Shown piece by piece: positions 1-64,000 of a stretch of DNA of 64,000 nt. The stretch is from Clostridia bacterium (GTDB lineage Bacteria > Bacillota > Clostridia > Lachnospirales > Anaerotignaceae). Location: contig JALCQR010000003.1 in the NCBI GenBank assembly GCA_022651385.1, positions 56,967 through 120,966 on the forward strand. Direction: 5' to 3'. The notes beneath the pieces are model-generated. The model was not told the origin of the DNA and searched no databases. It saw nothing but the letters and a program-made list of their open reading frames with translations. Every line of letters begins with the position of its first letter. Positions within the stretch are counted from its first letter, which is position 1. The position numbers and the translations under genes are program-made.

Positions 1-879
1 CCTTGCGGCATCGCCGAATTCTTTCTCACTGTATTTATTTTTATAAGGTTCTTTTGTATAGGCAGCTATTATTCCTCTCGACGAATTTATAATGGCTCCG
101 AGAGAATTTTTAAAGCAAACCGCCAAATCCTCAGCTTTTCCGCCCTGAGCGCCGTAGCCCGGTACAAGAAAAAACGTATGAGGCATTAATTTTCTAAGCC
201 TTTCGGCCTGCATCGGATGAGTGGCTCCCACAACAGCACCTATTCCCGAATAGCCGTATTTACCCGGGATATTTTCTCCCCATTTTTCAACAAGGCTTCC
301 TACTTTTTCATAAAGCTTCATTCCTTGGCAGTCAATATCCTGAAGCTCCCCGCTGTTTGGGTTTGAGGTTTTTACAAGTACAAACAACCCTTTTTCATAT
401 TCTTTACAGTTTTTTATATAAGGCTCAACGGAATCCCAGCCAAGATATGGGTTTATAGTTATAAAATCTTCTCCGTAAATTTCATGAGCTTCTTTTCCAA
501 TCTTTATCCTTCCTATATGACCGTCGGAATATGCCTCGGCTGTTGAGGTTATATCACCTCTTTTTATATCGCCTATTACTATAAGTCCCTTTTCTTTGGC
601 ATATTTTATAGTGTCTATAAAACACTGAATGCCGCAGGAACCAAGCATTTCATACATTGCCACCTGAGGTTTTACGGCTGGTACAAGGTCATATACAGAA
701 TCAATTATTACCTTATTAAAGGTTAAAAAACTGTCAGCCATTGCTTTCGGCGTATTTCCGAACTTCTCAATGCTTTCTTTTTTTATAAACTCAGGAACAA
801 ATGAAAATCTCGGATCAAGACCTACAACAGTCGGGTTTTCAGTTTTGATTATTTTTTCAATAAGCCTGTCCGTTATCAT
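1..879 (-). CDS. pyrF: orotidine 5'-phosphate decarboxylase, long (type 2) form; C-terminus runs off the left edge
   Basis: My own minus-strand translation from the ATG at 879 gives MITDRLIEKIIKTENPTVVGLDPRF...VKPQVAMYE...IGDIKRGDI...SNPNSGELQ. The ATGA start/stop overlaps pyrC. The frame is open to position 1. Confidence 0.8.
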   Translation of the reverse strand, partial: MITDRLIEKIIKTENPTVVGLDPRFSFVPEFIKKESIEKFGNTPKAMADSFLTFNKVIIDSVYDLVPAVKPQVAMYEMLGSCGIQCFIDTIKYAKEKGLIVIGDIKRGDITSTAEAYSDGHIGRIKIGKEAHEIYGEDFITINPYLGWDSVEPYIKNCKEYEKGLFVLVKTSNPNSGELQDIDCQGMKLYEKVGSLVEKWGENIPGKYGYSGIGAVVGATHPMQAERLRKLMPHTFFLVPGYGAQGGKAEDLAVCFKNSLGAIINSSRGIIAAYTKEPYKNKYSEKEFGDAAR

Positions 880-2162
880 TTAATTTGCCCTTTCTCAAAT
901 ACTATTTTGCCTCCAACTATAGTCATCTCAACTTTGCCTCTGACTTTATAACCGTTAAACGGTGTGTTTTTTCCCTTTGAAAGAAACGTTGATGAATCTA
1001 TACTGTATTGAGTGTCAGGATTTATTATCGTAATATCAGCGTCAAACCCTTCCGAAAGATTGCCTTTTTTAATTCCCAGAAGTTTTGCAGGATTAACCGA
1101 CATTTTTTCAATAAGCTGATTTTCAGTAATGTATCCGCCGTCGACAAGCACAGTTATTCCAAGCGGAAGCGCCGTTTCAAGCCCAACAATGCCGAAAGCC
1201 GCTTTTTCATATTCGCAGTTTTTCTCATCTGAGCTGTGCGGTGCATGGTCTGTAGCTATTATATCAGCCGTTCCGTCTTCAAGTGCCTCTCTTACAGCTT
1301 CAACATCTTCTTTTGATCTTAAAGGCGGATTCATTTTTGTATTTGCGTCATATGAGTCAACCGCAGTATCATCAAGAGTAAAATGATGCGGTGTTATCTC
1401 AGCGCTTACATTCTGTCCTTGAGATTTTGCATATCTTATAAGGTCAACTGCTCCTTTGGTTGATACATGGCAAATGTGAAGCCTTGCTCCTGTGCTTTTG
1501 GCAAGTATTATGTCCCTTGCAACAATCACATCTTCTGAATCGTTTGATATTCCTTTAAGTCCCATAATCTGACTTTGAGCGCTATAATTCATGCATCCTC
1601 CGGCAACAAGGTCTTTATCCTCACAGTGGCTGAAAACCGGTATATCAAACATTTTCGAGTAGCTCATAGCCGTTTTTAAAATGCCGCTGTTTTCAACGCT
1701 TTTTCCGTCCTCACTTATTGCACAGGCTCCGGCTTTTGCCATTTTTCCTATCTCCGCAAGCTCTTCGCCTTTCTGTCCTTTGGTTATTGCTCCTATAGGC
1801 AGGACATTTACTACAGCCTCTCTCTGGGCTTTCAGTTTAATATACTCAACCATTATTTCGCTGTCAACAACAGGTTTCGTGTTAGGCATGCAGCATATTG
1901 TTGTGTAACCTCCTGCGGCGGCAGCATAGCTTCCGGTAGCTATCGTTTCTTTGTACTCAAAGCCCGGCTCTCTTAAATGTACGTGAACATCAATAAGCCC
2001 CGGCACAACCCATTTTCCTGCGGCATCTATTGTTCTTTCAGCCGATTCCTCTATATTCTCAGATATTTTTTCCACTTTTCCGTCTGATATAAGAATATCT
2101 GCTTTCTTATCTATTCCTGACGCCGGATTTATGATTCTTCCGTTTTTTATTAAAATCTTCAT
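876..2162 (-). CDS. pyrC: dihydroorotase
   Basis: 428 aa with the DVHVHLREPG and TDHAPH metal-ligand motifs. Translationally coupled to pyrB and pyrF. Confidence 0.93.
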   Translation of the reverse strand: MKILIKNGRIINPASGIDKKADILISDGKVEKISENIEESAERTIDAAGKWVVPGLIDVHVHLREPGFEYKETIATGSYAAAAGGYTTICCMPNTKPVVDSEIMVEYIKLKAQREAVVNVLPIGAITKGQKGEELAEIGKMAKAGACAISEDGKSVENSGILKTAMSYSKMFDIPVFSHCEDKDLVAGGCMNYSAQSQIMGLKGISNDSEDVIVARDIILAKSTGARLHICHVSTKGAVDLIRYAKSQGQNVSAEITPHHFTLDDTAVDSYDANTKMNPPLRSKEDVEAVREALEDGTADIIATDHAPHSSDEKNCEYEKAAFGIVGLETALPLGITVLVDGGYITENQLIEKMSVNPAKLLGIKKGNLSEGFDADITIINPDTQYSIDSSTFLSKGKNTPFNGYKVRGKVEMTIVGGKIVFEKGQIK

Positions 2163-3085
2163 CTAACATGTCCCCCTTCCATAAGAAGTTTAAGTACTGC
2201 CATTCTTACGGCAACTCCGTTTTTAACCTGTATATTTATAACTGAATTACAGCTATCCACTACTTCCGTACTAAGTTCAATCCCTCTGTTTACAGGCCCC
2301 GGATGCATTATAAGAACATCTTTTTTTGCATATTTTTTTATGATTTCTGCATTTAATCCAAAAAGCTGCCTGTATTCTTCAAGGCCCGGAAATGACATTG
2401 TTTTAAACCTTTCAAACTGTATCCTGAGCCCCATAATTACATCTGCGTTGCTTATTGCTTCCCTAATATCGCTTGTAGTGTGTATACCAAGCTTTCCGAG
2501 ACCTCCAAGCATAGTGGAAGGCCCTGCAAGAGTTACATCGGCACCCAGTTTTTTAAGACCGAAAACATTGCTCCTTGCAACACGGCTGTGAGAAATGTCT
2601 CCGATTATTGCAACCTTCAGTCCATCAAAGCTTTTTTTGTAATCCTTTATAGTATACAAATCCAGCAATGCCTGAGTCGGATGTTCGTTTGCGCCGTCTC
2701 CTGCGTTTATTACGTGTGCTTTTACATTTTTTGCAAGCACATGCGGTGCTCCGGCAAGACTGTTTCTCATTATCATTATGTCTACTCCCATTTGGTCAAT
2801 GGTCTTTCCGGTATCAATCAGACTTTCGCCTTTTTTCACACTGCTATTATTTATTCCGAGGTCCTGAACTGTAGCACCAAGATATTTTCCAGCAAGAGAA
2901 AATGAAGTTTTTGTCCTCGTGCTGTTTTCATAAAAAAGTGTAACTATGCTTGTATTTTTTAATTCTGGTATCCTTAACTCAGGATTATCTATCCTTTTTT
3001 TCATTTCAGACGCCATGTCAAGTATTGAAAGTATTTCTTCCCTGCTTACGTCTCTTAGACCAAGAACATCTTTACGATTTAACAT
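2159..3085 (-). CDS. pyrB: aspartate carbamoyltransferase catalytic subunit
   Basis: 308 aa with the ENSTRTKTSF, HPTQ and HPGPVNRG motifs. An AAAGGAA RBS precedes the ATG. Confidence 0.93.
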   Translation of the reverse strand: MLNRKDVLGLRDVSREEILSILDMASEMKKRIDNPELRIPELKNTSIVTLFYENSTRTKTSFSLAGKYLGATVQDLGINNSSVKKGESLIDTGKTIDQMGVDIMIMRNSLAGAPHVLAKNVKAHVINAGDGANEHPTQALLDLYTIKDYKKSFDGLKVAIIGDISHSRVARSNVFGLKKLGADVTLAGPSTMLGGLGKLGIHTTSDIREAISNADVIMGLRIQFERFKTMSFPGLEEYRQLFGLNAEIIKKYAKKDVLIMHPGPVNRGIELSTEVVDSCNSVINIQVKNGVAVRMAVLKLLMEGGHVR

Positions 3086-3109
3086 TTAACCATTCCTTTC
3101 AGAGCAATG

Positions 3110-3149
3110 CAAAAATAAAGGCAATAAAAAGTATTTACTTTTTATTGCC
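3110..3149 (-). terminator. intrinsic terminator/attenuator in the pyrB leader
   Basis: Minus strand reads GGCAAUAAAAAG-UAAAUAC-CUUUUUAUUGCC, a perfect 12-bp stem, followed by UUUAUUUUUG. It lies about 25 nt upstream of the pyrB RBS. Confidence 0.6.
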
Positions 3150-3276
3150 AAAAATGTGAAAAATAATTATTCTTAATTGAAGAAAAAATTGAATAAATTG
3201 AAAATCCGGCAGTGCCAAAAACACTGCTTGTGCAATTTAAAAATACGTCTTTGTAACTTGCCGCGCACGTTTTCAT
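3142..3276 (-). CDS. candidate 44-codon pyr leader peptide (MKTCAASYKDVFLNCTSSVFGTAGFSIYSIFSSIKNNYFSHFWQ)
   Basis: GGAGGGA RBS 9 nt upstream of the ATG. The last three codons (TGG CAA TAA) lie inside the 5' arm of the terminator hairpin. Below the size cut-off of the ORF track. Confidence 0.3.
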   Translation of the reverse strand: MKTCAASYKDVFLNCTSSVFGTAGFSIYSIFSSIKNNYFSHFWQ

Positions 3277-3397
3277 TTTCTTTTCCCTCCATAAATTTTG
3301 CATATTTATACTGTTCTATGCATACATTTTGATTATTCTATCATAAACATGCTTTTCCTGTCAATACATGAAATGATAATACCTTTATAAAAATTTC

Positions 3398-3425
3398 TTG
3401 ACCTTTATTGTATATGTATTATAAA
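3398..3425 (+). promoter_or_regulatory. sigma-A-like promoter for prfC
   Basis: TTGACC, 16-nt spacer, TATAAA, about 45 nt upstream of the prfC ATG. Confidence 0.4.
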
Positions 3426-3470
3426 ATGGAAATTAAATGTTTACACTAACAAAAATAGAAGGGATTAAAA

Positions 3471-5066
3471 ATGGTATCAAAAGAATTAATTGAGAACATA
3501 AATAAGAGGAGAATATTCGGCATAATATCACATCCTGATGCCGGAAAAACAACTCTTACAGAAAAACTGCTTCTTCATGGCGGAGCCATACATCAGGCAG
3601 GTACTGTAAAAGCCAGAAGAAATTCAAAATTTGCAACTTCCGATTGGATGGAAATAGAAAAACAGAGAGGCATTTCCGTTACTTCTTCAGTAATGCAGTT
3701 TGAATATGAAGGCAAAGTTGTTACAATAATGGATACGCCGGGACATAACGATTTCGGTGAAGACACGTACAGAATATTAACTTCAGTTGACAGTGCCGTA
3801 ATGGTAATAGATGCCGCAAAGGGTGTTGAGGCACAGACAAAAAAACTTTTTAAAGTATGCAGCATGAGAAAAATTCCTATATTTACATTTATTAATAAAC
3901 TTGACCGCCAGTCAAGAGACCCTCTTGAGCTTACAGAAGACATTGAAGAAGCGCTCGGCCTTCCTTCAACTCCTGTAACGTGGCCGATAGGAAACGGAAT
4001 TACATTTGAGGGAATTTATGATATTATAACAAACAAGGTTCATCTTTATCGCAAAAACACAACAATAGAGCTTGGCAAAAACGGAGTGTTCGGGCCTGAG
4101 CTTGAAAGCAAAATTGACCAAACAAATTTAAAGATATTAAGAGATGAGATAGAACTTGTTCAGGGTGCCGGCAATGAGTTTGACCTCGACCTTATACTAA
4201 AAGGAAAGCTTACGCCTGTGTTTTTCGGGACAGCCCTCGTGGATTTCGGAGTAACCGAATTTCTTGAACATTTTCTTCAGTATTCGCCTGCTCCCGGAGC
4301 CAGAAAAACAACAAAAGGAGAAGTGCTTCCAACAGATGAATTTTTCAGCGGCTTTATATTTAAAATTCAGGCAAATATGAATCCGGCACACCGTGACCGT
4401 CTTGCATTTTTGCGTATATGCTCTGGAACATTTGAAAAAGGCATGACGGTAACTCTTTCAAGAACGGGAAGACCTATGAAAATAAGTCAGTCCACAATGC
4501 TTATGGCAAATGAAAGAGAAAATGTGGACAGAGCAATGGCCGGAGACATTATAGGCATATATGATACTGGAAATTACCAGATAGGTGATACTCTTACCAC
4601 ATCAAAGGAAAAACTTTTTTTTGAACCGCTTCCGACTTTTCCTCCGGAGCTTTTCAGACGTGTGCGTCCTGTAAATTCACTTAAAGCTAAACAGTTTCAA
4701 AAAGGTGTGCATCAGCTTGCGCAGGAAGGCGCAATACAGGTTTACACAAATGAATATAATGAAACGGTTTTGGGTGCTGTAGGAGAACTTCAGTTTGAGG
4801 TGTTTGATTACAGGCTTAAAAATGAATACAACTGCGACATACGTATGGATAATCTTGAGTACAGCGTTGTAAGATGGGTTAAAAATGTACCTATTGAAAA
4901 ACTTCATGACCTTGAAACATCAAGAATTATGCTTGTGTTCGACCATTTTTCAAGACCGCTTTTGATATTTGCAAACCAGTACACACTTGATAATTTTGCT
5001 CAAAAACATGAAGATATGACACTTGTCGAAGCTCTTGATATGGAAAGCGAGCTTGAGGAAAAATGA
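3471..5066 (+). CDS. prfC: peptide chain release factor 3 (GTPase)
   Basis: 531 aa with HPDAGKTTLTEKLL (G1), DTPGH and NKLD motifs. Full-length RF3-like organisation. Confidence 0.93.
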   Translation: MVSKELIENINKRRIFGIISHPDAGKTTLTEKLLLHGGAIHQAGTVKARRNSKFATSDWMEIEKQRGISVTSSVMQFEYEGKVVTIMDTPGHNDFGEDTYRILTSVDSAVMVIDAAKGVEAQTKKLFKVCSMRKIPIFTFINKLDRQSRDPLELTEDIEEALGLPSTPVTWPIGNGITFEGIYDIITNKVHLYRKNTTIELGKNGVFGPELESKIDQTNLKILRDEIELVQGAGNEFDLDLILKGKLTPVFFGTALVDFGVTEFLEHFLQYSPAPGARKTTKGEVLPTDEFFSGFIFKIQANMNPAHRDRLAFLRICSGTFEKGMTVTLSRTGRPMKISQSTMLMANERENVDRAMAGDIIGIYDTGNYQIGDTLTTSKEKLFFEPLPTFPPELFRRVRPVNSLKAKQFQKGVHQLAQEGAIQVYTNEYNETVLGAVGELQFEVFDYRLKNEYNCDIRMDNLEYSVVRWVKNVPIEKLHDLETSRIMLVFDHFSRPLLIFANQYTLDNFAQKHEDMTLVEALDMESELEEK

Positions 5067-5491
5067 ATATATTAGTAAGTGCATGTCTTTTGGGCATCGG
5101 ATGCAGATATGACGGAAAAGCCAAAAGAAATGAAGCAGTATGCGCTCTTTCAGAAAAACATACTTTAATACCCATATGTCCGGAACAGCTGGGCGGAAGG
5201 CCAACACCCAGAAAACCGGTCGAAATAAAAAACGGCAAAGTAGTTGAATCCGACGGAACGGAACACACTGCCGAATTTAAAAAAGGTGCTGAGGAAACAC
5301 TTAAAATTGCCAAAATGTGCAACTGTTCCATTGCTATATTAAAAAGCCGCAGCCCTTCCTGTGGATTCGGCACGATTTATGACGGTACTTTTACAAAAAA
5401 TACAGTTGATGGAAACGGTATTACATCTGATTTTATTTCAAAACATGGTATCAAAATAAAAAATGAAGAAGATTTAGATAGTTTTTGCTGA
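5063..5491 (+). CDS. DUF523 family protein (TudS-like Cys-rich protein)
   Basis: 142 aa. N-terminal MNILVSACLLGIGCRYDG and a later SPSCG motif are typical of DUF523. ATGA overlap with prfC. Confidence 0.7.
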   Translation: MNILVSACLLGIGCRYDGKAKRNEAVCALSEKHTLIPICPEQLGGRPTPRKPVEIKNGKVVESDGTEHTAEFKKGAEETLKIAKMCNCSIAILKSRSPSCGFGTIYDGTFTKNTVDGNGITSDFISKHGIKIKNEEDLDSFC

Positions 5492-5632
5492 AACTAATCC
5501 GTATTTTCTGTGCGCAATTGAACAGCACGTCACTGTTTTATCTATTGAAAACTTTATAAAACAATGATATTATAAAAAATGTAAGTTTTCAGTTGTTTTA
5601 AGCTATAAAAAAGTAAAAAGGAATTGATAAAA

Positions 5633-6982
5633 ATGTCTATAAAAAAACAAAGCCACTTTTCTCCGGCAAAGAGTATAATGATGGGTTTCCTTTTGCTCAT
5701 TGCTGTAGGTACGGTTTTGCTTATGCTGCCGATTTCGTCAAATGATGGATGTATGACATCATTTTGGGACGCTTTGTTCACATCAACCTCTGCCGTATGT
5801 GTTACAGGTCTTGTTATTTTCGATACTTTTACACATTGGTCATATTTTGGTCAGCTTATAATTATATTGCTGATACAAATAGGTGGCATGGGAATAGTTA
5901 CAATGACAATAGGATTTGCGGTGTTTACAGGCAAAAAGATTGGCTTAAAACAGCGGTTTCTTATGCAGGAATCTATTTCAGCTCCTAAAATTGCAGGAAT
6001 TATTAAATTAACAGGCTTTATATTCCGTACCACATTTATGTTCGAAGCCATAGGCGCTTTTTTATTGTCTTTCAGATTTGTCCCTAAGTTCGGACTTGCA
6101 AAGGGAATATGGTTTGCAATATTTCATTCAATATCGGCGTTTTGCAATGCCGGTTTTGATTTAATGGGAGCAAATGAAAAATTTTCATCTCTTACCGCAT
6201 TTTCTGATGATCCTGTAGTATGTATAACCATAATGACACTTATAGTGGTAGGCGGCATTGGATTTTTTGTTTGGGATGATATAAAAAACAACGGACTGAA
6301 TTTAAAAAGATACCGACTGCACACAAAGGTAGCGCTGTTTACTTCTTTATTACTTATAATTATACCGGCTTTATATTTCTTTTTTTATGAGTTTAGTTTC
6401 AGTAACTGGCGTAATATGCCGCTTGGCGAAAGGCTGCTTTCATCATTTTTCCAATCGGTTACCACAAGAACAGCCGGTTTTAACACAATTGACCTTACAA
6501 TGCTAAAAAGTACGGGTGTGCTTATTATGATTTGCCTTATGCTTATAGGCGGCTCGCCTGGCTCAACAGCAGGCGGTTTTAAAACCACCACGTTTGCCCT
6601 GCTTATATTATGTATTCGTTCAACATTTAATAAAAGAGAACATGTTGCAGTATTTAAAAGAAGAGTGCCTCTTGAGACACTTATAAGTGTATGCTCATTA
6701 ATATCTCTTTACATAATATTGTTTTCAGTTGCGGGGATGATTATATGCAGCATAGACGGCGTATCACTAAAAGAATCACTTTTTGAAGCGGCATCTGCCA
6801 TAGGTACCGTAGGATTATCTCTCGGAATAACATCAGAACTTTCACTTGTTTCAAGAATAATTCTCATTTTGCTTATGTATTTCGGCAGAGTAGGAGGACT
6901 GACAATGATTTACGCCGTAAGCGGCAGCGTTGGCGGAGACCTTATATCGGCACTTCCTAAGGAAAAAATCTCTATTGGTTAA
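5633..6982 (+). CDS. ktrB: TrkH/KtrB-family potassium uptake membrane subunit
   Basis: About 450-aa polytopic membrane protein with repeated pore-loop-like GG/GFN segments (AGFNT, GGSPGSTAGG). Start trimmed to the ATG at 5633, behind an AAAGGA RBS; the ORF track started at an upstream TTG. Confidence 0.87.
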   Translation: MSIKKQSHFSPAKSIMMGFLLLIAVGTVLLMLPISSNDGCMTSFWDALFTSTSAVCVTGLVIFDTFTHWSYFGQLIIILLIQIGGMGIVTMTIGFAVFTGKKIGLKQRFLMQESISAPKIAGIIKLTGFIFRTTFMFEAIGAFLLSFRFVPKFGLAKGIWFAIFHSISAFCNAGFDLMGANEKFSSLTAFSDDPVVCITIMTLIVVGGIGFFVWDDIKNNGLNLKRYRLHTKVALFTSLLLIIIPALYFFFYEFSFSNWRNMPLGERLLSSFFQSVTTRTAGFNTIDLTMLKSTGVLIMICLMLIGGSPGSTAGGFKTTTFALLILCIRSTFNKREHVAVFKRRVPLETLISVCSLISLYIILFSVAGMIICSIDGVSLKESLFEAASAIGTVGLSLGITSELSLVSRIILILLMYFGRVGGLTMIYAVSGSVGGDLISALPKEKISIG

Positions 6983-6998
6983 CGGAGGTAGAATAAAA

Positions 6999-7646
6999 AT
7001 GAAATCAATACTACTTATTGGCATGGGACGATTTGGAAAACATATGGCGCTAAAACTTCATGAGTTAAAGCAAGATGTGCTTGCTGTAGATAAAGACGAA
7101 GATAAAGTTGAGGAAATACTGCCTTTCGTAACAAACGGCCTTATAGGCGACAGCACGAAAGAACAGTTTATCGCTTCACTCGGCGTACGTAATTTCGACC
7201 TTTGTATAGTAGCCATAGGAGACAATTTCCAAAGCTCACTTGAAACAACTTCCCTGCTCAAAGATTACGGTGCAAAATTTGTTGTAGCAAGGGCAAACAG
7301 CGATGTACACGGCAAGTTTCTTTTGAGAAATGGCGCCGACAATGTAATTTACGCCGAAAAAGAAACGGCAATACGTGCTGCGGTAAAATACAGCGCCGAC
7401 AACGTATTTGACTATATTGAGCTTACACCGGAACATTCAATTTACGAGACACCTATTCCGCCTTCATGGATAGGTAAAACGATAATTCAGCTTGGTGTAC
7501 GTCAGAAATATCATATAAGCATATTGGCCATAAAGAAAAACAATGAGCTGATACCGCTTCCTAAACCGGACCATGTTTTTGATAAAGGCGAATCAATGCT
7601 TATACTTGGCGCAAATAAAGATATAAAAAAATTCATACAGTTTTGA
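6999..7646 (+). CDS. ktrA: TrkA/KtrA-family RCK (NAD-binding) regulatory subunit
   Basis: MKSILLIGMGRFGKH Rossmann motif. GGAGGT RBS at 6984-6989. Start trimmed from the track ORF (6930). Confidence 0.87.
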   Translation: MKSILLIGMGRFGKHMALKLHELKQDVLAVDKDEDKVEEILPFVTNGLIGDSTKEQFIASLGVRNFDLCIVAIGDNFQSSLETTSLLKDYGAKFVVARANSDVHGKFLLRNGADNVIYAEKETAIRAAVKYSADNVFDYIELTPEHSIYETPIPPSWIGKTIIQLGVRQKYHISILAIKKNNELIPLPKPDHVFDKGESMLILGANKDIKKFIQF

Positions 7647-7654
7647 AATTATAC

Positions 7655-7692
7655 AGGCCTTTAAATACCATTTGGTACTTAAGGGCCTTTTG
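7655..7692 (+). terminator. hairpin terminator between convergent ktrA and the recombinase gene
   Basis: AGGCCTTTAAATACC-ATTT-GGTACTTAAGGGCCT (bulged stem) followed by TTTTGTT. Confidence 0.5.
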
Positions 7693-9045
7693 TTATATCG
7701 TATACTCTATTTTTATTTCATCATCATTTATTACTATTCTTTTAATTAAAAGATGTATAAGCCGTTTGCGTTCTTCTTTGTTCATAGCCGGCCAAAGAGT
7801 GCCTATATTATCTACTTGTTTTTTTATTTCTAAGTTTTTACGTTCAAGCATTTTTGTTTCTTTTTCTTTTTCTATGCTTTTGCGTATATTTTCAAGTTCT
7901 TTTTTATTTTCGGATATTGTTTCAAATATTATATCGTCTTCATTTTCGGCATACAGGTTATAGAGGTTTTTAAGCTTTTTTTCCGCTAACTTTTCCTGCT
8001 TTTGAAGTGTTTCAATTATATCGCTGCTTTTTATAGATTTTGAAGCTCTGTTTTCCACTGAAAATTCCATTATGTCCTTTATTACAATATCCTCTATTTC
8101 ATCTGCCCAAAACTTTTTTTGATTGCAGTTTTTATCTTTTATAAGGTATTTTTTGGAACTTTGCTGTGAATAGCAGCATATTTTTTTGCCGTACTTTCCC
8201 CAAGACTGATAGTGCATTTTGGCTCCGCATTTTCCGCATACCATAAGCCCTGAAAGAAGTCCGGATGATGACTGTATTCCCTTTTGGGAAGAATCGTTTA
8301 TTTTCTCCTGAGTAAGCATAAATGTGTTGTTATCTATTATAGGTTTATGTCTTCCCTTGTACTCCTTGTCTCTGAAAGCTATGATTCCTATATTTGTTTT
8401 TCTTGTAAGAATCTGATAAACTATTCTGTCATATTTCAAGCCAAAAATATCGGCTATCTGCTGACATGAATAGCCGTTTAAATACATTTCATACATTTTC
8501 CTAACGTTTTTGGCATCTTTATTCGGCACAAGTATACCTTTGTTTCTGTCATAATCATACCCATACGGTATCTTTCCGCCACCCATCCAATAGCCGTTTT
8601 TAACCCTTTCAAGCATACCCATTCGTGTTCTTTCACGTATGTTTTCTCTTTCAAGCTGAGCAAATGCTGAAAGTATGCCGAGCATAAGTCTGCCCATAGG
8701 TGTTGCCGTATCCATTGATTCATTTAATGATACAAAATCCACATTGTTTGGATTAAACACATCTTCTATCAGATATAATGTGTCTTTTTGGCTTCTTGAA
8801 AGCCTGTCAAGTTTATAAACAAGGACCATTGATATTTTGCCCTTTTTTACGTCGTCAATCAATTCTTTTATAGCCGGTCTTTCAAGGCTGCTTCCGCTGA
8901 ATCCGCCGTCTATATAATATTTATATTTTTTTATACCCTTTGCAACACAAAACGCCGTAAGCTGTTCTTTTTGTGCTTCAATAGAGTAGCCTTCTTCCCT
9001 CTGGGCATCCGTTGAAACTCGGATATAAATAGCAGCAGTTTTCAA
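7693..9045 (-). CDS. large serine recombinase (resolvase/invertase catalytic domain + recombinase domain + zinc ribbon + coiled coil)
   Basis: 450 aa. The N-terminal AAIYIRVSTDAQREEGYSIEAQ contains the catalytic Ser. Also LDRLSRS, a Cys cluster (CGKCGAKMH...CCYS) and a Lys/Glu-rich coiled-coil tail. TTG start 7 nt after AAGGAGG. Confidence 0.9.
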   Translation of the reverse strand: MKTAAIYIRVSTDAQREEGYSIEAQKEQLTAFCVAKGIKKYKYYIDGGFSGSSLERPAIKELIDDVKKGKISMVLVYKLDRLSRSQKDTLYLIEDVFNPNNVDFVSLNESMDTATPMGRLMLGILSAFAQLERENIRERTRMGMLERVKNGYWMGGGKIPYGYDYDRNKGILVPNKDAKNVRKMYEMYLNGYSCQQIADIFGLKYDRIVYQILTRKTNIGIIAFRDKEYKGRHKPIIDNNTFMLTQEKINDSSQKGIQSSSGLLSGLMVCGKCGAKMHYQSWGKYGKKICCYSQQSSKKYLIKDKNCNQKKFWADEIEDIVIKDIMEFSVENRASKSIKSSDIIETLQKQEKLAEKKLKNLYNLYAENEDDIIFETISENKKELENIRKSIEKEKETKMLERKNLEIKKQVDNIGTLWPAMNKEERKRLIHLLIKRIVINDDEIKIEYTI

Positions 9046-9059
9046 ATCACGCTCCTCCT

Positions 9060-9182
9060 TCAGTCTTTAAAACGTCTTCTTACATTTTCAAGCATCTGCA
9101 GTGCGCTTTCTTTTTTCACTGTGTATTTTTTTATATCCTCCCGTCTTACATTTATTCCGTTTACCGTCCTTTTTACTCTCAC
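9060..9182 (-). CDS. candidate 40-codon basic ORF (MRVKRTVNGINVRREDIKKYTVKKESALQMLENVRRRFKD) directly upstream of the recombinase
   Basis: GTG start 7 nt after AGAGGTG. The stop lies 14 nt before the recombinase TTG and abuts its RBS. Too short for the ORF track. Confidence 0.3.
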   Translation of the reverse strand: MRVKRTVNGINVRREDIKKYTVKKESALQMLENVRRRFKD

Positions 9183-9261
9183 AGCGTCTCACCTCTTTAA
9201 GATGATTTCCAAGTCAATCCTTTTTATTCAGTAAAGTATAAAGGCGGTTTTGTTTTGGGCA

Positions 9262-9297
9262 AAAAAAGAACTTCTCAGATTTAAACTAAGAAGTCCA
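9262..9297 (-). terminator. intrinsic terminator containing repeat copy A
   Basis: Minus strand reads GGACUUCUUAG-UUUAAAU-CUGAGAAGUUC (11-bp stem including G-U pairs) followed by UUUUUUU. Confidence 0.65.
9271..9295. repeat. 25-bp near-palindromic repeat, copy A (cttctcagatttaaactaagaagtc)
   Basis: Identical to 9541-9565, in direct orientation, 270 bp start-to-start. Confidence 0.9.
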
Positions 9298-9540
9298 GCG
9301 TGTTAAAAAACGTATATCAAAAATAAAATTGCACAAAAGGAATAATTAGGGGAGCTTTTTCACTTGCAAAAAGCTCCCCTAACTCTTTAAAAATACGCTT
9401 ATAAGCAAATTAAGACCTTGAGACTCTGTCCCAAACCCTGCCAGCCTTTAAAAAGGCCGGCTCTAAACTTTAATAGGCTTCGCTCAAGTAATTACTATTG
9501 TGCAACATTACTTTGGCAATAACTTTTTCGACAGTCTGTG

Positions 9541-9565
9541 CTTCTCAGATTTAAACTAAGAAGTC
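9541..9565. repeat. 25-bp near-palindromic repeat, copy B
   Basis: Identical to 9271-9295. Begins 12 nt after the rmlA stop codon. No U-tract follows it on the minus strand. Confidence 0.9.
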
Positions 9566-9577
9566 TCTTTTATGTTT

Positions 9578-10444
9578 TTATTCTTTTTTACAAATATTAA
9601 GAATATATTTGCCGTATGACGTCTTTTCCATACTTTCACCTATTTTTTTCAGACGCTCAAGCGTAATATATCCTTTTTTATATGCTTCGTATTCGATACA
9701 TGCAATATTTGTGTCATGGCTTTTTTGCGTCTTGCACACGATGTTAGATGCCTCAAGCAAACTGTCGGCTGTGCCGGCATCAAGCCAGATAAGATTTTCA
9801 AGGGCTATAACATTAAGTTTTCCCTTTTTTAGATATACATCGTTAACTCCAGTAATTTCAAGCTCTCCTCTTGCCGACGGTTTAAGGTTTTTTGCAATCT
9901 TTACAACCTCATTGTCGTAAAAATAAAGCCCGGGAACTATGTAATCGCTTTTTGGTTTTTCTGGTTTTTCTTCAATAGAGATAGCTTTTCCGTTTTTGTC
10001 AAACTCAACTACGCCAAATGGCCTTGGGTCCTCAACTTTTAAACCAAAAATCGCAGCACCTGAATTATTGCTGATTGCTTTTTCAATGGCATTTTTCATA
10101 CATCTGCCGTAAAAAATATTGTCTCCAAGTATAAGACAAACAGAATCATTTCCTATAAAACTCTCACCTATTATAAAGGCATCAGCAATACCTCTTTGTA
10201 CCTTTTGTTCTTTATATCTTATGTTAATTCCAATATTTCTTCCGTCGCCAAAAAGTTTTTCAAACTGTTCAAGGTCATCCGGCGGAACTATAATAAGCAC
10301 ATCTTTTATCCCTGCCTGAATAAGCACAGAAAGCGGATAATATATAAGCGGTTTATCATATACCGGTACAAGTGGCTTGCATACTGTTTTTGTTGCAGGA
10401 TAAAGACGCGTTCCTTTTCCTGCTGCTAAAATTATTCCTTTCAT
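9578..10444 (-). CDS. rmlA: glucose-1-phosphate thymidylyltransferase
   Basis: MKGIILAAGKGTRLYPAT nucleotidyltransferase signature, about 288 aa, ending YGKYL. Start trimmed to the second Met. Confidence 0.87.
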   Translation of the reverse strand: MKGIILAAGKGTRLYPATKTVCKPLVPVYDKPLIYYPLSVLIQAGIKDVLIIVPPDDLEQFEKLFGDGRNIGINIRYKEQKVQRGIADAFIIGESFIGNDSVCLILGDNIFYGRCMKNAIEKAISNNSGAAIFGLKVEDPRPFGVVEFDKNGKAISIEEKPEKPKSDYIVPGLYFYDNEVVKIAKNLKPSARGELEITGVNDVYLKKGKLNVIALENLIWLDAGTADSLLEASNIVCKTQKSHDTNIACIEYEAYKKGYITLERLKKIGESMEKTSYGKYILNICKKE

Positions 10445-10603
10445 AAACAAAATCCTTCCAAACTAAAATTATTCACACAGATATATATATTTTAATACCT
10501 AAATTTACAAAATGCAACAAACTATGCGTAAAATCAGTTTAAAAGTAGAATTTATTTTTCAAGCCTTATGCTTTAATACAAAAATCAAAACAAGCCTAAA
10601 AAA

Positions 10604-11242
10604 CTAAAATGTAAGTTTTGAAAAATCATCTGTGTATATATCACATATAATTTCCATTTCATCTTTAAACTTGTCAGCTGATTTATCATAAATGCCTACA
10701 GTGAAAAATCCGGCTTTTTTGGCGCTTTTAGCTGCGTGAGGCGCATCCTCAAACACAATTGTAGCATTTTTCTTATAATTCATTTTCTCGGCTGCATACT
10801 CGTATATATGCTCGTTTGACTTGCTCATGCCAAGCTGCGTACAGGTAAGTATATCTTCAAAAAAGTTATCAATTTTTAACCTTTTTACACATGGCAGTAC
10901 ATATACCATTTCCGAAGCCGTAAGCAAAGTCATTTTTATACCTAATTTATAGCTTTTTTCAAGAAAATCATAAGCGTGCGGTTTAAGAGGTATTTCGTCT
11001 TCATATTTTTTGGCAACCATTGATACAACTTTGTCTATCATTTCTTTTGTTGTAAGTATCATGCCTAAGTTTTTTCTGAAATACTCGGCCGATTCCTCAA
11101 AAGACATTGTTCTGTAAATCTCATCAATATTTTCCGGCGGATTAATGCCTATAGATAAAAGGAACTTAGCCCCAATGTTGTCCCAAGCCGACATTGAATC
11201 TATAAGTGTTCCGTCAAGGTCGAAAATATAGTTTCTTTTCAT
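10604..11242 (-). CDS. HAD-superfamily hydrolase (beta-phosphoglucomutase-like subfamily)
   Basis: 212 aa with the FDLDGTLIDS motif I and a later FEDAPHAAKSAKKAG motif. ATGA overlap with the thiE stop. Confidence 0.8.
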   Translation of the reverse strand: MKRNYIFDLDGTLIDSMSAWDNIGAKFLLSIGINPPENIDEIYRTMSFEESAEYFRKNLGMILTTKEMIDKVVSMVAKKYEDEIPLKPHAYDFLEKSYKLGIKMTLLTASEMVYVLPCVKRLKIDNFFEDILTCTQLGMSKSNEHIYEYAAEKMNYKKNATIVFEDAPHAAKSAKKAGFFTVGIYDKSADKFKDEMEIICDIYTDDFSKLTF

Positions 11243-11880
11243 GCTTTCACCATTTTTTCAGACAGAGCCCTCAGTTCCTTTGCCGCCGTATAAGCATCTT
11301 TTTGTGCAAAGATAGCCGAAATAACCGCAACTCCGTCAACACCTGTGCCTTTAAGCTTCATTATGTTTTCTTTGCTTATTCCGCCTATAGCCACTACCGG
11401 TATATGTACAGACTTGGTTATGTCCTTTAAAACATCCATAGTCATATCGGTTGCGTCTTTTTTGGTATCAGTGTGAAACACAGCTCCTACACCTATATAG
11501 TCTGCTCCGTTTTTTTCAGCCGTAACAGCTTCTTCCACACTTCCTGCCGAAATGCCCATTATTTTTCCGTTTCCCAATATAGACCTTGCTCTTTTGGCTT
11601 CCATATCGCTTTGGCCTATATGTACTCCGTCGGCATCTATTTCTTTCGCAATTTCAACATTGTCATTTATGACAAACGGCACTTTGTACTTATCTGTTAC
11701 AGCTTTAACTTTTTTAGCTATTTTTAAAAACTCGTCAAAAGACACATTTTTTTCCCTAAGCTGAATAAATGTAGCTCCTGCTTTAAGAACTTTTTCAACT
11801 TCGTCCTCAAGTTTTTTATCGCCAAGCCAAGTCCTGTCTGTTACCGCATATAACAGCATTGATTTTTTATCTACGTTCAA
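11239..11880 (-). CDS. thiE: thiamine-phosphate synthase
   Basis: Contains LYAVTDR, IQLREK, DGVHIGQ and VAIGGI motifs. I favour the TTG at 11880, 8 nt after AAAGGAGG. ATG alternatives exist at 11910 and 11859. Confidence 0.87.
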   Translation of the reverse strand: MNVDKKSMLLYAVTDRTWLGDKKLEDEVEKVLKAGATFIQLREKNVSFDEFLKIAKKVKAVTDKYKVPFVINDNVEIAKEIDADGVHIGQSDMEAKRARSILGNGKIMGISAGSVEEAVTAEKNGADYIGVGAVFHTDTKKDATDMTMDVLKDITKSVHIPVVAIGGISKENIMKLKGTGVDGVAVISAIFAQKDAYTAAKELRALSEKMVKA

Positions 11881-12706
11881 TCTTTGCTCCTCCTTTGAAT
11901 ATTTCAGCATTCATTTTGCTTACATAATCAATCAAGAACATACGAAATGAAGCCGTACCGGAATCGGTTTCGACCATTTTTCTATACGCAAGCTCGCCGG
12001 CATAGCCATAAGAAGATACCGCTACGGCACAGGCGTCAAGTATATCATCCAGATTTGCAGCGCAAAATACGCCAAGCACACTTGAAAGCATACATCCAGT
12101 TCCGGTTACATTAGACATTTCAGCATGACCGTTTTTAATTATATAAGCATTGTTCTCATCTGATATTATATCAATTTCTCCGCTTATAGCAATAACGGCG
12201 CCTGTTTTTTTGCTCAGTTTTTTGGCAAAATCTATTGCAATGTCTATATTTTCGTCAGTAACCTTGTCAGATTCGTCAGCATCAACGCCTTTTGCCGAAC
12301 CGCTTCCTGTTGCAATAAATTTAATTTCTGATACATTGCCTCTTATAACTGAAAATTTTATATTTTTAAGTAGCTCAAAAAGTACGTCGTTTATTTTTTT
12401 TGCTGCACCGGCGCCGACAGGATCTAAAATAACAGGATGTCCTATTTCATTGTTTCTTTTTCCGGCTCTGAGCATTGCCTCAACAAGAGGCTCCGCCACA
12501 TCCCCCATATTTATAACAAACCCGTTGCACCCGGATGTAACATCCTCAACTTCATCAGGGTGACCGGCCATTGTAGGTGATCCGCCGAGCGCAAGAGTTA
12601 TATTTGCACAGTCATTTGCAGTCACAATATTTGAAATGTTATGAACAACAGGTTTTATTTCCCGTATATTTTTAAATATTAAATCAGATTTTTCAAATAT
12701 ATCCAT
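11867..12706 (-). CDS. thiM: hydroxyethylthiazole kinase
   Basis: 279 aa containing VHNISNIVTANDCANITLALGGSPTMA and TGTGC motifs. Confidence 0.9.
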   Translation of the reverse strand: MDIFEKSDLIFKNIREIKPVVHNISNIVTANDCANITLALGGSPTMAGHPDEVEDVTSGCNGFVINMGDVAEPLVEAMLRAGKRNNEIGHPVILDPVGAGAAKKINDVLFELLKNIKFSVIRGNVSEIKFIATGSGSAKGVDADESDKVTDENIDIAIDFAKKLSKKTGAVIAISGEIDIISDENNAYIIKNGHAEMSNVTGTGCMLSSVLGVFCAANLDDILDACAVAVSSYGYAGELAYRKMVETDSGTASFRMFLIDYVSKMNAEIFKGGAKIERR

Positions 12707-13209
12707 TATTCTTTACCCTCCGATTGTAGTTTTGCAAGTAGCCCTGATTCGCTCATAAATTTAAGAAGCACCAAAGCACAGGCTGTGCCGAAGCAAGTGC
12801 TAAGCAAAAAAGCAGGAATATATGTAAAGAGCGAAACCCCCGGATTTCCGTAATAAAATGCTGAAAGCGGATACGAGCACATAGCCCCAAGTATGCCTGT
12901 TCCGAATATTTCACCTGCAGCAGCACACCATATTTTTTTAGTCTTATGATATAATACCGCCGCAAGAAAAGCTCCTATAAGCCCTCCGGGTATTGAAAAC
13001 AAATCCTCTCCCATAAGCACAAGCTTCATGACTGTAAGAAGGGTTGAACATGCAAATCCGTATACAGGTCCAAGCATTACAACTCCAGAAACATTTATAA
13101 GATGTTGCATTGGCGCCGCCCATCCTGGTATTCTGAAAACCGGTGTCAGTACATATCCCACTGCTGCCCATACTGCTGTTAATACTAATTTTTTTGTGCT
13201 GATTTTCAT
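12706..13209 (-). CDS. thiW: ThiW-like ECF-transporter S component (thiazole precursor uptake)
   Basis: About 167-aa multi-TM protein in the first position of a thiW-thiM-thiE cluster. Start trimmed to MKISTKKL behind a GGGAGGA RBS. The upstream part of the track ORF is a leader hairpin. Confidence 0.7.
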   Translation of the reverse strand: MKISTKKLVLTAVWAAVGYVLTPVFRIPGWAAPMQHLINVSGVVMLGPVYGFACSTLLTVMKLVLMGEDLFSIPGGLIGAFLAAVLYHKTKKIWCAAAGEIFGTGILGAMCSYPLSAFYYGNPGVSLFTYIPAFLLSTCFGTACALVLLKFMSESGLLAKLQSEGKE

Positions 13210-13295
13210 TGTAATATCCTCCCAAAAAGTAAAGTTAAAATAAGTTTTTTTGTTTAAAATTCCTGCTACATCTTCCTTTTTTTCTGAATTTAAAC

Positions 13296-13327
13296 AAAAA
13301 AGGGCCACACCCGTGGTGGTGTGCCCC
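13296..13327 (-). terminator. GC-rich hairpin plus U6 in the thiW leader (attenuator, or the terminator of the upstream operon)
   Basis: Minus strand reads GGGGCACACC-ACCA..-GGGUGUGGCCC with one internal mismatch, followed by UUUUUUG. It lies about 85 nt upstream of the thiW ATG. Confidence 0.5.
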
Positions 13328-13360
13328 ATAAATTGTATTGCTTATTAAATTTTCAGTGAT

Positions 13361-13389
13361 ATTATATTACATCATTTTTCATATTGCAA
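13361..13389 (-). promoter_or_regulatory. sigma-A-like promoter upstream of the thiW leader hairpin
   Basis: Minus strand reads TTGCAA, 17-nt spacer, TATAAT. Confidence 0.4.
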
Positions 13390-13399
13390 GCATTTTTTA

Positions 13400-14287
13400 T
13401 TAAACTGAAATATTTTTCCACTTTTCCTCATCTTTTGTAATCTTAAAATCAGCTTTCCAGTTGTCAACTTTCTGTTCAAAAAGACTATTTTCAGTTTGCG
13501 TTTTATAGTCATCACGCATCTTTTCAGTAATAACATTTTCGTCAGGCTTTGAAACAGACTTAACGCTGTATACAGCATATCCTTTGTCATCTTTTGTGAT
13601 TCCGCATGCATGTTCACTTATGTCATCAGAATTAAATTCCTGCTTAAAATCGGTTTTGTTCATACTTGTTTCATCTGTATTTGTTATACCTAACTGCGAC
13701 ACCGCTGTTTCAAAATCAGTTCCGTTTTTCAACTGCAAAACAAAATTATCAGCTTCATTTTTTTCAGCAAAATAAGCCTCATTTACTTTAATCTCTGTTT
13801 CTTCGTCTGTATATTTTTCTCTGTTTAAATCACAAAAATTTTTATAGTCGCTTTCACTTATCATGTAATCAGATAAAACAGCGGATTTTACTTTTTCATA
13901 AATTTGTTTTTCAAGCATTACTTCTTTTACAATTGTATCATGTTTTCCATTATCAGTGACATAATCCTTAGCATCTTCTTCAGCTTTTTTTCTCATTTCA
14001 TCACTGACTTTTACATCGTATTGGTCAGCTTTTGAACATACAATTTTAACAGCCACAAGAGAGTTTAAAGCGCTGTCTTTAGCCACTTCTTCAGCCGACT
14101 TTCCGTTAAAATCGGTTTCCCAAATATCATTTCCTCCAACTTTTTCAAAGGTTTTAATCGTTTCGTCGAGATAAATTTTATATTCTTCTTCGCTTGCCGA
14201 ATATGAGCCGATTCTTATAAAAGCGCCGCTGTTGCTGCACCCGCTTAAAACTAATGCAAATAATAAAACTGTTAAAATCTTTTTCAT
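13400..14287 (-). CDS. PrsA/SurA-like foldase lipoprotein (parvulin domain looks degenerate)
   Basis: MKKILTVLLFALVLSGCS lipobox. SurA_N-like helical region. Sits immediately downstream of mfd, as in many Clostridia. Confidence 0.65.
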   Translation of the reverse strand: MKKILTVLLFALVLSGCSNSGAFIRIGSYSASEEEYKIYLDETIKTFEKVGGNDIWETDFNGKSAEEVAKDSALNSLVAVKIVCSKADQYDVKVSDEMRKKAEEDAKDYVTDNGKHDTIVKEVMLEKQIYEKVKSAVLSDYMISESDYKNFCDLNREKYTDEETEIKVNEAYFAEKNEADNFVLQLKNGTDFETAVSQLGITNTDETSMNKTDFKQEFNSDDISEHACGITKDDKGYAVYSVKSVSKPDENVITEKMRDDYKTQTENSLFEQKVDNWKADFKITKDEEKWKNISV

Positions 14288-14301
14288 GATATCACCACTT
14301 T

Positions 14302-17300
14302 TCACTCAATGGCTCCAAGAAATTCCGTAATATATTCAAAAACATCCTTTTTAGCTTTATCGTTTATTTTTATAGTTACATACGGATTCGTAGCCGATGT
14401 AAACATATAAGACAGAGGATTTTTCATTACAACACTTGTTATCTTTGTTGGATCAAGTTTTGTCTGGCCCTTGAATGTAACAACGATTGATTTTTGTTTT
14501 TGTGATACCGACATAATATCAAGTTTATGCGCCCTTGATTTAAGAAGCGCGATTCTTAAAAGCATTTCGACACTTTTCGGCATTGTTCCGTATCTGTCGG
14601 TTATTTCGTCGTATATGTCGTTATAATCATCTTGATTTAAAATATCGGCAATCTTTTTATATATCAACAATTTTTGTTCCTCATTGGCAATATAGCTTGA
14701 AGGTATATAGGCATTTACGTTTATGTCTATGAGAGTCTCAAAGTCTTCTTTTACGTCAACCCCCTTAAGCCTGCTTACAGCTTCGTCAAGCAGACGGCAG
14801 TACATCTCATATCCAACTGAAGCCATATGCCCATGCTGCTGGGCCCCAAGTATATTCCCTGCCCCTCTTATTTCGAGGTCTCTCATTGCTATTTTAAATC
14901 CTGAACCGAATTCTGTAAACTCCCTAATTGTCTGAAGTCTCTTTTCCGAAACTTCATTTAACACTTTGTCACGTTTATACATTAAATAAGCGTATGCAAC
15001 CTTGTTTGTCCTGCCTACACGTCCTCTAAGCTGATAAAGCTGCGAAAGCCCCATTTTGTCAGCATCCTGAATAATCATTGTATTTACGTTGCCTATATCA
15101 AGTCCGGTCTCAATTATTGTTGTGCAGACCAAGACGTCAATTTCGCCCTCAATAAAATCTTTCATTATTATTTCAAGCTCTCGTTCCGACATCTGCCCGT
15201 GAGCGTAGGCCACATTTGCGTCTGGCACAAGATGCTGAATTTTTATTGTTTCTTGCTCAATGCTTTCAACCCTGTTATAAAGATAATATACCTGTCCGTT
15301 TCTGGCAAGCTCACGGTTTATGGCATCTCTTATGAGTTCTGTATCGTTTTCCATTACATATGTCTGTACCGGCTGTCTTTCATGCGGCGGCTCCTCAAGA
15401 AGACTCATGTCCCTTATTCCCGAAAGGCTCATATGAAGCGTTCTCGGTATAGGTGTTGCCGTAAGCGTCAGGACATCTATATTTTCCTTGAGGCTTTTAA
15501 GCTTTTCTTTATGCGCAACTCCAAACCTCTGTTCCTCGTCAATTATTACAAGTCCCGGATTACTGAATTTCACATCTTTTGAAAGTATTCTGTGTGTTCC
15601 AATAACTATATCCGAAAGCCCGCTTTCAAGACGCTTTATTGTCTCCGCCTGTTCTTTTTTGCTTTTAAAACGTGATAATAGCTCTATTTTTATGGGGTAC
15701 TCCTTCATCCTTGAAACAAAAGTATTATAGTGCTGCTGGGCAAGTATTGTCGTAGGTACAAGAAACACGACCTGTTTTGAGTCCTGTACGGCTTTAAACG
15801 CCGCTCTTATGGCAACTTCAGTCTTTCCGTAGCCGACATCACCGCATATAAGTCTGTCCATAACACGTCCGGTTTCCATGTCATGCTTTACTTCCTCAAT
15901 GGCGTTAAGCTGGTCCTCCGTTTCCTCATACGGAAACATCTCTTCAAATTCTCTCTGCCATACATTATCCGGAGAATAAACAAAGCCCTTGGCAGCTTGT
16001 CTTTTAGCGTAAAGCTTTATAAGGTCTTCTGCAAGTATCTCTACCGCTTTTCTTACTTTGTTTTTAGCATTTGTCCATTCCTTTGAGCCGAGTTTATTAA
16101 CTTTTACGCCGTTTCCGTTTCCGCCTATATATTTTTGTATGCAGTCCATTTGTCCCGCAGGCACAAAAAGATTGCCGCCGTCTGCATAGCTTATCTTTAC
16201 ATAATCTTTATTGACGCCGTCAACAACTATTTTTTCTATGCCTCTGTAAACACCTATTCCATGAGCCGAATGTACAACGTAATCCCCAATTTTCAAATCG
16301 GCAAAACTGTCTATTGTAACAGAATTTTTCTTTTTTCGTTTTGGGTGTTTCTGTTTTCGCTTGGCAAGAAAACTGCTGTCTGAAAAAACAGCTAAATCTC
16401 CGTCCGAATATAAAAATCCTTTGCTTAAATTGCCTCTCGAAACCGTAACCGTGCCTTTTTTTAGAGCCGCCTCAGTATAATCCGCCACATATGCGCTTTC
16501 CACTCCGTGCTGCTCAAGTTCTTTTACAAGCCTTTCCCCTCTGCTTTGAGAGGATGAAACAATAAGTATACGATAGCCTTTATTTTTCAGTTCTTTTACT
16601 TCTTCGCTGAACAGTTCAAAACGATTGTTGTAGCTTTCCGTTGTCCTTACTTTAAAAGAAATCATATCCTTTATGTCAAAGTCGGAAGCCGAAACGGCAA
16701 TTGTATTCATTATTACGCAGTTCTTTTTTTCGGCAAAACGCACCATTTCCGCATAAGTGTATATTATGTTTGCCATGTCGGGAAGCATATATCCTTTTTC
16801 AATACGGCTTTTTATGCTCTCGGACAGCTCCTTTGAGATATTCTCGCTTTTTTGCTTTATTCTTGAAAGTTCATTGAAATAAATAACGGCATTTTCTTTG
16901 GCATATCCAAAAATATTTACCGTTTTATCATAAAAATAATTAATAAATCCTGCCACCGCGGAGTCATGCTTATTAATTTCAAGATTTTCCAAAGACTCCC
17001 CAACATGATGCTCAAGCATCTGCGCTTCACTTTCAAGCCCCTTTTTTACAAATGTTGAATGTGATTTTTTATATGCTTTTTCTATGTTTTTTATAGCTTT
17101 ATCAAGACATTTTTCATCATAGAAAAATTCATTAAACGGATATATTTCGGTTTTTTTAATTCTGTCAACCGACCTCTGAGTCGATACGTCCATATCTCTT
17201 ATAGAATCAACTTCATCGTCCCAAAGCTCTATTCTTACAGCATTCTCATTTACAGAAGGATATATGTCTATTATTCCGCCTCTTATCGAAAATTGGCCTT

Positions 17301-17805
17301 TGCTCTGTGTCTCGTCAGTTCTTTCATAACCCATAAGTATTAGTTTTTGGCTTAGGGTTTCCAAATCTAACATGTCGCCCTCTTTTATTCTGATAATGCT
17401 GTCTTTAAGAACTTCCGGCGGCACCAGTCTATCAAACACTGCTTCCGCAGACACAACCACATTTACATTTTCGTCCTCCAAAAGCCTTTTTAAAACATTC
17501 ATTCTGTTAATATCCGTGTCGCGGCTATGAACATCCGCACTGTAAAATATAATATCTCTTGAGGGAAAAAGTACAGTGTTTTTATTAAAGAAGTACATGT
17601 CCTCAAACATTTCTTTTGCTTTAATATCATTTTCAGCTACTATAACAGACGGTCTTTTTAGGTCATATATAACAGATGAAATCATATGAAGCGTTTGCAC
17701 GTCAATAACTCCTGTTGTAAGAACAGGAGTGTTATTTTTCAATATGTCGTCTTTAAGTCTGCCGTATTCCTTGCTTTCGGAAAGCGCGGCTGCAATATTT
17801 CTCAT
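14302..17805 (-). CDS. mfd: transcription-repair coupling factor
   Basis: 1167 aa. CarD-like segment (GDYVVHSAHGIGVY), DEAD/DEAH helicase motifs (GDVGYGKTEVA, DEEQRFG) and a TRCF C-terminal domain. Confidence 0.95.
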   Translation of the reverse strand: MRNIAAALSESKEYGRLKDDILKNNTPVLTTGVIDVQTLHMISSVIYDLKRPSVIVAENDIKAKEMFEDMYFFNKNTVLFPSRDIIFYSADVHSRDTDINRMNVLKRLLEDENVNVVVSAEAVFDRLVPPEVLKDSIIRIKEGDMLDLETLSQKLILMGYERTDETQSKGQFSIRGGIIDIYPSVNENAVRIELWDDEVDSIRDMDVSTQRSVDRIKKTEIYPFNEFFYDEKCLDKAIKNIEKAYKKSHSTFVKKGLESEAQMLEHHVGESLENLEINKHDSAVAGFINYFYDKTVNIFGYAKENAVIYFNELSRIKQKSENISKELSESIKSRIEKGYMLPDMANIIYTYAEMVRFAEKKNCVIMNTIAVSASDFDIKDMISFKVRTTESYNNRFELFSEEVKELKNKGYRILIVSSSQSRGERLVKELEQHGVESAYVADYTEAALKKGTVTVSRGNLSKGFLYSDGDLAVFSDSSFLAKRKQKHPKRKKKNSVTIDSFADLKIGDYVVHSAHGIGVYRGIEKIVVDGVNKDYVKISYADGGNLFVPAGQMDCIQKYIGGNGNGVKVNKLGSKEWTNAKNKVRKAVEILAEDLIKLYAKRQAAKGFVYSPDNVWQREFEEMFPYEETEDQLNAIEEVKHDMETGRVMDRLICGDVGYGKTEVAIRAAFKAVQDSKQVVFLVPTTILAQQHYNTFVSRMKEYPIKIELLSRFKSKKEQAETIKRLESGLSDIVIGTHRILSKDVKFSNPGLVIIDEEQRFGVAHKEKLKSLKENIDVLTLTATPIPRTLHMSLSGIRDMSLLEEPPHERQPVQTYVMENDTELIRDAINRELARNGQVYYLYNRVESIEQETIKIQHLVPDANVAYAHGQMSERELEIIMKDFIEGEIDVLVCTTIIETGLDIGNVNTMIIQDADKMGLSQLYQLRGRVGRTNKVAYAYLMYKRDKVLNEVSEKRLQTIREFTEFGSGFKIAMRDLEIRGAGNILGAQQHGHMASVGYEMYCRLLDEAVSRLKGVDVKEDFETLIDINVNAYIPSSYIANEEQKLLIYKKIADILNQDDYNDIYDEITDRYGTMPKSVEMLLRIALLKSRAHKLDIMSVSQKQKSIVVTFKGQTKLDPTKITSVVMKNPLSYMFTSATNPYVTIKINDKAKKDVFEYITEFLGAIE

Positions 17806-17817
17806 TTAAACACTTCC

Positions 17818-18408
17818 TCAGTTTTCTTCATTATTTTCAGGCTTCGGAATGAAGTTGCATTTATTCATGGCCTCTCTCACGCCGTCGGAAATAATTATTT
17901 TTACAGCCTCAGCCGCCTTTTTCACGCTTTCGTTCATAATCGGCTGTATATCCTCGGCAAAACAACTAAGTACATAATCTGCGAGATCCCATCCTTTAGG
18001 TTTATCTCCTACTCCAACTTTTACACGTACAAATTTATCAGTATTCATATGCAGAATTATATTTTTTATGCCGTTATGCCCTCCTGCACTGCCTTTTTCG
18101 CGTATCCTGAGACCTCCCGGAGGCAGGCTTATATCGTCATACACAACTATTATATCCTCAGCTGTAAGATGGTAAAAGTCACAAAGTTCCCTTACACTTT
18201 CTCCGCTAAGATTCATATATGTCTGAGGTTTAAGAAGTATTACTTTTTCATTCCCAATTCGTCCCTCTCCAATCAAACCTTTAAATTTTTTTTTTGAAAA
18301 ATCTATGTTTTCTTCTTCTGCAAGCCTGTCTACCACATTAAATCCGGTATTATGCCTGCTCCCTTCATAATTTTTGCCGGGATTGCCCAATCCAACTATT
18401 ACCTTCAT
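17818..18408 (-). CDS. pth: peptidyl-tRNA hydrolase
   Basis: MKVIVGLGNPG...RHNTGF...GGHNG motifs. Start trimmed to the Met behind GGAGGAAAAG. Confidence 0.93.
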   Translation of the reverse strand: MKVIVGLGNPGKNYEGSRHNTGFNVVDRLAEEENIDFSKKKFKGLIGEGRIGNEKVILLKPQTYMNLSGESVRELCDFYHLTAEDIIVVYDDISLPPGGLRIREKGSAGGHNGIKNIILHMNTDKFVRVKVGVGDKPKGWDLADYVLSCFAEDIQPIMNESVKKAAEAVKIIISDGVREAMNKCNFIPKPENNEEN

Positions 18409-18432
18409 CTTTTCCTCCAAAATCACAATTTT

Positions 18433-18466
18433 AAAAAGCAATAAGCCCTAAGAAGTATCTTAGGGC
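18433..18466 (-). terminator. hairpin terminator after the first dehydrogenase paralogue
   Basis: GCCCUAAGA-loop-UCUUAGGGC followed by UUAUUGCUUUUU on the minus strand. Confidence 0.5.
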
Positions 18467-18538
18467 GGTTTTTATCAAATTAGACTTTTAAAGCCTACAT
18501 ATGATTGTAATTCAATTGTTTTGATTTGTAAAGTATTT

Positions 18539-19528
18539 TTATTCTGTGTATGCTATTTCATTTTCACATGTGCCGCCTTCTTCAAAACACTTAAGGTTTT
18601 CACATGTTGTCTCGGCAATTGCCTGAAGTGACTCTTCGGTGAAGAATGCCTGATGACTTGTTACAATTACATTTGGATACGTTACAAGTTTTATAAGGTC
18701 CTCATCTTTAATAATGTCAAGAGACCTGTCCTCAAAGAAATACTCGTCTTCTTCCTCATATACATCAAGAGCAACTCCTCTGAATTTATTTGCTTTAAGA
18801 CCGGCAATAAGAGCCTCTGTATCTATAAGAGCGCCTCTCGAAGTATTTATAAGTATAACACCGTCTTTCATTTTTGAAATTGAGTTTTTATTAATAATGT
18901 ATTTGCTGTCCGGTGAAAGAGGTACGTGAAGCGATATAACGTCGCTTTTTTTAAGAAGCTCATCAAGAGATACATAATTTACATCAAGATTTGGGTCTGG
19001 GAAAAGGTCATATGCCAAAATATTCATTCCAAGTCCTTTTACAATATCAATCATAACCTTACCTATTTTTCCCGTTCCTATGATACCTATTGTTTTTCCT
19101 CTTAAAGTAATACCCATAAGCCCGCTTATTTTAAAGTTAAATTCCTTTGTGCGGACATAAGCTTTATGTATTTTTCTGTTTAAAGTAAGAAGAAGTGCAG
19201 CGGCATACTCGGCAACAGCCGTTGGAGAATAGCTTGGTACCCTGAATACGGAAATTCCGAAATCTTTGCATGCTTTAAGGTCTATATTATCATATCCGGC
19301 ACATCTCATAAGTATAACTTTAATACCGATATCAGCAAGCTTTTCAATTGTTTCTCTATTTATAATGTCATTGACAAAAAGACACACAGCGTCACAGCCT
19401 GTTGCAAGAGTTTCTGTACCGGGTATAAACCTTGTCTCAAAAAATTTAAGCTCAAAACCATACTGCGGTGCCAATTTTTCAAAGTAAATTCTATCATAGT
19501 CCTTTGTATCATAAAATGCAATCTTCAT
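18539..19528 (-). CDS. D-isomer-specific 2-hydroxyacid dehydrogenase (D-lactate dehydrogenase-like), copy 1
   Basis: MKIAFYDTKDYD..., GIIGTGKIGK NAD-binding motif, SRGALID, and TSHQAFFT with the catalytic His. Start trimmed to the Met behind a GGAGGC RBS. Confidence 0.85.
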   Translation of the reverse strand: MKIAFYDTKDYDRIYFEKLAPQYGFELKFFETRFIPGTETLATGCDAVCLFVNDIINRETIEKLADIGIKVILMRCAGYDNIDLKACKDFGISVFRVPSYSPTAVAEYAAALLLTLNRKIHKAYVRTKEFNFKISGLMGITLRGKTIGIIGTGKIGKVMIDIVKGLGMNILAYDLFPDPNLDVNYVSLDELLKKSDVISLHVPLSPDSKYIINKNSISKMKDGVILINTSRGALIDTEALIAGLKANKFRGVALDVYEEEDEYFFEDRSLDIIKDEDLIKLVTYPNVIVTSHQAFFTEESLQAIAETTCENLKCFEEGGTCENEIAYTE

Positions 19529-19635
19529 AATTATGCCTCCTGATATATTATCGTCTAAAAAATAACAATTCATTCGTCTAATAATATACATCATAGTTAA
19601 ATAATTGTCAATATTATTTTGAGTTTTTTCATAAG

Positions 19636-19676
19636 AAATAGCAAAATCAGGTGGTTAAACCACCATACCACCTGAT
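19636..19676 (-). terminator. hairpin terminator after the second dehydrogenase paralogue
   Basis: GGUGGUUUAACCACC, nested in AUCAGGUGG...CCACCUGAU, followed by a U-rich run on the minus strand. Confidence 0.45.
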
Positions 19677-19778
19677 AATAGAAAATATATATAGTTATGT
19701 TAAATAAAAGCTCTGGCTATAAGTTGTTTTTTTAACAAGTAAATTTGCCATAATTTTTTAAAGATTGATATTAATTTA

Positions 19779-20777
19779 TCATTTTTTCGTATATTCTTCA
19801 GATACCTTGTTTTTCATTTCAAGTCCCTGTTCAAATTCCTTAAGATTATCGCATGTAACCTGAGCTATTGCTTCCATTGATTCATCTGTAAAAAAGGCCT
19901 GATGGCTTGTTACAATTACATTCGGGTATGCCATAAGTTTTATTAGGTCCGTGTCCTTAATTATCTCCTGAGACTTGTCCTCAAAGAAATATTTGTCTTC
20001 CTCCTCATATACATCAAGAGCAACTCCTCTGAATTTGTTTGCCACAAGTCCGTCAATTAAAGCGTCAGTATCGACAAGAGCACCTCTTGATGTATTTATA
20101 AGTATTACGCCGTCTTTCATTTTTGAAATGCTGTTTTTGTTTATTAAATATTTTGTGTCTTTGGTAAGCGGGCAATGTATAGTTATAACATCGCTTCTGT
20201 TAAATAAGTCGTCAAGCGATGTATACTCAACATCCAAATTTTCATCAGGATATAAGTCGTTTGCCAAAACTTCCATTCCGTATCCTTTTAGTATTTCCAC
20301 CATTATTTTGCCTATTTTTCCGGTGCCTATAATTCCGGCCGTTCTTCCTCTTAAAGTCACTCCCATAAGACCGTTTATTTTGAAGTTAAACTCTCTTGTT
20401 CTCATATAAGCCTTGTGTATCCTTCTGTTCAGTGTAAGCATAAGCGCTGACGCGTATTCTGCAACGGCTGTGGGGGAATAACTGGGTACACGCAAAACCG
20501 TAATATTTTTTTCTTCGCAGGCTTTTAAATCAACATTGTCATATCCGGCACATCTTAAAAGTATAACTTTTATGCCGTATTCAGAAAGCTTGTCTATTGT
20601 TTCTTTATCAGCATTGTCGCTCACAAAAATGCAGATAGCGTCACAGCCGTCTGCCAATACAGCTGTAGAAGCATTAAGCCTGCTTTCATAATATATTATA
20701 TCAAAACCATACTGCGGCGCTATTTTATCAAAATAAATTCTGTCATATTCCTTTGTGTCATAAAATGCAATTTTCAT
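19779..20777 (-). CDS. D-isomer-specific 2-hydroxyacid dehydrogenase (D-lactate dehydrogenase-like), copy 2
   Basis: 332 aa, collinear with copy 1 over its full length, with the same motifs. Confidence 0.85.
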   Translation of the reverse strand: MKIAFYDTKEYDRIYFDKIAPQYGFDIIYYESRLNASTAVLADGCDAICIFVSDNADKETIDKLSEYGIKVILLRCAGYDNVDLKACEEKNITVLRVPSYSPTAVAEYASALMLTLNRRIHKAYMRTREFNFKINGLMGVTLRGRTAGIIGTGKIGKIMVEILKGYGMEVLANDLYPDENLDVEYTSLDDLFNRSDVITIHCPLTKDTKYLINKNSISKMKDGVILINTSRGALVDTDALIDGLVANKFRGVALDVYEEEDKYFFEDKSQEIIKDTDLIKLMAYPNVIVTSHQAFFTDESMEAIAQVTCDNLKEFEQGLEMKNKVSEEYTKK

Positions 20778-20903
20778 ATCAATACCTCCTGATTTGTTTT
20801 ATATTATTATGCACAAATGGAAATAAAATTATTTTTCAAAAGCCGGAAATTACTAACCTTCCGAAATAACATTATATTTCAAAATGTTTTAAAATTTTAA
20901 ATA

Positions 20904-20937
20904 AAAAAAGACCATAGGAATTCCTATGGTCTTTTTT
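20904..20937 (-). terminator. bidirectional hairpin terminator after prs
   Basis: AAAAAAAGACCATAGG-AATT-CCTATGGTCTTTTTTT. Confidence 0.7.
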
Positions 20938-20941
20938 TATA

Positions 20942-21904
20942 TTATACATCAAAAAGTTTTGAGATTGATTCACCTGTATGGATACAGTTTATTGCTGATG
21001 AAAACATATCTGCAACAGAAACAACCTTTATATTGGAAAGAAGTTTTTCTTCAGGTAGTTCTATTGTATTAAGAACAAGAAGTTCCTCAATTGCAGATTT
21101 TTCAATTCTTTCAAGAGCCGGGCCTGAAAGTACAGCATGTGTACAGCAAGCGTCTACCTCAAGAGCACCCTTTTCTTTAAGAGCGTTTGCAGCATTTGTA
21201 ATTGTGCCTGCCGTATCAATCATATCGTCAACAAGAATAAGTCTTTTTCCTTCAATGTTTCCGATAATATTCATTATTTCACTTACATTAGCCTTTGGCC
21301 TTCTCTTGTCGATTATAGCAAGCGGTATATCAAGTCTTGTTGCAAAATTTCTTGTTCTTCCAACACTACCAAGGTCAGGTGATACAGCAACAAAATCTTT
21401 AAGCTCATCACCATATTTTTTTAAGTAATAGTCTGTAAGAAGTGGTGCTCCTGCCAGGTTATCCACAGGAATATCAAAAAATCCCTGTATCTGTGCGCAG
21501 TGTAGGTCCATTGTAAGAACTCTGTTTGCGCCTGCAACTGTTAAAAGATTAGCGACAAGTTTTGCACTGATTGGGTCGCGTGCTCTTGCCTTTCTGTCTT
21601 GACGTGCATAGCCGTAATATGGCATTACTGCTGTTATCCTCTCTGCAGATGCCCTTTTCATAGCATCAATCATTATAAGAAGTTCCATAAGATTGTCGTT
21701 TACAGGACTGGATGTTGACTGAATAATATATACATCAGCACCTCTAATAGTTTCGTCAATCTTTACTGAAATTTCGCCATCGCTGAAATGTCCTACTTCA
21801 CACTCACCCAGCTTAAGTCCAAGTTTTTCTGCAATCTCAGCCGCTAAAGCCGGATTTGCGTTACAAGAGAAGATTTTTATATTACTTCTGCCTGTATACA
21901 TCAT
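20942..21904 (-). CDS. prs: ribose-phosphate pyrophosphokinase
   Basis: 320 aa with the YARQDRK and [11 protein letters not shown] motifs and the [15 protein letters not shown]-binding loop. Confidence 0.93.
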
Positions 21905-22005
21905 AAGATTTGTTCCTCCTTACAAACGTTTTGGTTAATAATACCCTAATATGATATACCTCAATAATGCAAAATTCAAGAAAATTTTACAAAATTATTA
22001 CTTTA

Positions 22006-23367
22006 TTAATGTTTTTTAACCCAACCGTCAAGATTAATCTGTCTCTGTCTTGCAACTGCAAGCGCATCTTCAGGAACTTCTTTTGTTATAGTAGAACCTG
22101 CTGCAACATATGAGCCCTTTTTCAAAGTTACAGGTGCAACAAGGTTTGCATTGCATCCTATAAATACATCATCTTCAATTGTTGTTCTGTATTTTTTCTT
22201 TCCGTCATAGTTAACGGTTACTGTGCCGCAGCCGAAGTTTATGCCTTCTCCGGCATCGGTATCGCCTACATAAGTAAGATGTGAAATTTTAGTTCCGTTT
22301 CCGATTGTGGAATTTTTAAGCTCAACAAAATCGCCGACTTTTATGTTTTCACCTACATGGCAGTTCGGCCTGATATATGCAAACGGTCCTACCTTTGTTC
22401 CGCTTCCTATAGTTGACTCCATAGCCACAGTGTACTGTATAGTAACATCCGGAGCAATTTCCATATCAGTAAGACGACAGTTTGGCCCAACAGTGCAGCC
22501 TTCACCGATTTTTGTATTGCCCTCAATTACACATCCCGGATATATTATAGTATCCATGCCAATTTCTACGTCATCATCTATAAATGTTGTTTCAGGATTA
22601 ATGATTGTCACGCCGTTTTGCATATGATTTTCATTTATTTTCTTCCTTAATATATGCGAAACATCAGCAAGCTGAATTCTGTTGTTTACTCCGAAAAATT
22701 CTGTTTCATCGTCTGTTGCCATAGCATTTACTTTTTCACCGTTTGAAAGTATTATTTCCAAAGCATCAGGAAGATAATACTCTCCTTGAGCATTATTGTT
22801 ATTTATTTTCGACAGAGCGTACTTAAGGCTTTTTCCCTTAAAAACATATATGCCAGAATTTATCTCCTTTACTTCTTTTTCTTCAGAAGTTGCATCTTTA
22901 TATTCAACGTTTTTTACAAAAGCACCGTTTTTATCTCTGATTATATGCCCATAGCCTTCTGAATTTTCAACAACAGCCGAAATTATGGAAACGCCGTTAT
23001 CTTCTTTTCTATGAAACTCAACAAGCTTTTTAAGAGTAGCGGAAGTTATAAGGGGCGTATCACCATACAGAACAAGTACGTCTTTGTTTTCATCAATGAA
23101 TTTTTCAGCCTGCATAACAGCATGTCCCGTTCCAAGCTGTTTTTCCTGTACAACAAAGTCTGCACCCATGTCTTTAACAGCTTCCTGCACCATTTCATGT
23201 TTATGTCCTGTAACCACGCATATTTTTTCAGCACCTGTTTCAAAAGCTGTATTCAAAACACGCTCAATCATAGTCTTTCCGCATATTTTATGTAGCACTT
23301 TAGGGAGCCTTGATTTCATTCTTGTTCCCTCTCCTGCTGCAAGAATTATTGCATTTAGATTTTTCAA
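22006..23367 (-). CDS. glmU: bifunctional UDP-N-acetylglucosamine pyrophosphorylase / glucosamine-1-phosphate N-acetyltransferase
   Basis: NAIILAAGEGTRMKS followed by C-terminal left-handed beta-helix hexapeptide repeats. I favour the TTG at 23367, 8 nt after AAGGAGG. The track start (23376) is too close to the RBS. Confidence 0.92.
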   Translation of the reverse strand: MKNLNAIILAAGEGTRMKSRLPKVLHKICGKTMIERVLNTAFETGAEKICVVTGHKHEMVQEAVKDMGADFVVQEKQLGTGHAVMQAEKFIDENKDVLVLYGDTPLITSATLKKLVEFHRKEDNGVSIISAVVENSEGYGHIIRDKNGAFVKNVEYKDATSEEKEVKEINSGIYVFKGKSLKYALSKINNNNAQGEYYLPDALEIILSNGEKVNAMATDDETEFFGVNNRIQLADVSHILRKKINENHMQNGVTIINPETTFIDDDVEIGMDTIIYPGCVIEGNTKIGEGCTVGPNCRLTDMEIAPDVTIQYTVAMESTIGSGTKVGPFAYIRPNCHVGENIKVGDFVELKNSTIGNGTKISHLTYVGDTDAGEGINFGCGTVTVNYDGKKKYRTTIEDDVFIGCNANLVAPVTLKKGSYVAAGSTITKEVPEDALAVARQRQINLDGWVKKH

Positions 23368-23416
23368 AATTAACAACCTCCTTTATATACACATATGATT
23401 AAATCATATTTCCAAG

Positions 23417-23449
23417 CAAAAATCAACCCGAACGATATAATCATTCGGG
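23417..23449 (-). terminator. intrinsic terminator after the ABC ATPase gene
   Basis: Minus strand reads CCCGAAUGA-UUAUA-UCGUUCGGG followed by UUGAUUUUUG. Confidence 0.6.
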
Positions 23450-23499
23450 CATATAATTTTTAATAAACCTATAAATGAGGCACTAATACTTTTACTTTT

Positions 23500-24294
23500 T
23501 CAGCTTAAAAGCACTCTGTCGTTTGACATATCCTGACCGCTTGCTTTCTCAAACATCATCAAAAGGTCACCCACTTCAAGATTTTTCTTCTTTTCTTCTT
23601 TTAAATCAAGCAACACATTTCCGTTATGCATCATCATAAGTCTGTTTCCATATTTAATAGCATCCCTCATATTATGCGTTACCATAAGAGCTGTGAGCTT
23701 ATCTTCGGCAACTATTTTTCTTGTAAGGTCAAGAACCTTCTTTGCAGTTTTCGGGTCAAGAGCCGCAGTATGCTCATCAAGAAGCAGAAGTTTAGGTTTT
23801 GTCATCGTTGCCATTATAAGTGTTACGGCCTGTCTCTGTCCTCCTGAAAGAAGCCCTGCTTTCTCGCTCATTCTGTTTTCAAGTCCGAGGTCCAATTCCT
23901 CAAGGTAAGTACGAAACTTATCTTTTTCGTCATGGGTTATGCCTTTTTTTAAGCCTCTTTTTTGTCCCCTTCTTAAAGCCATTGCAAGATTTTCCTCAAT
24001 AGACATATTTGTTGCAGTACCCATTCTCGGGTCCTGAAACACCCTGCCTATATATTTTGCCCTTTTATGTTCCGGAAGTTTTGTAACATCATGTCCGTCA
24101 ATTATTATTTTTCCGGAATCGACAAAAAAGAGTCCGGCTATAGCATTTAAAATAGTTGATTTTCCGGCACCGTTTCCGCCTATTACCGTTACAAAATCAG
24201 CTTCATCCATACTGAAATTGACACGGTCAAGAGCCATTTTTTCATTTGCCGTCCCTTTTGAGAAAATTTTTCTTACATTAATCATATCAAGCAT
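23500..24294 (-). CDS. ABC transporter ATP-binding protein
   Basis: Walker A GGNGAGKST, signature LSGGQRQ, Walker B LLLLDEHTAALD. Start trimmed to MLDMINVRK. The upstream part of the track ORF overlaps the permease gene. Confidence 0.85.
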   Translation of the reverse strand: MLDMINVRKIFSKGTANEKMALDRVNFSMDEADFVTVIGGNGAGKSTILNAIAGLFFVDSGKIIIDGHDVTKLPEHKRAKYIGRVFQDPRMGTATNMSIEENLAMALRRGQKRGLKKGITHDEKDKFRTYLEELDLGLENRMSEKAGLLSGGQRQAVTLIMATMTKPKLLLLDEHTAALDPKTAKKVLDLTRKIVAEDKLTALMVTHNMRDAIKYGNRLMMMHNGNVLLDLKEEKKKNLEVGDLLMMFEKASGQDMSNDRVLLS

Positions 24295-25219
24295 TCTGCT
24301 CACCGGCTTTCCTTGCCTTAACTTTTTTTGCAGAATGTAAAGTATCTGTAAGCGCTGAAATCTTTTCCTTAAAAAGCGGAAGCGACAGACAAACGGCAAG
24401 CAATACGGATGACAATAATTTAACATCCGTAGGCACAAGTCCTTTTGCAAGCACAACGGCTATTATTATTCTATATATAATTGAGCCGAACACAACCGAA
24501 ATAAGGCTTCTTAAAATTGAGCTGCTGCCGAAAAGCACTTCGCCTATTATAACAGAAGCAAGACCGATTACGATTGTTCCTGTGCCCATTCCAATATCGG
24601 CGTAACCGTTATACTGCGCCATTATGCCTCCGGAAAGCGACACAAGTCCGTTTCCTATCGAAAGACCAAGAATAACCATCCCATTTGTGTTTACGCCAAG
24701 AGCTCTTATCATAGACATATTGTCTCCTGTAGCTCTTAATGCATAGCCTTTTTCCGTGCTTAAAAACCATGTAAGTATTGCTATTACAATACTCACTGAA
24801 ACAAGCCCCACTATTATTACGGCAATATTATTTTTAATACCAAGTCCGGTTACAAAAGTAATAAGCGTGCTTACTTTTAAAAGAGGAATATTGGCTTTTC
24901 CCATTATTCTCAGATTAACCGAATAAAGCCCAGTCATTGCAAGTATACCGCTTAAAAGAGGCGGTATTTTAAGCTTGGTATTTAAAAATCCCGTTACAAA
25001 TCCGGCAGCCATTCCGCATATCATAGCCAAAAAAGTTGCAAGAAATGGGTTCATTCCGGCAATAATACCACTTGCGGCTACTGCGGCTCCAAGAGGATAT
25101 GCTCCCTCTGTTGTAAGGTCTGCAAAATCAAGTATTTTATATGTTATAAACACACCTAAAGCCAATATGGACCACATAAGTCCCTGTGAAAACGCACCGA
25201 TAATGATACTCAGCTTCAT
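24287..25219 (-). CDS. ABC transporter permease (branched-chain/sugar-type inner-membrane component fold)
   Basis: 310-aa polytopic membrane protein, translationally coupled to the ATPase. Confidence 0.78.
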   Translation of the reverse strand: MKLSIIIGAFSQGLMWSILALGVFITYKILDFADLTTEGAYPLGAAVAASGIIAGMNPFLATFLAMICGMAAGFVTGFLNTKLKIPPLLSGILAMTGLYSVNLRIMGKANIPLLKVSTLITFVTGLGIKNNIAVIIVGLVSVSIVIAILTWFLSTEKGYALRATGDNMSMIRALGVNTNGMVILGLSIGNGLVSLSGGIMAQYNGYADIGMGTGTIVIGLASVIIGEVLFGSSSILRSLISVVFGSIIYRIIIAVVLAKGLVPTDVKLLSSVLLAVCLSLPLFKEKISALTDTLHSAKKVKARKAGEQNA

Positions 25220-25254
25220 AATTCAAGTCACCTTTCTTTATTTTTATATATATG

Positions 25255-25283
25255 ATTGTAGTATCATTGCAATTTATTGTCAA
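25255..25283 (-). promoter_or_regulatory. strong sigma-A-like promoter for the ABC permease/ATPase operon
   Basis: Minus strand reads TTGACA, 17-nt spacer, TACAAT, about 30 nt upstream of the permease ATG. Confidence 0.5.
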
Positions 25284-25481
25284 TCTTTTTCAACGATTTA
25301 AAGTATAACAATTTAAAGCGTTTAACGGTAAAAGTTTAAATTATTAAAGTGAAAACGAAATTTTTGGTAATCTGATCAACATAATTTTTATAATAAATAA
25401 AATTTAATGCAAATTTTAAGTTGAAAGTGTTTACGTTTGTGTTAAAATATAATAAAATAAGCTTTGAAAGGGGTGCATGTT

Positions 25482-26009
25482 ATGGATAGGATATCAATTT
25501 CTAAGGGCGACATCGTCAGAATGAAAATCGAAGCCATAGTCAATGCTTCAAACACTTCACTTTTGGGAGGAGGAGGTGTTGCCAGCAGTATACAGAAATA
25601 CGCTGGTGATGAATACATGCAGGCATGCATTGCTCTTGGAGGCTGCAACACCGGAGAAGCTAAAATAACACCGGGCTTTAAACTTAATGCCAAATATGTA
25701 ATCCATACTGCCGGACCAATATGGAGAGGCGGAAACAAAGGTGAACCGGAGCTGCTTAAAAATTGCTATGACAACTGCCTGGATCTGGCTGTTAAAAACC
25801 ATATTAAATCAATTGCTTTTCCTTCAATAAGTACAGGCGTATATCGTTATCCTGTGGAACTTGCAATAAAGATTGCTCTTAAGGAAATCATTACTTTTTT
25901 GAAAGTACATCCTGAACTTGAAAAAGTTGTAATAGTATGCAATGATGAAAGGACAACAAGACTTTATAAAAATTATTTAAAAAAAATTGAAACACAAAAT
26001 TTGTTTTAA
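25482..26009 (+). CDS. macro-domain protein (O-acetyl-ADP-ribose deacetylase-like)
   Basis: ISKGDIVRMKIEAIVNASNTSLLGGGGV...IHTAGP...SIAFPSISTGVY motifs. Start trimmed to MDRIS behind AAAGGGGTG. Confidence 0.85.
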   Translation: MDRISISKGDIVRMKIEAIVNASNTSLLGGGGVASSIQKYAGDEYMQACIALGGCNTGEAKITPGFKLNAKYVIHTAGPIWRGGNKGEPELLKNCYDNCLDLAVKNHIKSIAFPSISTGVYRYPVELAIKIALKEIITFLKVHPELEKVVIVCNDERTTRLYKNYLKKIETQNLF

Positions 26010-26013
26010 TATT

Positions 26014-26043
26014 GCGTGCCGATTATAGCGGCACGCTTTTTTT
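26014..26043 (+). terminator. intrinsic terminator after the macro-domain gene
   Basis: GCGTGCCG-ATTATA-GCGGCACGC followed by TTTTTTT. Confidence 0.7.
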
Positions 26044-26192
26044 ATTAAAAAAACTTATCATTTGTTTATTTAGTATTATCAGAACTTTTTTTACTTTTAA
26101 TTTTAAACATGGCAATAAAAAATTTAAGTCACATTATGTAGATTGGTGATTTTTTTGTTGACAGCCTGTCCTCAAAAACATCGCAAATTCAG

Positions 26193-26222
26193 TTATCCAC
26201 AGAGTTATCCACTTTATCCACA
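26193..26222 (+). promoter_or_regulatory. cluster of three head-to-tail DnaA boxes
   Basis: TTATCCACA (26193-26201), TTATCCACT (26205-26213) and TTATCCACA (26214-26222). Two match the 9-mer consensus perfectly and one matches 8 of 9. Confidence 0.6.
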
Positions 26223-26306
26223 TATATGTGAAATTATTTTGTACACATATTTACAGTTTATCTAATGTAATTTTTTTTATTTTACTCAAAAATATTTAGA
26301 AAAAAA

Positions 26307-26336
26307 GAAGGATTTTAACTGCTTGTATGGAATATT
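26307..26336 (+). promoter_or_regulatory. sigma-H-type promoter candidate for hpf
   Basis: AAGGATTT, 14 nt, GAATATT, matching the AGGAwww / GAAT pattern. B. subtilis hpf (yvyD) is known to be sigma-H/sigma-B dependent. Confidence 0.35.
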
Positions 26337-26401
26337 ATGTAGTAAGCAACAAAATTAAAAGCGAAGCAATGTAAAGTGCTTCTCTGAAAGGAGCTGATAG
26401 T

Positions 26402-26953
26402 ATGACATACACTATCCACAGCAGAAACTTTGAAATCGGCGAAAAAACGAGGACTAAAATTGAAGAAAGAGTAAAAAAACTTGAAAAGCTCTTTCCTTCA
26501 AACGCCCATCCTGTGATAGGAATAGCTCTTGAAAAATCATCATATACCGCAGAAATCACTCTTATGATAGCAAAAAGGATTGTAAGAGCGGAAATGTCTG
26601 ACATTGATATGATGGCGGCCCTTGACAAAGCCTGTGAGACTATTGAAAAACAGATTGTCAGGTATAAAGGCCGTATGCGTATCAAGATGAGAAAAAACGG
26701 TGCTTTCAAAGCTGAGTATGATTCTATCCCTATTAATGAAGAGGATCTTCTTTCCGATGAAACAAATGAAATTCATATCGAAAAGAACAAGAAGTTTGAG
26801 CTTAGGCCTATGGACCCTGAAGAGGCAGTTATGCAAATGGAACTTCTTGACCATACATTCTTTGTTTTCATGAACGATGAAACAAGTGAAGTTAACGTTG
26901 TATATAAGAGGAAAAACGGTACATATGGCCTAATTGAACCTGATAACCGCTGA
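26402..26953 (+). CDS. hpf: ribosome hibernation-promoting factor, long form
   Basis: 183 aa. N-terminal sigma-54-modulation/RaiA-like domain plus a C-terminal dimerisation domain ([27 protein letters not shown]). Confidence 0.92.
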   Translation: [183 protein letters not shown]

Positions 26954-27039
26954 TTATACTAATATGATTACTTGTTTATTGTGACGATTTTGTTGTTTGA
27001 CAAAATGTATTTTGCATAAAAAGTTTGGAGATGATTCCG

Positions 27040-27780
27040 ATGGGTAAGAAAATTTCAGCGCTGTTAATCTCAGCCGCATTGGTTGTTGGTATGTGTGTAC
27101 CATCTTTTGCGGCAGACGCGCCGAGTAACACGATATCAGTTGCAGGAAAAGGAGTTGTTTCGGTAGAGCCTGATACAGCTGTAATGGATTTTACAATTGA
27201 AACCGACGGCAGCAATGCTTCTCAGGCACAGAGCAAAAATTCAGAAATTTTCAATAAAGTATCAGAAACACTTGAAAATGCCGGAATATCAAAAGATAAC
27301 ATTAAAACATCCTATTACTATGTCTATCCTAAATATAAGTATGATGACGATGGTAATGAAACTTTAATTGGTTATGAGGCAACTAATTCTTTTGAGGTTA
27401 CAACCACAGATAAAGATAACGTTGGAAAATATATTGATATAGCCCTTAAAGCAGGTGTTACGCAAAACGGCGGTGTCTCATTTAAAATATCACAGCCAGA
27501 GAAATATTATAGTGAGGCTCTTGCCGATTCTATACAAAATGCGCGTTTGTCGGCCGAGACCATAGCAAAATCCCTTGGAAAGACTCTTGGTTCCCCTATT
27601 TCGGTAACTGAATTGGGTGACGGCAATGCCTATAATGTATATAATAAAGGCAGTGGAAAATATGTTGCTGGAGGAGCTGGTTCTTCCGCAGTAGAGGATT
27701 CTGGTTCTAGTTATGTTGATATAGGTTATGACAAAATTGATGTAACTGCAAATGTGACTGTAGTTTATTCGTTTAATTAA
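27040..27780 (+). CDS. secreted SIMPL/DUF541-domain protein
   Basis: Signal peptide MGKKISALLISAALVVGMCVPSFA, then ISVAGKGVVSVEPDTA, typical of DUF541. Confidence 0.78.
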   Translation: MGKKISALLISAALVVGMCVPSFAADAPSNTISVAGKGVVSVEPDTAVMDFTIETDGSNASQAQSKNSEIFNKVSETLENAGISKDNIKTSYYYVYPKYKYDDDGNETLIGYEATNSFEVTTTDKDNVGKYIDIALKAGVTQNGGVSFKISQPEKYYSEALADSIQNARLSAETIAKSLGKTLGSPISVTELGDGNAYNVYNKGSGKYVAGGAGSSAVEDSGSSYVDIGYDKIDVTANVTVVYSFN

Positions 27781-27838
27781 CTTTTAACACTTAAAATTCA
27801 ATACTATAATAATCTTAACGATAGGCATAGTAATTTTT

Positions 27839-27874
27839 AGGCATTATATTTTTAAAAAATATAATGCCTTTTTA
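27839..27874 (+). terminator. intrinsic terminator after the SIMPL gene
   Basis: AGGCATTATAT-loop-ATATAATGCCT followed by TTTTTATT. Confidence 0.65.
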
Positions 27875-27992
27875 TTGTATTAAATAATTTTATTATTTGT
27901 TAGTCCCCTTACATATATGTTAAAAATTGACTTTTTCATGGAAAATGATATACTATTTAAAGAATATAAGCATATAAAGAGGAGGAGAATTA

Positions 27993-29153
27993 ATGAAAAA
28001 CAGTTTTTTAGCGGATTATTTAAGCAAAATTATTGATGTCAGCTTTACACTTGAGGAAGACGGCTCAAAAGTTAAAATTGGTCATGATGAGCCTCTCTTT
28101 AATGTATCAATAAAAAATCCAATTAGCAAAACCGAGCTGCTTAAAAGTACATCGCTTGCTTTGGGAGAAGCGTATATGAGAGGCGATATAGAACTTGACA
28201 AAGATTTGTATTACGTATTAAATCTTTTTCTTGCAAATATAGGAAAATTCAGTTCTGACAAAAATGCGCTTAAAAAAATAATCCAGACATCTGTTTCAAA
28301 GGCAAATCAGAAAAAAGAAGTTTCCAGTCATTATGACATAGGCAATGATTTTTATAAACTGTGGCTGGATAAAAATATGACATATTCATGTGCCTACTTC
28401 AAGGATGAAACAAAAACTATTGATGAAGCTCAGGATGATAAACTTGAGCATATATTGAAAAAATTACAGCTGCAAAAAGGTATGACGCTCCTCGATATAG
28501 GCTGCGGCTGGGGTTCTCTTATTATTAAAGCCGCAAAAGAATACGGTGTTAAAAGTTTTGGCATTACATTAAGTGAAGAACAGAAAAAAGGCTGCGATGA
28601 AAAAATCAAAGCAGAAGGTCTTGAAGATATGGTAACTGTAAAGATAATGGATTACCGTGACCTTGAAGACAGCGGTCTTGTTTTTGACAGAGTTGTAAGC
28701 GTTGGCATGCTTGAGCATGTAGGACGAAAAAATTATGAGCTTTATTTAAAAAATGTACATAAAGTGCTGAAAGACGGCGGTCTTTTCCTTCTCCATTATA
28801 TAAGCGCTCTTGAAGAACATCCCGGCGATGCTTGGATTAAAAAATATATATTCCCGGGCGGAATGATACCAAGCCTTCGTGAAATAATAAATTTGCTTCC
28901 GGAGTTCAAATTTTACACTCTCGACGTTGAAAGCCTGAGACGCCATTATAACCGTACCCTGCTTTGCTGGAGAAAAAATTTTCTTGCACACAGAGCAGAA
29001 ATCGAAAAAAAGATGGGCATAGAATTTACAAGGATGTGGGACCTTTATCTGGCTTCATGTGCCGCAACATTTAATAACGGCATAGTCGACCTTCATCAGA
29101 TATTAATGTCAAAGGGCATAAACAATGACCTTCCAATGCTCAGAGTGGTATAA
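27993..29153 (+). CDS. cfa: cyclopropane-fatty-acyl-phospholipid synthase
   Basis: 386 aa with HYDIGNDFY, the LLDIGCGWG SAM-binding motif and a CMAS-family tail. Confidence 0.9.
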   Translation: MKNSFLADYLSKIIDVSFTLEEDGSKVKIGHDEPLFNVSIKNPISKTELLKSTSLALGEAYMRGDIELDKDLYYVLNLFLANIGKFSSDKNALKKIIQTSVSKANQKKEVSSHYDIGNDFYKLWLDKNMTYSCAYFKDETKTIDEAQDDKLEHILKKLQLQKGMTLLDIGCGWGSLIIKAAKEYGVKSFGITLSEEQKKGCDEKIKAEGLEDMVTVKIMDYRDLEDSGLVFDRVVSVGMLEHVGRKNYELYLKNVHKVLKDGGLFLLHYISALEEHPGDAWIKKYIFPGGMIPSLREIINLLPEFKFYTLDVESLRRHYNRTLLCWRKNFLAHRAEIEKKMGIEFTRMWDLYLASCAATFNNGIVDLHQILMSKGINNDLPMLRVV

Positions 29154-29163
29154 AAAATTAATG

Positions 29164-29192
29164 GCTGTGTCTTTTATGGCACAGCTTTTTTT
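29164..29192 (+). terminator. intrinsic terminator after cfa
   Basis: GCTGTGTC-TTTTAT-GGCACAGC followed by TTTTTTT. Confidence 0.65.
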
Positions 29193-29312
29193 ATAATATA
29201 AAACAGTTTTATGTTTTTATCTATGTTTTACCAAAATTTTCATGTTTTGTTTTACAACTTAATACAGATGCTATATAATTGTTAATATTCAACAGCACTG
29301 GGAGGTCTTAAA

Positions 29313-30434
29313 ATGGATAAAAAGAAAATTGCGGTTCTTACAGGCGGAGGAGATGCTCCGGGGCTTAATGCCGTTATCTATACTTTAACAAAAACTTGTA
29401 TACTTAAATACGGGTATGAATTAATCGGCTATAAATTCGGATACAGAGGCCTTTATACAAATGATTTTATGCCGCTTACACTGGAAAACACAACAGGTAT
29501 ACTTCATAAGGGCGGCTCTATTTTGTACAGCTCAAATAAGGACAATCTTTTCGATTATAAAGTCAAGGACGAAAACGGAAATGTAATAAGAAAAGATGTA
29601 TCGGATGTAGCAATAGCCAATTTAAAAAAAGAAGGCGTTGACGCTCTTTGTATCCTCGGCGGCGACGGAACTCTCACAAGTGCCCGTGATTTTGCCAGAA
29701 AAGGCGTAAATGTAGTAGGTGTTCCAAAAACCATTGACAATGACCTTGCGGCAACCGACCGTACATTTGGTTTTAACACAGCCGTAAATATTGTTACCGA
29801 GGCTTTGGGCAGGCTTCATACAACAGCCGAAAGCCATCACAGAGTAATAGTTGTAGAGGTTATGGGAAGAAATGCCGGCTGGATTGCGCTTTACGGAGGT
29901 ATTGCCGGTTCCGCCGATGTAATCCTTATACCTGAAATACCATATACTCTTGATAATATCATACAGAAAATACATGAGCGTGACAGCAGAGGAAAATTAT
30001 TTACTATAATTGTTGTTTCTGAAGGTGCAATGGAGCTTGGCGGAACTGTTACGGTAAATAAAATTGTAAAAGACAGTCCTGACCCTATCCGTCTCGGAGG
30101 CATAGCAAATAAGCTCACATATCAGCTTGAAAAGCTTTTAGGCGAAGAACATGAGGTGCGTCCTGTAGTGCTTGGTCATACTCAGCGAGGCGGAGAAACA
30201 TCACCTTATGACAGAATACTTTCAGCCCGTTTCGGCTCATATGCAGCGAAAATGATACATGAGGAAAAGTACGGCAATATGGTTTGCCTTGACCATAGTG
30301 TAATAAGTTATGTTCCTCTTGAAAAAGTTGTAGGCTCACAGAAAAAAATAAATCCTGAAACAGATGAGCTTGTGGAAGTTGCAAGAGATTTGGGAGTTTC
30401 ATTCGGCGACAGACCTGTAATAAGAAAAAAATAA
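29313..30434 (+). CDS. pfkA: 6-phosphofructokinase (PfkA family)
   Basis: Motifs LTGGGDAPGLNAVI, ILGGDGT, PKTIDNDL, VMGRNAGW and LGHTQRGG. Confidence 0.9.
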   Translation: MDKKKIAVLTGGGDAPGLNAVIYTLTKTCILKYGYELIGYKFGYRGLYTNDFMPLTLENTTGILHKGGSILYSSNKDNLFDYKVKDENGNVIRKDVSDVAIANLKKEGVDALCILGGDGTLTSARDFARKGVNVVGVPKTIDNDLAATDRTFGFNTAVNIVTEALGRLHTTAESHHRVIVVEVMGRNAGWIALYGGIAGSADVILIPEIPYTLDNIIQKIHERDSRGKLFTIIVVSEGAMELGGTVTVNKIVKDSPDPIRLGGIANKLTYQLEKLLGEEHEVRPVVLGHTQRGGETSPYDRILSARFGSYAAKMIHEEKYGNMVCLDHSVISYVPLEKVVGSQKKINPETDELVEVARDLGVSFGDRPVIRKK

Positions 30435-30440
30435 ACAACA

Positions 30441-30470
30441 GCGGCTCAATTCTTTGGGCCGCATTATTTT
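30441..30470 (+). terminator. hairpin terminator after pfkA
   Basis: GCGGCTC-loop-GGGCCGC followed by ATTATTTT. Confidence 0.5.
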
Positions 30471-30485
30471 AAAGAAAGGCATTAT

Positions 30486-31355
30486 ATGGAAATAAAATTA
30501 AATATGTTTCAGCTTAAATTAATTGCCGCTATCTCAATGGTTATAGACCATACGGCAGTAATGCTCGGTACAGACTTTATGTATTATATGCCTATGCGTA
30601 CAATAGGACGTATCTCCTACCCTATTTTTGCTTTTCTTGTAGCAAACGGCTGGAATAAAACCCATGACAAAACTGCTTATATATCAAGAATGATGGCTTT
30701 TGCCGCAGTCTCGGAAATTCCGCACCTTCTTTTATTTGGCTTTGAAAAAAATGCCGGTCTGTTTAATCATGTTGTATTTTTTACATTGCTTTATTTATTA
30801 GTTTTTATTTGTTTATTGTTGTATTTTGCCGTAAATGAAAAGCAGAATAAAATCACATATATAAGTTTTTCAGCCTTTTATTTTTTTATGCCGTTTTTTA
30901 CTGGCAGAAGAAATGTATTATATACTTTCACATACTCAATGTTTATTATGGCTTTTATCGATAGTATAAAAAAAGTACCGTATATTAATATTGAAAAAGG
31001 TAAAATACCTATACTTTCTGTTATAAATAAAAATAATATAATTCTTATTCCGCTTATGCTTGCCCCAACGCTAATTTCAGGAGAATATGGTTTTATGGGT
31101 GCTTTGCTTATAGTTTTATTAAGTAAAAGCATAAATAAAAATAACGCTTTTTCCGCATTTTTCATTGTTTTGTGGGCATTAAATGAGTATATCATAAACC
31201 TTTCAAGCATAACATTTTTTATTCCTGTTTTGTTGTCAGCAATGCTATGCTTATTATATAACGGCAAAAAAGGCAGCGATAAAAAATATGTCTTTTATGT
31301 CTTTTATCCTCTGCATCTTTTTATACTGGGAATCATGCGGATTTTCTGTTTTTAA
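30486..31355 (+). CDS. TraX-family membrane protein
   Basis: LKLIAAISMVIDHTAVML N-terminus, polytopic, 289 aa. Confidence 0.72.
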   Translation: MEIKLNMFQLKLIAAISMVIDHTAVMLGTDFMYYMPMRTIGRISYPIFAFLVANGWNKTHDKTAYISRMMAFAAVSEIPHLLLFGFEKNAGLFNHVVFFTLLYLLVFICLLLYFAVNEKQNKITYISFSAFYFFMPFFTGRRNVLYTFTYSMFIMAFIDSIKKVPYINIEKGKIPILSVINKNNIILIPLMLAPTLISGEYGFMGALLIVLLSKSINKNNAFSAFFIVLWALNEYIINLSSITFFIPVLLSAMLCLLYNGKKGSDKKYVFYVFYPLHLFILGIMRIFCF

Positions 31356-31935
31356 GTATTTTGAACACAATCATTAAACATATCAAAATAAAAATTAAAT
31401 TAACAAGATTTTTGTGGTCTTCGAAAAAAATCGTAAAATCTTCCCAATGTTCACCAAGCATATATCCAATGCTTATAAGCACGGTATTCCAAACCAATGC
31501 TCCCAAAACTGAATACACAATAAATGTTGTGTACGACATACTGCTCATTCCGGCCGGAAAAGATATGTATGTCCTGCTTATTGGAAACAGACGGAATATA
31601 AAAACGGAAAAACTGCCGTATTTTTTAAATTTGCTTTCGGACTTTTTAATACCGTTTTTTATTCCTATACTTTTGCCTGAGAGCTTATCAATCACGCGTC
31701 TTCCAAACCTACCGGCAAAAAAACACGCCGAACATCCTAAGACGGCTCCTAAAAGAGATACTCCAATACATTTTGACAAACTCATTGTGCCGTTATAGAC
31801 ACAGCAGCCAATAAACGGAAGCAAAATTTCGCTTGAAACAGGAAAGCAGGCATATTCAAGGGTAGTTGAAAAAAACACTCCAAAATACCCGAATTTATTT
31901 ACAAACGACATTAAAATTAAAATCAAATCAGCCAA
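31333..31935 (-). CDS. DedA/SNARE-associated family membrane protein
   Basis: 200 aa with FGYFGVFFSTTLEYACFPVSSEILLPFIG. The 3' end converges on and overlaps the TraX gene. Confidence 0.8.
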   Translation of the reverse strand: MADLILILMSFVNKFGYFGVFFSTTLEYACFPVSSEILLPFIGCCVYNGTMSLSKCIGVSLLGAVLGCSACFFAGRFGRRVIDKLSGKSIGIKNGIKKSESKFKKYGSFSVFIFRLFPISRTYISFPAGMSSMSYTTFIVYSVLGALVWNTVLISIGYMLGEHWEDFTIFFEDHKNLVNLIFILICLMIVFKILKNRKSA

Positions 31936-31991
31936 AACATCATCTTCTAAACTTTTGTATAGAAAAGGATATGCTGTTTTGGCTGATTTGA

Positions 31992-33515
31992 TTACTGAAT
32001 AGAATATTTTCTGTCAAGACTTCTGTACTGTATTACTTCAAGCAGGTGTTTTGATGTTATATTTTCACTGCCTTCAAGGTCCGCAACTGTACGTGCCGTT
32101 TTAAGTATTTTGTGATATCCTCTGGCACTTAACCCAAGACGGTCAAAAGCCATTTTTATAATTTCTTTTTCTTTGCTTTCCAATGCACAGTACTTTTCAA
32201 TTAAAGGCGGCGTAAGCTGTGAATTAAACTGTATGCCGTCGTTTTTATAACGCTCAAGCTGTATGTTGTGCGCTTTTATAACACGTTTTCTTATTTCTTC
32301 AGATGACTCCTCTTTTTTACTGCTTTCAAGGTCATCATACTTTATCGCCGATACTTCAACCTGAATATCAATTCTGTCAAGCAGCGGGCCTGATATTTTT
32401 CCTCTGTATTTTGCAATTTCGTTCTGAGTGCACCTGCATTTGTCGCCGTCGCCAAAGTATCCGCACGGACACGGATTCATAGCAGCCACAAGCATAAAAT
32501 CTGCCGGATATGTAATAGTGGAATTAACCCTTGCTATTGTTACAGTTCTTTCCTCCATTGGCTGACGCAGTATTTCGAGGGCGTTTCTCTGAAACTCGGG
32601 AAGCTCATCAAGAAAAAGAATGCCTTTATGCGAAAGCGATATTTCACCCGGTTTTGGTATTCTTCCGCCTCCGGTAAGCGCGGCCGCCGATATTGTGTGA
32701 TGCGGAGAACGAAACGGCCGGCTTTTTATAAGAGAAGAATTATTCCTTAAAAGTCCGGCAACAGAATAAATCTTTGTAATCTCTATGCTTTCCTCAAAAG
32801 TAAGCTCCGGCATAATTGTAGGAAGCCTTTTTGCAAGCATGGTTTTTCCGGAGCCCGGAGGCCCTATCATAAGTATATTATGATACCCTGCAGCGGCTAT
32901 TTCCATTGCACGCTTTACGTTTTCCTGACCTTTTACGTCGGAAAAATCAAAAGTGTTTTCATCCTCATTAGTTATTTCTTTTTCGTCTGCTTTAAAAGCC
33001 TTATCCGGAGATTTAAAAAACTCGACAAGTTTTGTAATATTTTTTATAGGATATATTTCTGCTTCTTTTGCCAGAGCCGCCTCATACCTGTTTTCAACAG
33101 GCACAATAAACTTTTTTATGCCGTTTTGATAAGCACTGTATACCATAGGCAAAACTCCGTTTACACTTTTAATAGTTCCGTCAAGAGACAGTTCGCCTAT
33201 AAGCATAAAATCCGATATTTTTTTCTGTGCTATAATCCCACTGCAAACCAATATTCCCGCCGCTATAGGCAGGTCAAAAAGAGGCCCTTCTTTTTTTATG
33301 TCAGCCGGCGCAAGATTTACTGTAATACGTTTTACCGGAAAATCAAGGCCACTGTTTTTTATTGCCGTACGTACCCTTTCCCTTGATTCCTTTACAGCAG
33401 AATCAGGAAGGCCAACTATATCAAATGCCGGAAGTCCGTTGCTTATATCAGTCTCAACATTTACTGTAAATCCGTCAACACCGGCAATAGAACTGCTTTT
33501 TATAATTGATACCAT
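31992..33515 (-). CDS. comM: YifB/ComM-family Mg-chelatase-like AAA+ protein
   Basis: 507 aa. Lon-like N-terminal domain, Walker A GPPGSGKT, Walker B LFLDELPEF, and a Cys cluster (CPCGYFGDGDKCRC). Confidence 0.9.
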   Translation of the reverse strand: MVSIIKSSSIAGVDGFTVNVETDISNGLPAFDIVGLPDSAVKESRERVRTAIKNSGLDFPVKRITVNLAPADIKKEGPLFDLPIAAGILVCSGIIAQKKISDFMLIGELSLDGTIKSVNGVLPMVYSAYQNGIKKFIVPVENRYEAALAKEAEIYPIKNITKLVEFFKSPDKAFKADEKEITNEDENTFDFSDVKGQENVKRAMEIAAAGYHNILMIGPPGSGKTMLAKRLPTIMPELTFEESIEITKIYSVAGLLRNNSSLIKSRPFRSPHHTISAAALTGGGRIPKPGEISLSHKGILFLDELPEFQRNALEILRQPMEERTVTIARVNSTITYPADFMLVAAMNPCPCGYFGDGDKCRCTQNEIAKYRGKISGPLLDRIDIQVEVSAIKYDDLESSKKEESSEEIRKRVIKAHNIQLERYKNDGIQFNSQLTPPLIEKYCALESKEKEIIKMAFDRLGLSARGYHKILKTARTVADLEGSENITSKHLLEVIQYRSLDRKYSIQ

Positions 33516-33645
33516 ATTAATCCCACCTGTAATAATGTTATGCTTTTTGATGAAGCCCAGTCATTTAAGTTATGTTTTTAGAACTCAAAGATAAAGACTA
33601 TAAAACTATAACCAGTTTATCACAAAACGGAATTATTTTAAACTT

Positions 33646-35970
33646 CTACTGTATCATTTGTTTAACTTTGGCACCGTTATAATAATATTTTATAATGTCT
33701 TCCATCTTAAATCCATCGTCGCTCATTCCTTTTACACCATTTTGGCTCATTCCGCAACCATGCCCTATTCCGCCGCCTACAAGTACGAAATTTTTATTGT
33801 TTGCATCTTGCCAAGTTTCTATAGCAAAAAAGGCACTCGGCAAAATACTGTAATTTTTAAGCACAGTGCCGTCTTTCAAATTAAGATTTACAGTGTCTCC
33901 GCCGTATCCCTTAGGTCTTAAAAGGCAGCGTATATTGTACTCTGTGTAAACAGTAATATCTTTGTTGTCAAATATAAGTTTAAGAGCCATAACATTTCCG
34001 CCATGTCCTCTTTTTGTAATTTCCATGTCTTTCAAATGCCCTGCAGATGACAAAAAATCTGAGCATTTTTCAGGGAGATTATAATTACCGTTAATTGTCC
34101 TGTTTTTGTCGTAAATTCCAGGAAGATTGTTTTTAACTGTGTTTTCAAGCTGAGAGAGGCTAAAAGTTACATTCCATCTAAACCATTTCGACCATGAATC
34201 ATAACTTTTGGTATTTGTGTCCTCAAAATAAGAAAGTGCTGCATTTTCCGACGTAAAATCCACATTATCATCATTTCTGTAAGAAAGGTATGGTTTCGTA
34301 TCCGATGGGAAAGTGCCGTTTTTTGCCCATACCTCACATGACGATGCTCCTGTTCCGCATGAAGAAGCATAGAAATTTGCGCTTACTACTTCATCATTAT
34401 AACAAATGCACGTTCCTTTTGTTACGTCGGCAGCTTCGTCTGATGTCTCGTTTTCCAAAGAGCTGTTATAAACCTGACACATAACCGTATCGTCGCAGTT
34501 TGCACCATAATTTAAATATTCGTTTGAATAAAACTCGTTATATCCGTAGCTTCTGGCACACACAGCCTGCACTTTAGCAGCTTCACTGCCGTAGCCCGAG
34601 GGCATTTCGCTTGGTATTACACCTTTAACATAATCCTCAAAGTTTACTTCATTTATTACAAGATAGCCGTTGTCTGTTTTTTCAATATCAAATTCACCGT
34701 AAAAGTCCTTTGAGGCTCTGTTTCTGTCATCACAATCCAATGTGATTTTGCCGGATACCGGAACTAATGTCACGCGCCCCGAAGAACATATATCGCTGTC
34801 AGACATATCAAGTTTATTTACTGTGTTAACCTTCGTCCCCGCTTTATATATGTCAATTCCGGAAGTATCTGTAAAAATCACATTGTCGTGAAAATATCCG
34901 TTGTCACTGCTTATTATTACACGCATTTTTTCCGGCTGATATTTTTCAGATATTAAAGCCGCCGATATTTTTCCGTTTTTTAAATAAAAATCATAATTGC
35001 AGCCTGAAATCAATTCTGAAATCGAAGCTGTCTTTGCTCCGTTATATGTACTTACGGCATTAAAGCATTCGTCTTTATTAATATTTCCTTTGTTTTCAAA
35101 CTCGAATTTGCTTCCATCAAAAGAAATTATCCGGTCTGTTATTTTTTCAGATACAGGCTGCATATTTTGAATTTCTCCGCTGTCAACAGTAATATCATAA
35201 AACCCAGTTTCAGAATACGACGGATTTTCAAACTGCCGAGTACCATAATTTAATAAAAACTCGCAGTTATTTTCTCCGTTATTACACATATACACATTCT
35301 GAAAATCGGCAGTATCGCATTTTACATTATTTATTGCCGCAATCTCACCGTTTTTTATAAATACTTCTATTGTCTTGTCAATACAAAAGTCTATATTTAT
35401 TCCGCTGTGGTCAAGAACACCGATGCTTGTAGCCGTTTTATAGGCATCCATACCGCCTGTTTCAGCCGTTGCAAAAATACTTATATCTTTTCTTTCTATT
35501 CCATGCTGTTTAAGGTCTATTCCTCCAAAAAGCATGTCAAGCCAAAGCCTCAATGATATAGCTTCGTCACTGTTTTTTATGTTCTTCCCTGTTTTAATGC
35601 CAACATGTTTGCATATTTCCTGAGCCTGTCCATAGCTAAGCGGTTCATCAGGATTAAAATTTTGGCCGTCACCACTCATTATTTTGTCACGGCATACGGC
35701 ATTTACATATTTGTCGTACCAGTTTCCCCTTCCAATGTCATCAAGGCCGCAGTATGCAGCATTTTCAATATCGTCAGAAAAAACCACAGCAAGCATTTTT
35801 GCCGCAGTAGCACGAGTTACACACAAATTAAAATAACTGTTATCACTGCTTTCATTTGCGCTTTGTGCACCCTTGTCATTATTTTCTATAATGATATTTT
35901 TGTTTTCACCGCTTTGACATCCGCATAAAATAAACACTAAACATAAAAAAATAAGGTATATCCTTTTCAT
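33646..35970 (-). CDS. SpoIID/LytB-domain lipoprotein with a long N-terminal extension
   Basis: 774 aa. Lipobox LCGC, SLH-like N-terminal segment, SpoIID signature (AAKVQAVCARSYGY ... GHGCGMSQNG). Confidence 0.8.
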   Translation of the reverse strand: MKRIYLIFLCLVFILCGCQSGENKNIIIENNDKGAQSANESSDNSYFNLCVTRATAAKMLAVVFSDDIENAAYCGLDDIGRGNWYDKYVNAVCRDKIMSGDGQNFNPDEPLSYGQAQEICKHVGIKTGKNIKNSDEAISLRLWLDMLFGGIDLKQHGIERKDISIFATAETGGMDAYKTATSIGVLDHSGINIDFCIDKTIEVFIKNGEIAAINNVKCDTADFQNVYMCNNGENNCEFLLNYGTRQFENPSYSETGFYDITVDSGEIQNMQPVSEKITDRIISFDGSKFEFENKGNINKDECFNAVSTYNGAKTASISELISGCNYDFYLKNGKISAALISEKYQPEKMRVIISSDNGYFHDNVIFTDTSGIDIYKAGTKVNTVNKLDMSDSDICSSGRVTLVPVSGKITLDCDDRNRASKDFYGEFDIEKTDNGYLVINEVNFEDYVKGVIPSEMPSGYGSEAAKVQAVCARSYGYNEFYSNEYLNYGANCDDTVMCQVYNSSLENETSDEAADVTKGTCICYNDEVVSANFYASSCGTGASSCEVWAKNGTFPSDTKPYLSYRNDDNVDFTSENAALSYFEDTNTKSYDSWSKWFRWNVTFSLSQLENTVKNNLPGIYDKNRTINGNYNLPEKCSDFLSSAGHLKDMEITKRGHGGNVMALKLIFDNKDITVYTEYNIRCLLRPKGYGGDTVNLNLKDGTVLKNYSILPSAFFAIETWQDANNKNFVLVGGGIGHGCGMSQNGVKGMSDDGFKMEDIIKYYYNGAKVKQMIQ

Positions 35971-36201
35971 ATATATCCCTCCTAATATATATAATATGGA
36001 TACATTTGTAAATTATTTTCGAATAAATATGTATCCTTTTACAAATTCAGCATAACTGTAAATCCCTTGAAATATATGATATATTTATATGTTGTTAGTC
36101 CTTGTTTTATTATTTGCAATATTCATTACAAACTGCAAAATTGATATTAAAAATATAAATTGCGTACAAAATGCAGACAATTTTTGATTAAAAATACTAA
36201 T

Positions 36202-36231
36202 AAAAGGACTATTCATTTGAATAGTCCTTTT
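36202..36231 (-). terminator. bidirectional hairpin terminator ending the ATPase-HEPN cassette
   Basis: AAAAGGACTATTC-ATTT-GAATAGTCCTTTT, a 13-bp perfect stem, flanked by T/A runs. Confidence 0.65.
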
Positions 36232-36414
36232 ATAATTTTTTAGTAATCACAATACTTACTGTTTTAAATCATAATTTTTCGGCTGCTTTTGTAACATATG
36301 CAACACAAAATTTAACGGTCAGTGTGTGCCACTCGAAAGAATGATTATTTTAATTTAAAATATATGTAAAAGTGCTCTAATATTTTTCAAAATTGTATTA
36401 AGGGCAACTTAATA

Positions 36415-37137
36415 TTAATTTTGTTGTCCTGCCTTAATTAGCGTTACTTTATTAATTGCATTAACTATTTTTTCAAAATCTTTCACAAAGTCTTTTACTA
36501 AGTCTTTTGAAATTTCATTTCTCTTTGCATTAGCATGCTCTCTGTCTGATTGATGTGCAATTAAATTACGTCTATGATACAACTCATTAATTCTACGTTT
36601 TAATTTATCCATAGTTTTTTCATTTGCGCCTTGTACATAAAATGCTTCATTAGCAATCTCCATAATATTTATTCCTATAAGATTCATTTGAGCTTTGAAT
36701 GATTCAAAAGATGTCATAGTAACACCAGAATACATACCATTAATGAATTCTAAAAACCATTTTGAATCTTTTCCTGAACTTAAAGCCCCCTCGACAATAC
36801 TCATTTTCACTTCAATATTATTGTATTTATCTGTTTCTTTCCATCCAGGTGTTCCTTCAAATATTCCATATAGCCCAAATTTAGTGAGCTCATGCAAATA
36901 AAAATCGAAAGCGCTTTCTAAAAATACAACTTGTGAACGCCATATATCTTCTGCATTTTGTCGTTTATCCTCTAGAATTAGTTCTTGCGCAATATTAAAT
37001 TGATCTTTTATTGCTTTTATATTATCATCAAAATGTTGTTTAATTTCATCCAATTTAAACTTAACAACCTCGGATTTACTATTTTCTCTTGTATCTTCTG
37101 CTCTCCGATTCAGATCTAAATTTCTCTCATCGTTCAT
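36415..37137 (-). CDS. HEPN-like protein (Rx4H motif), partner of the upstream ATPase
   Basis: 240 aa, predicted all-helical by eye. C-proximal ELYHRRNLIAHQSDRE contains the R-x4-H HEPN signature. AGGTGA RBS. Starts 19 nt after the ATPase stop. Confidence 0.6.
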   Translation of the reverse strand: MNDERNLDLNRRAEDTRENSKSEVVKFKLDEIKQHFDDNIKAIKDQFNIAQELILEDKRQNAEDIWRSQVVFLESAFDFYLHELTKFGLYGIFEGTPGWKETDKYNNIEVKMSIVEGALSSGKDSKWFLEFINGMYSGVTMTSFESFKAQMNLIGINIMEIANEAFYVQGANEKTMDKLKRRINELYHRRNLIAHQSDREHANAKRNEISKDLVKDFVKDFEKIVNAINKVTLIKAGQQN

Positions 37138-37156
37138 ATGATTGTATTCACCTGAT

Positions 37157-38437
37157 TCAATTTATATCATTTATATCATTATTTAGCATGGGAATAGCAC
37201 CATATTTGCCAGATATATATTCCCTTTCTAAATTTTCTGTTTTTCTAACATTCTTAATTTCCACCAGAGAATATAAATTGGTCGAGCGTTCTTTATCTAA
37301 TTGGGTAAACCACACTTGGTCTCTTCTAAAGAGTTTTGAATCTAATAGATTTGTATCATGAGTAGAAAAAATTAATTGCGCAAACTGTTCCTGTCTAATA
37401 GTTTTAAATAATCGTATAATCTCATATACAATCGACTCATGAAGCCCTGTTTCAAATTCATCACATATTAATATTTTCCCATTATTTAATATATCAATAA
37501 TAGGACATATAATCTCAAATAATTTTTTTATTCCAGTTGATTCTTCTGTCATTAAATCTGTCTCAAATTGATCATATATAACTTTTGCTTCTATTTGATT
37601 TGTCTCCGGTGAAGATAAAATTATATTTTTAAGAATTTCTGGCATATCTTGTGGCAAATCCAGACTATTAGTTTTTACTTTTTGAATTTTTACTTTTATA
37701 TCTGAAATCCCAGTATCTAATTGTTTCATAATCTTAACAAATACACTTTTAACTTTTGGGTCATTTTGCATTAAGTTTATGGAATATTCTGTCCAAGTAT
37801 TATTATTAGGTCTGTAAACAATTATATCATTTTTAAAAAATAAAAAAGCATTTTCAATCTCTTTAATATTAGTAAAATTAGCTGCACATGTTAAAAACAA
37901 ACGATTTTCTTTTAATATACCTTTTAATACTCCTTCACTTATTTCAAATATCTTTTTAAATTTATCGCCAGGGTATATTTCCATTACGTCACGTTCAAAT
38001 ATTTTAACCTGCTTTCCATTAGGAAAATAGTATAAATATTCGTTATTTATTAAGTTCTTTATAATTGAAAAACCATATGCGTATCTAATATTATCTTTTA
38101 CAAATTGAATGCTATACTCACTTGGTGTATTAATATCATTCAATTTATGTGGCTTTTGTTTAATTACTTCCCCAGGTTGAAAAGTCATGCTTCTTGTAAC
38201 TAACGTTTTCATAAAGTCTATAGCACTTAAAAAATTACTTTTTCCAGACCCATTTGCGCCATAAATAACTGCATTTCTTAAAATTCTATAATTTCCAAAT
38301 TTTTTCAATTCATTTTCAAATGTATTATCCTTTCCAGCAATAGCAGAGAAAGTCACTTTATTTTTTATAGATTTATAATTTGAACATGAAAATTCCAGTA
38401 TCACATTTAGCACCATCCTTTTATCTTCTTTTTTCAT
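37157..38437 (-). CDS. ABC/SMC-like AAA ATPase (AAA_15/AAA_21-type)
   Basis: Walker A GANGSGKSN, Walker B ILICDEFETGLH, H-loop FSTHD. Start trimmed to MKKEDKR, 4 nt after GAGGAGGAG. Confidence 0.8.
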   Translation of the reverse strand: MKKEDKRMVLNVILEFSCSNYKSIKNKVTFSAIAGKDNTFENELKKFGNYRILRNAVIYGANGSGKSNFLSAIDFMKTLVTRSMTFQPGEVIKQKPHKLNDINTPSEYSIQFVKDNIRYAYGFSIIKNLINNEYLYYFPNGKQVKIFERDVMEIYPGDKFKKIFEISEGVLKGILKENRLFLTCAANFTNIKEIENAFLFFKNDIIVYRPNNNTWTEYSINLMQNDPKVKSVFVKIMKQLDTGISDIKVKIQKVKTNSLDLPQDMPEILKNIILSSPETNQIEAKVIYDQFETDLMTEESTGIKKLFEIICPIIDILNNGKILICDEFETGLHESIVYEIIRLFKTIRQEQFAQLIFSTHDTNLLDSKLFRRDQVWFTQLDKERSTNLYSLVEIKNVRKTENLEREYISGKYGAIPMLNNDINDIN

Positions 38438-38625
38438 GCTACTCCTCCTCAATTGTTTTGTCAAACAAATTTGCACTGTTTTTGCATTTTTCGCATTAAA
38501 ATCACTAATTTATGATGTCTTACCATACATTTTATACATATTTAAGTCTATTTAAACAACAAGTTACCATTATTTAGTTACCCATTTTGCAATCTATCAA
38601 TGTCTAATGCATTTTTTATTTAATC

Positions 38626-39453
38626 TTAGCTTGTTTCTATCTTATTAAATAACCTCATAAGAAATAACATGAGCTGTTCCCTTGTTACAAAGTTTTTATA
38701 CTGTTTATTTCCGTTTTCGTCTCCGGCAATAATGTTGTTACTTTCGGCCCATGTTCTGGCCTCTTTTGACCAGTCGGCCGGTTCTTCGGTCTTTAAACTT
38801 GATAAATATGTATTCATCATTTCATTAAATTGCGCTTGTGTCATCATATCGTCGTCATCCTCTTTTTCTTCAAAATCCTTGTAACAGACATCTAAATCAA
38901 AATTCCCGCTGCACCCGGATATGCTTCCGGAGTCTGTATATTGCCACATTGTGTGCTTTATTTCGTCATTGTTTCCCCATTGTGCGTTCCAAAAATATAG
39001 GGCGATAGATTTATCAATAACTTTCGTTAAAACGCTTTTGCTTGCATATATGCCGCATTTTAAACCCTGCGACTGTATGTAATTAATGAATGTACTACAT
39101 ATGCTGTTAATAAGTGCCTTATCGTTGTACAGATTTATGCCGTGCTTATTTTTGTAACCGTCTGCGTCCTCCATATCAAACAATATAGGCATGTCAAGCT
39201 GTTTGTCTTTAATAAGGCCATAAACATATTTAGCTTCTTTCAATGCGTCGTTTGCGCATAAAGCATAGCTGTAATGATAAACGCCGACTTTAAGCCCTGC
39301 TGCTTTTGCCCTTTTGTAATTTTCTTCAAATTTTATGTCCGTAGTGTCGGTACCGTATGAGCTTCTTATAATAACAAAGGAAAGGCCTGCCGCCTTAGCG
39401 GCGGCAAAGTCTACGGTACCATTATGTTTACTTATATCAAAACCTTTAAGCAT
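38626..39453 (-). CDS. endolysin: GH25 muramidase with a C-terminal SLH-like wall-binding segment
   Basis: N-terminal MLKGFDISKHNGTVDF...FVIIRSSYG...GVYHYSYA motifs. The C-terminal WSKEARTWAESNNIIAGDENGN...VTREQLMLFLMRL resembles one SLH repeat. Confidence 0.87.
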   Translation of the reverse strand: MLKGFDISKHNGTVDFAAAKAAGLSFVIIRSSYGTDTTDIKFEENYKRAKAAGLKVGVYHYSYALCANDALKEAKYVYGLIKDKQLDMPILFDMEDADGYKNKHGINLYNDKALINSICSTFINYIQSQGLKCGIYASKSVLTKVIDKSIALYFWNAQWGNNDEIKHTMWQYTDSGSISGCSGNFDLDVCYKDFEEKEDDDDMMTQAQFNEMMNTYLSSLKTEEPADWSKEARTWAESNNIIAGDENGNKQYKNFVTREQLMLFLMRLFNKIETS

Positions 39454-39464
39454 TTATATCACCT

Positions 39465-39824
39465 TCAGTTATTTGTGTCATTCGTTCCCGAAACCGTACT
39501 GTTTTCTTCCTTTTTCGTATCAATTGTTCCCGAAACCGTATCGTTTGTGCTTTTTACGGTATCAACTGCGGCAGTTATTTTTTCGACTGTCTCTTTGATT
39601 TTATCAATAACTGCATTTATTTCTGCTATGTTTCTGGTGCCTGCGGCGTCAATTTTAGCCTCAGCTCTTATATATGTAATAAGTGATACTGCCGAAATAA
39701 CGGCACCGGATATTGTCTGTATAGTGCTGCTGTCTGCTCCCAAAGCTGTAGCAATACCAACCGCTACACCGGCTATGCAAGCCCATAACTTTCTTGATGA
39801 TAACTTCTTAATAATTGTACTCAT
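39465..39824 (-). CDS. holin (two predicted TM segments) with a repetitive Thr/Asp-rich tail
   Basis: MSTIIKKLSSRKLWACIAGVAVGIATALGA...ISGAVISAVSLITYI. Sits immediately upstream of the endolysin. AAGGAGG RBS. The tail holds two TVSGTxDT units encoded by an exact 15-bp DNA repeat (gttcccgaaaccgta). Confidence 0.6.
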   Translation of the reverse strand: MSTIIKKLSSRKLWACIAGVAVGIATALGADSSTIQTISGAVISAVSLITYIRAEAKIDAAGTRNIAEINAVIDKIKETVEKITAAVDTVKSTNDTVSGTIDTKKEENSTVSGTNDTNN

Positions 39825-39975
39825 ATAAAATTCCTCCTTAGCAATCAATGTTTTGTTGACTTATTTTTGTTTGTGCTATCTTGGGGTAGGCTAAAAATCG
39901 TATTGATATCAAATCCCATAAATAATCACTCCTAACAATCAATATTTAATTTACTGCTTTTATACTTGTATCTGG

Positions 39976-40200
39976 TTACCGTCTTTCTTCCTCGTCCCTG
40001 ATTTCTTCTCTTAACTCGTCAAGTCTGCGGTCTGCCTGCTTCGCTGATGCCTCAACCGCCACCATTCTGTCTTGAAGCTGATTGTGTTTGTCCATTTTCT
40101 TCTCAAGATATTTAAGCCTTGTACTGAAATTGCCATAAACACAGCCAAAAGAAACGGCATAAATGATTATCTGTATCCAAAATTGTATACTAAATTCCAA
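39976..40200 (-). CDS. BhlA/UviB- or XhlA-like small membrane/coiled-coil lysis-associated protein
   Basis: 74 aa with an N-terminal TM segment followed by a charged coiled coil. The position corresponds to xhlA in PBSX. Confidence 0.45.
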   Translation of the reverse strand: MEFSIQFWIQIIIYAVSFGCVYGNFSTRLKYLEKKMDKHNQLQDRMVAVEASAKQADRRLDELREEIRDEEERR

Positions 40201-40249
40201 GTCCTCACCTTCTTATAAAAATACCCCTGCCATTCGGCAAGAGTATATA

Positions 40250-40387
40250 TTATTCTGCTGTTGTATAATCTGTACCGGTTATGTCTTTATATTCTGCTGA
40301 TGTAAGGCTGCCGCTTAAAACAAATCTTGAAACATCATCTGTGCTGTATATTCCTCTTTCGTAAAACCTTTTAACTATTTTGTACAT
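40250..40387 (-). CDS. XkdX-family small phage protein (MYKIVKRFYERGIYSTDDVSRFVLSGSLTSAEYKDITGTDYTTAE)
   Basis: 45 codons, found by my own translation and below the track cut-off. GGGAGGA RBS. The sequence pattern and position match PBSX XkdX. Confidence 0.6.
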   Translation of the reverse strand: MYKIVKRFYERGIYSTDDVSRFVLSGSLTSAEYKDITGTDYTTAE

Positions 40388-40401
40388 TATATATTCCTCC
40401 C

Positions 40402-40695
40402 TTAACTCTGCTGGTCTAAAAGTATCTGTGCCAAAACTTCATCGTGTTCGTTTTGCTTAATAATAATATTTTGCTGATTTAAAAGCGCTTCCGCCTGAAA
40501 AAGTTCATCGTCTGTTGGCTCTTTCACAGTATCTGTTACATCTTCCCAAGTACCGTTATTATATTTTTTGCCGAGAAGCGATGCATCATAGCTGTCAATC
40601 TGTATCATAGTATCCTTAGTTATTTCATTTGGTGTTTCAAGGACACTTGAACAAATATTATTGCTGTTTATTTCTGCATAAAACATTATTTTCAC
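40402..40695 (-). CDS. XkdW-position small tail-fibre-associated protein
   Basis: 97 aa. Assigned only by its position between the fibre gene and the XkdX-like gene. Confidence 0.4.
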   Translation of the reverse strand: MKIMFYAEINSNNICSSVLETPNEITKDTMIQIDSYDASLLGKKYNNGTWEDVTDTVKEPTDDELFQAEALLNQQNIIIKQNEHDEVLAQILLDQQS

Positions 40696-40700
40696 ACTCC

Positions 40701-41876
40701 TTAATAATATTCAACAACTTCAAAACCAACAACTGTACTGTTTGCATTGTTACTATTTCTATAGGCTGTAATAGTTGTTGAATTTGTAAGTTCAACTCTT
40801 GCAAATTGGTCCGCATACTCTGGAACAACATTTCCCAAATAAGATATAACCGATTTGCTTGTATCTACAGAAGAAATAGTCGCTGTAGCTGAATACACTC
40901 CAGCAAGACTTATTGTACCTCTTTGTATGCTCTTAATCACACTTATCTCCCCTCCTGTTAAAAGCGATTGAACCTGTGCTGCCACATTGTCGCCAGTAAT
41001 TACAGGCTGCCATTCTCCCCATTTTGTACTATATACTCTCACGGCTATAAGGTTACTGTAACTATGTGCCACCTGTACTCGACGTGTACTCGCTGACTGC
41101 ACGCTGTAAAAATATTGTGTAACGAACACAAATGTATCATTAGGCATTAATGCATGAAGCTCTGGATTAACTGTGCTTGTAATAGCCGCAACTACAAGCT
41201 CATATGTTGTTGTATCCAAATTTGTATTTCCTCCAGGATCATATGCTGCAACTTTGCGAAAAGCTCCTAAATTATCTCTTGCTGCATTGGCTGCATTTGC
41301 TCCGGTACCTCCATTTTTCACCGGGATTACGTCTACATCCGTATAAACTTTCTGCCAACTGCTCCAAGTCCCGGTATTGCCATCGTAGTTTCGTGTAGCC
41401 ATTATGTTATTTAGGTAACCATGTGCCAATTGCATTCTGCTTCGGCTTGAGTCTGTTGCCAAATAAAAAATTTGTATTATATAAGCATAGCTTCCTCCAA
41501 GCAAAGCATATAGTTCAGCATGATTTGTAGAAGAAAGAGAAACAAGCATAACACCGTCTGTAGAAGTATCCGCATAATCCACTGCTGTACTTGCTGCAGT
41601 TAATTTGCTTAAACCCAAAAGGTTTGCAAGCCCGTCTTTAGCCGTATTTGCCTCTGTTCCACCGCTTTTCACTGGAAGTACGCTATTATCTGCCGCCAAT
41701 TTAGTAAGTACATTTGCACCTGTAAAATCACTTGCCGGAAGCGCTGCGTCTGCTTTACCAGCATTGGCTTTCATTTGTGTGTCTATTATGTCGGCATTGT
41801 TGTTGAAGTCATCTACATCATAAAAATCATCCTGAGCCGGTTTCTTTAAATTGTAATTCGTTGTATTTGTTGCCAT
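40701..41876 (-). CDS. tail fibre protein with two tandem knob-like domains
   Basis: The MATNTTNYNLKKPAQDDFYDVDDFNNNADIID N-terminus is typical of PBSX/pyocin-type fibres. Internal duplication of about 125 aa. Confidence 0.7.
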   Translation of the reverse strand: MATNTTNYNLKKPAQDDFYDVDDFNNNADIIDTQMKANAGKADAALPASDFTGANVLTKLAADNSVLPVKSGGTEANTAKDGLANLLGLSKLTAASTAVDYADTSTDGVMLVSLSSTNHAELYALLGGSYAYIIQIFYLATDSSRSRMQLAHGYLNNIMATRNYDGNTGTWSSWQKVYTDVDVIPVKNGGTGANAANAARDNLGAFRKVAAYDPGGNTNLDTTTYELVVAAITSTVNPELHALMPNDTFVFVTQYFYSVQSASTRRVQVAHSYSNLIAVRVYSTKWGEWQPVITGDNVAAQVQSLLTGGEISVIKSIQRGTISLAGVYSATATISSVDTSKSVISYLGNVVPEYADQFARVELTNSTTITAYRNSNNANSTVVGFEVVEYY

Positions 41877-42410
41877 TTACATTGCCTCCTCTCTTAACTG
41901 CTGATGTGTATAAGCCGCCATCTCCACATGTGTCATTCCTGTAAATGTCTGGTGCTGATTGTACATAATGACAACCGATAAATATAAATCAAGCGGCAGG
42001 ATTTCGTCCAGCCGCTCATTTACTGTGCTTCTCATTTTTTTGTTTATCAATGCCAGCTTAACAGTGCATGTTTGGTCGGCTATGCTTAAGTCGTAGCTGT
42101 AGCCGTCTTCTCCGCATAGGCTTGTAAGTATCTCGTTTACCCTCTTTTCAGTAAATGGAAGATGAGCATTATACTTTGTAAGTATTGCAAATTTACGCTC
42201 ATCCAGTGTATCCGTATCCTTAGGTGTTATTTTAACAATGGCCTCATACCGTTTTACACCGGCTTTATCGGCAGTCTTTACAAACTGTTCCGCCATAACT
42301 GTGTCAACGGCTTGTGACACATTTTCAAGTGCCGGATTTTCGGCCGCCGCCAAAGAGATAAACTCACGCACATTTTTAAGAACATCAGGAATATAGTTTT
42401 CAATTTCCAT
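41877..42410 (-). CDS. XkdU/YmfQ-like (DUF2313) baseplate/tail protein
   Basis: 177 aa. Assigned by its position after the baseplate J gene and by N-terminal similarity as I recall it. Confidence 0.55.
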   Translation of the reverse strand: MEIENYIPDVLKNVREFISLAAAENPALENVSQAVDTVMAEQFVKTADKAGVKRYEAIVKITPKDTDTLDERKFAILTKYNAHLPFTEKRVNEILTSLCGEDGYSYDLSIADQTCTVKLALINKKMRSTVNERLDEILPLDLYLSVVIMYNQHQTFTGMTHVEMAAYTHQQLREEAM

Positions 42411-43461
42411 TTACAGTCCCCCTAACGGGTATGTTGTTTGTATCGATAACAAGATTGCCTGCGGCATCGTTTATTTTAAGGTTTTCTATGTCCGTAATGC
42501 CTTCAAACTCGATTAATCGGCTTTCAATCTGGCTTAGTCTTACAACAATAGTGCTGTCTTCCCATGTCTTGTTAAGCTCTAAAAAATAAGCATCAAGTAT
42601 GCTTTCTATATAGCTTTTGGCATCGTCAGCGCTCCAGCCGGAGGCATATGTAATGTCACACGTGATGTTTATGGCTGTGCTTCCAGCGGCTGTTACCGTT
42701 ACTCTGTGGCCGAACGGCGCTATGCCGTAGCCTTCGCCGCTGTTTACTACCGGGTCGATAGCTGTCTGCACCGTATTAACAAGAGTTGAGGACGGAACAC
42801 CGTAATCGCTTGATATAATTACAATGCTTACATTGCCGCCGCCCTCTGCTGCTCTGTAGGCTTTGCAGCCCCCGACGCCGTCAATGGCATCTATTTTTTC
42901 TTTGTAGTCTGACCTATTGCCGCCAAATGACTGATTGCCGAAGCTGTTAAAATACCGTGTGCGTAAGTCGTCGTCTGTTTCTTCATCTTCTCCGGGCACA
43001 AGTATTTCCGTAAGCTCGGCACTTGTCAGACCCTGCACATAATCTATAGGTACGAGGGTTCCTGTATAGCCGTTCGGCTCGTTTCCTGAGGTCTCACAGG
43101 CCAGTTTGTAGCTGTGGTCCGCATCGCTTATAAGCTCCGTGACTGTGTAGTTATAACTGTCAAGATTAAACCTGTTTCCTATAGGAACAGCGGTGTTAAA
43201 TATACCTTTCACTACGGCATATGTTGCCGCTTCACGTTCAAGACCCCTTTCAGCAACACGCTTGTCAAGATAATCACCTGTCATGGTGTCCGCAAAAGTC
43301 TCATTTAAGATTGTATCAAGACTTGTGTACATCTGCGCAAGCTCTATGGCAGCAGGTGCAATAGCGTCATATATAACACTGCCTTCCCTTTTATCCACAC
43401 TGCTGGATACCTTTGCAAGCATCTGATTTAATATGTAATCGTATGTATAGATTTCAAACAT
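42400..43461 (-). CDS. baseplate J-like protein (XkdT)
   Basis: 353 aa. N-terminal region typical of the Baseplate_J family. Position in the module agrees. Confidence 0.75.
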   Translation of the reverse strand: MFEIYTYDYILNQMLAKVSSSVDKREGSVIYDAIAPAAIELAQMYTSLDTILNETFADTMTGDYLDKRVAERGLEREAATYAVVKGIFNTAVPIGNRFNLDSYNYTVTELISDADHSYKLACETSGNEPNGYTGTLVPIDYVQGLTSAELTEILVPGEDEETDDDLRTRYFNSFGNQSFGGNRSDYKEKIDAIDGVGGCKAYRAAEGGGNVSIVIISSDYGVPSSTLVNTVQTAIDPVVNSGEGYGIAPFGHRVTVTAAGSTAINITCDITYASGWSADDAKSYIESILDAYFLELNKTWEDSTIVVRLSQIESRLIEFEGITDIENLKINDAAGNLVIDTNNIPVRGTVNGN

Positions 43462-43852
43462 TTACACTCACCCCGCTTTCAAACGCTCCGTAATCACAGG
43501 TCACCGTAAATGTAACGCTTAACGTGTTTCTTCCTGTTTTCTCAAATGAAAAGTCAGATACATCGCTTATACGGTAATCCTGAGTAAGAGCTTCTTTTAT
43601 ACGCCGTTTTAATTCAGATTTGACATAGTTTATAGGCTTGCCAAAAAGGTCCTTAAGCTCTATGCCGTAATTCCATGAAAAAATAAGCCAGTCATATCTT
43701 TCTGTATTAAGCATAAGATAGACGGCTTGTTTTACGGCTTCTATTGTGTCTTTTTTGCCTGCTATAAAGTCTTTGCTTATATTAAGTCCGTATGTTTTTG
43801 AAGGCTTTGCGGTTACTGTAATATTTGTTGTTGATAATCCTTCAGGTATCAT
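43454..43852 (-). CDS. XkdS-like (DUF2634) baseplate protein
   Basis: 132 aa. Assigned by position and by overlapping coupled starts. Confidence 0.5.
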   Translation of the reverse strand: MIPEGLSTTNITVTAKPSKTYGLNISKDFIAGKKDTIEAVKQAVYLMLNTERYDWLIFSWNYGIELKDLFGKPINYVKSELKRRIKEALTQDYRISDVSDFSFEKTGRNTLSVTFTVTCDYGAFESGVSVNV

Positions 43853-44268
43853 TCACTCACCGCCCTGTCTAAAATTAAATATTTCTGACCTCCGGCCAGC
43901 CGCATAAGTATGACCTTGTCACCGGCTTTAAGTGCATTGTAAACCGTAATCTCGTGTTTTACAGCCGGCTGCTTAAATGACATCTTTGACTCACTGCTTT
44001 CTGATGTTTCCTGCATATTAAATGTAGTAAATATCTGTTTTATGGCAGGATTATCAAAGCTTATTTTCGTTTTGTAGTCTGTCAAATACTGCGGTATTAT
44101 AAGCTGTTTTTCGCCTAAGGTAAGTTTTTGGTCAATAAAAATCTTAAGCGGCGAAACGCTTTTAACAGTTCCAAATACAATACTTACAGGCTTTGAGTTA
44201 TTGACCGCGTTTACTGCTACATTTTGTATTACTTTTACTAAATCAGTACTGTTAAGCAAGATACTCAC
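43849..44268 (-). CDS. XkdR-like (DUF2577) baseplate protein
   Basis: 139 aa. Assigned by position. Confidence 0.5.
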   Translation of the reverse strand: MSILLNSTDLVKVIQNVAVNAVNNSKPVSIVFGTVKSVSPLKIFIDQKLTLGEKQLIIPQYLTDYKTKISFDNPAIKQIFTTFNMQETSESSESKMSFKQPAVKHEITVYNALKAGDKVILMRLAGGQKYLILDRAVSE

Positions 44269-45226
44269 CGCCTGACAGCTCTAAATCCATTGTGTGCTCA
44301 GACTGTTTAAAAGTATGGGTACACTTTTCAACAATAAGCCAGTTATTTGTAAGAATGTCACCAAAGTTTAAAAACACAGGCACTTGGCTTCCCGCTCTCA
44401 CTCTTAAATCACCAAATACACCGCTTACTGAAATAGAACGTGTTTTGTTGTTATATAATTCCAGTATCATGTCAGCCACATTTTGCCCGTTTGAGATGTC
44501 GTTTATCTTGTCAAAATACTGCAGAACGCCCCATCGTTTAATCGACTCGTCACATTGCTTTGGAAAAATCTTCATTTCATGTGTACTGCTGTCCTGATAA
44601 AGAAGCTTGACTTTGTTGTAGGTCTGACTGTCTATTGAAGTCTCATAATTAAAGTCCTGCGCCGTCTGTTCCTCAATTTTAACAGGTACTTTCATGTTTC
44701 CTATGTTCTTTAAAGCAAGCTTCCCGAAATCATCATAAAGCACATACATCTTTTTTGTATTCTGCATTGTCACTTCAAGAGCGTTTTTCATCATGTCAAA
44801 AAGAGTAGTATTATCCTCAACGCGGCTGGCTATTATGTAGCCTGTGTCATCAACATCGCCTGTAAATAAGCTGAAATCTTTGGCAATCCGCTTTAAAAGC
44901 CAAGAAGCCGTCTTGTTTTCATACTGGTATGTGTCTTTGTTTTTAAAGTACCTAAGCTGGTCATATGCCGTTACCGAAATAAGCCCGTCTTTGCTCCTCG
45001 ATTTTTTAAACACAAAACCTAAAAAAACAGGTTTGCCGTCAACTCTGAACTCCACCCTGTTTCCTTCCTGAAAGTCTATAATATTATCTTTTATTACTGA
45101 AAATTCAAGCTGTCCCGGCGTTCCTTCTCTGCCTGTGGTCCACTTTATTCCTTCTTCAACAACGGGCTCGTAAACTTTGTTTTTCTGCGGATTTTCAATT
45201 GTTAGACTAATATCCATAAAAATCAC
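44252..45226 (-). CDS. XkdQ-like baseplate hub / late-control-D-like protein
   Basis: 324 aa. Assigned by its position between the LysM protein and the baseplate genes. Confidence 0.55.
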   Translation of the reverse strand: MIFMDISLTIENPQKNKVYEPVVEEGIKWTTGREGTPGQLEFSVIKDNIIDFQEGNRVEFRVDGKPVFLGFVFKKSRSKDGLISVTAYDQLRYFKNKDTYQYENKTASWLLKRIAKDFSLFTGDVDDTGYIIASRVEDNTTLFDMMKNALEVTMQNTKKMYVLYDDFGKLALKNIGNMKVPVKIEEQTAQDFNYETSIDSQTYNKVKLLYQDSSTHEMKIFPKQCDESIKRWGVLQYFDKINDISNGQNVADMILELYNNKTRSISVSGVFGDLRVRAGSQVPVFLNFGDILTNNWLIVEKCTHTFKQSEHTMDLELSGGEYLA

Positions 45227-45227
45227 C

Positions 45228-45887
45228 TCACAAAGCCGGAATAATTATTTTCTGCCCTACTGATATCCTGTTCGGATTTGCTATTGAGTTGGCTTTGGCT
45301 ATATCCGCGTATTTGCTTCCGTCGTCGTAAAATTTCTTTGCCAAAACCCACAGTGTATCACCGGATTTTACTGTGTAGCTTTTATCTTCCTGAGGCTCCG
45401 GCGAGTTATCAGTCTCGCGCTGTTTTTCAATTGTTGCCGTGCCGTCATCTGCTATGTTTACCACTGAAGTTTTAATGTCGTTATACTCCTTTAATGTAAT
45501 GCTGACCGTTATATCAAAACCGTCGCCTGCCTGTTCTTTAATCGTGTAGTCTTCGAGGCTTACCCTGATATTTGTGTCATAAAGCCCGGTGCCGTCCGGC
45601 ATTTCTCTGTTTACTATAAACCTGAAAGGCTTTTTGTCATTTTTAAGTTTCTTTAATTTGTCAAGATAGTATTTTTGATTTTTCAAGTCTCCGTTATAGT
45701 TGGCAAACGGGTATTTTACCGCCGGAATACGCATGTCAAAACTTAGCTCTGAAAGCCCCGGAGCTTTAATGAAGTTAAACTCACTTTCATTAATTAAAGT
45801 CACAGTGCTGTTTTGGTTTTTAATCTTAATTTGTAAACTTTCCGGTGCAACAGGAAGCAGTAAATCACCTAAATAAAACTCATACAT
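45228..45887 (-). CDS. LysM-domain tail protein (XkdP-like)
   Basis: C-terminal LysM domain: YTVKSGDTLWVLAKKFYDDGSKYADIAKANSIANPNRISVGQKIIIP. Confidence 0.8.
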   Translation of the reverse strand: MYEFYLGDLLLPVAPESLQIKIKNQNSTVTLINESEFNFIKAPGLSELSFDMRIPAVKYPFANYNGDLKNQKYYLDKLKKLKNDKKPFRFIVNREMPDGTGLYDTNIRVSLEDYTIKEQAGDGFDITVSITLKEYNDIKTSVVNIADDGTATIEKQRETDNSPEPQEDKSYTVKSGDTLWVLAKKFYDDGSKYADIAKANSIANPNRISVGQKIIIPAL

Positions 45888-45890
45888 TTA

Positions 45891-48047
45891 TCATCCCTCC
45901 GCCATAACCGCCATGGCCTCACTTGTTTTTCTTGCCAAATGGTCGACAACTCCGTCAATGTCCATGCCGTTTTTAACTGTGTTGTTCATGCCTGACATAT
46001 CAACATTAATAGTCGGCGTTACATAACGCATAACGATGTCACGCTCGGCCATTTTACGTAAGTATTTCATGTTGTCGTCATCGGTCTTCATGCTGCTGGC
46101 CATACTTCCGGTGTTGGCCGCCGTCTGCGCCGCATAGTTTGTACCCGCATCACTGCCGCCGTTTACACCCAAGTTCGGAATATCTGGCATATTAGGCATA
46201 GCGGGCATCTCAGGAATAACAAAGTTGTTTTTGCCAAACAAGCCCTTTGCTTTGTCTTCTATACCTTTGCCGAAATTGTTCCCGGCTTTATAAGCCTTGC
46301 TATAGCTTACTCCTTTAAATAAAACAGGCGCCCTTCTGTCTATAGTAATCGCATTCTTATTCTTTCCCCACTTGAGCACATTGCTTTGAAGTGCTGAAAG
46401 ACCGGCAGTCCAATTTGTTTTAAATATGGCATCAATAATTGTAGTAACGACTTTTCCAAGAGATAGGAACCATGAAATAATCTGGCCTATAAGATTTTTA
46501 ACGGCATCTCCAAAACTGTTAAATCCGCCGTTAGCGGCATTGAGAACAAACTCTATAATGCTGATAAAAGGTTCAATAAACGTCCATATAACCTGTATCA
46601 TGGCATTTACTACACCGGCGGCAATATTAAGAATAAAAGCACCGGCTGTTGCTATGACTCCGCATATAACGCCTGTGGCACTTATTGACGTACCCTTTAC
46701 CTTGTTTATAATTGCTATTACTATGTAAATGGCTGCAATAACAGCGATAATAGATACTATTATCCATGTGATAGGGCAGGCTAAAAGTGTTTGATTAAAT
46801 ATCATTTGTGCTTTTGTCATTCCAGTTGTTTTCAAAGTTTCTTCAGTAATAGCAGCGCCATGTGCTACTGACGCGAGTGTTGAGGCAATCTTAACCGCTT
46901 TGCTTATACCCTCGACAATAATGTTCGCCAAGACAGCTGCCTTATATAGCCCTAATATTGTTACAACAGTTAGGATTACAGGCCCGATTATCGACCAGTT
47001 ATCGCTTATAAACTTTGCCGCGGTTGCTGAAATATTTATAATACCCGAAATTGCATAAGTAATAAAACTGAAAGCCCCTGCAAGCTGTAAAATAACCTGT
47101 TTTGCGGTACCCATGTTGGCACTTATAGTATTAAAGAACTGAAGCACTGCCGGATAAACTTTGCCGCCGACCGTTTCCCTTATATCGCCCCAAGCGTTTG
47201 AAATCTGCTTAATTGCACCTGCCGGCGTCTGTGCCATGACCTGATTCATATTTCCTACATTGTCAGTTATTACCTGCGCCAAGACAGCCGCTCTCTGTTC
47301 CTCGTTGCCATATTTAAGAGCTTTTTCTTGCGCATCGTTAAATGTAATGCCAACTCTTGCAAGTGTTGTGGTCTGCCCCTGCATAGCTTTTCCCATCATA
47401 TTGCCTATGCTTACAACGTTTTGTGCTGTAACGTCAACTCCGTTTTGCTGTACCGCAAGATTATTCATAGCCGGTATCAAAGTCTTTAGTGACTTGTCGG
47501 AGTTTAAGAATGTGGCAAGCTGCTGTGCTCCTGCCATCTGCACTTCATCACCGACAACGCCTATTTTCTGCTGTGCAGCCGTGAGATTCTTAACTGACTG
47601 CACCATGCTGTCAGTAGCGCCCATTCTCTGACGCATTATAGTTGTAAGTTTTGTTTCTGCTTCTATCTGCGTGTTTTCGGCTTGTACAGAGCCGCTGAAA
47701 AAGCCTATAGTCTTTTTAATCCCCTGTAAGCCGAGATATACTCCGGCTATGCCTTTAATTTTGTTAAGCAGCCCTGCCGCCGGTGAGACTCCGCCGCTGA
47801 AATCTCTGTTAAGGCTTCTCTGCGCTTGGTCTGCCTGTGATATGTCGTTTCTTATGCCTTCAATTGCAATATCAACCTGTGCAAGTGACTCGCGTGCGGT
47901 ATTTAATGAAGCAAGGTTTACAGTTCTTCCTGACGCTCTCTCTACATTCTCAAAACTGCTTACTACATGATTAAGAGCCGTAACCATGTTTGAAATAACC
48001 GGTGTCACCCTGTCCTGAAGCTGTATTGCTGTATATATGGTTGCCAT
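45891..48047 (-). CDS. tail tape measure protein
   Basis: About 718 aa, helical and Gly/Ala-rich with a hydrophobic central block. Start trimmed to MATIYTAIQ behind an AGGGGGGG RBS. Confidence 0.85.
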   Translation of the reverse strand: MATIYTAIQLQDRVTPVISNMVTALNHVVSSFENVERASGRTVNLASLNTARESLAQVDIAIEGIRNDISQADQAQRSLNRDFSGGVSPAAGLLNKIKGIAGVYLGLQGIKKTIGFFSGSVQAENTQIEAETKLTTIMRQRMGATDSMVQSVKNLTAAQQKIGVVGDEVQMAGAQQLATFLNSDKSLKTLIPAMNNLAVQQNGVDVTAQNVVSIGNMMGKAMQGQTTTLARVGITFNDAQEKALKYGNEEQRAAVLAQVITDNVGNMNQVMAQTPAGAIKQISNAWGDIRETVGGKVYPAVLQFFNTISANMGTAKQVILQLAGAFSFITYAISGIINISATAAKFISDNWSIIGPVILTVVTILGLYKAAVLANIIVEGISKAVKIASTLASVAHGAAITEETLKTTGMTKAQMIFNQTLLACPITWIIVSIIAVIAAIYIVIAIINKVKGTSISATGVICGVIATAGAFILNIAAGVVNAMIQVIWTFIEPFISIIEFVLNAANGGFNSFGDAVKNLIGQIISWFLSLGKVVTTIIDAIFKTNWTAGLSALQSNVLKWGKNKNAITIDRRAPVLFKGVSYSKAYKAGNNFGKGIEDKAKGLFGKNNFVIPEMPAMPNMPDIPNLGVNGGSDAGTNYAAQTAANTGSMASSMKTDDDNMKYLRKMAERDIVMRYVTPTINVDMSGMNNTVKNGMDIDGVVDHLARKTSEAMAVMAEG

Positions 48048-48115
48048 TTGTTTTGCCCCCCCCTTTCTAAATTTTCGTACTAAAAAAGCACTCACGTTAA
48101 GTGAATGCTTTGCTC

Positions 48116-48616
48116 TTATAATTCTATTCTTCCGGTAGGCGGTTCTTTCTTCGGCATTTTTTCTTTTAAGGCCCTATAAAGGCTCGATGCCTCATTTCTA
48201 TTTGAAAAATTGTCGCGTAAAAGAAGATTCTTTTCCTCTCCGCTTGATGATTTATAGGTTATTAGCAAGTTCCCGGTAGTATCAACTTCTGTCTTAGTTT
48301 TAGGAGCAGAGCCAACTATAGCGCCGGGCACTCCGAATAATGCGCCACCAACAAGTCCTTTAGTTAGACTGCTTTTGCTTTGAGTAAAAGTTTCTATGTC
48401 GTTACTGTATTGGATATCAATTATATTAGATACTTTGAGAATCATTTCTGTGTCTTGCATTTTTTTTGTTTTACATTTAATACGGATTTGGTCGTCAATT
48501 AAATATACCTGCCATGTGAATCTCTCATAGCCCTCAATATTTTTAATAACAAATCCACCATGTCCGCCAAATTCTAATCCGCCATCTTTAGTTTTTTTCG
48601 GTCCAAACAGTCCCAT
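48116..48616 (-). CDS. hypothetical protein with a central glycine-zipper hydrophobic segment (moron-like insert)
   Basis: 166 aa containing GLVGGALFGVPGAIVGSAP. GGGGTGA RBS. A TATAAT box lies in the 66-bp spacer upstream. Located between the chaperone frameshift ORF and the tape measure. Confidence 0.55.
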   Translation of the reverse strand: MGLFGPKKTKDGGLEFGGHGGFVIKNIEGYERFTWQVYLIDDQIRIKCKTKKMQDTEMILKVSNIIDIQYSNDIETFTQSKSSLTKGLVGGALFGVPGAIVGSAPKTKTEVDTTGNLLITYKSSSGEEKNLLLRDNFSNRNEASSLYRALKEKMPKKEPPTGRIEL

Positions 48617-48682
48617 ATTATCACCCCTGAAAATAAATTCTTTTTAAATTGTTTTTATTATACATCACAAATTATAAAAAAT

Positions 48683-48859
48683 CTACTTTCCTTGGCGTTC
48701 TATCTCTTTTACTTTCTCTTCGTCATCTTTGTTTTTTATATCTATTGCAGCAGCTATGAAGGCCTGTTCTTCTCTGTCCATGCTTAAAAATCTTGAGGGC
48801 GGCCAGTGAAATTTATGCAAGCAGTAATATGCATAATTAGACTCAAGGTCGCCCTCCAT
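48683..48859 (-). CDS. -1 frame extension ORF of the tail assembly chaperone (gpT-like part of G/GT)
   Basis: 58 codons in the -1 frame relative to 48862..49290. The slippery heptamer A_AAA_AAC (48865-48871) sits directly before the chaperone stop. No SD precedes its own ATG. Confidence 0.55.
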   Translation of the reverse strand: MEGDLESNYAYYCLHKFHWPPSRFLSMDREEQAFIAAAIDIKNKDDEEKVKEIERQGK

Positions 48860-48861
48860 TA

Positions 48862-49290
48862 TTAGTTTTTTGCTTCTTCGACTTTATCATCAAATGTTAC
48901 ATCAAAGCCGTCTAACTTTTGAATTTCAGAAGTTAAATTCTGATATTCTCCCGGAGAAAGCATCTCTTTAATAAGCTCCTCCGCACACATTACGCCGTAA
49001 CTGTCCTGAAGCTCTTTATCATTAAGATTAGGATAAACAACACTTGCAGTCACAAGTTTTCCAAGATAAGTATCCACGTCAAGCTCCGGTGCTTTCACTG
49101 CTTTTTTACCGGCGATAGGCACCATCTTAGTACACGTTTCTCTTATTCCCTCATCACGTTTAGCTGACAGCGGACGTATCTCCCACTTGATAGTTTTTCC
49201 TTTTTCATCCGCAAAGCTGTCTGATACAGCTAAAAACAGATGTTCCTTTTTCTTTTTGTTTGACTTTAAAAATGCACTTAAATTTTCCAT
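48862..49290 (-). CDS. tail assembly chaperone (XkdN-like)
   Basis: 142 aa. Sits after the tube gene. N-terminal MENLSAFLKSNKKKKEHLF...WEIRPLS resembles the XkdN family. Confidence 0.72.
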   Translation of the reverse strand: MENLSAFLKSNKKKKEHLFLAVSDSFADEKGKTIKWEIRPLSAKRDEGIRETCTKMVPIAGKKAVKAPELDVDTYLGKLVTASVVYPNLNDKELQDSYGVMCAEELIKEMLSPGEYQNLTSEIQKLDGFDVTFDDKVEEAKN

Positions 49291-49304
49291 ATCTTAGCCC
49301 CCTA

Positions 49305-49775
49305 TTATTCCATTCCTGTAAGTTCGTTAAATTCTTCCGGCATCTCCCAATCCTCAAATGTGAAGTCCATGTCCTCATCAAGAGTATCGCTTCCGGTATC
49401 AATTTTGGCAAGTATCCCGCCGTCAAAATTACAGTCTTTCAAAATAACTGTCTGCCTTCCTGCACTGCTTGTCGGATCCTCGTTTATTATCATCATGTCA
49501 AAATACATGTCTTTTCCGCTTTCTTTAAACTTATAAAGATACCTTCTAAGTATAGACTGGTTATAATGAAATGTGGCACTTCCGGTGCCCTTCCAGCCGG
49601 TTGCTTTGTTTCCTTTGCCTGTTTTGCCGAGTATGGCAACCTCAGTCTTGTTTTTCTCCATTTTGGCTTCGACCTTGGTTGCCTGCATAAAGTTATAGCG
49701 GTTGTCGTCTATTGTTATATAACACTCAGCCAAACTGCCTGATACAGTGTCTTTTGCATTTAATATTTTAGGCAT
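49305..49775 (-). CDS. tail tube protein (XkdM-like)
   Basis: 156 aa with ...NAKDTVSGSLAECYITIDDNRYNFMQ...GKTGKGNKATGWKGTGSATFHYN. Confidence 0.82.
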   Translation of the reverse strand: MPKILNAKDTVSGSLAECYITIDDNRYNFMQATKVEAKMEKNKTEVAILGKTGKGNKATGWKGTGSATFHYNQSILRRYLYKFKESGKDMYFDMMIINEDPTSSAGRQTVILKDCNFDGGILAKIDTGSDTLDEDMDFTFEDWEMPEEFNELTGME

Positions 49776-49788
49776 TTATTATTCCTCC

Positions 49789-51090
49789 TCACTGAACAAT
49801 TACTGTCATATAGAGCTTACTCATTGCGCATACAGGCGTTACCGGATTAGTAACGACAACGCTCTTTTTGTCACTGCCGGCTTCCACGGTAACGTCTTTA
49901 GACTCGAAGTCCTCTATAGCCTGCAAGTCCTGTAACTCTTTGTTGTAAGTTACAATCTCATTCCATAACGAAAGCCTCCCTGCCGCGTTATTCTGCACTT
50001 TGCCTAAATATGTCGTATTGAAAAGCACTGCAATGTCGTTGCCTATCTGGTCAAGCACACGAATTACCTGATTTGATGAAAAATCAGCGCTCTTATCAAC
50101 GGTAGCTGATACAAAACTGTTTATATCATCAAGTACATGTACCTCATCGCCTACTTTATGGAATACAAGGTATCCGGCCTTAAGCATTGTTTCAAGCTGG
50201 CTTTGTTTGAAGTCTGTATTAACCGTAAATTCACCGTCATAGGTCTTGTTTGTATTGCTCTTGTTTACAGCACATGACGCCTCAGCGCCTGTAAGCCAGT
50301 ATACAAGAGAGCTTTCATCCCAGCCGTCATCTGTAACAGCGTTTTTAAGATTGATAATGCCTTCATAATCGGCAGCATCGTTGTAAAGCACTGTCTGGAA
50401 TTTAACACCCATTTCATCACGCAGACGTTTTGTATAAGCCACAAATAGGCTCTTTACGGTATCATCGGTGCTTAGGCACCCAAGAGTATTAAAGCTGTAG
50501 CTTTCAAGCTTATCCAAAAATGCCTGATAACTGTCCCCTGTAACTTCTCCGTTTGTGCCTCCTGTCATAGGTGCTGCGGCCGTTGCTGCAAGTGTGGCCG
50601 TTTTATCAAATACAACAAAGTCATTGTCAGCAAGCTCCGAAGCTGCTGAAACGGTCTGTGTATCAACGGCTGTGCCGTCAAAATAAGTTGTTACATCAAA
50701 CTTGCTTGTATCATCTACATTTGCGGCAATCGCAATCTTTATGTCATTGCCTCTTATACCGCTGTACTTAGCTGTTCCAAAAGTATTTGACGCTTTGTCT
50801 CCGCTGTTAAGCCTATAGCAGTAAAGAGTTTTGGCATTTATAAATAAATCCCTAAGCCCTTTCAGCTTATCTGATGTATAGCTGTATCCAAAAATAATCT
50901 TGCTGTCTGACTGGAAATCCCCGCTTTCAACTGTGAATATCTCACCGTCAACGCCCCAGTCAAGATCAAGTGCTAAAGCGCAGTAACCTCTGTCGCTTAT
51001 GCTCGCATTGGCGCTTGATGCACTTACAAAGTTTATGTAACTGCCCGGAAGCACCTTGTTTTGTGTTAAAAATGTTCCTCCGCCAAGCAT
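49789..51090 (-). CDS. contractile tail sheath protein (XkdK-like)
   Basis: 433 aa with the MLGGGTFLTQNKVLPGSYINF N-terminus. Position in the module agrees. Confidence 0.87.
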   Translation of the reverse strand: MLGGGTFLTQNKVLPGSYINFVSASSANASISDRGYCALALDLDWGVDGEIFTVESGDFQSDSKIIFGYSYTSDKLKGLRDLFINAKTLYCYRLNSGDKASNTFGTAKYSGIRGNDIKIAIAANVDDTSKFDVTTYFDGTAVDTQTVSAASELADNDFVVFDKTATLAATAAAPMTGGTNGEVTGDSYQAFLDKLESYSFNTLGCLSTDDTVKSLFVAYTKRLRDEMGVKFQTVLYNDAADYEGIINLKNAVTDDGWDESSLVYWLTGAEASCAVNKSNTNKTYDGEFTVNTDFKQSQLETMLKAGYLVFHKVGDEVHVLDDINSFVSATVDKSADFSSNQVIRVLDQIGNDIAVLFNTTYLGKVQNNAAGRLSLWNEIVTYNKELQDLQAIEDFESKDVTVEAGSDKKSVVVTNPVTPVCAMSKLYMTVIVQ

Positions 51091-51297
51091 TTATTTCACC
51101 CCCGCTTTTTTAAAGTTCTTCTTTTTAAAATTTTCTATCGCCTTATCTATTTCATCAAAAGTGTATGCCCTGCCGTCGTCAAGAACTGCATTAAGCAGGT
51201 CCGCGCTTTCGGTATACTTTTTTGATTTTAGTATCTGGCTTTTTACAAATACCTGTTCCTTTTTGATTGAAACAGTATCATTTTTTGACTTTGCCAA
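51091..51297 (-). CDS. small hypothetical phage protein
   Basis: 68 aa, coupled to its neighbours on both sides. Confidence 0.45.
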   Translation of the reverse strand: MAKSKNDTVSIKKEQVFVKSQILKSKKYTESADLLNAVLDDGRAYTFDEIDKAIENFKKKNFKKAGVK

Positions 51298-51700
51298 TAT
51301 AGTTTACCTCCTCCATATACTCATCATCGTTCTTTACATATCCGGTTATGCTGTAGTCCACAAAGAAATGAAGCACGTAATCGGTGGTTTGGCTGTGCAT
51401 GCCTGTACCTCTCAGATATCCGTCATCAACCTGTATGTACTCAAGCAGACTGTAAAGTTCTTCCGCAACTGCTTCGCTTTGTTCCTTATCGCGGTGCTGC
51501 GGAAAGAACCTCACATCAAAACTGTACTGCCTTTGAAAATGTGTTCCCAATCCCTGAGTATGTATCTGTGTCAAAAGAATAATAAAAAAACAAGGCTCTT
51601 TAAAACCTTGTTCTATATCCTCTGTGCGTATTTCGTATTCATTTTGACTGTAAACCGTTCTAATCGCATTGGCTATGGCCGTTTTTATCTTTTCAATCAT
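51278..51700 (-). CDS. head-tail joining / tail completion protein (family not recognised)
   Basis: 140 aa. Assigned by its position between the gp10-like gene and the sheath gene. Confidence 0.45.
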   Translation of the reverse strand: MIEKIKTAIANAIRTVYSQNEYEIRTEDIEQGFKEPCFFIILLTQIHTQGLGTHFQRQYSFDVRFFPQHRDKEQSEAVAEELYSLLEYIQVDDGYLRGTGMHSQTTDYVLHFFVDYSITGYVKNDDEYMEEVNYIGKVKK

Positions 51701-52095
51701 TTAAACGCCTCCACAAGAAATTGCTGTAACTTCTTTTCGATTATCTTAGGCGCATCGGCCTCAAGCTCTTTTGTGGATACGGTGAGCATAAATTTTCCTT
51801 TTACCCAGCCTTTATGACTTGGCGTTCTATGGCCATATTCAACGTATTCAGCATACTCAACGGGATTAATAATTTCTATTGTATATGTATTTCCGTTTTT
51901 ATTTACTTCTCCTACCTGCCAATTGCGTTTAAGTTCACCCGTTTTTGTCGGCGTTATTGATTTTACTTTTCTTAAAAGCCTTGCGGCAAGCTCTTTTACA
52001 GCACTTTCGGAAAACTCATCCATTTTCTGTGAATCCAAATTTTGAAGTTTATCCCTGAAAGCCTTAAGCTGTGATATGTCCACACTTACACTCAT
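51697..52095 (-). CDS. HK97 gp10-family head-tail protein
   Basis: 132 aa containing TPTKTGELKRNW, characteristic of the family. Confidence 0.68.
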   Translation of the reverse strand: MSVSVDISQLKAFRDKLQNLDSQKMDEFSESAVKELAARLLRKVKSITPTKTGELKRNWQVGEVNKNGNTYTIEIINPVEYAEYVEYGHRTPSHKGWVKGKFMLTVSTKELEADAPKIIEKKLQQFLVEAFK

Positions 52096-52454
52096 GCTCT
52101 CTCCACCTCACTTACGAGGTTTATTTCTTGATGGCTTTTGTACTTTGCCGGTATACCTGAGGATACAAAAACGGCACCGTCTGACGTAACAATCTTGCTT
52201 CCTGCCGGTATATCATACTCAGGAGAACAAAACAGCTTTATTGACTGACTTACGTTGTCGGTGCTGTCTGTCTGTGTGCCGTTTGGGCTGCTTTCAATGC
52301 TTATGTGACATGGTATCGAGTCATATAAAACCGTCTCCGTTGTATTGTTTATAACCCCTTCGGCGGTTGTATATCCTATAACCTGAACAGTGTTACTATG
52401 CAAGCCTTCTATATGCTTTTTCATAAGATTATACGGTATATTCATGCTTACCAC
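52092..52454 (-). CDS. head closure / head-tail adaptor protein
   Basis: 120 aa. Assigned by position and size. Confidence 0.5.
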   Translation of the reverse strand: MVSMNIPYNLMKKHIEGLHSNTVQVIGYTTAEGVINNTTETVLYDSIPCHISIESSPNGTQTDSTDNVSQSIKLFCSPEYDIPAGSKIVTSDGAVFVSSGIPAKYKSHQEINLVSEVERA

Positions 52455-52801
52455 CCGGCCTTCCTGTACCTGTCAAGCTGACCGGTATAGTTCTTCAAAA
52501 ACGCCATACCCGGATTATCAGAAACAGCAGAGGCGGAACCAAAGGAAACACTTACATCTCCCTCAGTTATGCCTTTTACACTGCCTTCCGCCTGCTCCTG
52601 CCCTAACTGGTCGGCACGGTACATGTCAATGCACATGCTGTACATCGTATTGTAAAGGCCTTCAGGGACTTCACTTATCCGGCAGTAATTGCATATCATT
52701 CCCGATATTTTATCAATTGTAAACTCGATTAAAGCATCTTTATCGGTATCCGAAATGCCGAGAAGCGTTTTAAGCTTTTGAACCTGTTCCGTCAGTGCCA
52801 T
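52448..52801 (-). CDS. gp6-like head-tail connector protein
   Basis: MALTEQVQKLKTLLGISDTDKDALIEFTIDK... Start trimmed to the Met behind GGTGAGG. Confidence 0.62.
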   Translation of the reverse strand: MALTEQVQKLKTLLGISDTDKDALIEFTIDKISGMICNYCRISEVPEGLYNTMYSMCIDMYRADQLGQEQAEGSVKGITEGDVSVSFGSASAVSDNPGMAFLKNYTGQLDRYRKAGW

Positions 52802-52934
52802 TATCCTCACCGCCTGACTTTGCGGCTTTCTTAGCCTTTTTGTCTGGTTCAACTACCTTATAACCTTTGCTTATATAAAACTGCAGCTTATTATTATCAA
52901 TATTTCTGCTTATATTTCCTTTCGCTACCAACAT
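52770..52934 (-). CDS. candidate 54-codon ORF after the capsid gene (MLVAKGNISRNIDNNKLQFYISKGYKVVEPDKKAKKAAKSGGEDNGTDGTGSKA)
   Basis: GGGGTGA RBS. Fills the gap between the capsid and connector genes. Not in the ORF track. Confidence 0.35.
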   Translation of the reverse strand: MLVAKGNISRNIDNNKLQFYISKGYKVVEPDKKAKKAAKSGGEDNGTDGTGSKA

Positions 52935-52946
52935 TATTATCACCCC

Positions 52947-53825
52947 TTATACAGTTGACTTATGCATATAAATACCTTTTGCCTTGTTCTGGTAAACAAA
53001 GCAGTCGTGGTAAAGCCTGAACTGGAAAAGCCAAGCGTCAAGCTTCTGGTTTTCATCAGGTGTAAATACCTTAGGCAAAGCAAACTTCTTTACCTGAAGC
53101 ACTGCCTCAGGATATATAATCATAAAGTTTATGTTTTTTGCTTCGGCACCCTTTGCATAGCCCCATGCCGATGAACCATCGTTAAGTGTTATTGCAGTAT
53201 AAAATCTTGTCTTTGGTACATATATGATAGGCATACCGTTATACCCTGCAAGAACTGTGCTTACTGTACCGTCGGAGCCCCACTGTCTGGTTAATGCACC
53301 ATTTAATATAGGCTTTAAGTCACTGTTTACATAAAGCTTTCTGCCTTCCTGAGGTGCCTCTGCGGCATCCATTTCTTTTACTGCTTCATCTATAGCCGCA
53401 AGCACTGTATCTTTTGTAAGAACTGCCGCATCTGTGGTTAAAATGTCCTCTGTTCCGGCGTATTTTGCGAAACGATAAGCATCAAGCTCAGGCACTACCC
53501 AGTTTCTCATAAAGTTGCCTGTAACTTTGCCGAAAGCTGTACCCAGTGTTTCTTCATCGTCCATTCTGTCAACAGAAATTTCTTTTCCTCTTTCCTCATT
53601 AAGCTTCATTGTTTCCCAGCCGACAGTTACATCGCCTTGAGGATACCCTGTAGTTCTGCTATAATCCCCAAGCCCGGTAGTTGATACCTTAAGCACTTTT
53701 ACTTCATTTACACCGCTGAAATCCGGTTTTATTCCGGCGTCAAGACCTTCGGTAACCGCCGATGCCTTGTAAACATCATCTATAATCGGTAAAAACTTTT
53801 GTGCGTATTCAATGCTGTTTGCCAT
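52947..53825 (-). CDS. major capsid protein
   Basis: 292 aa, immediately after the scaffold gene. The MANSIEYAQKFLPIIDDVYK N-terminus is typical of this capsid family in Firmicutes phages. Confidence 0.8.
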   Translation of the reverse strand: MANSIEYAQKFLPIIDDVYKASAVTEGLDAGIKPDFSGVNEVKVLKVSTTGLGDYSRTTGYPQGDVTVGWETMKLNEERGKEISVDRMDDEETLGTAFGKVTGNFMRNWVVPELDAYRFAKYAGTEDILTTDAAVLTKDTVLAAIDEAVKEMDAAEAPQEGRKLYVNSDLKPILNGALTRQWGSDGTVSTVLAGYNGMPIIYVPKTRFYTAITLNDGSSAWGYAKGAEAKNINFMIIYPEAVLQVKKFALPKVFTPDENQKLDAWLFQFRLYHDCFVYQNKAKGIYMHKSTV

Positions 53826-53841
53826 ATTTTTTCACTCTCCC

Positions 53842-54414
53842 TTAATCTTTTAATCCTGCGGCAGCTCTTGCACTTGATACAAAAGCGTCTATGCTGGTAC
53901 CGCCGCCGTTGTCTTTATTGTCACCCGGATGAAAACCATTACTTACGTTTTTTATTTCTTCTACATCAAAAAGATAACTGTCGCTCTTTTTAAGCCCCTC
54001 AAGGTCAAGACCATCAATAGATCCATCATCTTTAAGATTTATCTTATCCATGTCGAGCAATGCCTTTATTGCTTTTGAGTTTTTACCCTTTGCCTGAAGA
54101 ATAGCCATATCAACAGCGTTGTTCTTGGCCATGTCGCTGATTTTTTTGTCATAGCCTGTTTTCTCTGTCTTATATTTTTCCTGAAGGTCGTTAAATTGCT
54201 TTTGTAAGTCCTCGTTACTGCCGGATGACTTTTTAAGAGCCTCGATATCTTTATCACGGGCTTTTATCTGTTTATCAAGGTCTGCCTTAGCGGTGTTCAA
54301 TGTATCATAATCCGCCTTTGATACATAACTTTCACCGAGTTTTGCCGCTGCCTTGCTGTCCATTTCATCCGTGTAACTGTCCCCGATTATTGCCTTTAAC
54401 CAATCAAGTTTCAT
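53842..54414 (-). CDS. scaffolding protein (phage GP20-like)
   Basis: 190 aa. Charged coiled coil preceded by the MKLDWLKAIIGDSYTDEM N-terminus. Confidence 0.78.
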   Translation of the reverse strand: MKLDWLKAIIGDSYTDEMDSKAAAKLGESYVSKADYDTLNTAKADLDKQIKARDKDIEALKKSSGSNEDLQKQFNDLQEKYKTEKTGYDKKISDMAKNNAVDMAILQAKGKNSKAIKALLDMDKINLKDDGSIDGLDLEGLKKSDSYLFDVEEIKNVSNGFHPGDNKDNGGGTSIDAFVSSARAAAGLKD

Positions 54415-54560
54415 GTTTATTTCTCCTTTCTTTTCCCAATAAAAATAAGACCTGTTTAACGACTGTGTCTAAAGTCGAGATATCCGGACCACCGCCTTTC
54501 TAAAATAAGGTATATGAAATGCCTTTGCACATGCTTGTCACCTCCTGAAAATATGTAATA

Positions 54561-54593
54561 AAAAACCACCTAAACATTTAATGTCTAAGTGGC
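54561..54593 (-). terminator. intrinsic terminator inside the head module
   Basis: Minus strand reads CCACUUAGACAU-UAA-AUGUUUAGGUGG (12 bp including 2 G-U pairs) followed by UUUUUUAUUA. It starts right after the 68-aa ORF stop. Confidence 0.55.
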
Positions 54594-54800
54594 TTAACAA
54601 AATTCTACATTCTCATTTATAAAAGTCTCATTGCTTTCTATAGCTATGCTATTTTTTAAATCATATGGCATCGTAGCTTTCATTTTTATTCCTTTAACAA
54701 GTACACATGTAAACGGTTTTAATGGTATTGGCCCGTCTAAAAATAAAACTTTATATTTGCCTATTGAAGCTTCATCTTTAACCTTCAACATTTTTATCAC
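54594..54800 (-). CDS. 68-aa hypothetical protein overlapping the 3' end of the MuF gene (immunity-like position)
   Basis: ORF overlaps the MuF gene by 23 nt and is followed directly by a terminator. No recognisable motif. Confidence 0.45.
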   Translation of the reverse strand: MIKMLKVKDEASIGKYKVLFLDGPIPLKPFTCVLVKGIKMKATMPYDLKNSIAIESNETFINENVEFC

Positions 54801-56310
54801 CTCTCAATTTTTCTTTGTATTCCTCTAATTGATTTTCATAAAATTCTAATTGACTCTTTGTCAATTCTACTTCTTCTAACGGTATTTTATACTTACCAGT
54901 ATTAGAAAGTAAATACTTTTTGGCATCTATCTCATTTAAAATTGTTCTTAAATATTCTTCCTTATCGTCATTCATTTTAGTAGCATTCTGCATAAAATGA
55001 TGCGTTTCCTCAAGTACATCAGAAATTGTTGCATCCGGCCTAAAAATAATGGTATCTCCTATAGTAACAGCTGTTGCATTCTGTTCTTTTAAATGCTGAA
55101 TCCAGTTTTCATCAGCAATCTGGATGTTTGCTCCCCTTTTTATAATTTTACCTACAATTTTATTATATGCCGGTGTATCAATAATTTTTTGCCCGTTTTC
55201 GTTACTATTTCTATGAGTATACCCTTTATGCCTAAAGGCTTCATTCGTTGATTTAATTATACCACTTCCATTAGCATTATCAACATATTTTTCTTTCCAC
55301 TGCTGATAAGTTATGTTCCCCGGTACTGTGTAGCTTTTGCCCTCGCTGTCTCTTGCCGCTCGTTTTTCATCCTGAGTAAACTCGTCGTTGAAATAAGGTA
55401 CCGTTGTACATCTGCAATTCGGATACAGAGGCGGAGCATTAACGCTCATTTCAAAGTCTTTCATGTCAAAAACTTGACCGTCCATAGGGCCGCATATTTC
55501 GCAGGTCTTGTCATCCAGTGTCGCAAGATATTCAACCTTTTCAACCCCAAGCTCTTTGTAGCTGTCCTGCGATGCCATTGACGAAAAAGCAGCCGACTCC
55601 GTAAGAACCAGCCGTTTAGTATTGCTTAATTCCATATTTAACTCTTTTGCTATCTGCCGTGACACTTTGTCCGGTGCCTGACCTCGTATAATGCCCTGTG
55701 TCAGCGCTTTATCAAGGGCATAGTTTAATCTGTCCCGGTTCTGCCATATCTTATCTGAGTACGTCTGATTATCATACGTCCACGGTTTAGCAAGGACCTT
55801 GTCAATCTTATTTTGGTCAAGCGTTGCAAAGGCACTGCCAGTACCGACATATTTTTGTATCTCAAATACATTTTGGTAGTAACCTTCTTTGTACACATCA
55901 GCAAGGGTTTTATCCATGGTGTTTTGCTTATAGCCTGACAATTCCTCGACCTTTTCCCTCATCTGCATTTGAAGTGCCCTGAGGCGGTCTATTCGGTGTA
56001 TGTCCGATGCAGACTCAAGCTGTTTTTCCCAGTCGGCCGATATGCCGTTTTCCTCACCCTTCTTTATGTATTCCTTTAGATCCATTTGAAAACGCTTTCG
56101 TTCATCTGAACTGAGTATTTTTTTAGCATCCGCCATTGTGAGGCTCTCATTTTTGGCAAAACGTTCATAAAAAGACTGTATCTCCTTATCAATATCATTT
56201 ATTACCGCCTCATATTTATCCTGCATTTCGGGTATAAGGTCATCTGCTTTTTTCATGAGATTGTTTTGAAGGATTTCCTGTCTGTTCCTCCAGTATTCGG
56301 CGTTTTTCAT
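54778..56310 (-). CDS. SPP1 gp7 / Mu F-family head morphogenesis protein with an additional ~180-aa C-terminal domain
   Basis: MuF core ends with the LATLDDKTCEICGPMDGQVF...NAPPLYPNCRCTTVPYF signature near residue 310. Residues ~330-510 are an extra domain. Confidence 0.85.
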   Translation of the reverse strand: MKNAEYWRNRQEILQNNLMKKADDLIPEMQDKYEAVINDIDKEIQSFYERFAKNESLTMADAKKILSSDERKRFQMDLKEYIKKGEENGISADWEKQLESASDIHRIDRLRALQMQMREKVEELSGYKQNTMDKTLADVYKEGYYQNVFEIQKYVGTGSAFATLDQNKIDKVLAKPWTYDNQTYSDKIWQNRDRLNYALDKALTQGIIRGQAPDKVSRQIAKELNMELSNTKRLVLTESAAFSSMASQDSYKELGVEKVEYLATLDDKTCEICGPMDGQVFDMKDFEMSVNAPPLYPNCRCTTVPYFNDEFTQDEKRAARDSEGKSYTVPGNITYQQWKEKYVDNANGSGIIKSTNEAFRHKGYTHRNSNENGQKIIDTPAYNKIVGKIIKRGANIQIADENWIQHLKEQNATAVTIGDTIIFRPDATISDVLEETHHFMQNATKMNDDKEEYLRTILNEIDAKKYLLSNTGKYKIPLEEVELTKSQLEFYENQLEEYKEKLRGDKNVEG

Positions 56311-57869
56311 TCGGCATCATCCTTTTTAGGCTCATTGCCTTTATCAGGCTGATTATTCTGTTTATTCATTTGCTGATAAGTGCTGTATTTCTCCATATTT
56401 TCTTTTTCCTGTGCATCAAGCTCTTTAAGCTCGGCATTTACATCATCCACAAACGGATGATGTGCAAGAAGCGTCTTATCTGAAACAATACCCTTTGACT
56501 GGTTAATCATATTTACGGTTTCGACGTCATTCATAGGCTGTGAATAATTAAGGGTAACGTCTATAGAACCGCTGTCATATGCAGTGCCGTTGTGCCTGTT
56601 GTAATCATCCGTAATAAACCAAAAGAACTCTTTAATCGCCTTCTTGAGCTTTGCAGCCATACTTTCAGCTTTTTCTCTTAACAACTGGTAGTGAAATCTA
56701 AGGCTTACGCCACTTGGCGCATTTCCGAAAGTATCGTTTTCAATGTCAACACCCATTCCGAATTTATAAATATCCCGGTTAAGCATCTTCAAATACTCAA
56801 TACGCCCGCTTACAGGAAGCTCCACCTGTTTTGCTTCCACACTTCCGGAACTGTCGGAAATGTTTACGGCCTTGTTTATCTGAAGCTTTTTTGCTATTGC
56901 TCCAGCCGTTTCTCCGCCGTAGCCCTGTATTACCCAGTACAGGTCAACAAGGTCAAGAAAGTTGTTTGTGCCTTCGCTTGATATCATGTCGTAGGCATCT
57001 ATTAAACCCTTTATAGGCTGTAAGTCTGTTGTACTGTTCCTGTTGTTTTTAAGTATTATAAACGGCACCTTTCCCCACGAATGCGGGACCCGTTTCTTTT
57101 CCATTCCGTTTACAAGGCTTATGTCCCAAAAATGCGGCGACGGATTAGGAATGTCAGTATCTTTTATAAATATGTTCGGCTCTCTTTCGGTGTAATAAGT
57201 TACGTCCTGCTTCGTCCACCACTCGACTTTACGACGGCGGTATTTCTGGCCGGATTTTATAACGGTTATCTCATAATACCGTATTAACTGCTCAAGCTCA
57301 CGCTGGTAATTTGTGTCATAAACAGGTATGATTTCTTCAGCCGGAACAATACAATACTGAAGATTTCCCATATCATCATAATAGACATGCAGTGCTTCAA
57401 AGCCTTTGTTTGAGGCGCCTGTTACCCAGTCCTGCAATGTCTCATTGAAGTTCTCATCAGCAAATTTTGCAATTAGATCCTCGTATGTTTTAAGCTCTTT
57501 GTTTTCTTCTGCACCTTCAACACTAAGCGTAGGTTCACGGCCTACAATGAAGCTTGTTTTTTGGTCTACAAGTATTCTGTGGAAGGCATTTACATTGTGA
57601 TGATTGCTTCGGTTTGGATTGCTGAAAGTCTTTACAGTTTCAGTCTCGCTGCCGTCAGCATCGGCCTGTGTTTCCGATATCCTGGATGTTCTGTAATCCT
57701 TTTGAAGCGTGTCATGTTCACCTACGTAATACCGCTCACCCTCGGACATATGCTTCTTTTGAAGGCTTATACTGTCCTCTGTCAGTATGTATTTGATTAT
57801 GTCGCTTTCGTTCATCTGCCCTGCTAATGATAGCTTGGCATTTATAATGTCTGCCTGTGTTAAATACAT
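56307..57869 (-). CDS. portal protein (SPP1 gp6-like)
   Basis: 520 aa, positioned between terL and MuF, with an acidic/basic C-terminal tail. Confidence 0.87.
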   Translation of the reverse strand: MYLTQADIINAKLSLAGQMNESDIIKYILTEDSISLQKKHMSEGERYYVGEHDTLQKDYRTSRISETQADADGSETETVKTFSNPNRSNHHNVNAFHRILVDQKTSFIVGREPTLSVEGAEENKELKTYEDLIAKFADENFNETLQDWVTGASNKGFEALHVYYDDMGNLQYCIVPAEEIIPVYDTNYQRELEQLIRYYEITVIKSGQKYRRRKVEWWTKQDVTYYTEREPNIFIKDTDIPNPSPHFWDISLVNGMEKKRVPHSWGKVPFIILKNNRNSTTDLQPIKGLIDAYDMISSEGTNNFLDLVDLYWVIQGYGGETAGAIAKKLQINKAVNISDSSGSVEAKQVELPVSGRIEYLKMLNRDIYKFGMGVDIENDTFGNAPSGVSLRFHYQLLREKAESMAAKLKKAIKEFFWFITDDYNRHNGTAYDSGSIDVTLNYSQPMNDVETVNMINQSKGIVSDKTLLAHHPFVDDVNAELKELDAQEKENMEKYSTYQQMNKQNNQPDKGNEPKKDDAE

Positions 57870-57870
57870 T

Positions 57871-59100
57871 TTATCTCACCTTCGTATTCCTCATATCAAA
57901 TTCACGGCTGTAACGTACGGCATCAATACTGTGGTTATTCTTGTCAGGAAAGCGGGCCTTAAAACCATCGTTTCCGTCAGGCTCAAGGGCATACTCCAAA
58001 AACTCTTTTGCTGTCTTCGGGCACCGCATTGGATCTATTATTATCTGCTCTAAATCCTGAAGCCATTTAACACCGTATTCCACACTGTCGGGCCCTTTCT
58101 TAGCTCCTATGGCTTTAATGCCGTAGCTGTTAATTTCGGCTATAGATTTTGGCTCCGCGCTGTCGCATACAATCACGCTGTTTGATTTATTCTCGGTCTT
58201 AATAAGTTCTGCGGCCTTTCTGTTTGACAGGCCTACAAGCTGTATCTCATAGAAAATATAAAGCCTGCGGCGCGTTTTGTCATAATGATTAACCGTGTAG
58301 TGAAACGGATCGCTCGCATAGCCCCAGTCAAGACCTCGTGAAACGTGGTCGAAATGCTCTATTTCCTCGTCTGTAATCGTTCGTATTTTGAGGTTTGTAA
58401 ATACCTCGCCGCCTGTGCCGGTTACTTCGCCGAGATACTCATGTTTATAAGCCTGTTCGTTAATCTTTTTAAGATGTTCAGCCTCAACAAAAAACTGCTC
58501 TCCAAGCCATTTACGCGGCACAGTCAAATAAGTGCTGTGGTGCACAAGCCTGTCGGTTCTGGCTTTTAATATCTCCTCATTTACCCAGTTACGCTGTGAC
58601 TTAGGCGGATTGTAAGAATAAAAAACTAAGCTTTCGCCTCCACGCATTAAGCTTTGGTTTATTGTCCTTATTTCTTCCATGCCTGTAAACTCGTCAACTT
58701 CTTCATACCAAACATACTTGCAATAACCCTGACGGAACTTAGTTGATTTTATCTTTTTGGGTTTGTCTGCACCTCTGAAAATGATACGCTGGCCGGTAGG
58801 AATGTATATAAGTTCAAGCGGGCTTAGTTTGCTCTGCCAAAAGTTATCTACGCCAAGTGTTGAAATAGCCCACAGTAATTGTTCATAAACACTGTCTTTT
58901 AAGTTCATGCCGACTTTTCTAAGCGCCACACAGTTTGCATATTTGTCTTTCATCATTCCGAGAATTATCTCAACAGAAACAAAGGACGACTTCGTGCTTC
59001 CACGGCCGCCCTTAAAAAAGTAATGCGTATGATCATTGTTTTTTATATCTATGTGTGCATCGTAAAATGCCGGCGATATTATGTCACTTAGTTTCGGCAT
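57871..59100 (-). CDS. terminase large subunit (PBSX XtmB-like)
   Basis: 409 aa with Walker A FFKGGRGSTKS and nuclease-domain acidic residues (SIDAVRY). Confidence 0.92.
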   Translation of the reverse strand: MPKLSDIISPAFYDAHIDIKNNDHTHYFFKGGRGSTKSSFVSVEIILGMMKDKYANCVALRKVGMNLKDSVYEQLLWAISTLGVDNFWQSKLSPLELIYIPTGQRIIFRGADKPKKIKSTKFRQGYCKYVWYEEVDEFTGMEEIRTINQSLMRGGESLVFYSYNPPKSQRNWVNEEILKARTDRLVHHSTYLTVPRKWLGEQFFVEAEHLKKINEQAYKHEYLGEVTGTGGEVFTNLKIRTITDEEIEHFDHVSRGLDWGYASDPFHYTVNHYDKTRRRLYIFYEIQLVGLSNRKAAELIKTENKSNSVIVCDSAEPKSIAEINSYGIKAIGAKKGPDSVEYGVKWLQDLEQIIIDPMRCPKTAKEFLEYALEPDGNDGFKARFPDKNNHSIDAVRYSREFDMRNTKVR

Positions 59101-59530
59101 TATCCGTGCCCCCTATATCGTCAATAATCTGCACTGCCGCGGTACCTTCAAGTTTTACATTATCTGTAAACAGATTATAGCGCTTTCCGAGAAGCTCAGC
59201 GGCCTTAATCCTGTCTTTTGCGCCAATATCTTTCTTGACAAGCTCCTGACAGCCGTCACCGCAAAGTATAGGCACTTCTTCTTTTTCCTCGCCTCTCATA
59301 ACCTTGCTGAGATACTGCATAACCTCTTGTGCCTTAGCTATCTTGCGGTCATTAATTTTCTTAAGCTGCTCATCAACGTACTTTTTAACCTTAGTATTTC
59401 TTAGCAACTTAGATGCACATGCTGCAGCCGCTTCATCCTTCTTTACACTCGGATATGCCGCCTTATATGCTCTGGTGGCATTAAGGTCGATTATATATTC
59501 ATCTGCAAAGCGTTTTTGTTTTTCGGTCAT
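59084..59530 (-). CDS. terminase small subunit (Terminase_2 / XtmA-like)
   Basis: MTEKQKRFADEYIIDLNATRAYKAAYP signature. Start trimmed to the Met behind AAGGAAGGGGTGA. The upstream part of the track ORF is a terminator hairpin. Confidence 0.82.
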   Translation of the reverse strand: MTEKQKRFADEYIIDLNATRAYKAAYPSVKKDEAAAACASKLLRNTKVKKYVDEQLKKINDRKIAKAQEVMQYLSKVMRGEEKEEVPILCGDGCQELVKKDIGAKDRIKAAELLGKRYNLFTDNVKLEGTAAVQIIDDIGGTDNAETK

Positions 59531-59558
59531 AATGTCACCCCTTCCTTTTTCTCCATTC

Positions 59559-59585
59559 AAAAAGGGCACCGGTTCGGCGATGCCC
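59559..59585 (-). terminator. intrinsic terminator in the terS leader
   Basis: Minus strand reads GGGCAUCG-CCGAAC-CGGUGCCC followed by UUUUUGAAU, about 28 nt upstream of the terS ATG. Confidence 0.55.
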
Positions 59586-59681
59586 TTAAACGAAAGGAGG
59601 TGTAAATGTAAAACCATACTACCTAAAAATTTATACTATCACTATATCACGGAAAAGCCGCTTTTTCTTCTCAAAAATTTA

Positions 59682-60128
59682 TCATCCTATAAGTAGCTTT
59701 TTAAATTTCTTTACAGCAGCTGTTTTTCTACGATAAACACTTGCAACCTCGCAATGTAATGTCTCACAAAGTACGTCAACTGCGTCCTGTCTTCTTATAT
59801 ATCCTGATTGATAAAATTCTTTAAGTACAAGCTGTTCTTCCTCATTCAGTTTATTCCAAGCAAGATTATAAGCGGCATTAAACCTATAAATATCGTTAAG
59901 TTTTTTAATTGTTTCCTGTTTTTCTATTACAAGATTAAGGCTTTTATCGTTATATTCTCCGCCGTCAACTGGTTCTTTTTCTGTATCTATAGCAGACACA
60001 CTCGACATTTCCTGCTCAAGTTCATTAAGACGCATACGAAGATTTGTTTCAGCCGTTTTCTTATTTGGCTGGTCCTTTAAAATACCTTCAACCGCCCTGT
60101 CATAGTTTATGTAATCGCTAAGTATCAT
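59682..60128 (-). CDS. late-gene transcriptional activator candidate (ArpU/RinA-like, sigma-70 region-4-like C-terminus)
   Basis: 148 aa. The C-terminal LNEEEQLVLKEFYQSGYIRRQDAVDVLCETLHCEVASVYRRKTAAVKKF resembles a region-4 HTH. Sits immediately upstream of terS. Confidence 0.5.
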   Translation of the reverse strand: MILSDYINYDRAVEGILKDQPNKKTAETNLRMRLNELEQEMSSVSAIDTEKEPVDGGEYNDKSLNLVIEKQETIKKLNDIYRFNAAYNLAWNKLNEEEQLVLKEFYQSGYIRRQDAVDVLCETLHCEVASVYRRKTAAVKKFKKLLIG

Positions 60129-60133
60129 CTAAG

Positions 60134-60349
60134 TCACCTCTTATTTTGCGGCTTATGAAATTCTAAAGTTATCGTTATGCCATTGTCTTCTCTGTGGCAG
60201 TATTCTGCTTCGCTCAGCATAGAAATTAAGGCCATAAGCCACATCAATATGTATGAAGCATAAGTGATATCACCAATTACTATGTTGATAAGCCCCATCG
60301 CAAACCAAAATATAAAAAATATAAGCGGCGGATTAATCTTTATCTTCAT
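60134..60349 (-). CDS. small two-TM membrane protein
   Basis: 71 aa with two hydrophobic segments. Confidence 0.45.
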   Translation of the reverse strand: MKIKINPPLIFFIFWFAMGLINIVIGDITYASYILMWLMALISMLSEAEYCHREDNGITITLEFHKPQNKR

Positions 60350-60655
60350 TTAATTGCCCCTTTCCCTACTATCATTTTCTATTCTTGATAAAGTTCTCTC
60401 AATTTTCGCTTGTTCAATTTCATCAACTCGACTGTCTGAAAACAAATAAATACACTGTTTTAATACAAGCCGTACATCTGCCATTTCCTCGCATAAATTT
60501 TCTGCTAAATCTTCTAATTTGTCATATCCTTCGATATTCTTATACTTTTTCAGTTTACAGATAGCCTGTGTCAGCTCCGCCATTTCCTCAATAAGCTGCG
60601 TTTCCTGCGCTTCTAAACCGTAGTAATCAGCTATGTATTTTATTTTTTCGTCCAT
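60350..60655 (-). CDS. MazG-like nucleotide pyrophosphohydrolase
   Basis: 101 aa with an EEMAELTQAI...EEMADV acidic helix pair typical of the all-alpha NTP-PPase fold. Confidence 0.68.
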   Translation of the reverse strand: MDEKIKYIADYYGLEAQETQLIEEMAELTQAICKLKKYKNIEGYDKLEDLAENLCEEMADVRLVLKQCIYLFSDSRVDEIEQAKIERTLSRIENDSRERGN

Positions 60656-60843
60656 GTAAACGCATCCTTTCCGTTATGATATTTTTCTAATTCTAATTTT
60701 AATACCTGATTTTCTTTAACCGCCCGTATTGCAATTTTAAGGGCCTTAACATCTTGTTCCCAAATATCATTTTGTTCTTCATGAAAGCTATTACTGTTAT
60801 CTATTAGGCTTTCAAGCTGATGTATAACTTCATCCGCATTCAT
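60640..60843 (-). CDS. hypothetical phage protein
   Basis: 67 aa, coupled to its neighbours. Confidence 0.42.
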   Translation of the reverse strand: MNADEVIHQLESLIDNSNSFHEEQNDIWEQDVKALKIAIRAVKENQVLKLELEKYHNGKDAFTWTKK

Positions 60844-61067
60844 AACTGCTTCTCCTCTAATTTTGCTTTTTGTTCTCTTACCAATTCCAACATTGAATAG
60901 CCCTCCGTAAAAGATGTATGACCATTACGTCCAAGTTTATTTTTCTGCCTAATAAATGCCCTTTGGTTCTCCTGAAAGTTTTCAGTATCTCTTACAATTT
61001 CAATTCTTAATAAGTCTAATTCTTTTGATGTTTGGCAATCTTTTATTCTTTGTAATAAACTTTTCAT
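60840..61067 (-). CDS. hypothetical phage protein
   Basis: About 75 aa from MKSLLQRIK behind AAAGGGGA. The track ORF starts further upstream at 61124. Confidence 0.4.
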   Translation of the reverse strand: MKSLLQRIKDCQTSKELDLLRIEIVRDTENFQENQRAFIRQKNKLGRNGHTSFTEGYSMLELVREQKAKLEEKQL

Positions 61068-61096
61068 ATTTTTATCCCCTTTTATTTTTAATACTC

Positions 61097-61408
61097 TCAG
61101 TCCTTGCTTACAAAATAAGGACATTCAATATCGTTTGTTCCTAAATAGCACACGTCACATTTTATACAGCTTCCGCATTTTGTCATTTTGTCGCTTGCTT
61201 TCGTTTTCAAATCAACACGGCCGATAAGGTAATCCACCGATACATTAAAAATATCAGCCAAAGCAATAAGCTCTTTTATGCCCGGCTCATTTCTTCCGGT
61301 CTCGTAATTAGAAATAGCCGTATATCCGTAGTTAAGCCTTTTGCCAAGCTCAGTCTGTGTCATTTTGTTTTCTTTTCTTAGCTTTTTAAGCCTGTCCTTA
61401 AATTCCAT
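61097..61408 (-). CDS. XRE-family HTH protein with a Cys-rich C-terminal tail
   Basis: LKKLRKENKMTQTELGKRLNYGYTAISNYETGRNEPGIKELIALADIFNVSVDYLIGR, followed by CGSCIKCDVCYLGTNDIECPYF. Confidence 0.8.
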   Translation of the reverse strand: MEFKDRLKKLRKENKMTQTELGKRLNYGYTAISNYETGRNEPGIKELIALADIFNVSVDYLIGRVDLKTKASDKMTKCGSCIKCDVCYLGTNDIECPYFVSKD

Positions 61409-61425
61409 ACTACGCTCCCACCTTT

Positions 61426-62250
61426 TTAACTACTGAAATCTGTAAATTCAGACAATTTCATTTGATTATTCGGTTCAAAGTTCATCCATAATATTTCTTT
61501 TTTCTTACTGCATACCTGTGAATATGATATTGTTTCTTCTCTGTGCCAATTTTTTAATTTATCTCTGTAAAGCTCTGTATCATATCCGCTTATCAGCACA
61601 GGCCCTTTATGCCGCAATAGAACATCTAAAAGTTGTTCATGGTCTTTGTCTTTCATTTCGCACCGATATTGTTTCCCGTGTCTGGTCTGCAGCATATACG
61701 GAGGATCGCAATAAATAAGCACATTTGAATAATTAAATCTTTGTATCAAATCAATCGCCGGTTTGTTCTCTATCTGTACTCCTCTTAAACGTTCAGCCGC
61801 CTGTATGATTTTTTTGGGAAGATTACACCAATCCTGTGAAGCATAGGCTTTTTCTCTGCCTTGTATATCATTTTTCCAGCCGACTTTTTCACCGTTTGTT
61901 CTAAACCCATGTCCCATATTGCAGCGTATGTAAAATTGTATTGCTTTTTCAAACTTATCAGCCGGTACCGTTTTATAGCTGTCTTCATAAACTGCTCTGG
62001 CATACGGCGTATAATAAATATATCTGGCCAGCTTTTCCGGATCATTGCGGATACACTCAAACAGATTGATTACATTTCCGTCCAAATCATTTATTGTTTC
62101 TATGTCTGACCGCGGCTTATTAAACAATACGGCTCCGCTTCCGAAAAACGGTTCCAAGTAGCTGTGGTGTTCTGGAAAAAAGTCTATTATCCATTGAGCT
62201 ATACTCCATTTACTTCCTGGATATTTGATTACCGCTTTTATTTTTTTCAC
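61426..62250 (-). CDS. dam: DNA adenine methyltransferase (Dam / D12 class), orphan
   Basis: YPGSKW, the EPFFGSGAV SAM motif and the CDPPY catalytic motif. No adjacent endonuclease gene. Confidence 0.87.
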   Translation of the reverse strand: MKKIKAVIKYPGSKWSIAQWIIDFFPEHHSYLEPFFGSGAVLFNKPRSDIETINDLDGNVINLFECIRNDPEKLARYIYYTPYARAVYEDSYKTVPADKFEKAIQFYIRCNMGHGFRTNGEKVGWKNDIQGREKAYASQDWCNLPKKIIQAAERLRGVQIENKPAIDLIQRFNYSNVLIYCDPPYMLQTRHGKQYRCEMKDKDHEQLLDVLLRHKGPVLISGYDTELYRDKLKNWHREETISYSQVCSKKKEILWMNFEPNNQMKLSEFTDFSS

Positions 62251-62273
62251 CTTCTAATTCACTTTTCAAATAT

Positions 62274-62489
62274 TTATTCTTCACCTGCAAACCATTTCCG
62301 GCATTTCCTGACCGGATAAAAATACTTCTCTTTACGCAGTTTGTATTTTCTCTTCATCGCCTTATCAAATATATAAAACGGCATGCCATATCTGCGGTAA
62401 GATGCCAAACAGCTTGCATTTGATACATAAAATTCCTCGACCGCATCCATACCCGTTACATACTCAATTCCGTCTTTAACAAATCTCAT
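62274..62489 (-). CDS. hypothetical phage protein
   Basis: 71 aa, basic. Confidence 0.42.
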   Translation of the reverse strand: MRFVKDGIEYVTGMDAVEEFYVSNASCLASYRRYGMPFYIFDKAMKRKYKLRKEKYFYPVRKCRKWFAGEE

Positions 62490-62491
62490 GT

Positions 62492-62863
62492 TTAAGCCTC
62501 GCCTTCATCACCTGTTATAGTCACCTTTACACCCTGTTTTTTCTCATACACAAACACGTCTTTAAAACCACTTATGTATTTATTCCCGTCGTCTTTTAAA
62601 ATCCGGCTTTTCTGCAAAGCGTCAAGGATAAACTTTTTTGCAAAGCACACATTGTCCTTGTCCCGCCGTTTGTTTTTCTCGTGCCACTCAAAAGTTATAA
62701 ATGCCGGCGGTGTAAACTCGCCCGTGCCGGACAGTGCTATTTCAAACATAATCTTTTCTTCGGCGTCCTTTTTCATGCCTGCTGAAGCATATTTATTGCC
62801 CCTGCTTACTTTCGTATATTCATTAAGAGTCGGAAGGCCGCCCTCTATCCAAAATTCAAACAT
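62492..62863 (-). CDS. rusA: RusA-family Holliday junction resolvase
   Basis: 123 aa with the KRRDKDNVCFAKKFILDALQKSRILKDDG acidic-residue pattern. Confidence 0.78.
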   Translation of the reverse strand: MFEFWIEGGLPTLNEYTKVSRGNKYASAGMKKDAEEKIMFEIALSGTGEFTPPAFITFEWHEKNKRRDKDNVCFAKKFILDALQKSRILKDDGNKYISGFKDVFVYEKKQGVKVTITGDEGEA

Positions 62864-62872
62864 CTTTGCCTC

Positions 62873-63727
62873 CTACATTTCCTCACGCACTTTTTTTTCA
62901 ATTGCCGCATAATCATACTGCCTTTGGGAATAGCTGTTAAAACTGTTTTTCTTAGCTTTTTGTTCAGCTGTACCGGATAAACCCGCAGATTTTGAATAAT
63001 TCCCCTCAAGGATTTTTATTGCGTTTGCCGGTTTTAATATCCAGTCAAAATCAGCCCTCCACCCTCGGTCATTGCTGCCGGTCAAAAAAGCACTTTGCTG
63101 TGCAGTATCCAAAAGTGTTTTCAGGTCCTCTTTGCTGTGTTTTTTCAAAAAGCTCCTTAAAGCCGTTTTGCGTCTTTCCGTTATTTCGCGCACAGCAGGA
63201 AAAGCAGTGCACTGAGTATTAAAATACTGCCGTATACGCTCATAATCCATTTTCGGCCTCTCGCTTTTGGGCGTATCATCGTCGGTTTCCGGCGGTAATT
63301 CCTTTGTATTCCTTATATCGTTTTGTTTAGTTTTGTTTTGTTTACTAATGGTATCATTTGCAGTATCACTTGCAGTATTGTTTGCAGTATCATCTGTAGT
63401 ATCATTTGTAGTATCATTTGCAGTATCATCTGTAGTATGAAAATCACACTGCAGCAGTGAATTTATGTGATATATGGCCGCTTGGTTTCCCCGCTTTTGA
63501 AAATCTATGAGCCCTTTGTCCTTCAGCATATTCCTTGCTCTTAAAACAGCCTGCTTGTTCAGGCCGGTTTTGACTTCGAGCACCACAACAGCTACCGTAA
63601 AGTTATCCTGCCACTTCGATTTATTCGCTATGTGCATTAATGCATGCCACAGGGCAATTCCCGACGTAGGTAGTTGGTTCACTTCGAGCCAGTCATAAAA
63701 TGCTTTAATCTCCAGCAAGTAATTCAT
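62873..63727 (-). CDS. phage replication initiation/organiser protein (winged-helix N-terminus, DnaD-like)
   Basis: 284 aa. N-terminal wHTH-like region (GLNKQAVLRARNMLKDKGLIDF), a central T/D/N repeat linker, and a C-terminal ...RGWRADFDWILKPANAIKILEGNY motif seen in Firmicutes phage replication proteins. Confidence 0.62.
   Translation of the reverse strand: MNYLLEIKAFYDWLEVNQLPTSGIALWHALMHIANKSKWQDNFTVAVVVLEVKTGLNKQAVLRARNMLKDKGLIDFQKRGNQAAIYHINSLLQCDFHTTDDTANDTTNDTTDDTANNTASDTANDTISKQNKTKQNDIRNTKELPPETDDDTPKSERPKMDYERIRQYFNTQCTAFPAVREITERRKTALRSFLKKHSKEDLKTLLDTAQQSAFLTGSNDRGWRADFDWILKPANAIKILEGNYSKSAGLSGTAEQKAKKNSFNSYSQRQYDYAAIEKKVREEM
63349..63440. repeat. 7-8 tandem copies of a 12-bp unit (c/tagtatcatt/ctg), iteron-like, inside the replication gene
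   Basis: Read directly: tggtatcatttg cagtatcacttg cagtattgtttg cagtatcatctg tagtatcatttg tagtatcatttg cagtatcatctg tagtatga. In frame, encoding (T/A)(N/D)DT repeats. Confidence 0.85.
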
Positions 63728-63800
63728 TTAATCACCTTTTTCGTATACCTATGTAATATATCTGCTGCCCGTTTTAACCGCAGGCAGCAAGTTATTTATA

Positions 63801-64000
63801 TCAGAATGGCAAGTCGTCATCTTCCAAGTCTTCACCAATAGGATAAAAACCGTCTGAAGTTTTGCCTTTCAGCTGCTTAAGCTTTGCCACTTGAAAATTG
63901 CCTTTTTTAATGTCGTCGGCTGTTTTAAAAGCTGATACATAAAGCCTTGTTTTAAGACTGCCGTCTTTGCCGACATATTCTTCTTCAGACAAAACAATAC
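63801..64000 (-). CDS. ssb: single-stranded DNA-binding protein, C-terminal part (N-terminus beyond the right edge)
   Basis: Ends with the acidic tip EDLEDDDLPF. The frame stays open to position 64000. Confidence 0.7.
   Translation of the reverse strand, partial: IVLSEEEYVGKDGSLKTRLYVSAFKTADDIKKGNFQVAKLKQLKGKTSDGFYPIGEDLEDDDLPF

Follow-up and report, generated by a model that had tools for sequence, protein, structure and literature searches.

Known ATPase-nuclease systems and the window pair

Pairs of an ABC ATPase and a nuclease, such as AbiL, PARIS, Septu, Gabija, and OLD, rank among the commonest bacterial immune modules. To our knowledge, the sensing of infection by the ATPase and the licensing of the effector have been worked out in detail for just a few Toprim and HNH cases. 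The pair described here is located in a 64,000-nucleotide stretch of DNA from a gut Clostridia bacterium (the window, to which all positions refer) and comprises the gene for an ABC-type ATPase and, directly downstream, the gene for a predicted HEPN protein.

The ATPase belongs to the same family as those of the AbiL (AbiLi and AbiLii, Lactococcus lactis) and RloA/RloB pairs. In the AbiL-type pairs as in the window pair, the operon has two genes and begins with that of the ATPase, and the junction to the second gene is short or overlapping. Both types occur on plasmids and prophages, and a Lactococcus prophage was found to carry a canonical AbiL-type pair in the same slot after the lysin. They differ in the second gene, which in AbiL encodes AbiLii, an RloB/Toprim nuclease, and in the window encodes a protein assigned to the RiboL-PSP HEPN type, without a match to AbiLii or RloB. 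AbiLii acts as the RloB/Toprim effector of AbiL, which is a proven abortive-infection defense (PMC13064643, PMC11464382).

In PARIS (AriA and the DUF4435 Toprim tRNase AriB), too, the ATPase is of the AAA_15/21 ABC type and the nuclease is a separate protein; such pairs are often phage-borne. AriA holds AriB sequestered until the trigger arrives, and the system is an abortive-infection defense (PMC13064643, PMC11464382). In PARIS, tRNA is cleaved and the infection aborts, and the system serves as the mechanistic template for sequestration followed by trigger-induced release (PMC11464382). The match between AriA and the window ATPase is at the domain level only, and the effectors differ in fold and chemistry, Toprim being metal dependent and the HEPN type metal independent. 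No DUF4435 or AriB match was obtained for the window HEPN protein with Pfam or PADLOC, and the published AAA15/21 defense tree does not list HEPN among its effector domains.

An ABC ATPase and a HEPN RNase are also brought together in PrrC and RloC, which defend by tRNA cleavage; these two, RemN, and HepS are classed as HEPN-type anticodon nucleases (PMC12409363, PMC13043305). The original prediction took the window pair for a split module of the PrrC/RloC type. Descent from a split PrrC or RloC was rejected, as the ATPase belongs to the AbiLi/RloA family, the HEPN protein is of the RiboL-PSP type, and the domains, which are fused in one polypeptide in PrrC and RloC, are always encoded by separate genes in the window family. 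PrrC/RloC models were absent from the PADLOC matches of the HEPN protein and from the best 25 of the 41 matches of the ATPase. PrrC and RloC are therefore considered functional analogues only, and the affinity of the ATPase to AbiLi suggests convergence or domain shuffling rather than a split PrrC.

The further statement that HEPN-ATPase pairs had been noted only computationally proved to be outdated. RemAIN, from the Salmonella prophage Gifsy-1, consists of the RemA ATPase, the RemI immunity protein, and the RemN HEPN anticodon nuclease and is an experimentally validated defense (PMC13043305). If the window pair belonged to the RemAIN family, the system would already be known, and there is a likeness in that RemAIN is prophage-encoded and has an ATPase and a separate, tRNA-cleaving HEPN nuclease (PMC13043305). 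This membership is nevertheless judged very unlikely. The description of RemAIN sets it apart as three genes including an immunity protein, whereas the window cassette has strictly two, and no conserved third gene or small immunity open reading frame (ORF) was found beside the pair in 86 loci, the most frequent flanking ORF family occurring in at most 11 of them and the small ORFs downstream showing no relation to each other. When the two window proteins were searched by tblastn in a collection of 50,697 phage records, which may not include a remAIN-bearing Gifsy-1, no Salmonella or lambdoid match was obtained, for the ATPase even at E = 0.1, and remAIN-like genes were not found in the LT2 Gifsy-1 record.

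In NetFlax, toxicity assays showed AAA ATPases (node D29) neutralizing nuclease toxins, and the ATPase hub is linked to a HEPN node, M61 (PMC10440598). The concept of an AAA_15/21-like ATPase neutralizing swappable nuclease toxins is the same as that proposed for the window, but the HEPN pairing in NetFlax is computational only, the tested pairs having had RelE-like (AarT) or Toprim toxins. Given this computational pairing and the validated RemAIN, the novelty of the window pair is considered moderate.

The stand-alone HEPN defenses HepS, Tha, ApeA, AbiD/F, PD-T4-2, PD-T4-5, and PD-T7-3 share with the window pair a HEPN Rx4-6H RNase-type effector. Prophages carry many of them, and they lead to abortive infection, but unlike the window protein they have no ATPase partner. 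PD-T4-2, PD-T4-5, and PD-T7-3 are listed as carriers of PF18735. The window protein matched none of the PADLOC models for the stand-alone HEPN defenses, and only weak matches at the superfamily level were obtained; the whole PADLOC output for this protein comprised two weak matches, PDC-S02 and Cas8b. For Septu (PtuA/PtuB), no HNH match was obtained for the pair, and PtuA models were not among the top matches of the ATPase. PD-T4-4 was considered as an ATPase-HEPN system and rejected; its effector is an HNH nuclease according to a preprint or a PD-(D/E)xK nuclease according to a review table, and no HEPN partner is described. The original prediction had recognized no named system in the pair, and the PADLOC run agrees, as none of its named systems covers it.

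Locus layout, composition, and mobility

Both genes are on the minus strand. The ATPase gene (426 aa, ATG start) extends from 37157 to 38437, and the HEPN gene (240 aa) from 36415 to 37137, starting 19 nt after the ATPase stop. A ribosome-binding site, GAGGAGG, can be read just 5' of the ATPase ATG, while the longest ORF for the ATPase reaches back to a GTG at 38476. The AT-rich spacer upstream (38438 to 38625, minus strand, 188 bp) is the likely promoter region of the cassette and contains a weak sigma-70-like site, TTTAAA-16-TAAAAT (38556 to 38529, minus strand; only 9/12 consensus matches). At the other end, 182 bp 3' of the HEPN stop codon, is a bidirectional terminator-like hairpin (36200 to 36233) of 15 pairs, 4 of them G-C, with a 4-nt loop and T-runs on both strands; the number of terminator-like sites in this region was 2 compared to 0.6 expected. 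A 43-aa ORF across the hairpin (36085 to 36216) showed no conservation at other loci, and an Rfam scan of 35500 to 39000 matched zero RNA families. The transcription unit is likely to run from the spacer (38625) to the hairpin (36200). The neighbor on the upstream side is a GH25 lysin gene (38626 to 39453), and the neighbor beyond the hairpin encodes an SLH/SpoIID protein (33646 to 35970). The lysis genes immediately precede the cassette and share its strand.

Most of this layout had been predicted: the two genes with their 19-nt gap, the Walker A, Walker B, H-loop, and HRRNLIAHQSD motifs, the spacer (given as approximately 190 bp), and the position between endolysin and SpoIID-like genes were all recovered at the same coordinates, and the hairpin, noted as a 13-bp stem at 36202 to 36231, was found to be slightly longer. 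The AT richness, which had been judged by eye, was also borne out by calculation (GC of 26 to 30% for the genes compared to 40% in the phage). The ATPase gene has a GC of 0.262 and a GC3 of 0.18, and the HEPN gene a GC of 0.296 and a GC3 of 0.19. The lysin gene gave 0.378 and 0.40, respectively, while GC was 0.403 for the phage (38626 to 60000) and 0.366 for the host side. The cassette as a whole (0.27) is 13 points below the phage (0.40).

The suggestion that the pair is variable cargo rather than phage core was supported by a survey of relatives. Homology to the related phages L101 and L102 stops at approximately 38615 to 38675, at the lysin stop, and two phages with lysins 77 to 80% identical carry unrelated cargo genes in the post-lysin slot. 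In other phages the pair is found between integrase and lysin, upstream of TerL, or inside the baseplate module, and in one further prophage it is on the cI-repressor side. The majority of the 80 genomic copies lie outside prophages, as do several annotated contexts. One pair adjoins a type I restriction-modification system that has a TIR gene embedded in it, one adjoins a SocA/Panacea gene, one is in an islet with integrase and ParE/Phd genes, and some copies are at ordinary chromosomal sites, the LuxS locus among them. From these comparisons of gene content and sequence, the cassette is classed as horizontally mobile variable cargo and not as a phage core function.

The same data bear on whether the pair could serve the lytic cycle of its own prophage, for instance in host RNA shut-off or as a replication or packaging ATPase. 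Its position right after the lysis genes and on their strand makes read-through from the late operon possible. Against this, close relatives of the phage lack the pair and have other genes in the slot, the majority of the genomic copies are not in prophages, and the cassette has its own spacer and the low GC described above. A role of this kind is considered extremely improbable.

A search for direct repeats from 35900 to 64000 returned only chance-level pairs and no att site, and the window contains no tRNA genes. No empty site was found, as a look-up with the SpoIID protein gave only contigs with the cassette. As these searches did not place the end of the prophage, the cassette may instead belong to a host islet that borders it. 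A tblastn search of the HEPN protein against plasmids gave zero matches.

The ATPase, the HEPN protein, and their pairing

The assignment of the ATPase to the AAA_15/21 type, as had been predicted from its motifs, agrees with a Pfam match to AAA_21 at 4.5e-24. The match to the PADLOC AbiLi model PDLC02335 was far stronger, at 1.3e-85, which is comparable to the values obtained with the same model for RloB-linked ATPases used as controls (4e-76 to 1e-101). The match to the AriA model PDLC02980 (2.9e-25) covered the generic AAA_21 domain only and was 60 orders of magnitude poorer than that to AbiLi. PHROG 5836 was also matched, at 1e-65. On these profile matches, the protein is placed in the AbiLi (RloA-like) ABC ATPase family.

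The catalytic motifs, all on the minus strand, were compared across 36 homologues. The Walker A/P-loop GANGSGKSN (38234 to 38260, residues 60 to 68) has G60 and N62-N68 invariant. The ABC signature-like S-T-G within LMTEESTGIKK (37532 to 37540, residues 300 to 302, with E-S-T-G at 299 to 302) has E298, E299, S300, and G302 invariant. The Walker B/D-loop ILICDEFETGLH (37439 to 37474, residues 322 to 333) has D326, E327, E329, and H333 invariant, and the H-loop FSTHD (37355 to 37369, residues 357 to 361) has F357, T359, H360, and D361 invariant. The most variable segment (37583 to 37807, minus strand, approximately residues 211 to 285) separates the Walker A lobe from the signature motif. Among HEPN-linked ATPases, column entropy peaked in this segment at 2.1 to 2.4 bits, compared to 0.7 to 1.2 for the catalytic motifs and the last 60 residues of the protein. 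This segment is a candidate for a trigger- or partner-specific insert. The AlphaFold2 model of the ATPase was unusable (pLDDT 47.9), probably because all 36 aligned homologues are 63 to 69% identical, and PDB sequence and profile searches with the ATPase matched SMC/ABC proteins over P-loop and signature fragments only.

The 240-aa protein matched Pfam PF18735 (HEPN_RiboL-PSP) with 32.1 bits (E = 1.3e-7), above the curated gathering cutoff of 28.4. The same family was matched by 39 of 40 HEPN relatives (36 to 57% identical to the window protein), the best at 8.2e-14. With hhalign, the family profile aligned to a full-length PF18735 member, the Pf phage WX-TY protein, which itself matches at 6.8e-14 end to end, with 98.4% probability (E = 5e-15, residues 38 to 228). 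PHROG 13503 was matched at 1.5e-20. The Rx4H motif R190-N-L-I-A-H195-Q-S-D-R199 (36541 to 36570, minus strand; HRRNLIAHQSD is residues 188 to 198) was constant as RNxIAHQxxR, with R190, N191, I193, A194, H195, Q196, and R199 invariant in the 40 relatives. No match to AbiLii or RloB was obtained for the window protein or for any of these relatives. Most of the 150 best representatives are full length at approximately 215 to 250 aa, with many shorter fragments and a maximum of 389 aa.

The AlphaFold2 model of the HEPN protein was all-helical with nine helices (mean pLDDT 86.5, pTM 0.82). Its top match in BFVD was an annotated MAE_28990-like HEPN (probability 1.0, E = 0.087, TM 0.51/0.57). A Foldseek search against the PDB gave nothing significant, the best HEPN entry, 2hsb, being ranked 12th with E = 2.3, and PDB sequence and profile searches gave zero matches. 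Since the PDB provided no significant fold match, the HEPN fold assignment rests on the sequence profiles and the modest BFVD match. The helical character proposed originally was upheld by the model and the HEPN identity by the profile matches, and the protein is assigned by profile to the RiboL-PSP-HEPN family.

The protein is predicted to be a metal-independent RNase effector (toxin). It could instead be a non-catalytic adaptor binding RNA or nucleotides, with the ATPase or an unlinked protein as the effector. Some HEPN families are indeed inactive binders (Anantharaman et al. 2013, PMC3710099), and solved HEPN structures gave no significant match. However, R, N, and H of RNxxxH together with Q and R are invariant down to 36% identity, as is seen in HEPN families with catalytic activity, and no nuclease or other effector domain was detected in the ATPase by Pfam search. 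The adaptor role is considered hardly plausible. The N-terminal tail (37054 to 37137, minus strand, residues 1 to 28) is predicted to be disordered, with pLDDT of 52 to 54 for residues 1 to 20, and has near-invariant residues L9, R12, E14, R17, and F27. It is a candidate docking peptide for the ATPase.

The ATPase gene was directly upstream of the HEPN gene and on the same strand in 79/80 genomic loci, the sole exception being at a contig end with just 46 bp of upstream sequence, and it was directly upstream in 14/14 viral contigs (IMG/VR) and 6/6 annotated contexts. Identity to the window ATPase correlated with identity to the window HEPN protein (r = 0.88). By gene order and sequence, the two are described as an obligate, co-evolving two-gene module. 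In 29/30 bootstrap trees the HEPN-linked ATPases formed one clade apart from the RloB-linked ones, so that at the level of phylogeny a single origin is shown here for this clade. ATPases 28 to 37% identical to that of the window, located on plasmids or phages, were followed by RloB proteins that PADLOC scored as AbiLii; for these control partners, the RloB matches were at 1e-25 to 1e-44 and those to AbiLii at 1e-18 to 1e-29. It is most likely that the usual RloB/Toprim partner of an AbiLi/RloA-family ATPase has been replaced by a RiboL-PSP HEPN.

Proposed function and distribution

By analogy, the cassette is proposed, with a probability of about 65%, to be an AbiL/PARIS-like abortive-infection module with a Toprim-to-HEPN effector swap, carried as prophage cargo near the lysis end. 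That it is the founding example of a distinct defense family, in which an AbiLi-type ATPase captured a RiboL-PSP HEPN in place of the Toprim nuclease, is given slightly less than even odds. The mechanism was modeled on PARIS (AriA/AriB), the ATPase/nuclease toxin-antitoxin pairs tested in NetFlax, PrrC, RloC, RemAIN, and HepS. The ATPase is the predicted sensor and regulator that restrains the nuclease. In the uninfected lysogen, an ATPase oligomer would bind the HEPN protein and keep it monomeric or occluded, and the conserved disordered N-terminal tail may serve as the docking element. Upon infection, the ATPase would sense a phage product or activity, perhaps via the variable insert at 211 to 285, and ATP binding or hydrolysis would then release or rearrange the HEPN protein. 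Dimerization would form a composite Rx4H active site that cleaves RNA, most likely tRNA anticodon loops or mRNA. Translation would halt and the infection abort, protecting the lysogen population and the prophage. In this scheme, the sequestration step and the roles given to the tail in docking and to the insert in sensing are conjectural. The mechanism could alternatively be PrrC-like nucleotide sensing or that of a plain toxin-antitoxin pair.

The latter would make the cassette an addiction module stabilizing the prophage or island, with a HEPN toxin, an ATPase antitoxin, and no dedicated phage sensing. It would fit the NetFlax data, in which such ATPases are placed as a hub antitoxin and nuclease toxins are neutralized (PMC10440598), and the presence of the module on integrative elements beside ParE/Phd and SocA/Panacea genes. 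We nevertheless consider it unlikely as the whole explanation. AbiL and PARIS, which have the same architecture with Toprim, are proven abortive-infection defenses (PMC13064643, PMC11464382), the ordinary chromosomal copies (LuxS locus) have no element to stabilize, and an ATPase of 426 aa that has a hypervariable insert would be an elaborate antitoxin. Furthermore, addiction and defense roles can coexist.

If the reading as a distinct defense family is true, its study would show how one sensor ATPase scaffold can license two chemically unrelated nucleases, possibly by means of a disordered HEPN docking tail and ATP-driven release and dimerization, and the phage trigger and RNA target would both be new. 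The Toprim-to-HEPN swap within one ATPase family would offer a direct way to separate the generic licensing machinery from the effector-specific parts. The pair is also a candidate RNA-targeting defense for gut Firmicutes, whose phage-defense repertoire is poorly tested. Current annotation tools would show an orphan AbiLi match and miss the pair, while a two-gene rule combining an AbiLi-clade ATPase with PF18735 would recover the system. The HEPN-ATPase family comprises about 900 representative clusters, mainly from gut Lachnospiraceae, and was also found in Spirochaetota, Succinivibrionaceae, Erysipelotrichales, Negativicutes, and Thermotogota.

Layout and assignment of the two genes

The cassette comprises two minus-strand genes, encoding an ATPase of 426 aa (37157-38437) and a protein of 240 aa (36415-37137), and lies between a GH25 lysin and an SLH/SpoIID protein. 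The ATPase gene was assigned an ATG start seven bases downstream of GAGGAGG, the mechanical ORF extending to a GTG at 38476. A gap of 19 nt separates its stop codon from the start of the second gene, the spacer upstream of it is 188 bp, and a hairpin with a 15-bp stem and T-runs flanking both sides is found at 36200-36233. Translation of the window ORFs reproduced both genes and all the motifs named in the original prediction. The ATPase contains Walker A GANGSGKSN, a signature-like ESTG, Walker B/D-loop ILICDEFETGLH and H-loop FSTHD, and the second protein contains HRRNLIAHQSD. The AT-richness previously judged by eye was confirmed by calculation: the ATPase gene has a GC content of 0.262 and the second gene one of 0.296, compared with 0.403 in the phage and 0.366 on the host side. 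GC3 was 0.18-0.19 for the cassette genes versus 0.40 for the lysin.

The assignment of the 240-aa protein as HEPN was upheld by the following data. It matched HEPN_RiboL-PSP (PF18735) at 32.1 bits, above the Pfam curated threshold of 28.4, with the match spanning only the C-terminal third. The same profile was matched by 39 of 40 relatives (best E-value 8.2e-14), and the family profile aligned over residues 38-228 to a Pseudomonas Pf-phage protein (98.4% probability, E 5e-15) that is itself an end-to-end PF18735 match. From these two results it was deduced that the HEPN assignment covers the whole globular part. Across the aligned 40 relatives, which share 36-57% identity with the window protein, R190, N191, I193, A194, H195, Q196 and R199 were invariant; within the long helix near the N-terminus the same holds for Q69, L73 and D78. 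By sequence, the invariant R190...H195 pattern corresponds to the Rx4H signature that marks HEPN RNases with catalytic activity. AlphaFold2 gave a confident, all-helical model (pLDDT 86.5, pTM 0.82), for which the top BFVD match was an annotated MAE_28990-like HEPN protein (probability 1.0, TM ~0.5), and a search of the PDB with the same model returned no significant match. Of these lines of evidence for HEPN, the structural search is the weakest.

The window ATPase matched AAA_21 (4.5e-24) and the PADLOC AbiLi model (1.3e-85). As a control for the latter, the partners of ATPases 28-37% identical to the window ATPase were inspected. Those from a Clostridium beijerinckii plasmid, a P2-like Klebsiella phage and the Lactococcus prophage proPhi7 scored 4e-76 to 1e-101 on the AbiLi model, and each was followed by an RloB-family gene scored by PADLOC as AbiLii, the RloB/Toprim nuclease (PMC13064643; PMC10440598). 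RloB partners were likewise present at five more ATPase loci, in three plasmid records and two fecal-phage records; the call was by annotation for two of the plasmid records and by local profile for the unannotated plasmid and both fecal-phage records. From the AbiLi score and the RloB-partnered controls on the same model, the window ATPase is assigned to the AbiLi/RloA family. A protein-database search with this ATPase gave no identical or near-identical entry (best, 69% identity). For the window HEPN protein, P0001 is a 100% match, and the same 426-aa ATPase gene was called on its contig; the missing ATPase entry probably reflects a gap in indexing and has no biological meaning.

Two related loci were also observed. 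The Lactococcus phage proPhi7 (MN534320; comparison locus L185, 2504-4316) carries canonical AbiLi and RloB (AbiLii) genes directly after its lysin, a slot of the same type as that of the window cassette. NZ_CP072412 (L186, 1048-2820) and many 4.8-kb ColE1-type Klebsiella/Enterobacter plasmids encode an AbiLi-like ATPase 30% identical to that of the window, partnered by a protein of 122-145 aa that lacks a Pfam match and is neither RloB nor HEPN. This pair may represent another effector swap, on very small plasmids.

Pairing, co-divergence and spread

The two-gene module is real, well defined and widespread. The ATPase gene was directly upstream of the HEPN gene on the same strand at 79 of 80 species-representative genome loci, the exception having only 46 bp of upstream sequence, as well as in 14/14 IMG/VR viral contigs and all six independently annotated contexts. 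The 80 loci were chiefly from Lachnospiraceae and other Clostridia and also included Spirochaetales/Treponema, Ruminobacter/Succinivibrionaceae, Absicoccus, Selenomonas and one Thermotogota genome. Across loci, HEPN identity to the window pair correlated with ATPase identity (r = 0.88). In a neighbour-joining tree of 95 ATPases, 85 of them HEPN-linked, the HEPN-linked sequences formed one clade apart from the RloB-linked ones in 29/30 bootstrap replicates, which points to a single effector replacement followed by co-diversification of both genes. No flanking ORF family occurred in more than 11 of 86 loci, so that a conserved third component is lacking. The pair is accordingly described, on these comparisons, as an obligate, co-evolving and strictly two-gene module. 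A whole-library profile search yielded 898 representative clusters with E-values up to 1e-3, of which 165 had E-values of 1e-30 or lower. Among the best 150 of the 898 representatives, most were full-length (~215-250 aa), many were shorter fragments and none exceeded 389 aa, so that no sign of an HEPN-ATPase fusion was seen in these 150.

Genomic contexts and variability of the slot

The six annotated contexts placed the pair after the lysin of the window prophage; in another prophage, on its repressor side and adjoining an IS66 fragment; in an islet with an integrase and ParE/Phd; next to a SocA/Panacea gene; beside a type I restriction-modification operon with a TIR gene embedded in it and with a serine recombinase; and at a plain chromosomal LuxS locus. 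In other phages the pair was located between baseplate genes, just upstream of the large terminase, or with the integrase on one side and an amidase lysin on the other. In two phage contigs (L101 and L102) with lysins 77-80% identical to that of the window, similarity ended just past the lysin stop (window ~38615-38675), and the genes that follow were unrelated to the cassette. The presence of unrelated genes after similar lysins indicates that this slot varies between phages and that the cassette does not serve a core phage function. In sequence terms, the cassette behaves like mobile defence-type cargo.

Several neighbouring features were noted. The post-lysin region of L101 (7374-10435) encodes membrane proteins and an unknown protein of 437 aa, and includes the first part of a reverse-transcriptase-like ORF (9959-10435). 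In that of L102 (7002-9255), an unknown protein of 483 aa precedes small multi-pass membrane proteins. Both regions have the look of additional candidates for defence or toxin functions. In the myovirus-like contig IMG/VR 3300010266_000046 (L203, 3717-5699; also L204 and L205), the pair separates a gpD-like baseplate hub gene from a Baseplate_J gene, a position that is unusual for accessory cargo. In GCA_965348805.1 (L018, 1-5691), a CAP12/PCTIR-type TIR gene is found between hsdR and hsdS of the type I restriction-modification operon, which immediately adjoins one ATPase-HEPN copy. In the prophage with the pair on its repressor side (L007-L011), the early region also encodes a full-length S-adenosylmethionine synthetase (13366-14547). 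In the window prophage, at least six register-shifted copies of a 12-nt tandem repeat (GTATCATTTGCA-like) at 63351-63446 fall within a minus-strand ORF (62873-63727).

Relationship to known systems and proposed mechanism

The most fitting description of the module is that of an AbiL-family system whose Toprim effector has been swapped for HEPN, and its role is very probably defence of the abortive-infection or toxin-antitoxin type. Profile searches found no RloB, AbiLii, DUF4435 or HNH signal in the second gene of the window. Membership in AbiL itself was rejected because the defining RloB partner is absent, and membership in PARIS and Septu was rejected for lack of DUF4435 and HNH, respectively. 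The module would work in the manner of AbiL and PARIS with a different nuclease. It is also comparable to PrrC/RloC, but with the ATPase and HEPN on separate polypeptides. Membership in PrrC/RloC was rejected, as the genes are unfused and no PrrC/RloC profile stood among the ATPase's 25 best PADLOC hits of 41 or the two weak hits of the HEPN protein; with the ATPase in the AbiLi/RloA family, the proposal of a split PrrC/RloC-type module was not retained as a statement of lineage.

Among the partners shown for AAA15/21 defence ATPases in their published tree, namely Toprim, DUF4435, RloB, DUF4276, UvrD, DUF262, DUF3996, HNH and RT, HEPN is missing. The original prediction held that ATPase-HEPN pairs were known only computationally, which is outdated: RemAIN, from Gifsy-1, combines an ATPase, an immunity protein and a HEPN protein and has been validated (PMC13043305). 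RemAIN has three genes, the window module two. Since effector swapping on the AAA15/21 scaffold and both fused and three-gene ATPase-HEPN systems are already known, the module is not a new kind. Its value is that it offers a natural experiment on how effectors are licensed, along with a candidate defence of gut Firmicutes that is unannotated.

In PARIS, the Toprim nuclease AriB is kept in check by the AriA ATPase scaffold; a phage protein triggers its release, and freed AriB cleaves tRNA (PMC11464382). In NetFlax, neutralisation of nuclease toxins by ATPases of this type was shown experimentally, the HEPN partner node being a computational record only (PMC10440598). HEPN RNases generally need dimerisation for a composite active site, and PrrC, RloC, RemN and HepS are described as HEPN anticodon nucleases (PMC12409363; PMC13043305). 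From these precedents, a sequestration-release mechanism is proposed, in which the ATPase would sequester the HEPN protein, phage sensing with ATP binding or hydrolysis would free it, and the HEPN dimer would cleave tRNA or mRNA and abort the infection. The N-terminal tail of the HEPN protein is predicted to be disordered yet is conserved (L9, R12, E14, R17 and F27 near-invariant), and ATPase variability peaks at residues 211-285, the catalytic motifs and last 60 residues being highly conserved. The conserved tail and the variable segment are compatible with sequestration and release and prove nothing.

A different ATPase-HEPN arrangement was observed in Pf-type filamentous prophages, where a ParA/Soj-like AAA_31 ATPase is followed by an overlapping RiboL-PSP HEPN protein (PF18735, 6.8e-14). 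It is present in Pseudomonas phage WX-TY (PV296014; L019, 2676-4308) and in a Pf1-like prophage (AY324828; L020, 2950-4420), in which the HEPN-like ORF is unannotated. The arrangement may represent another ATPase-HEPN module, independent of the first, in the accessory region of Pf phages.
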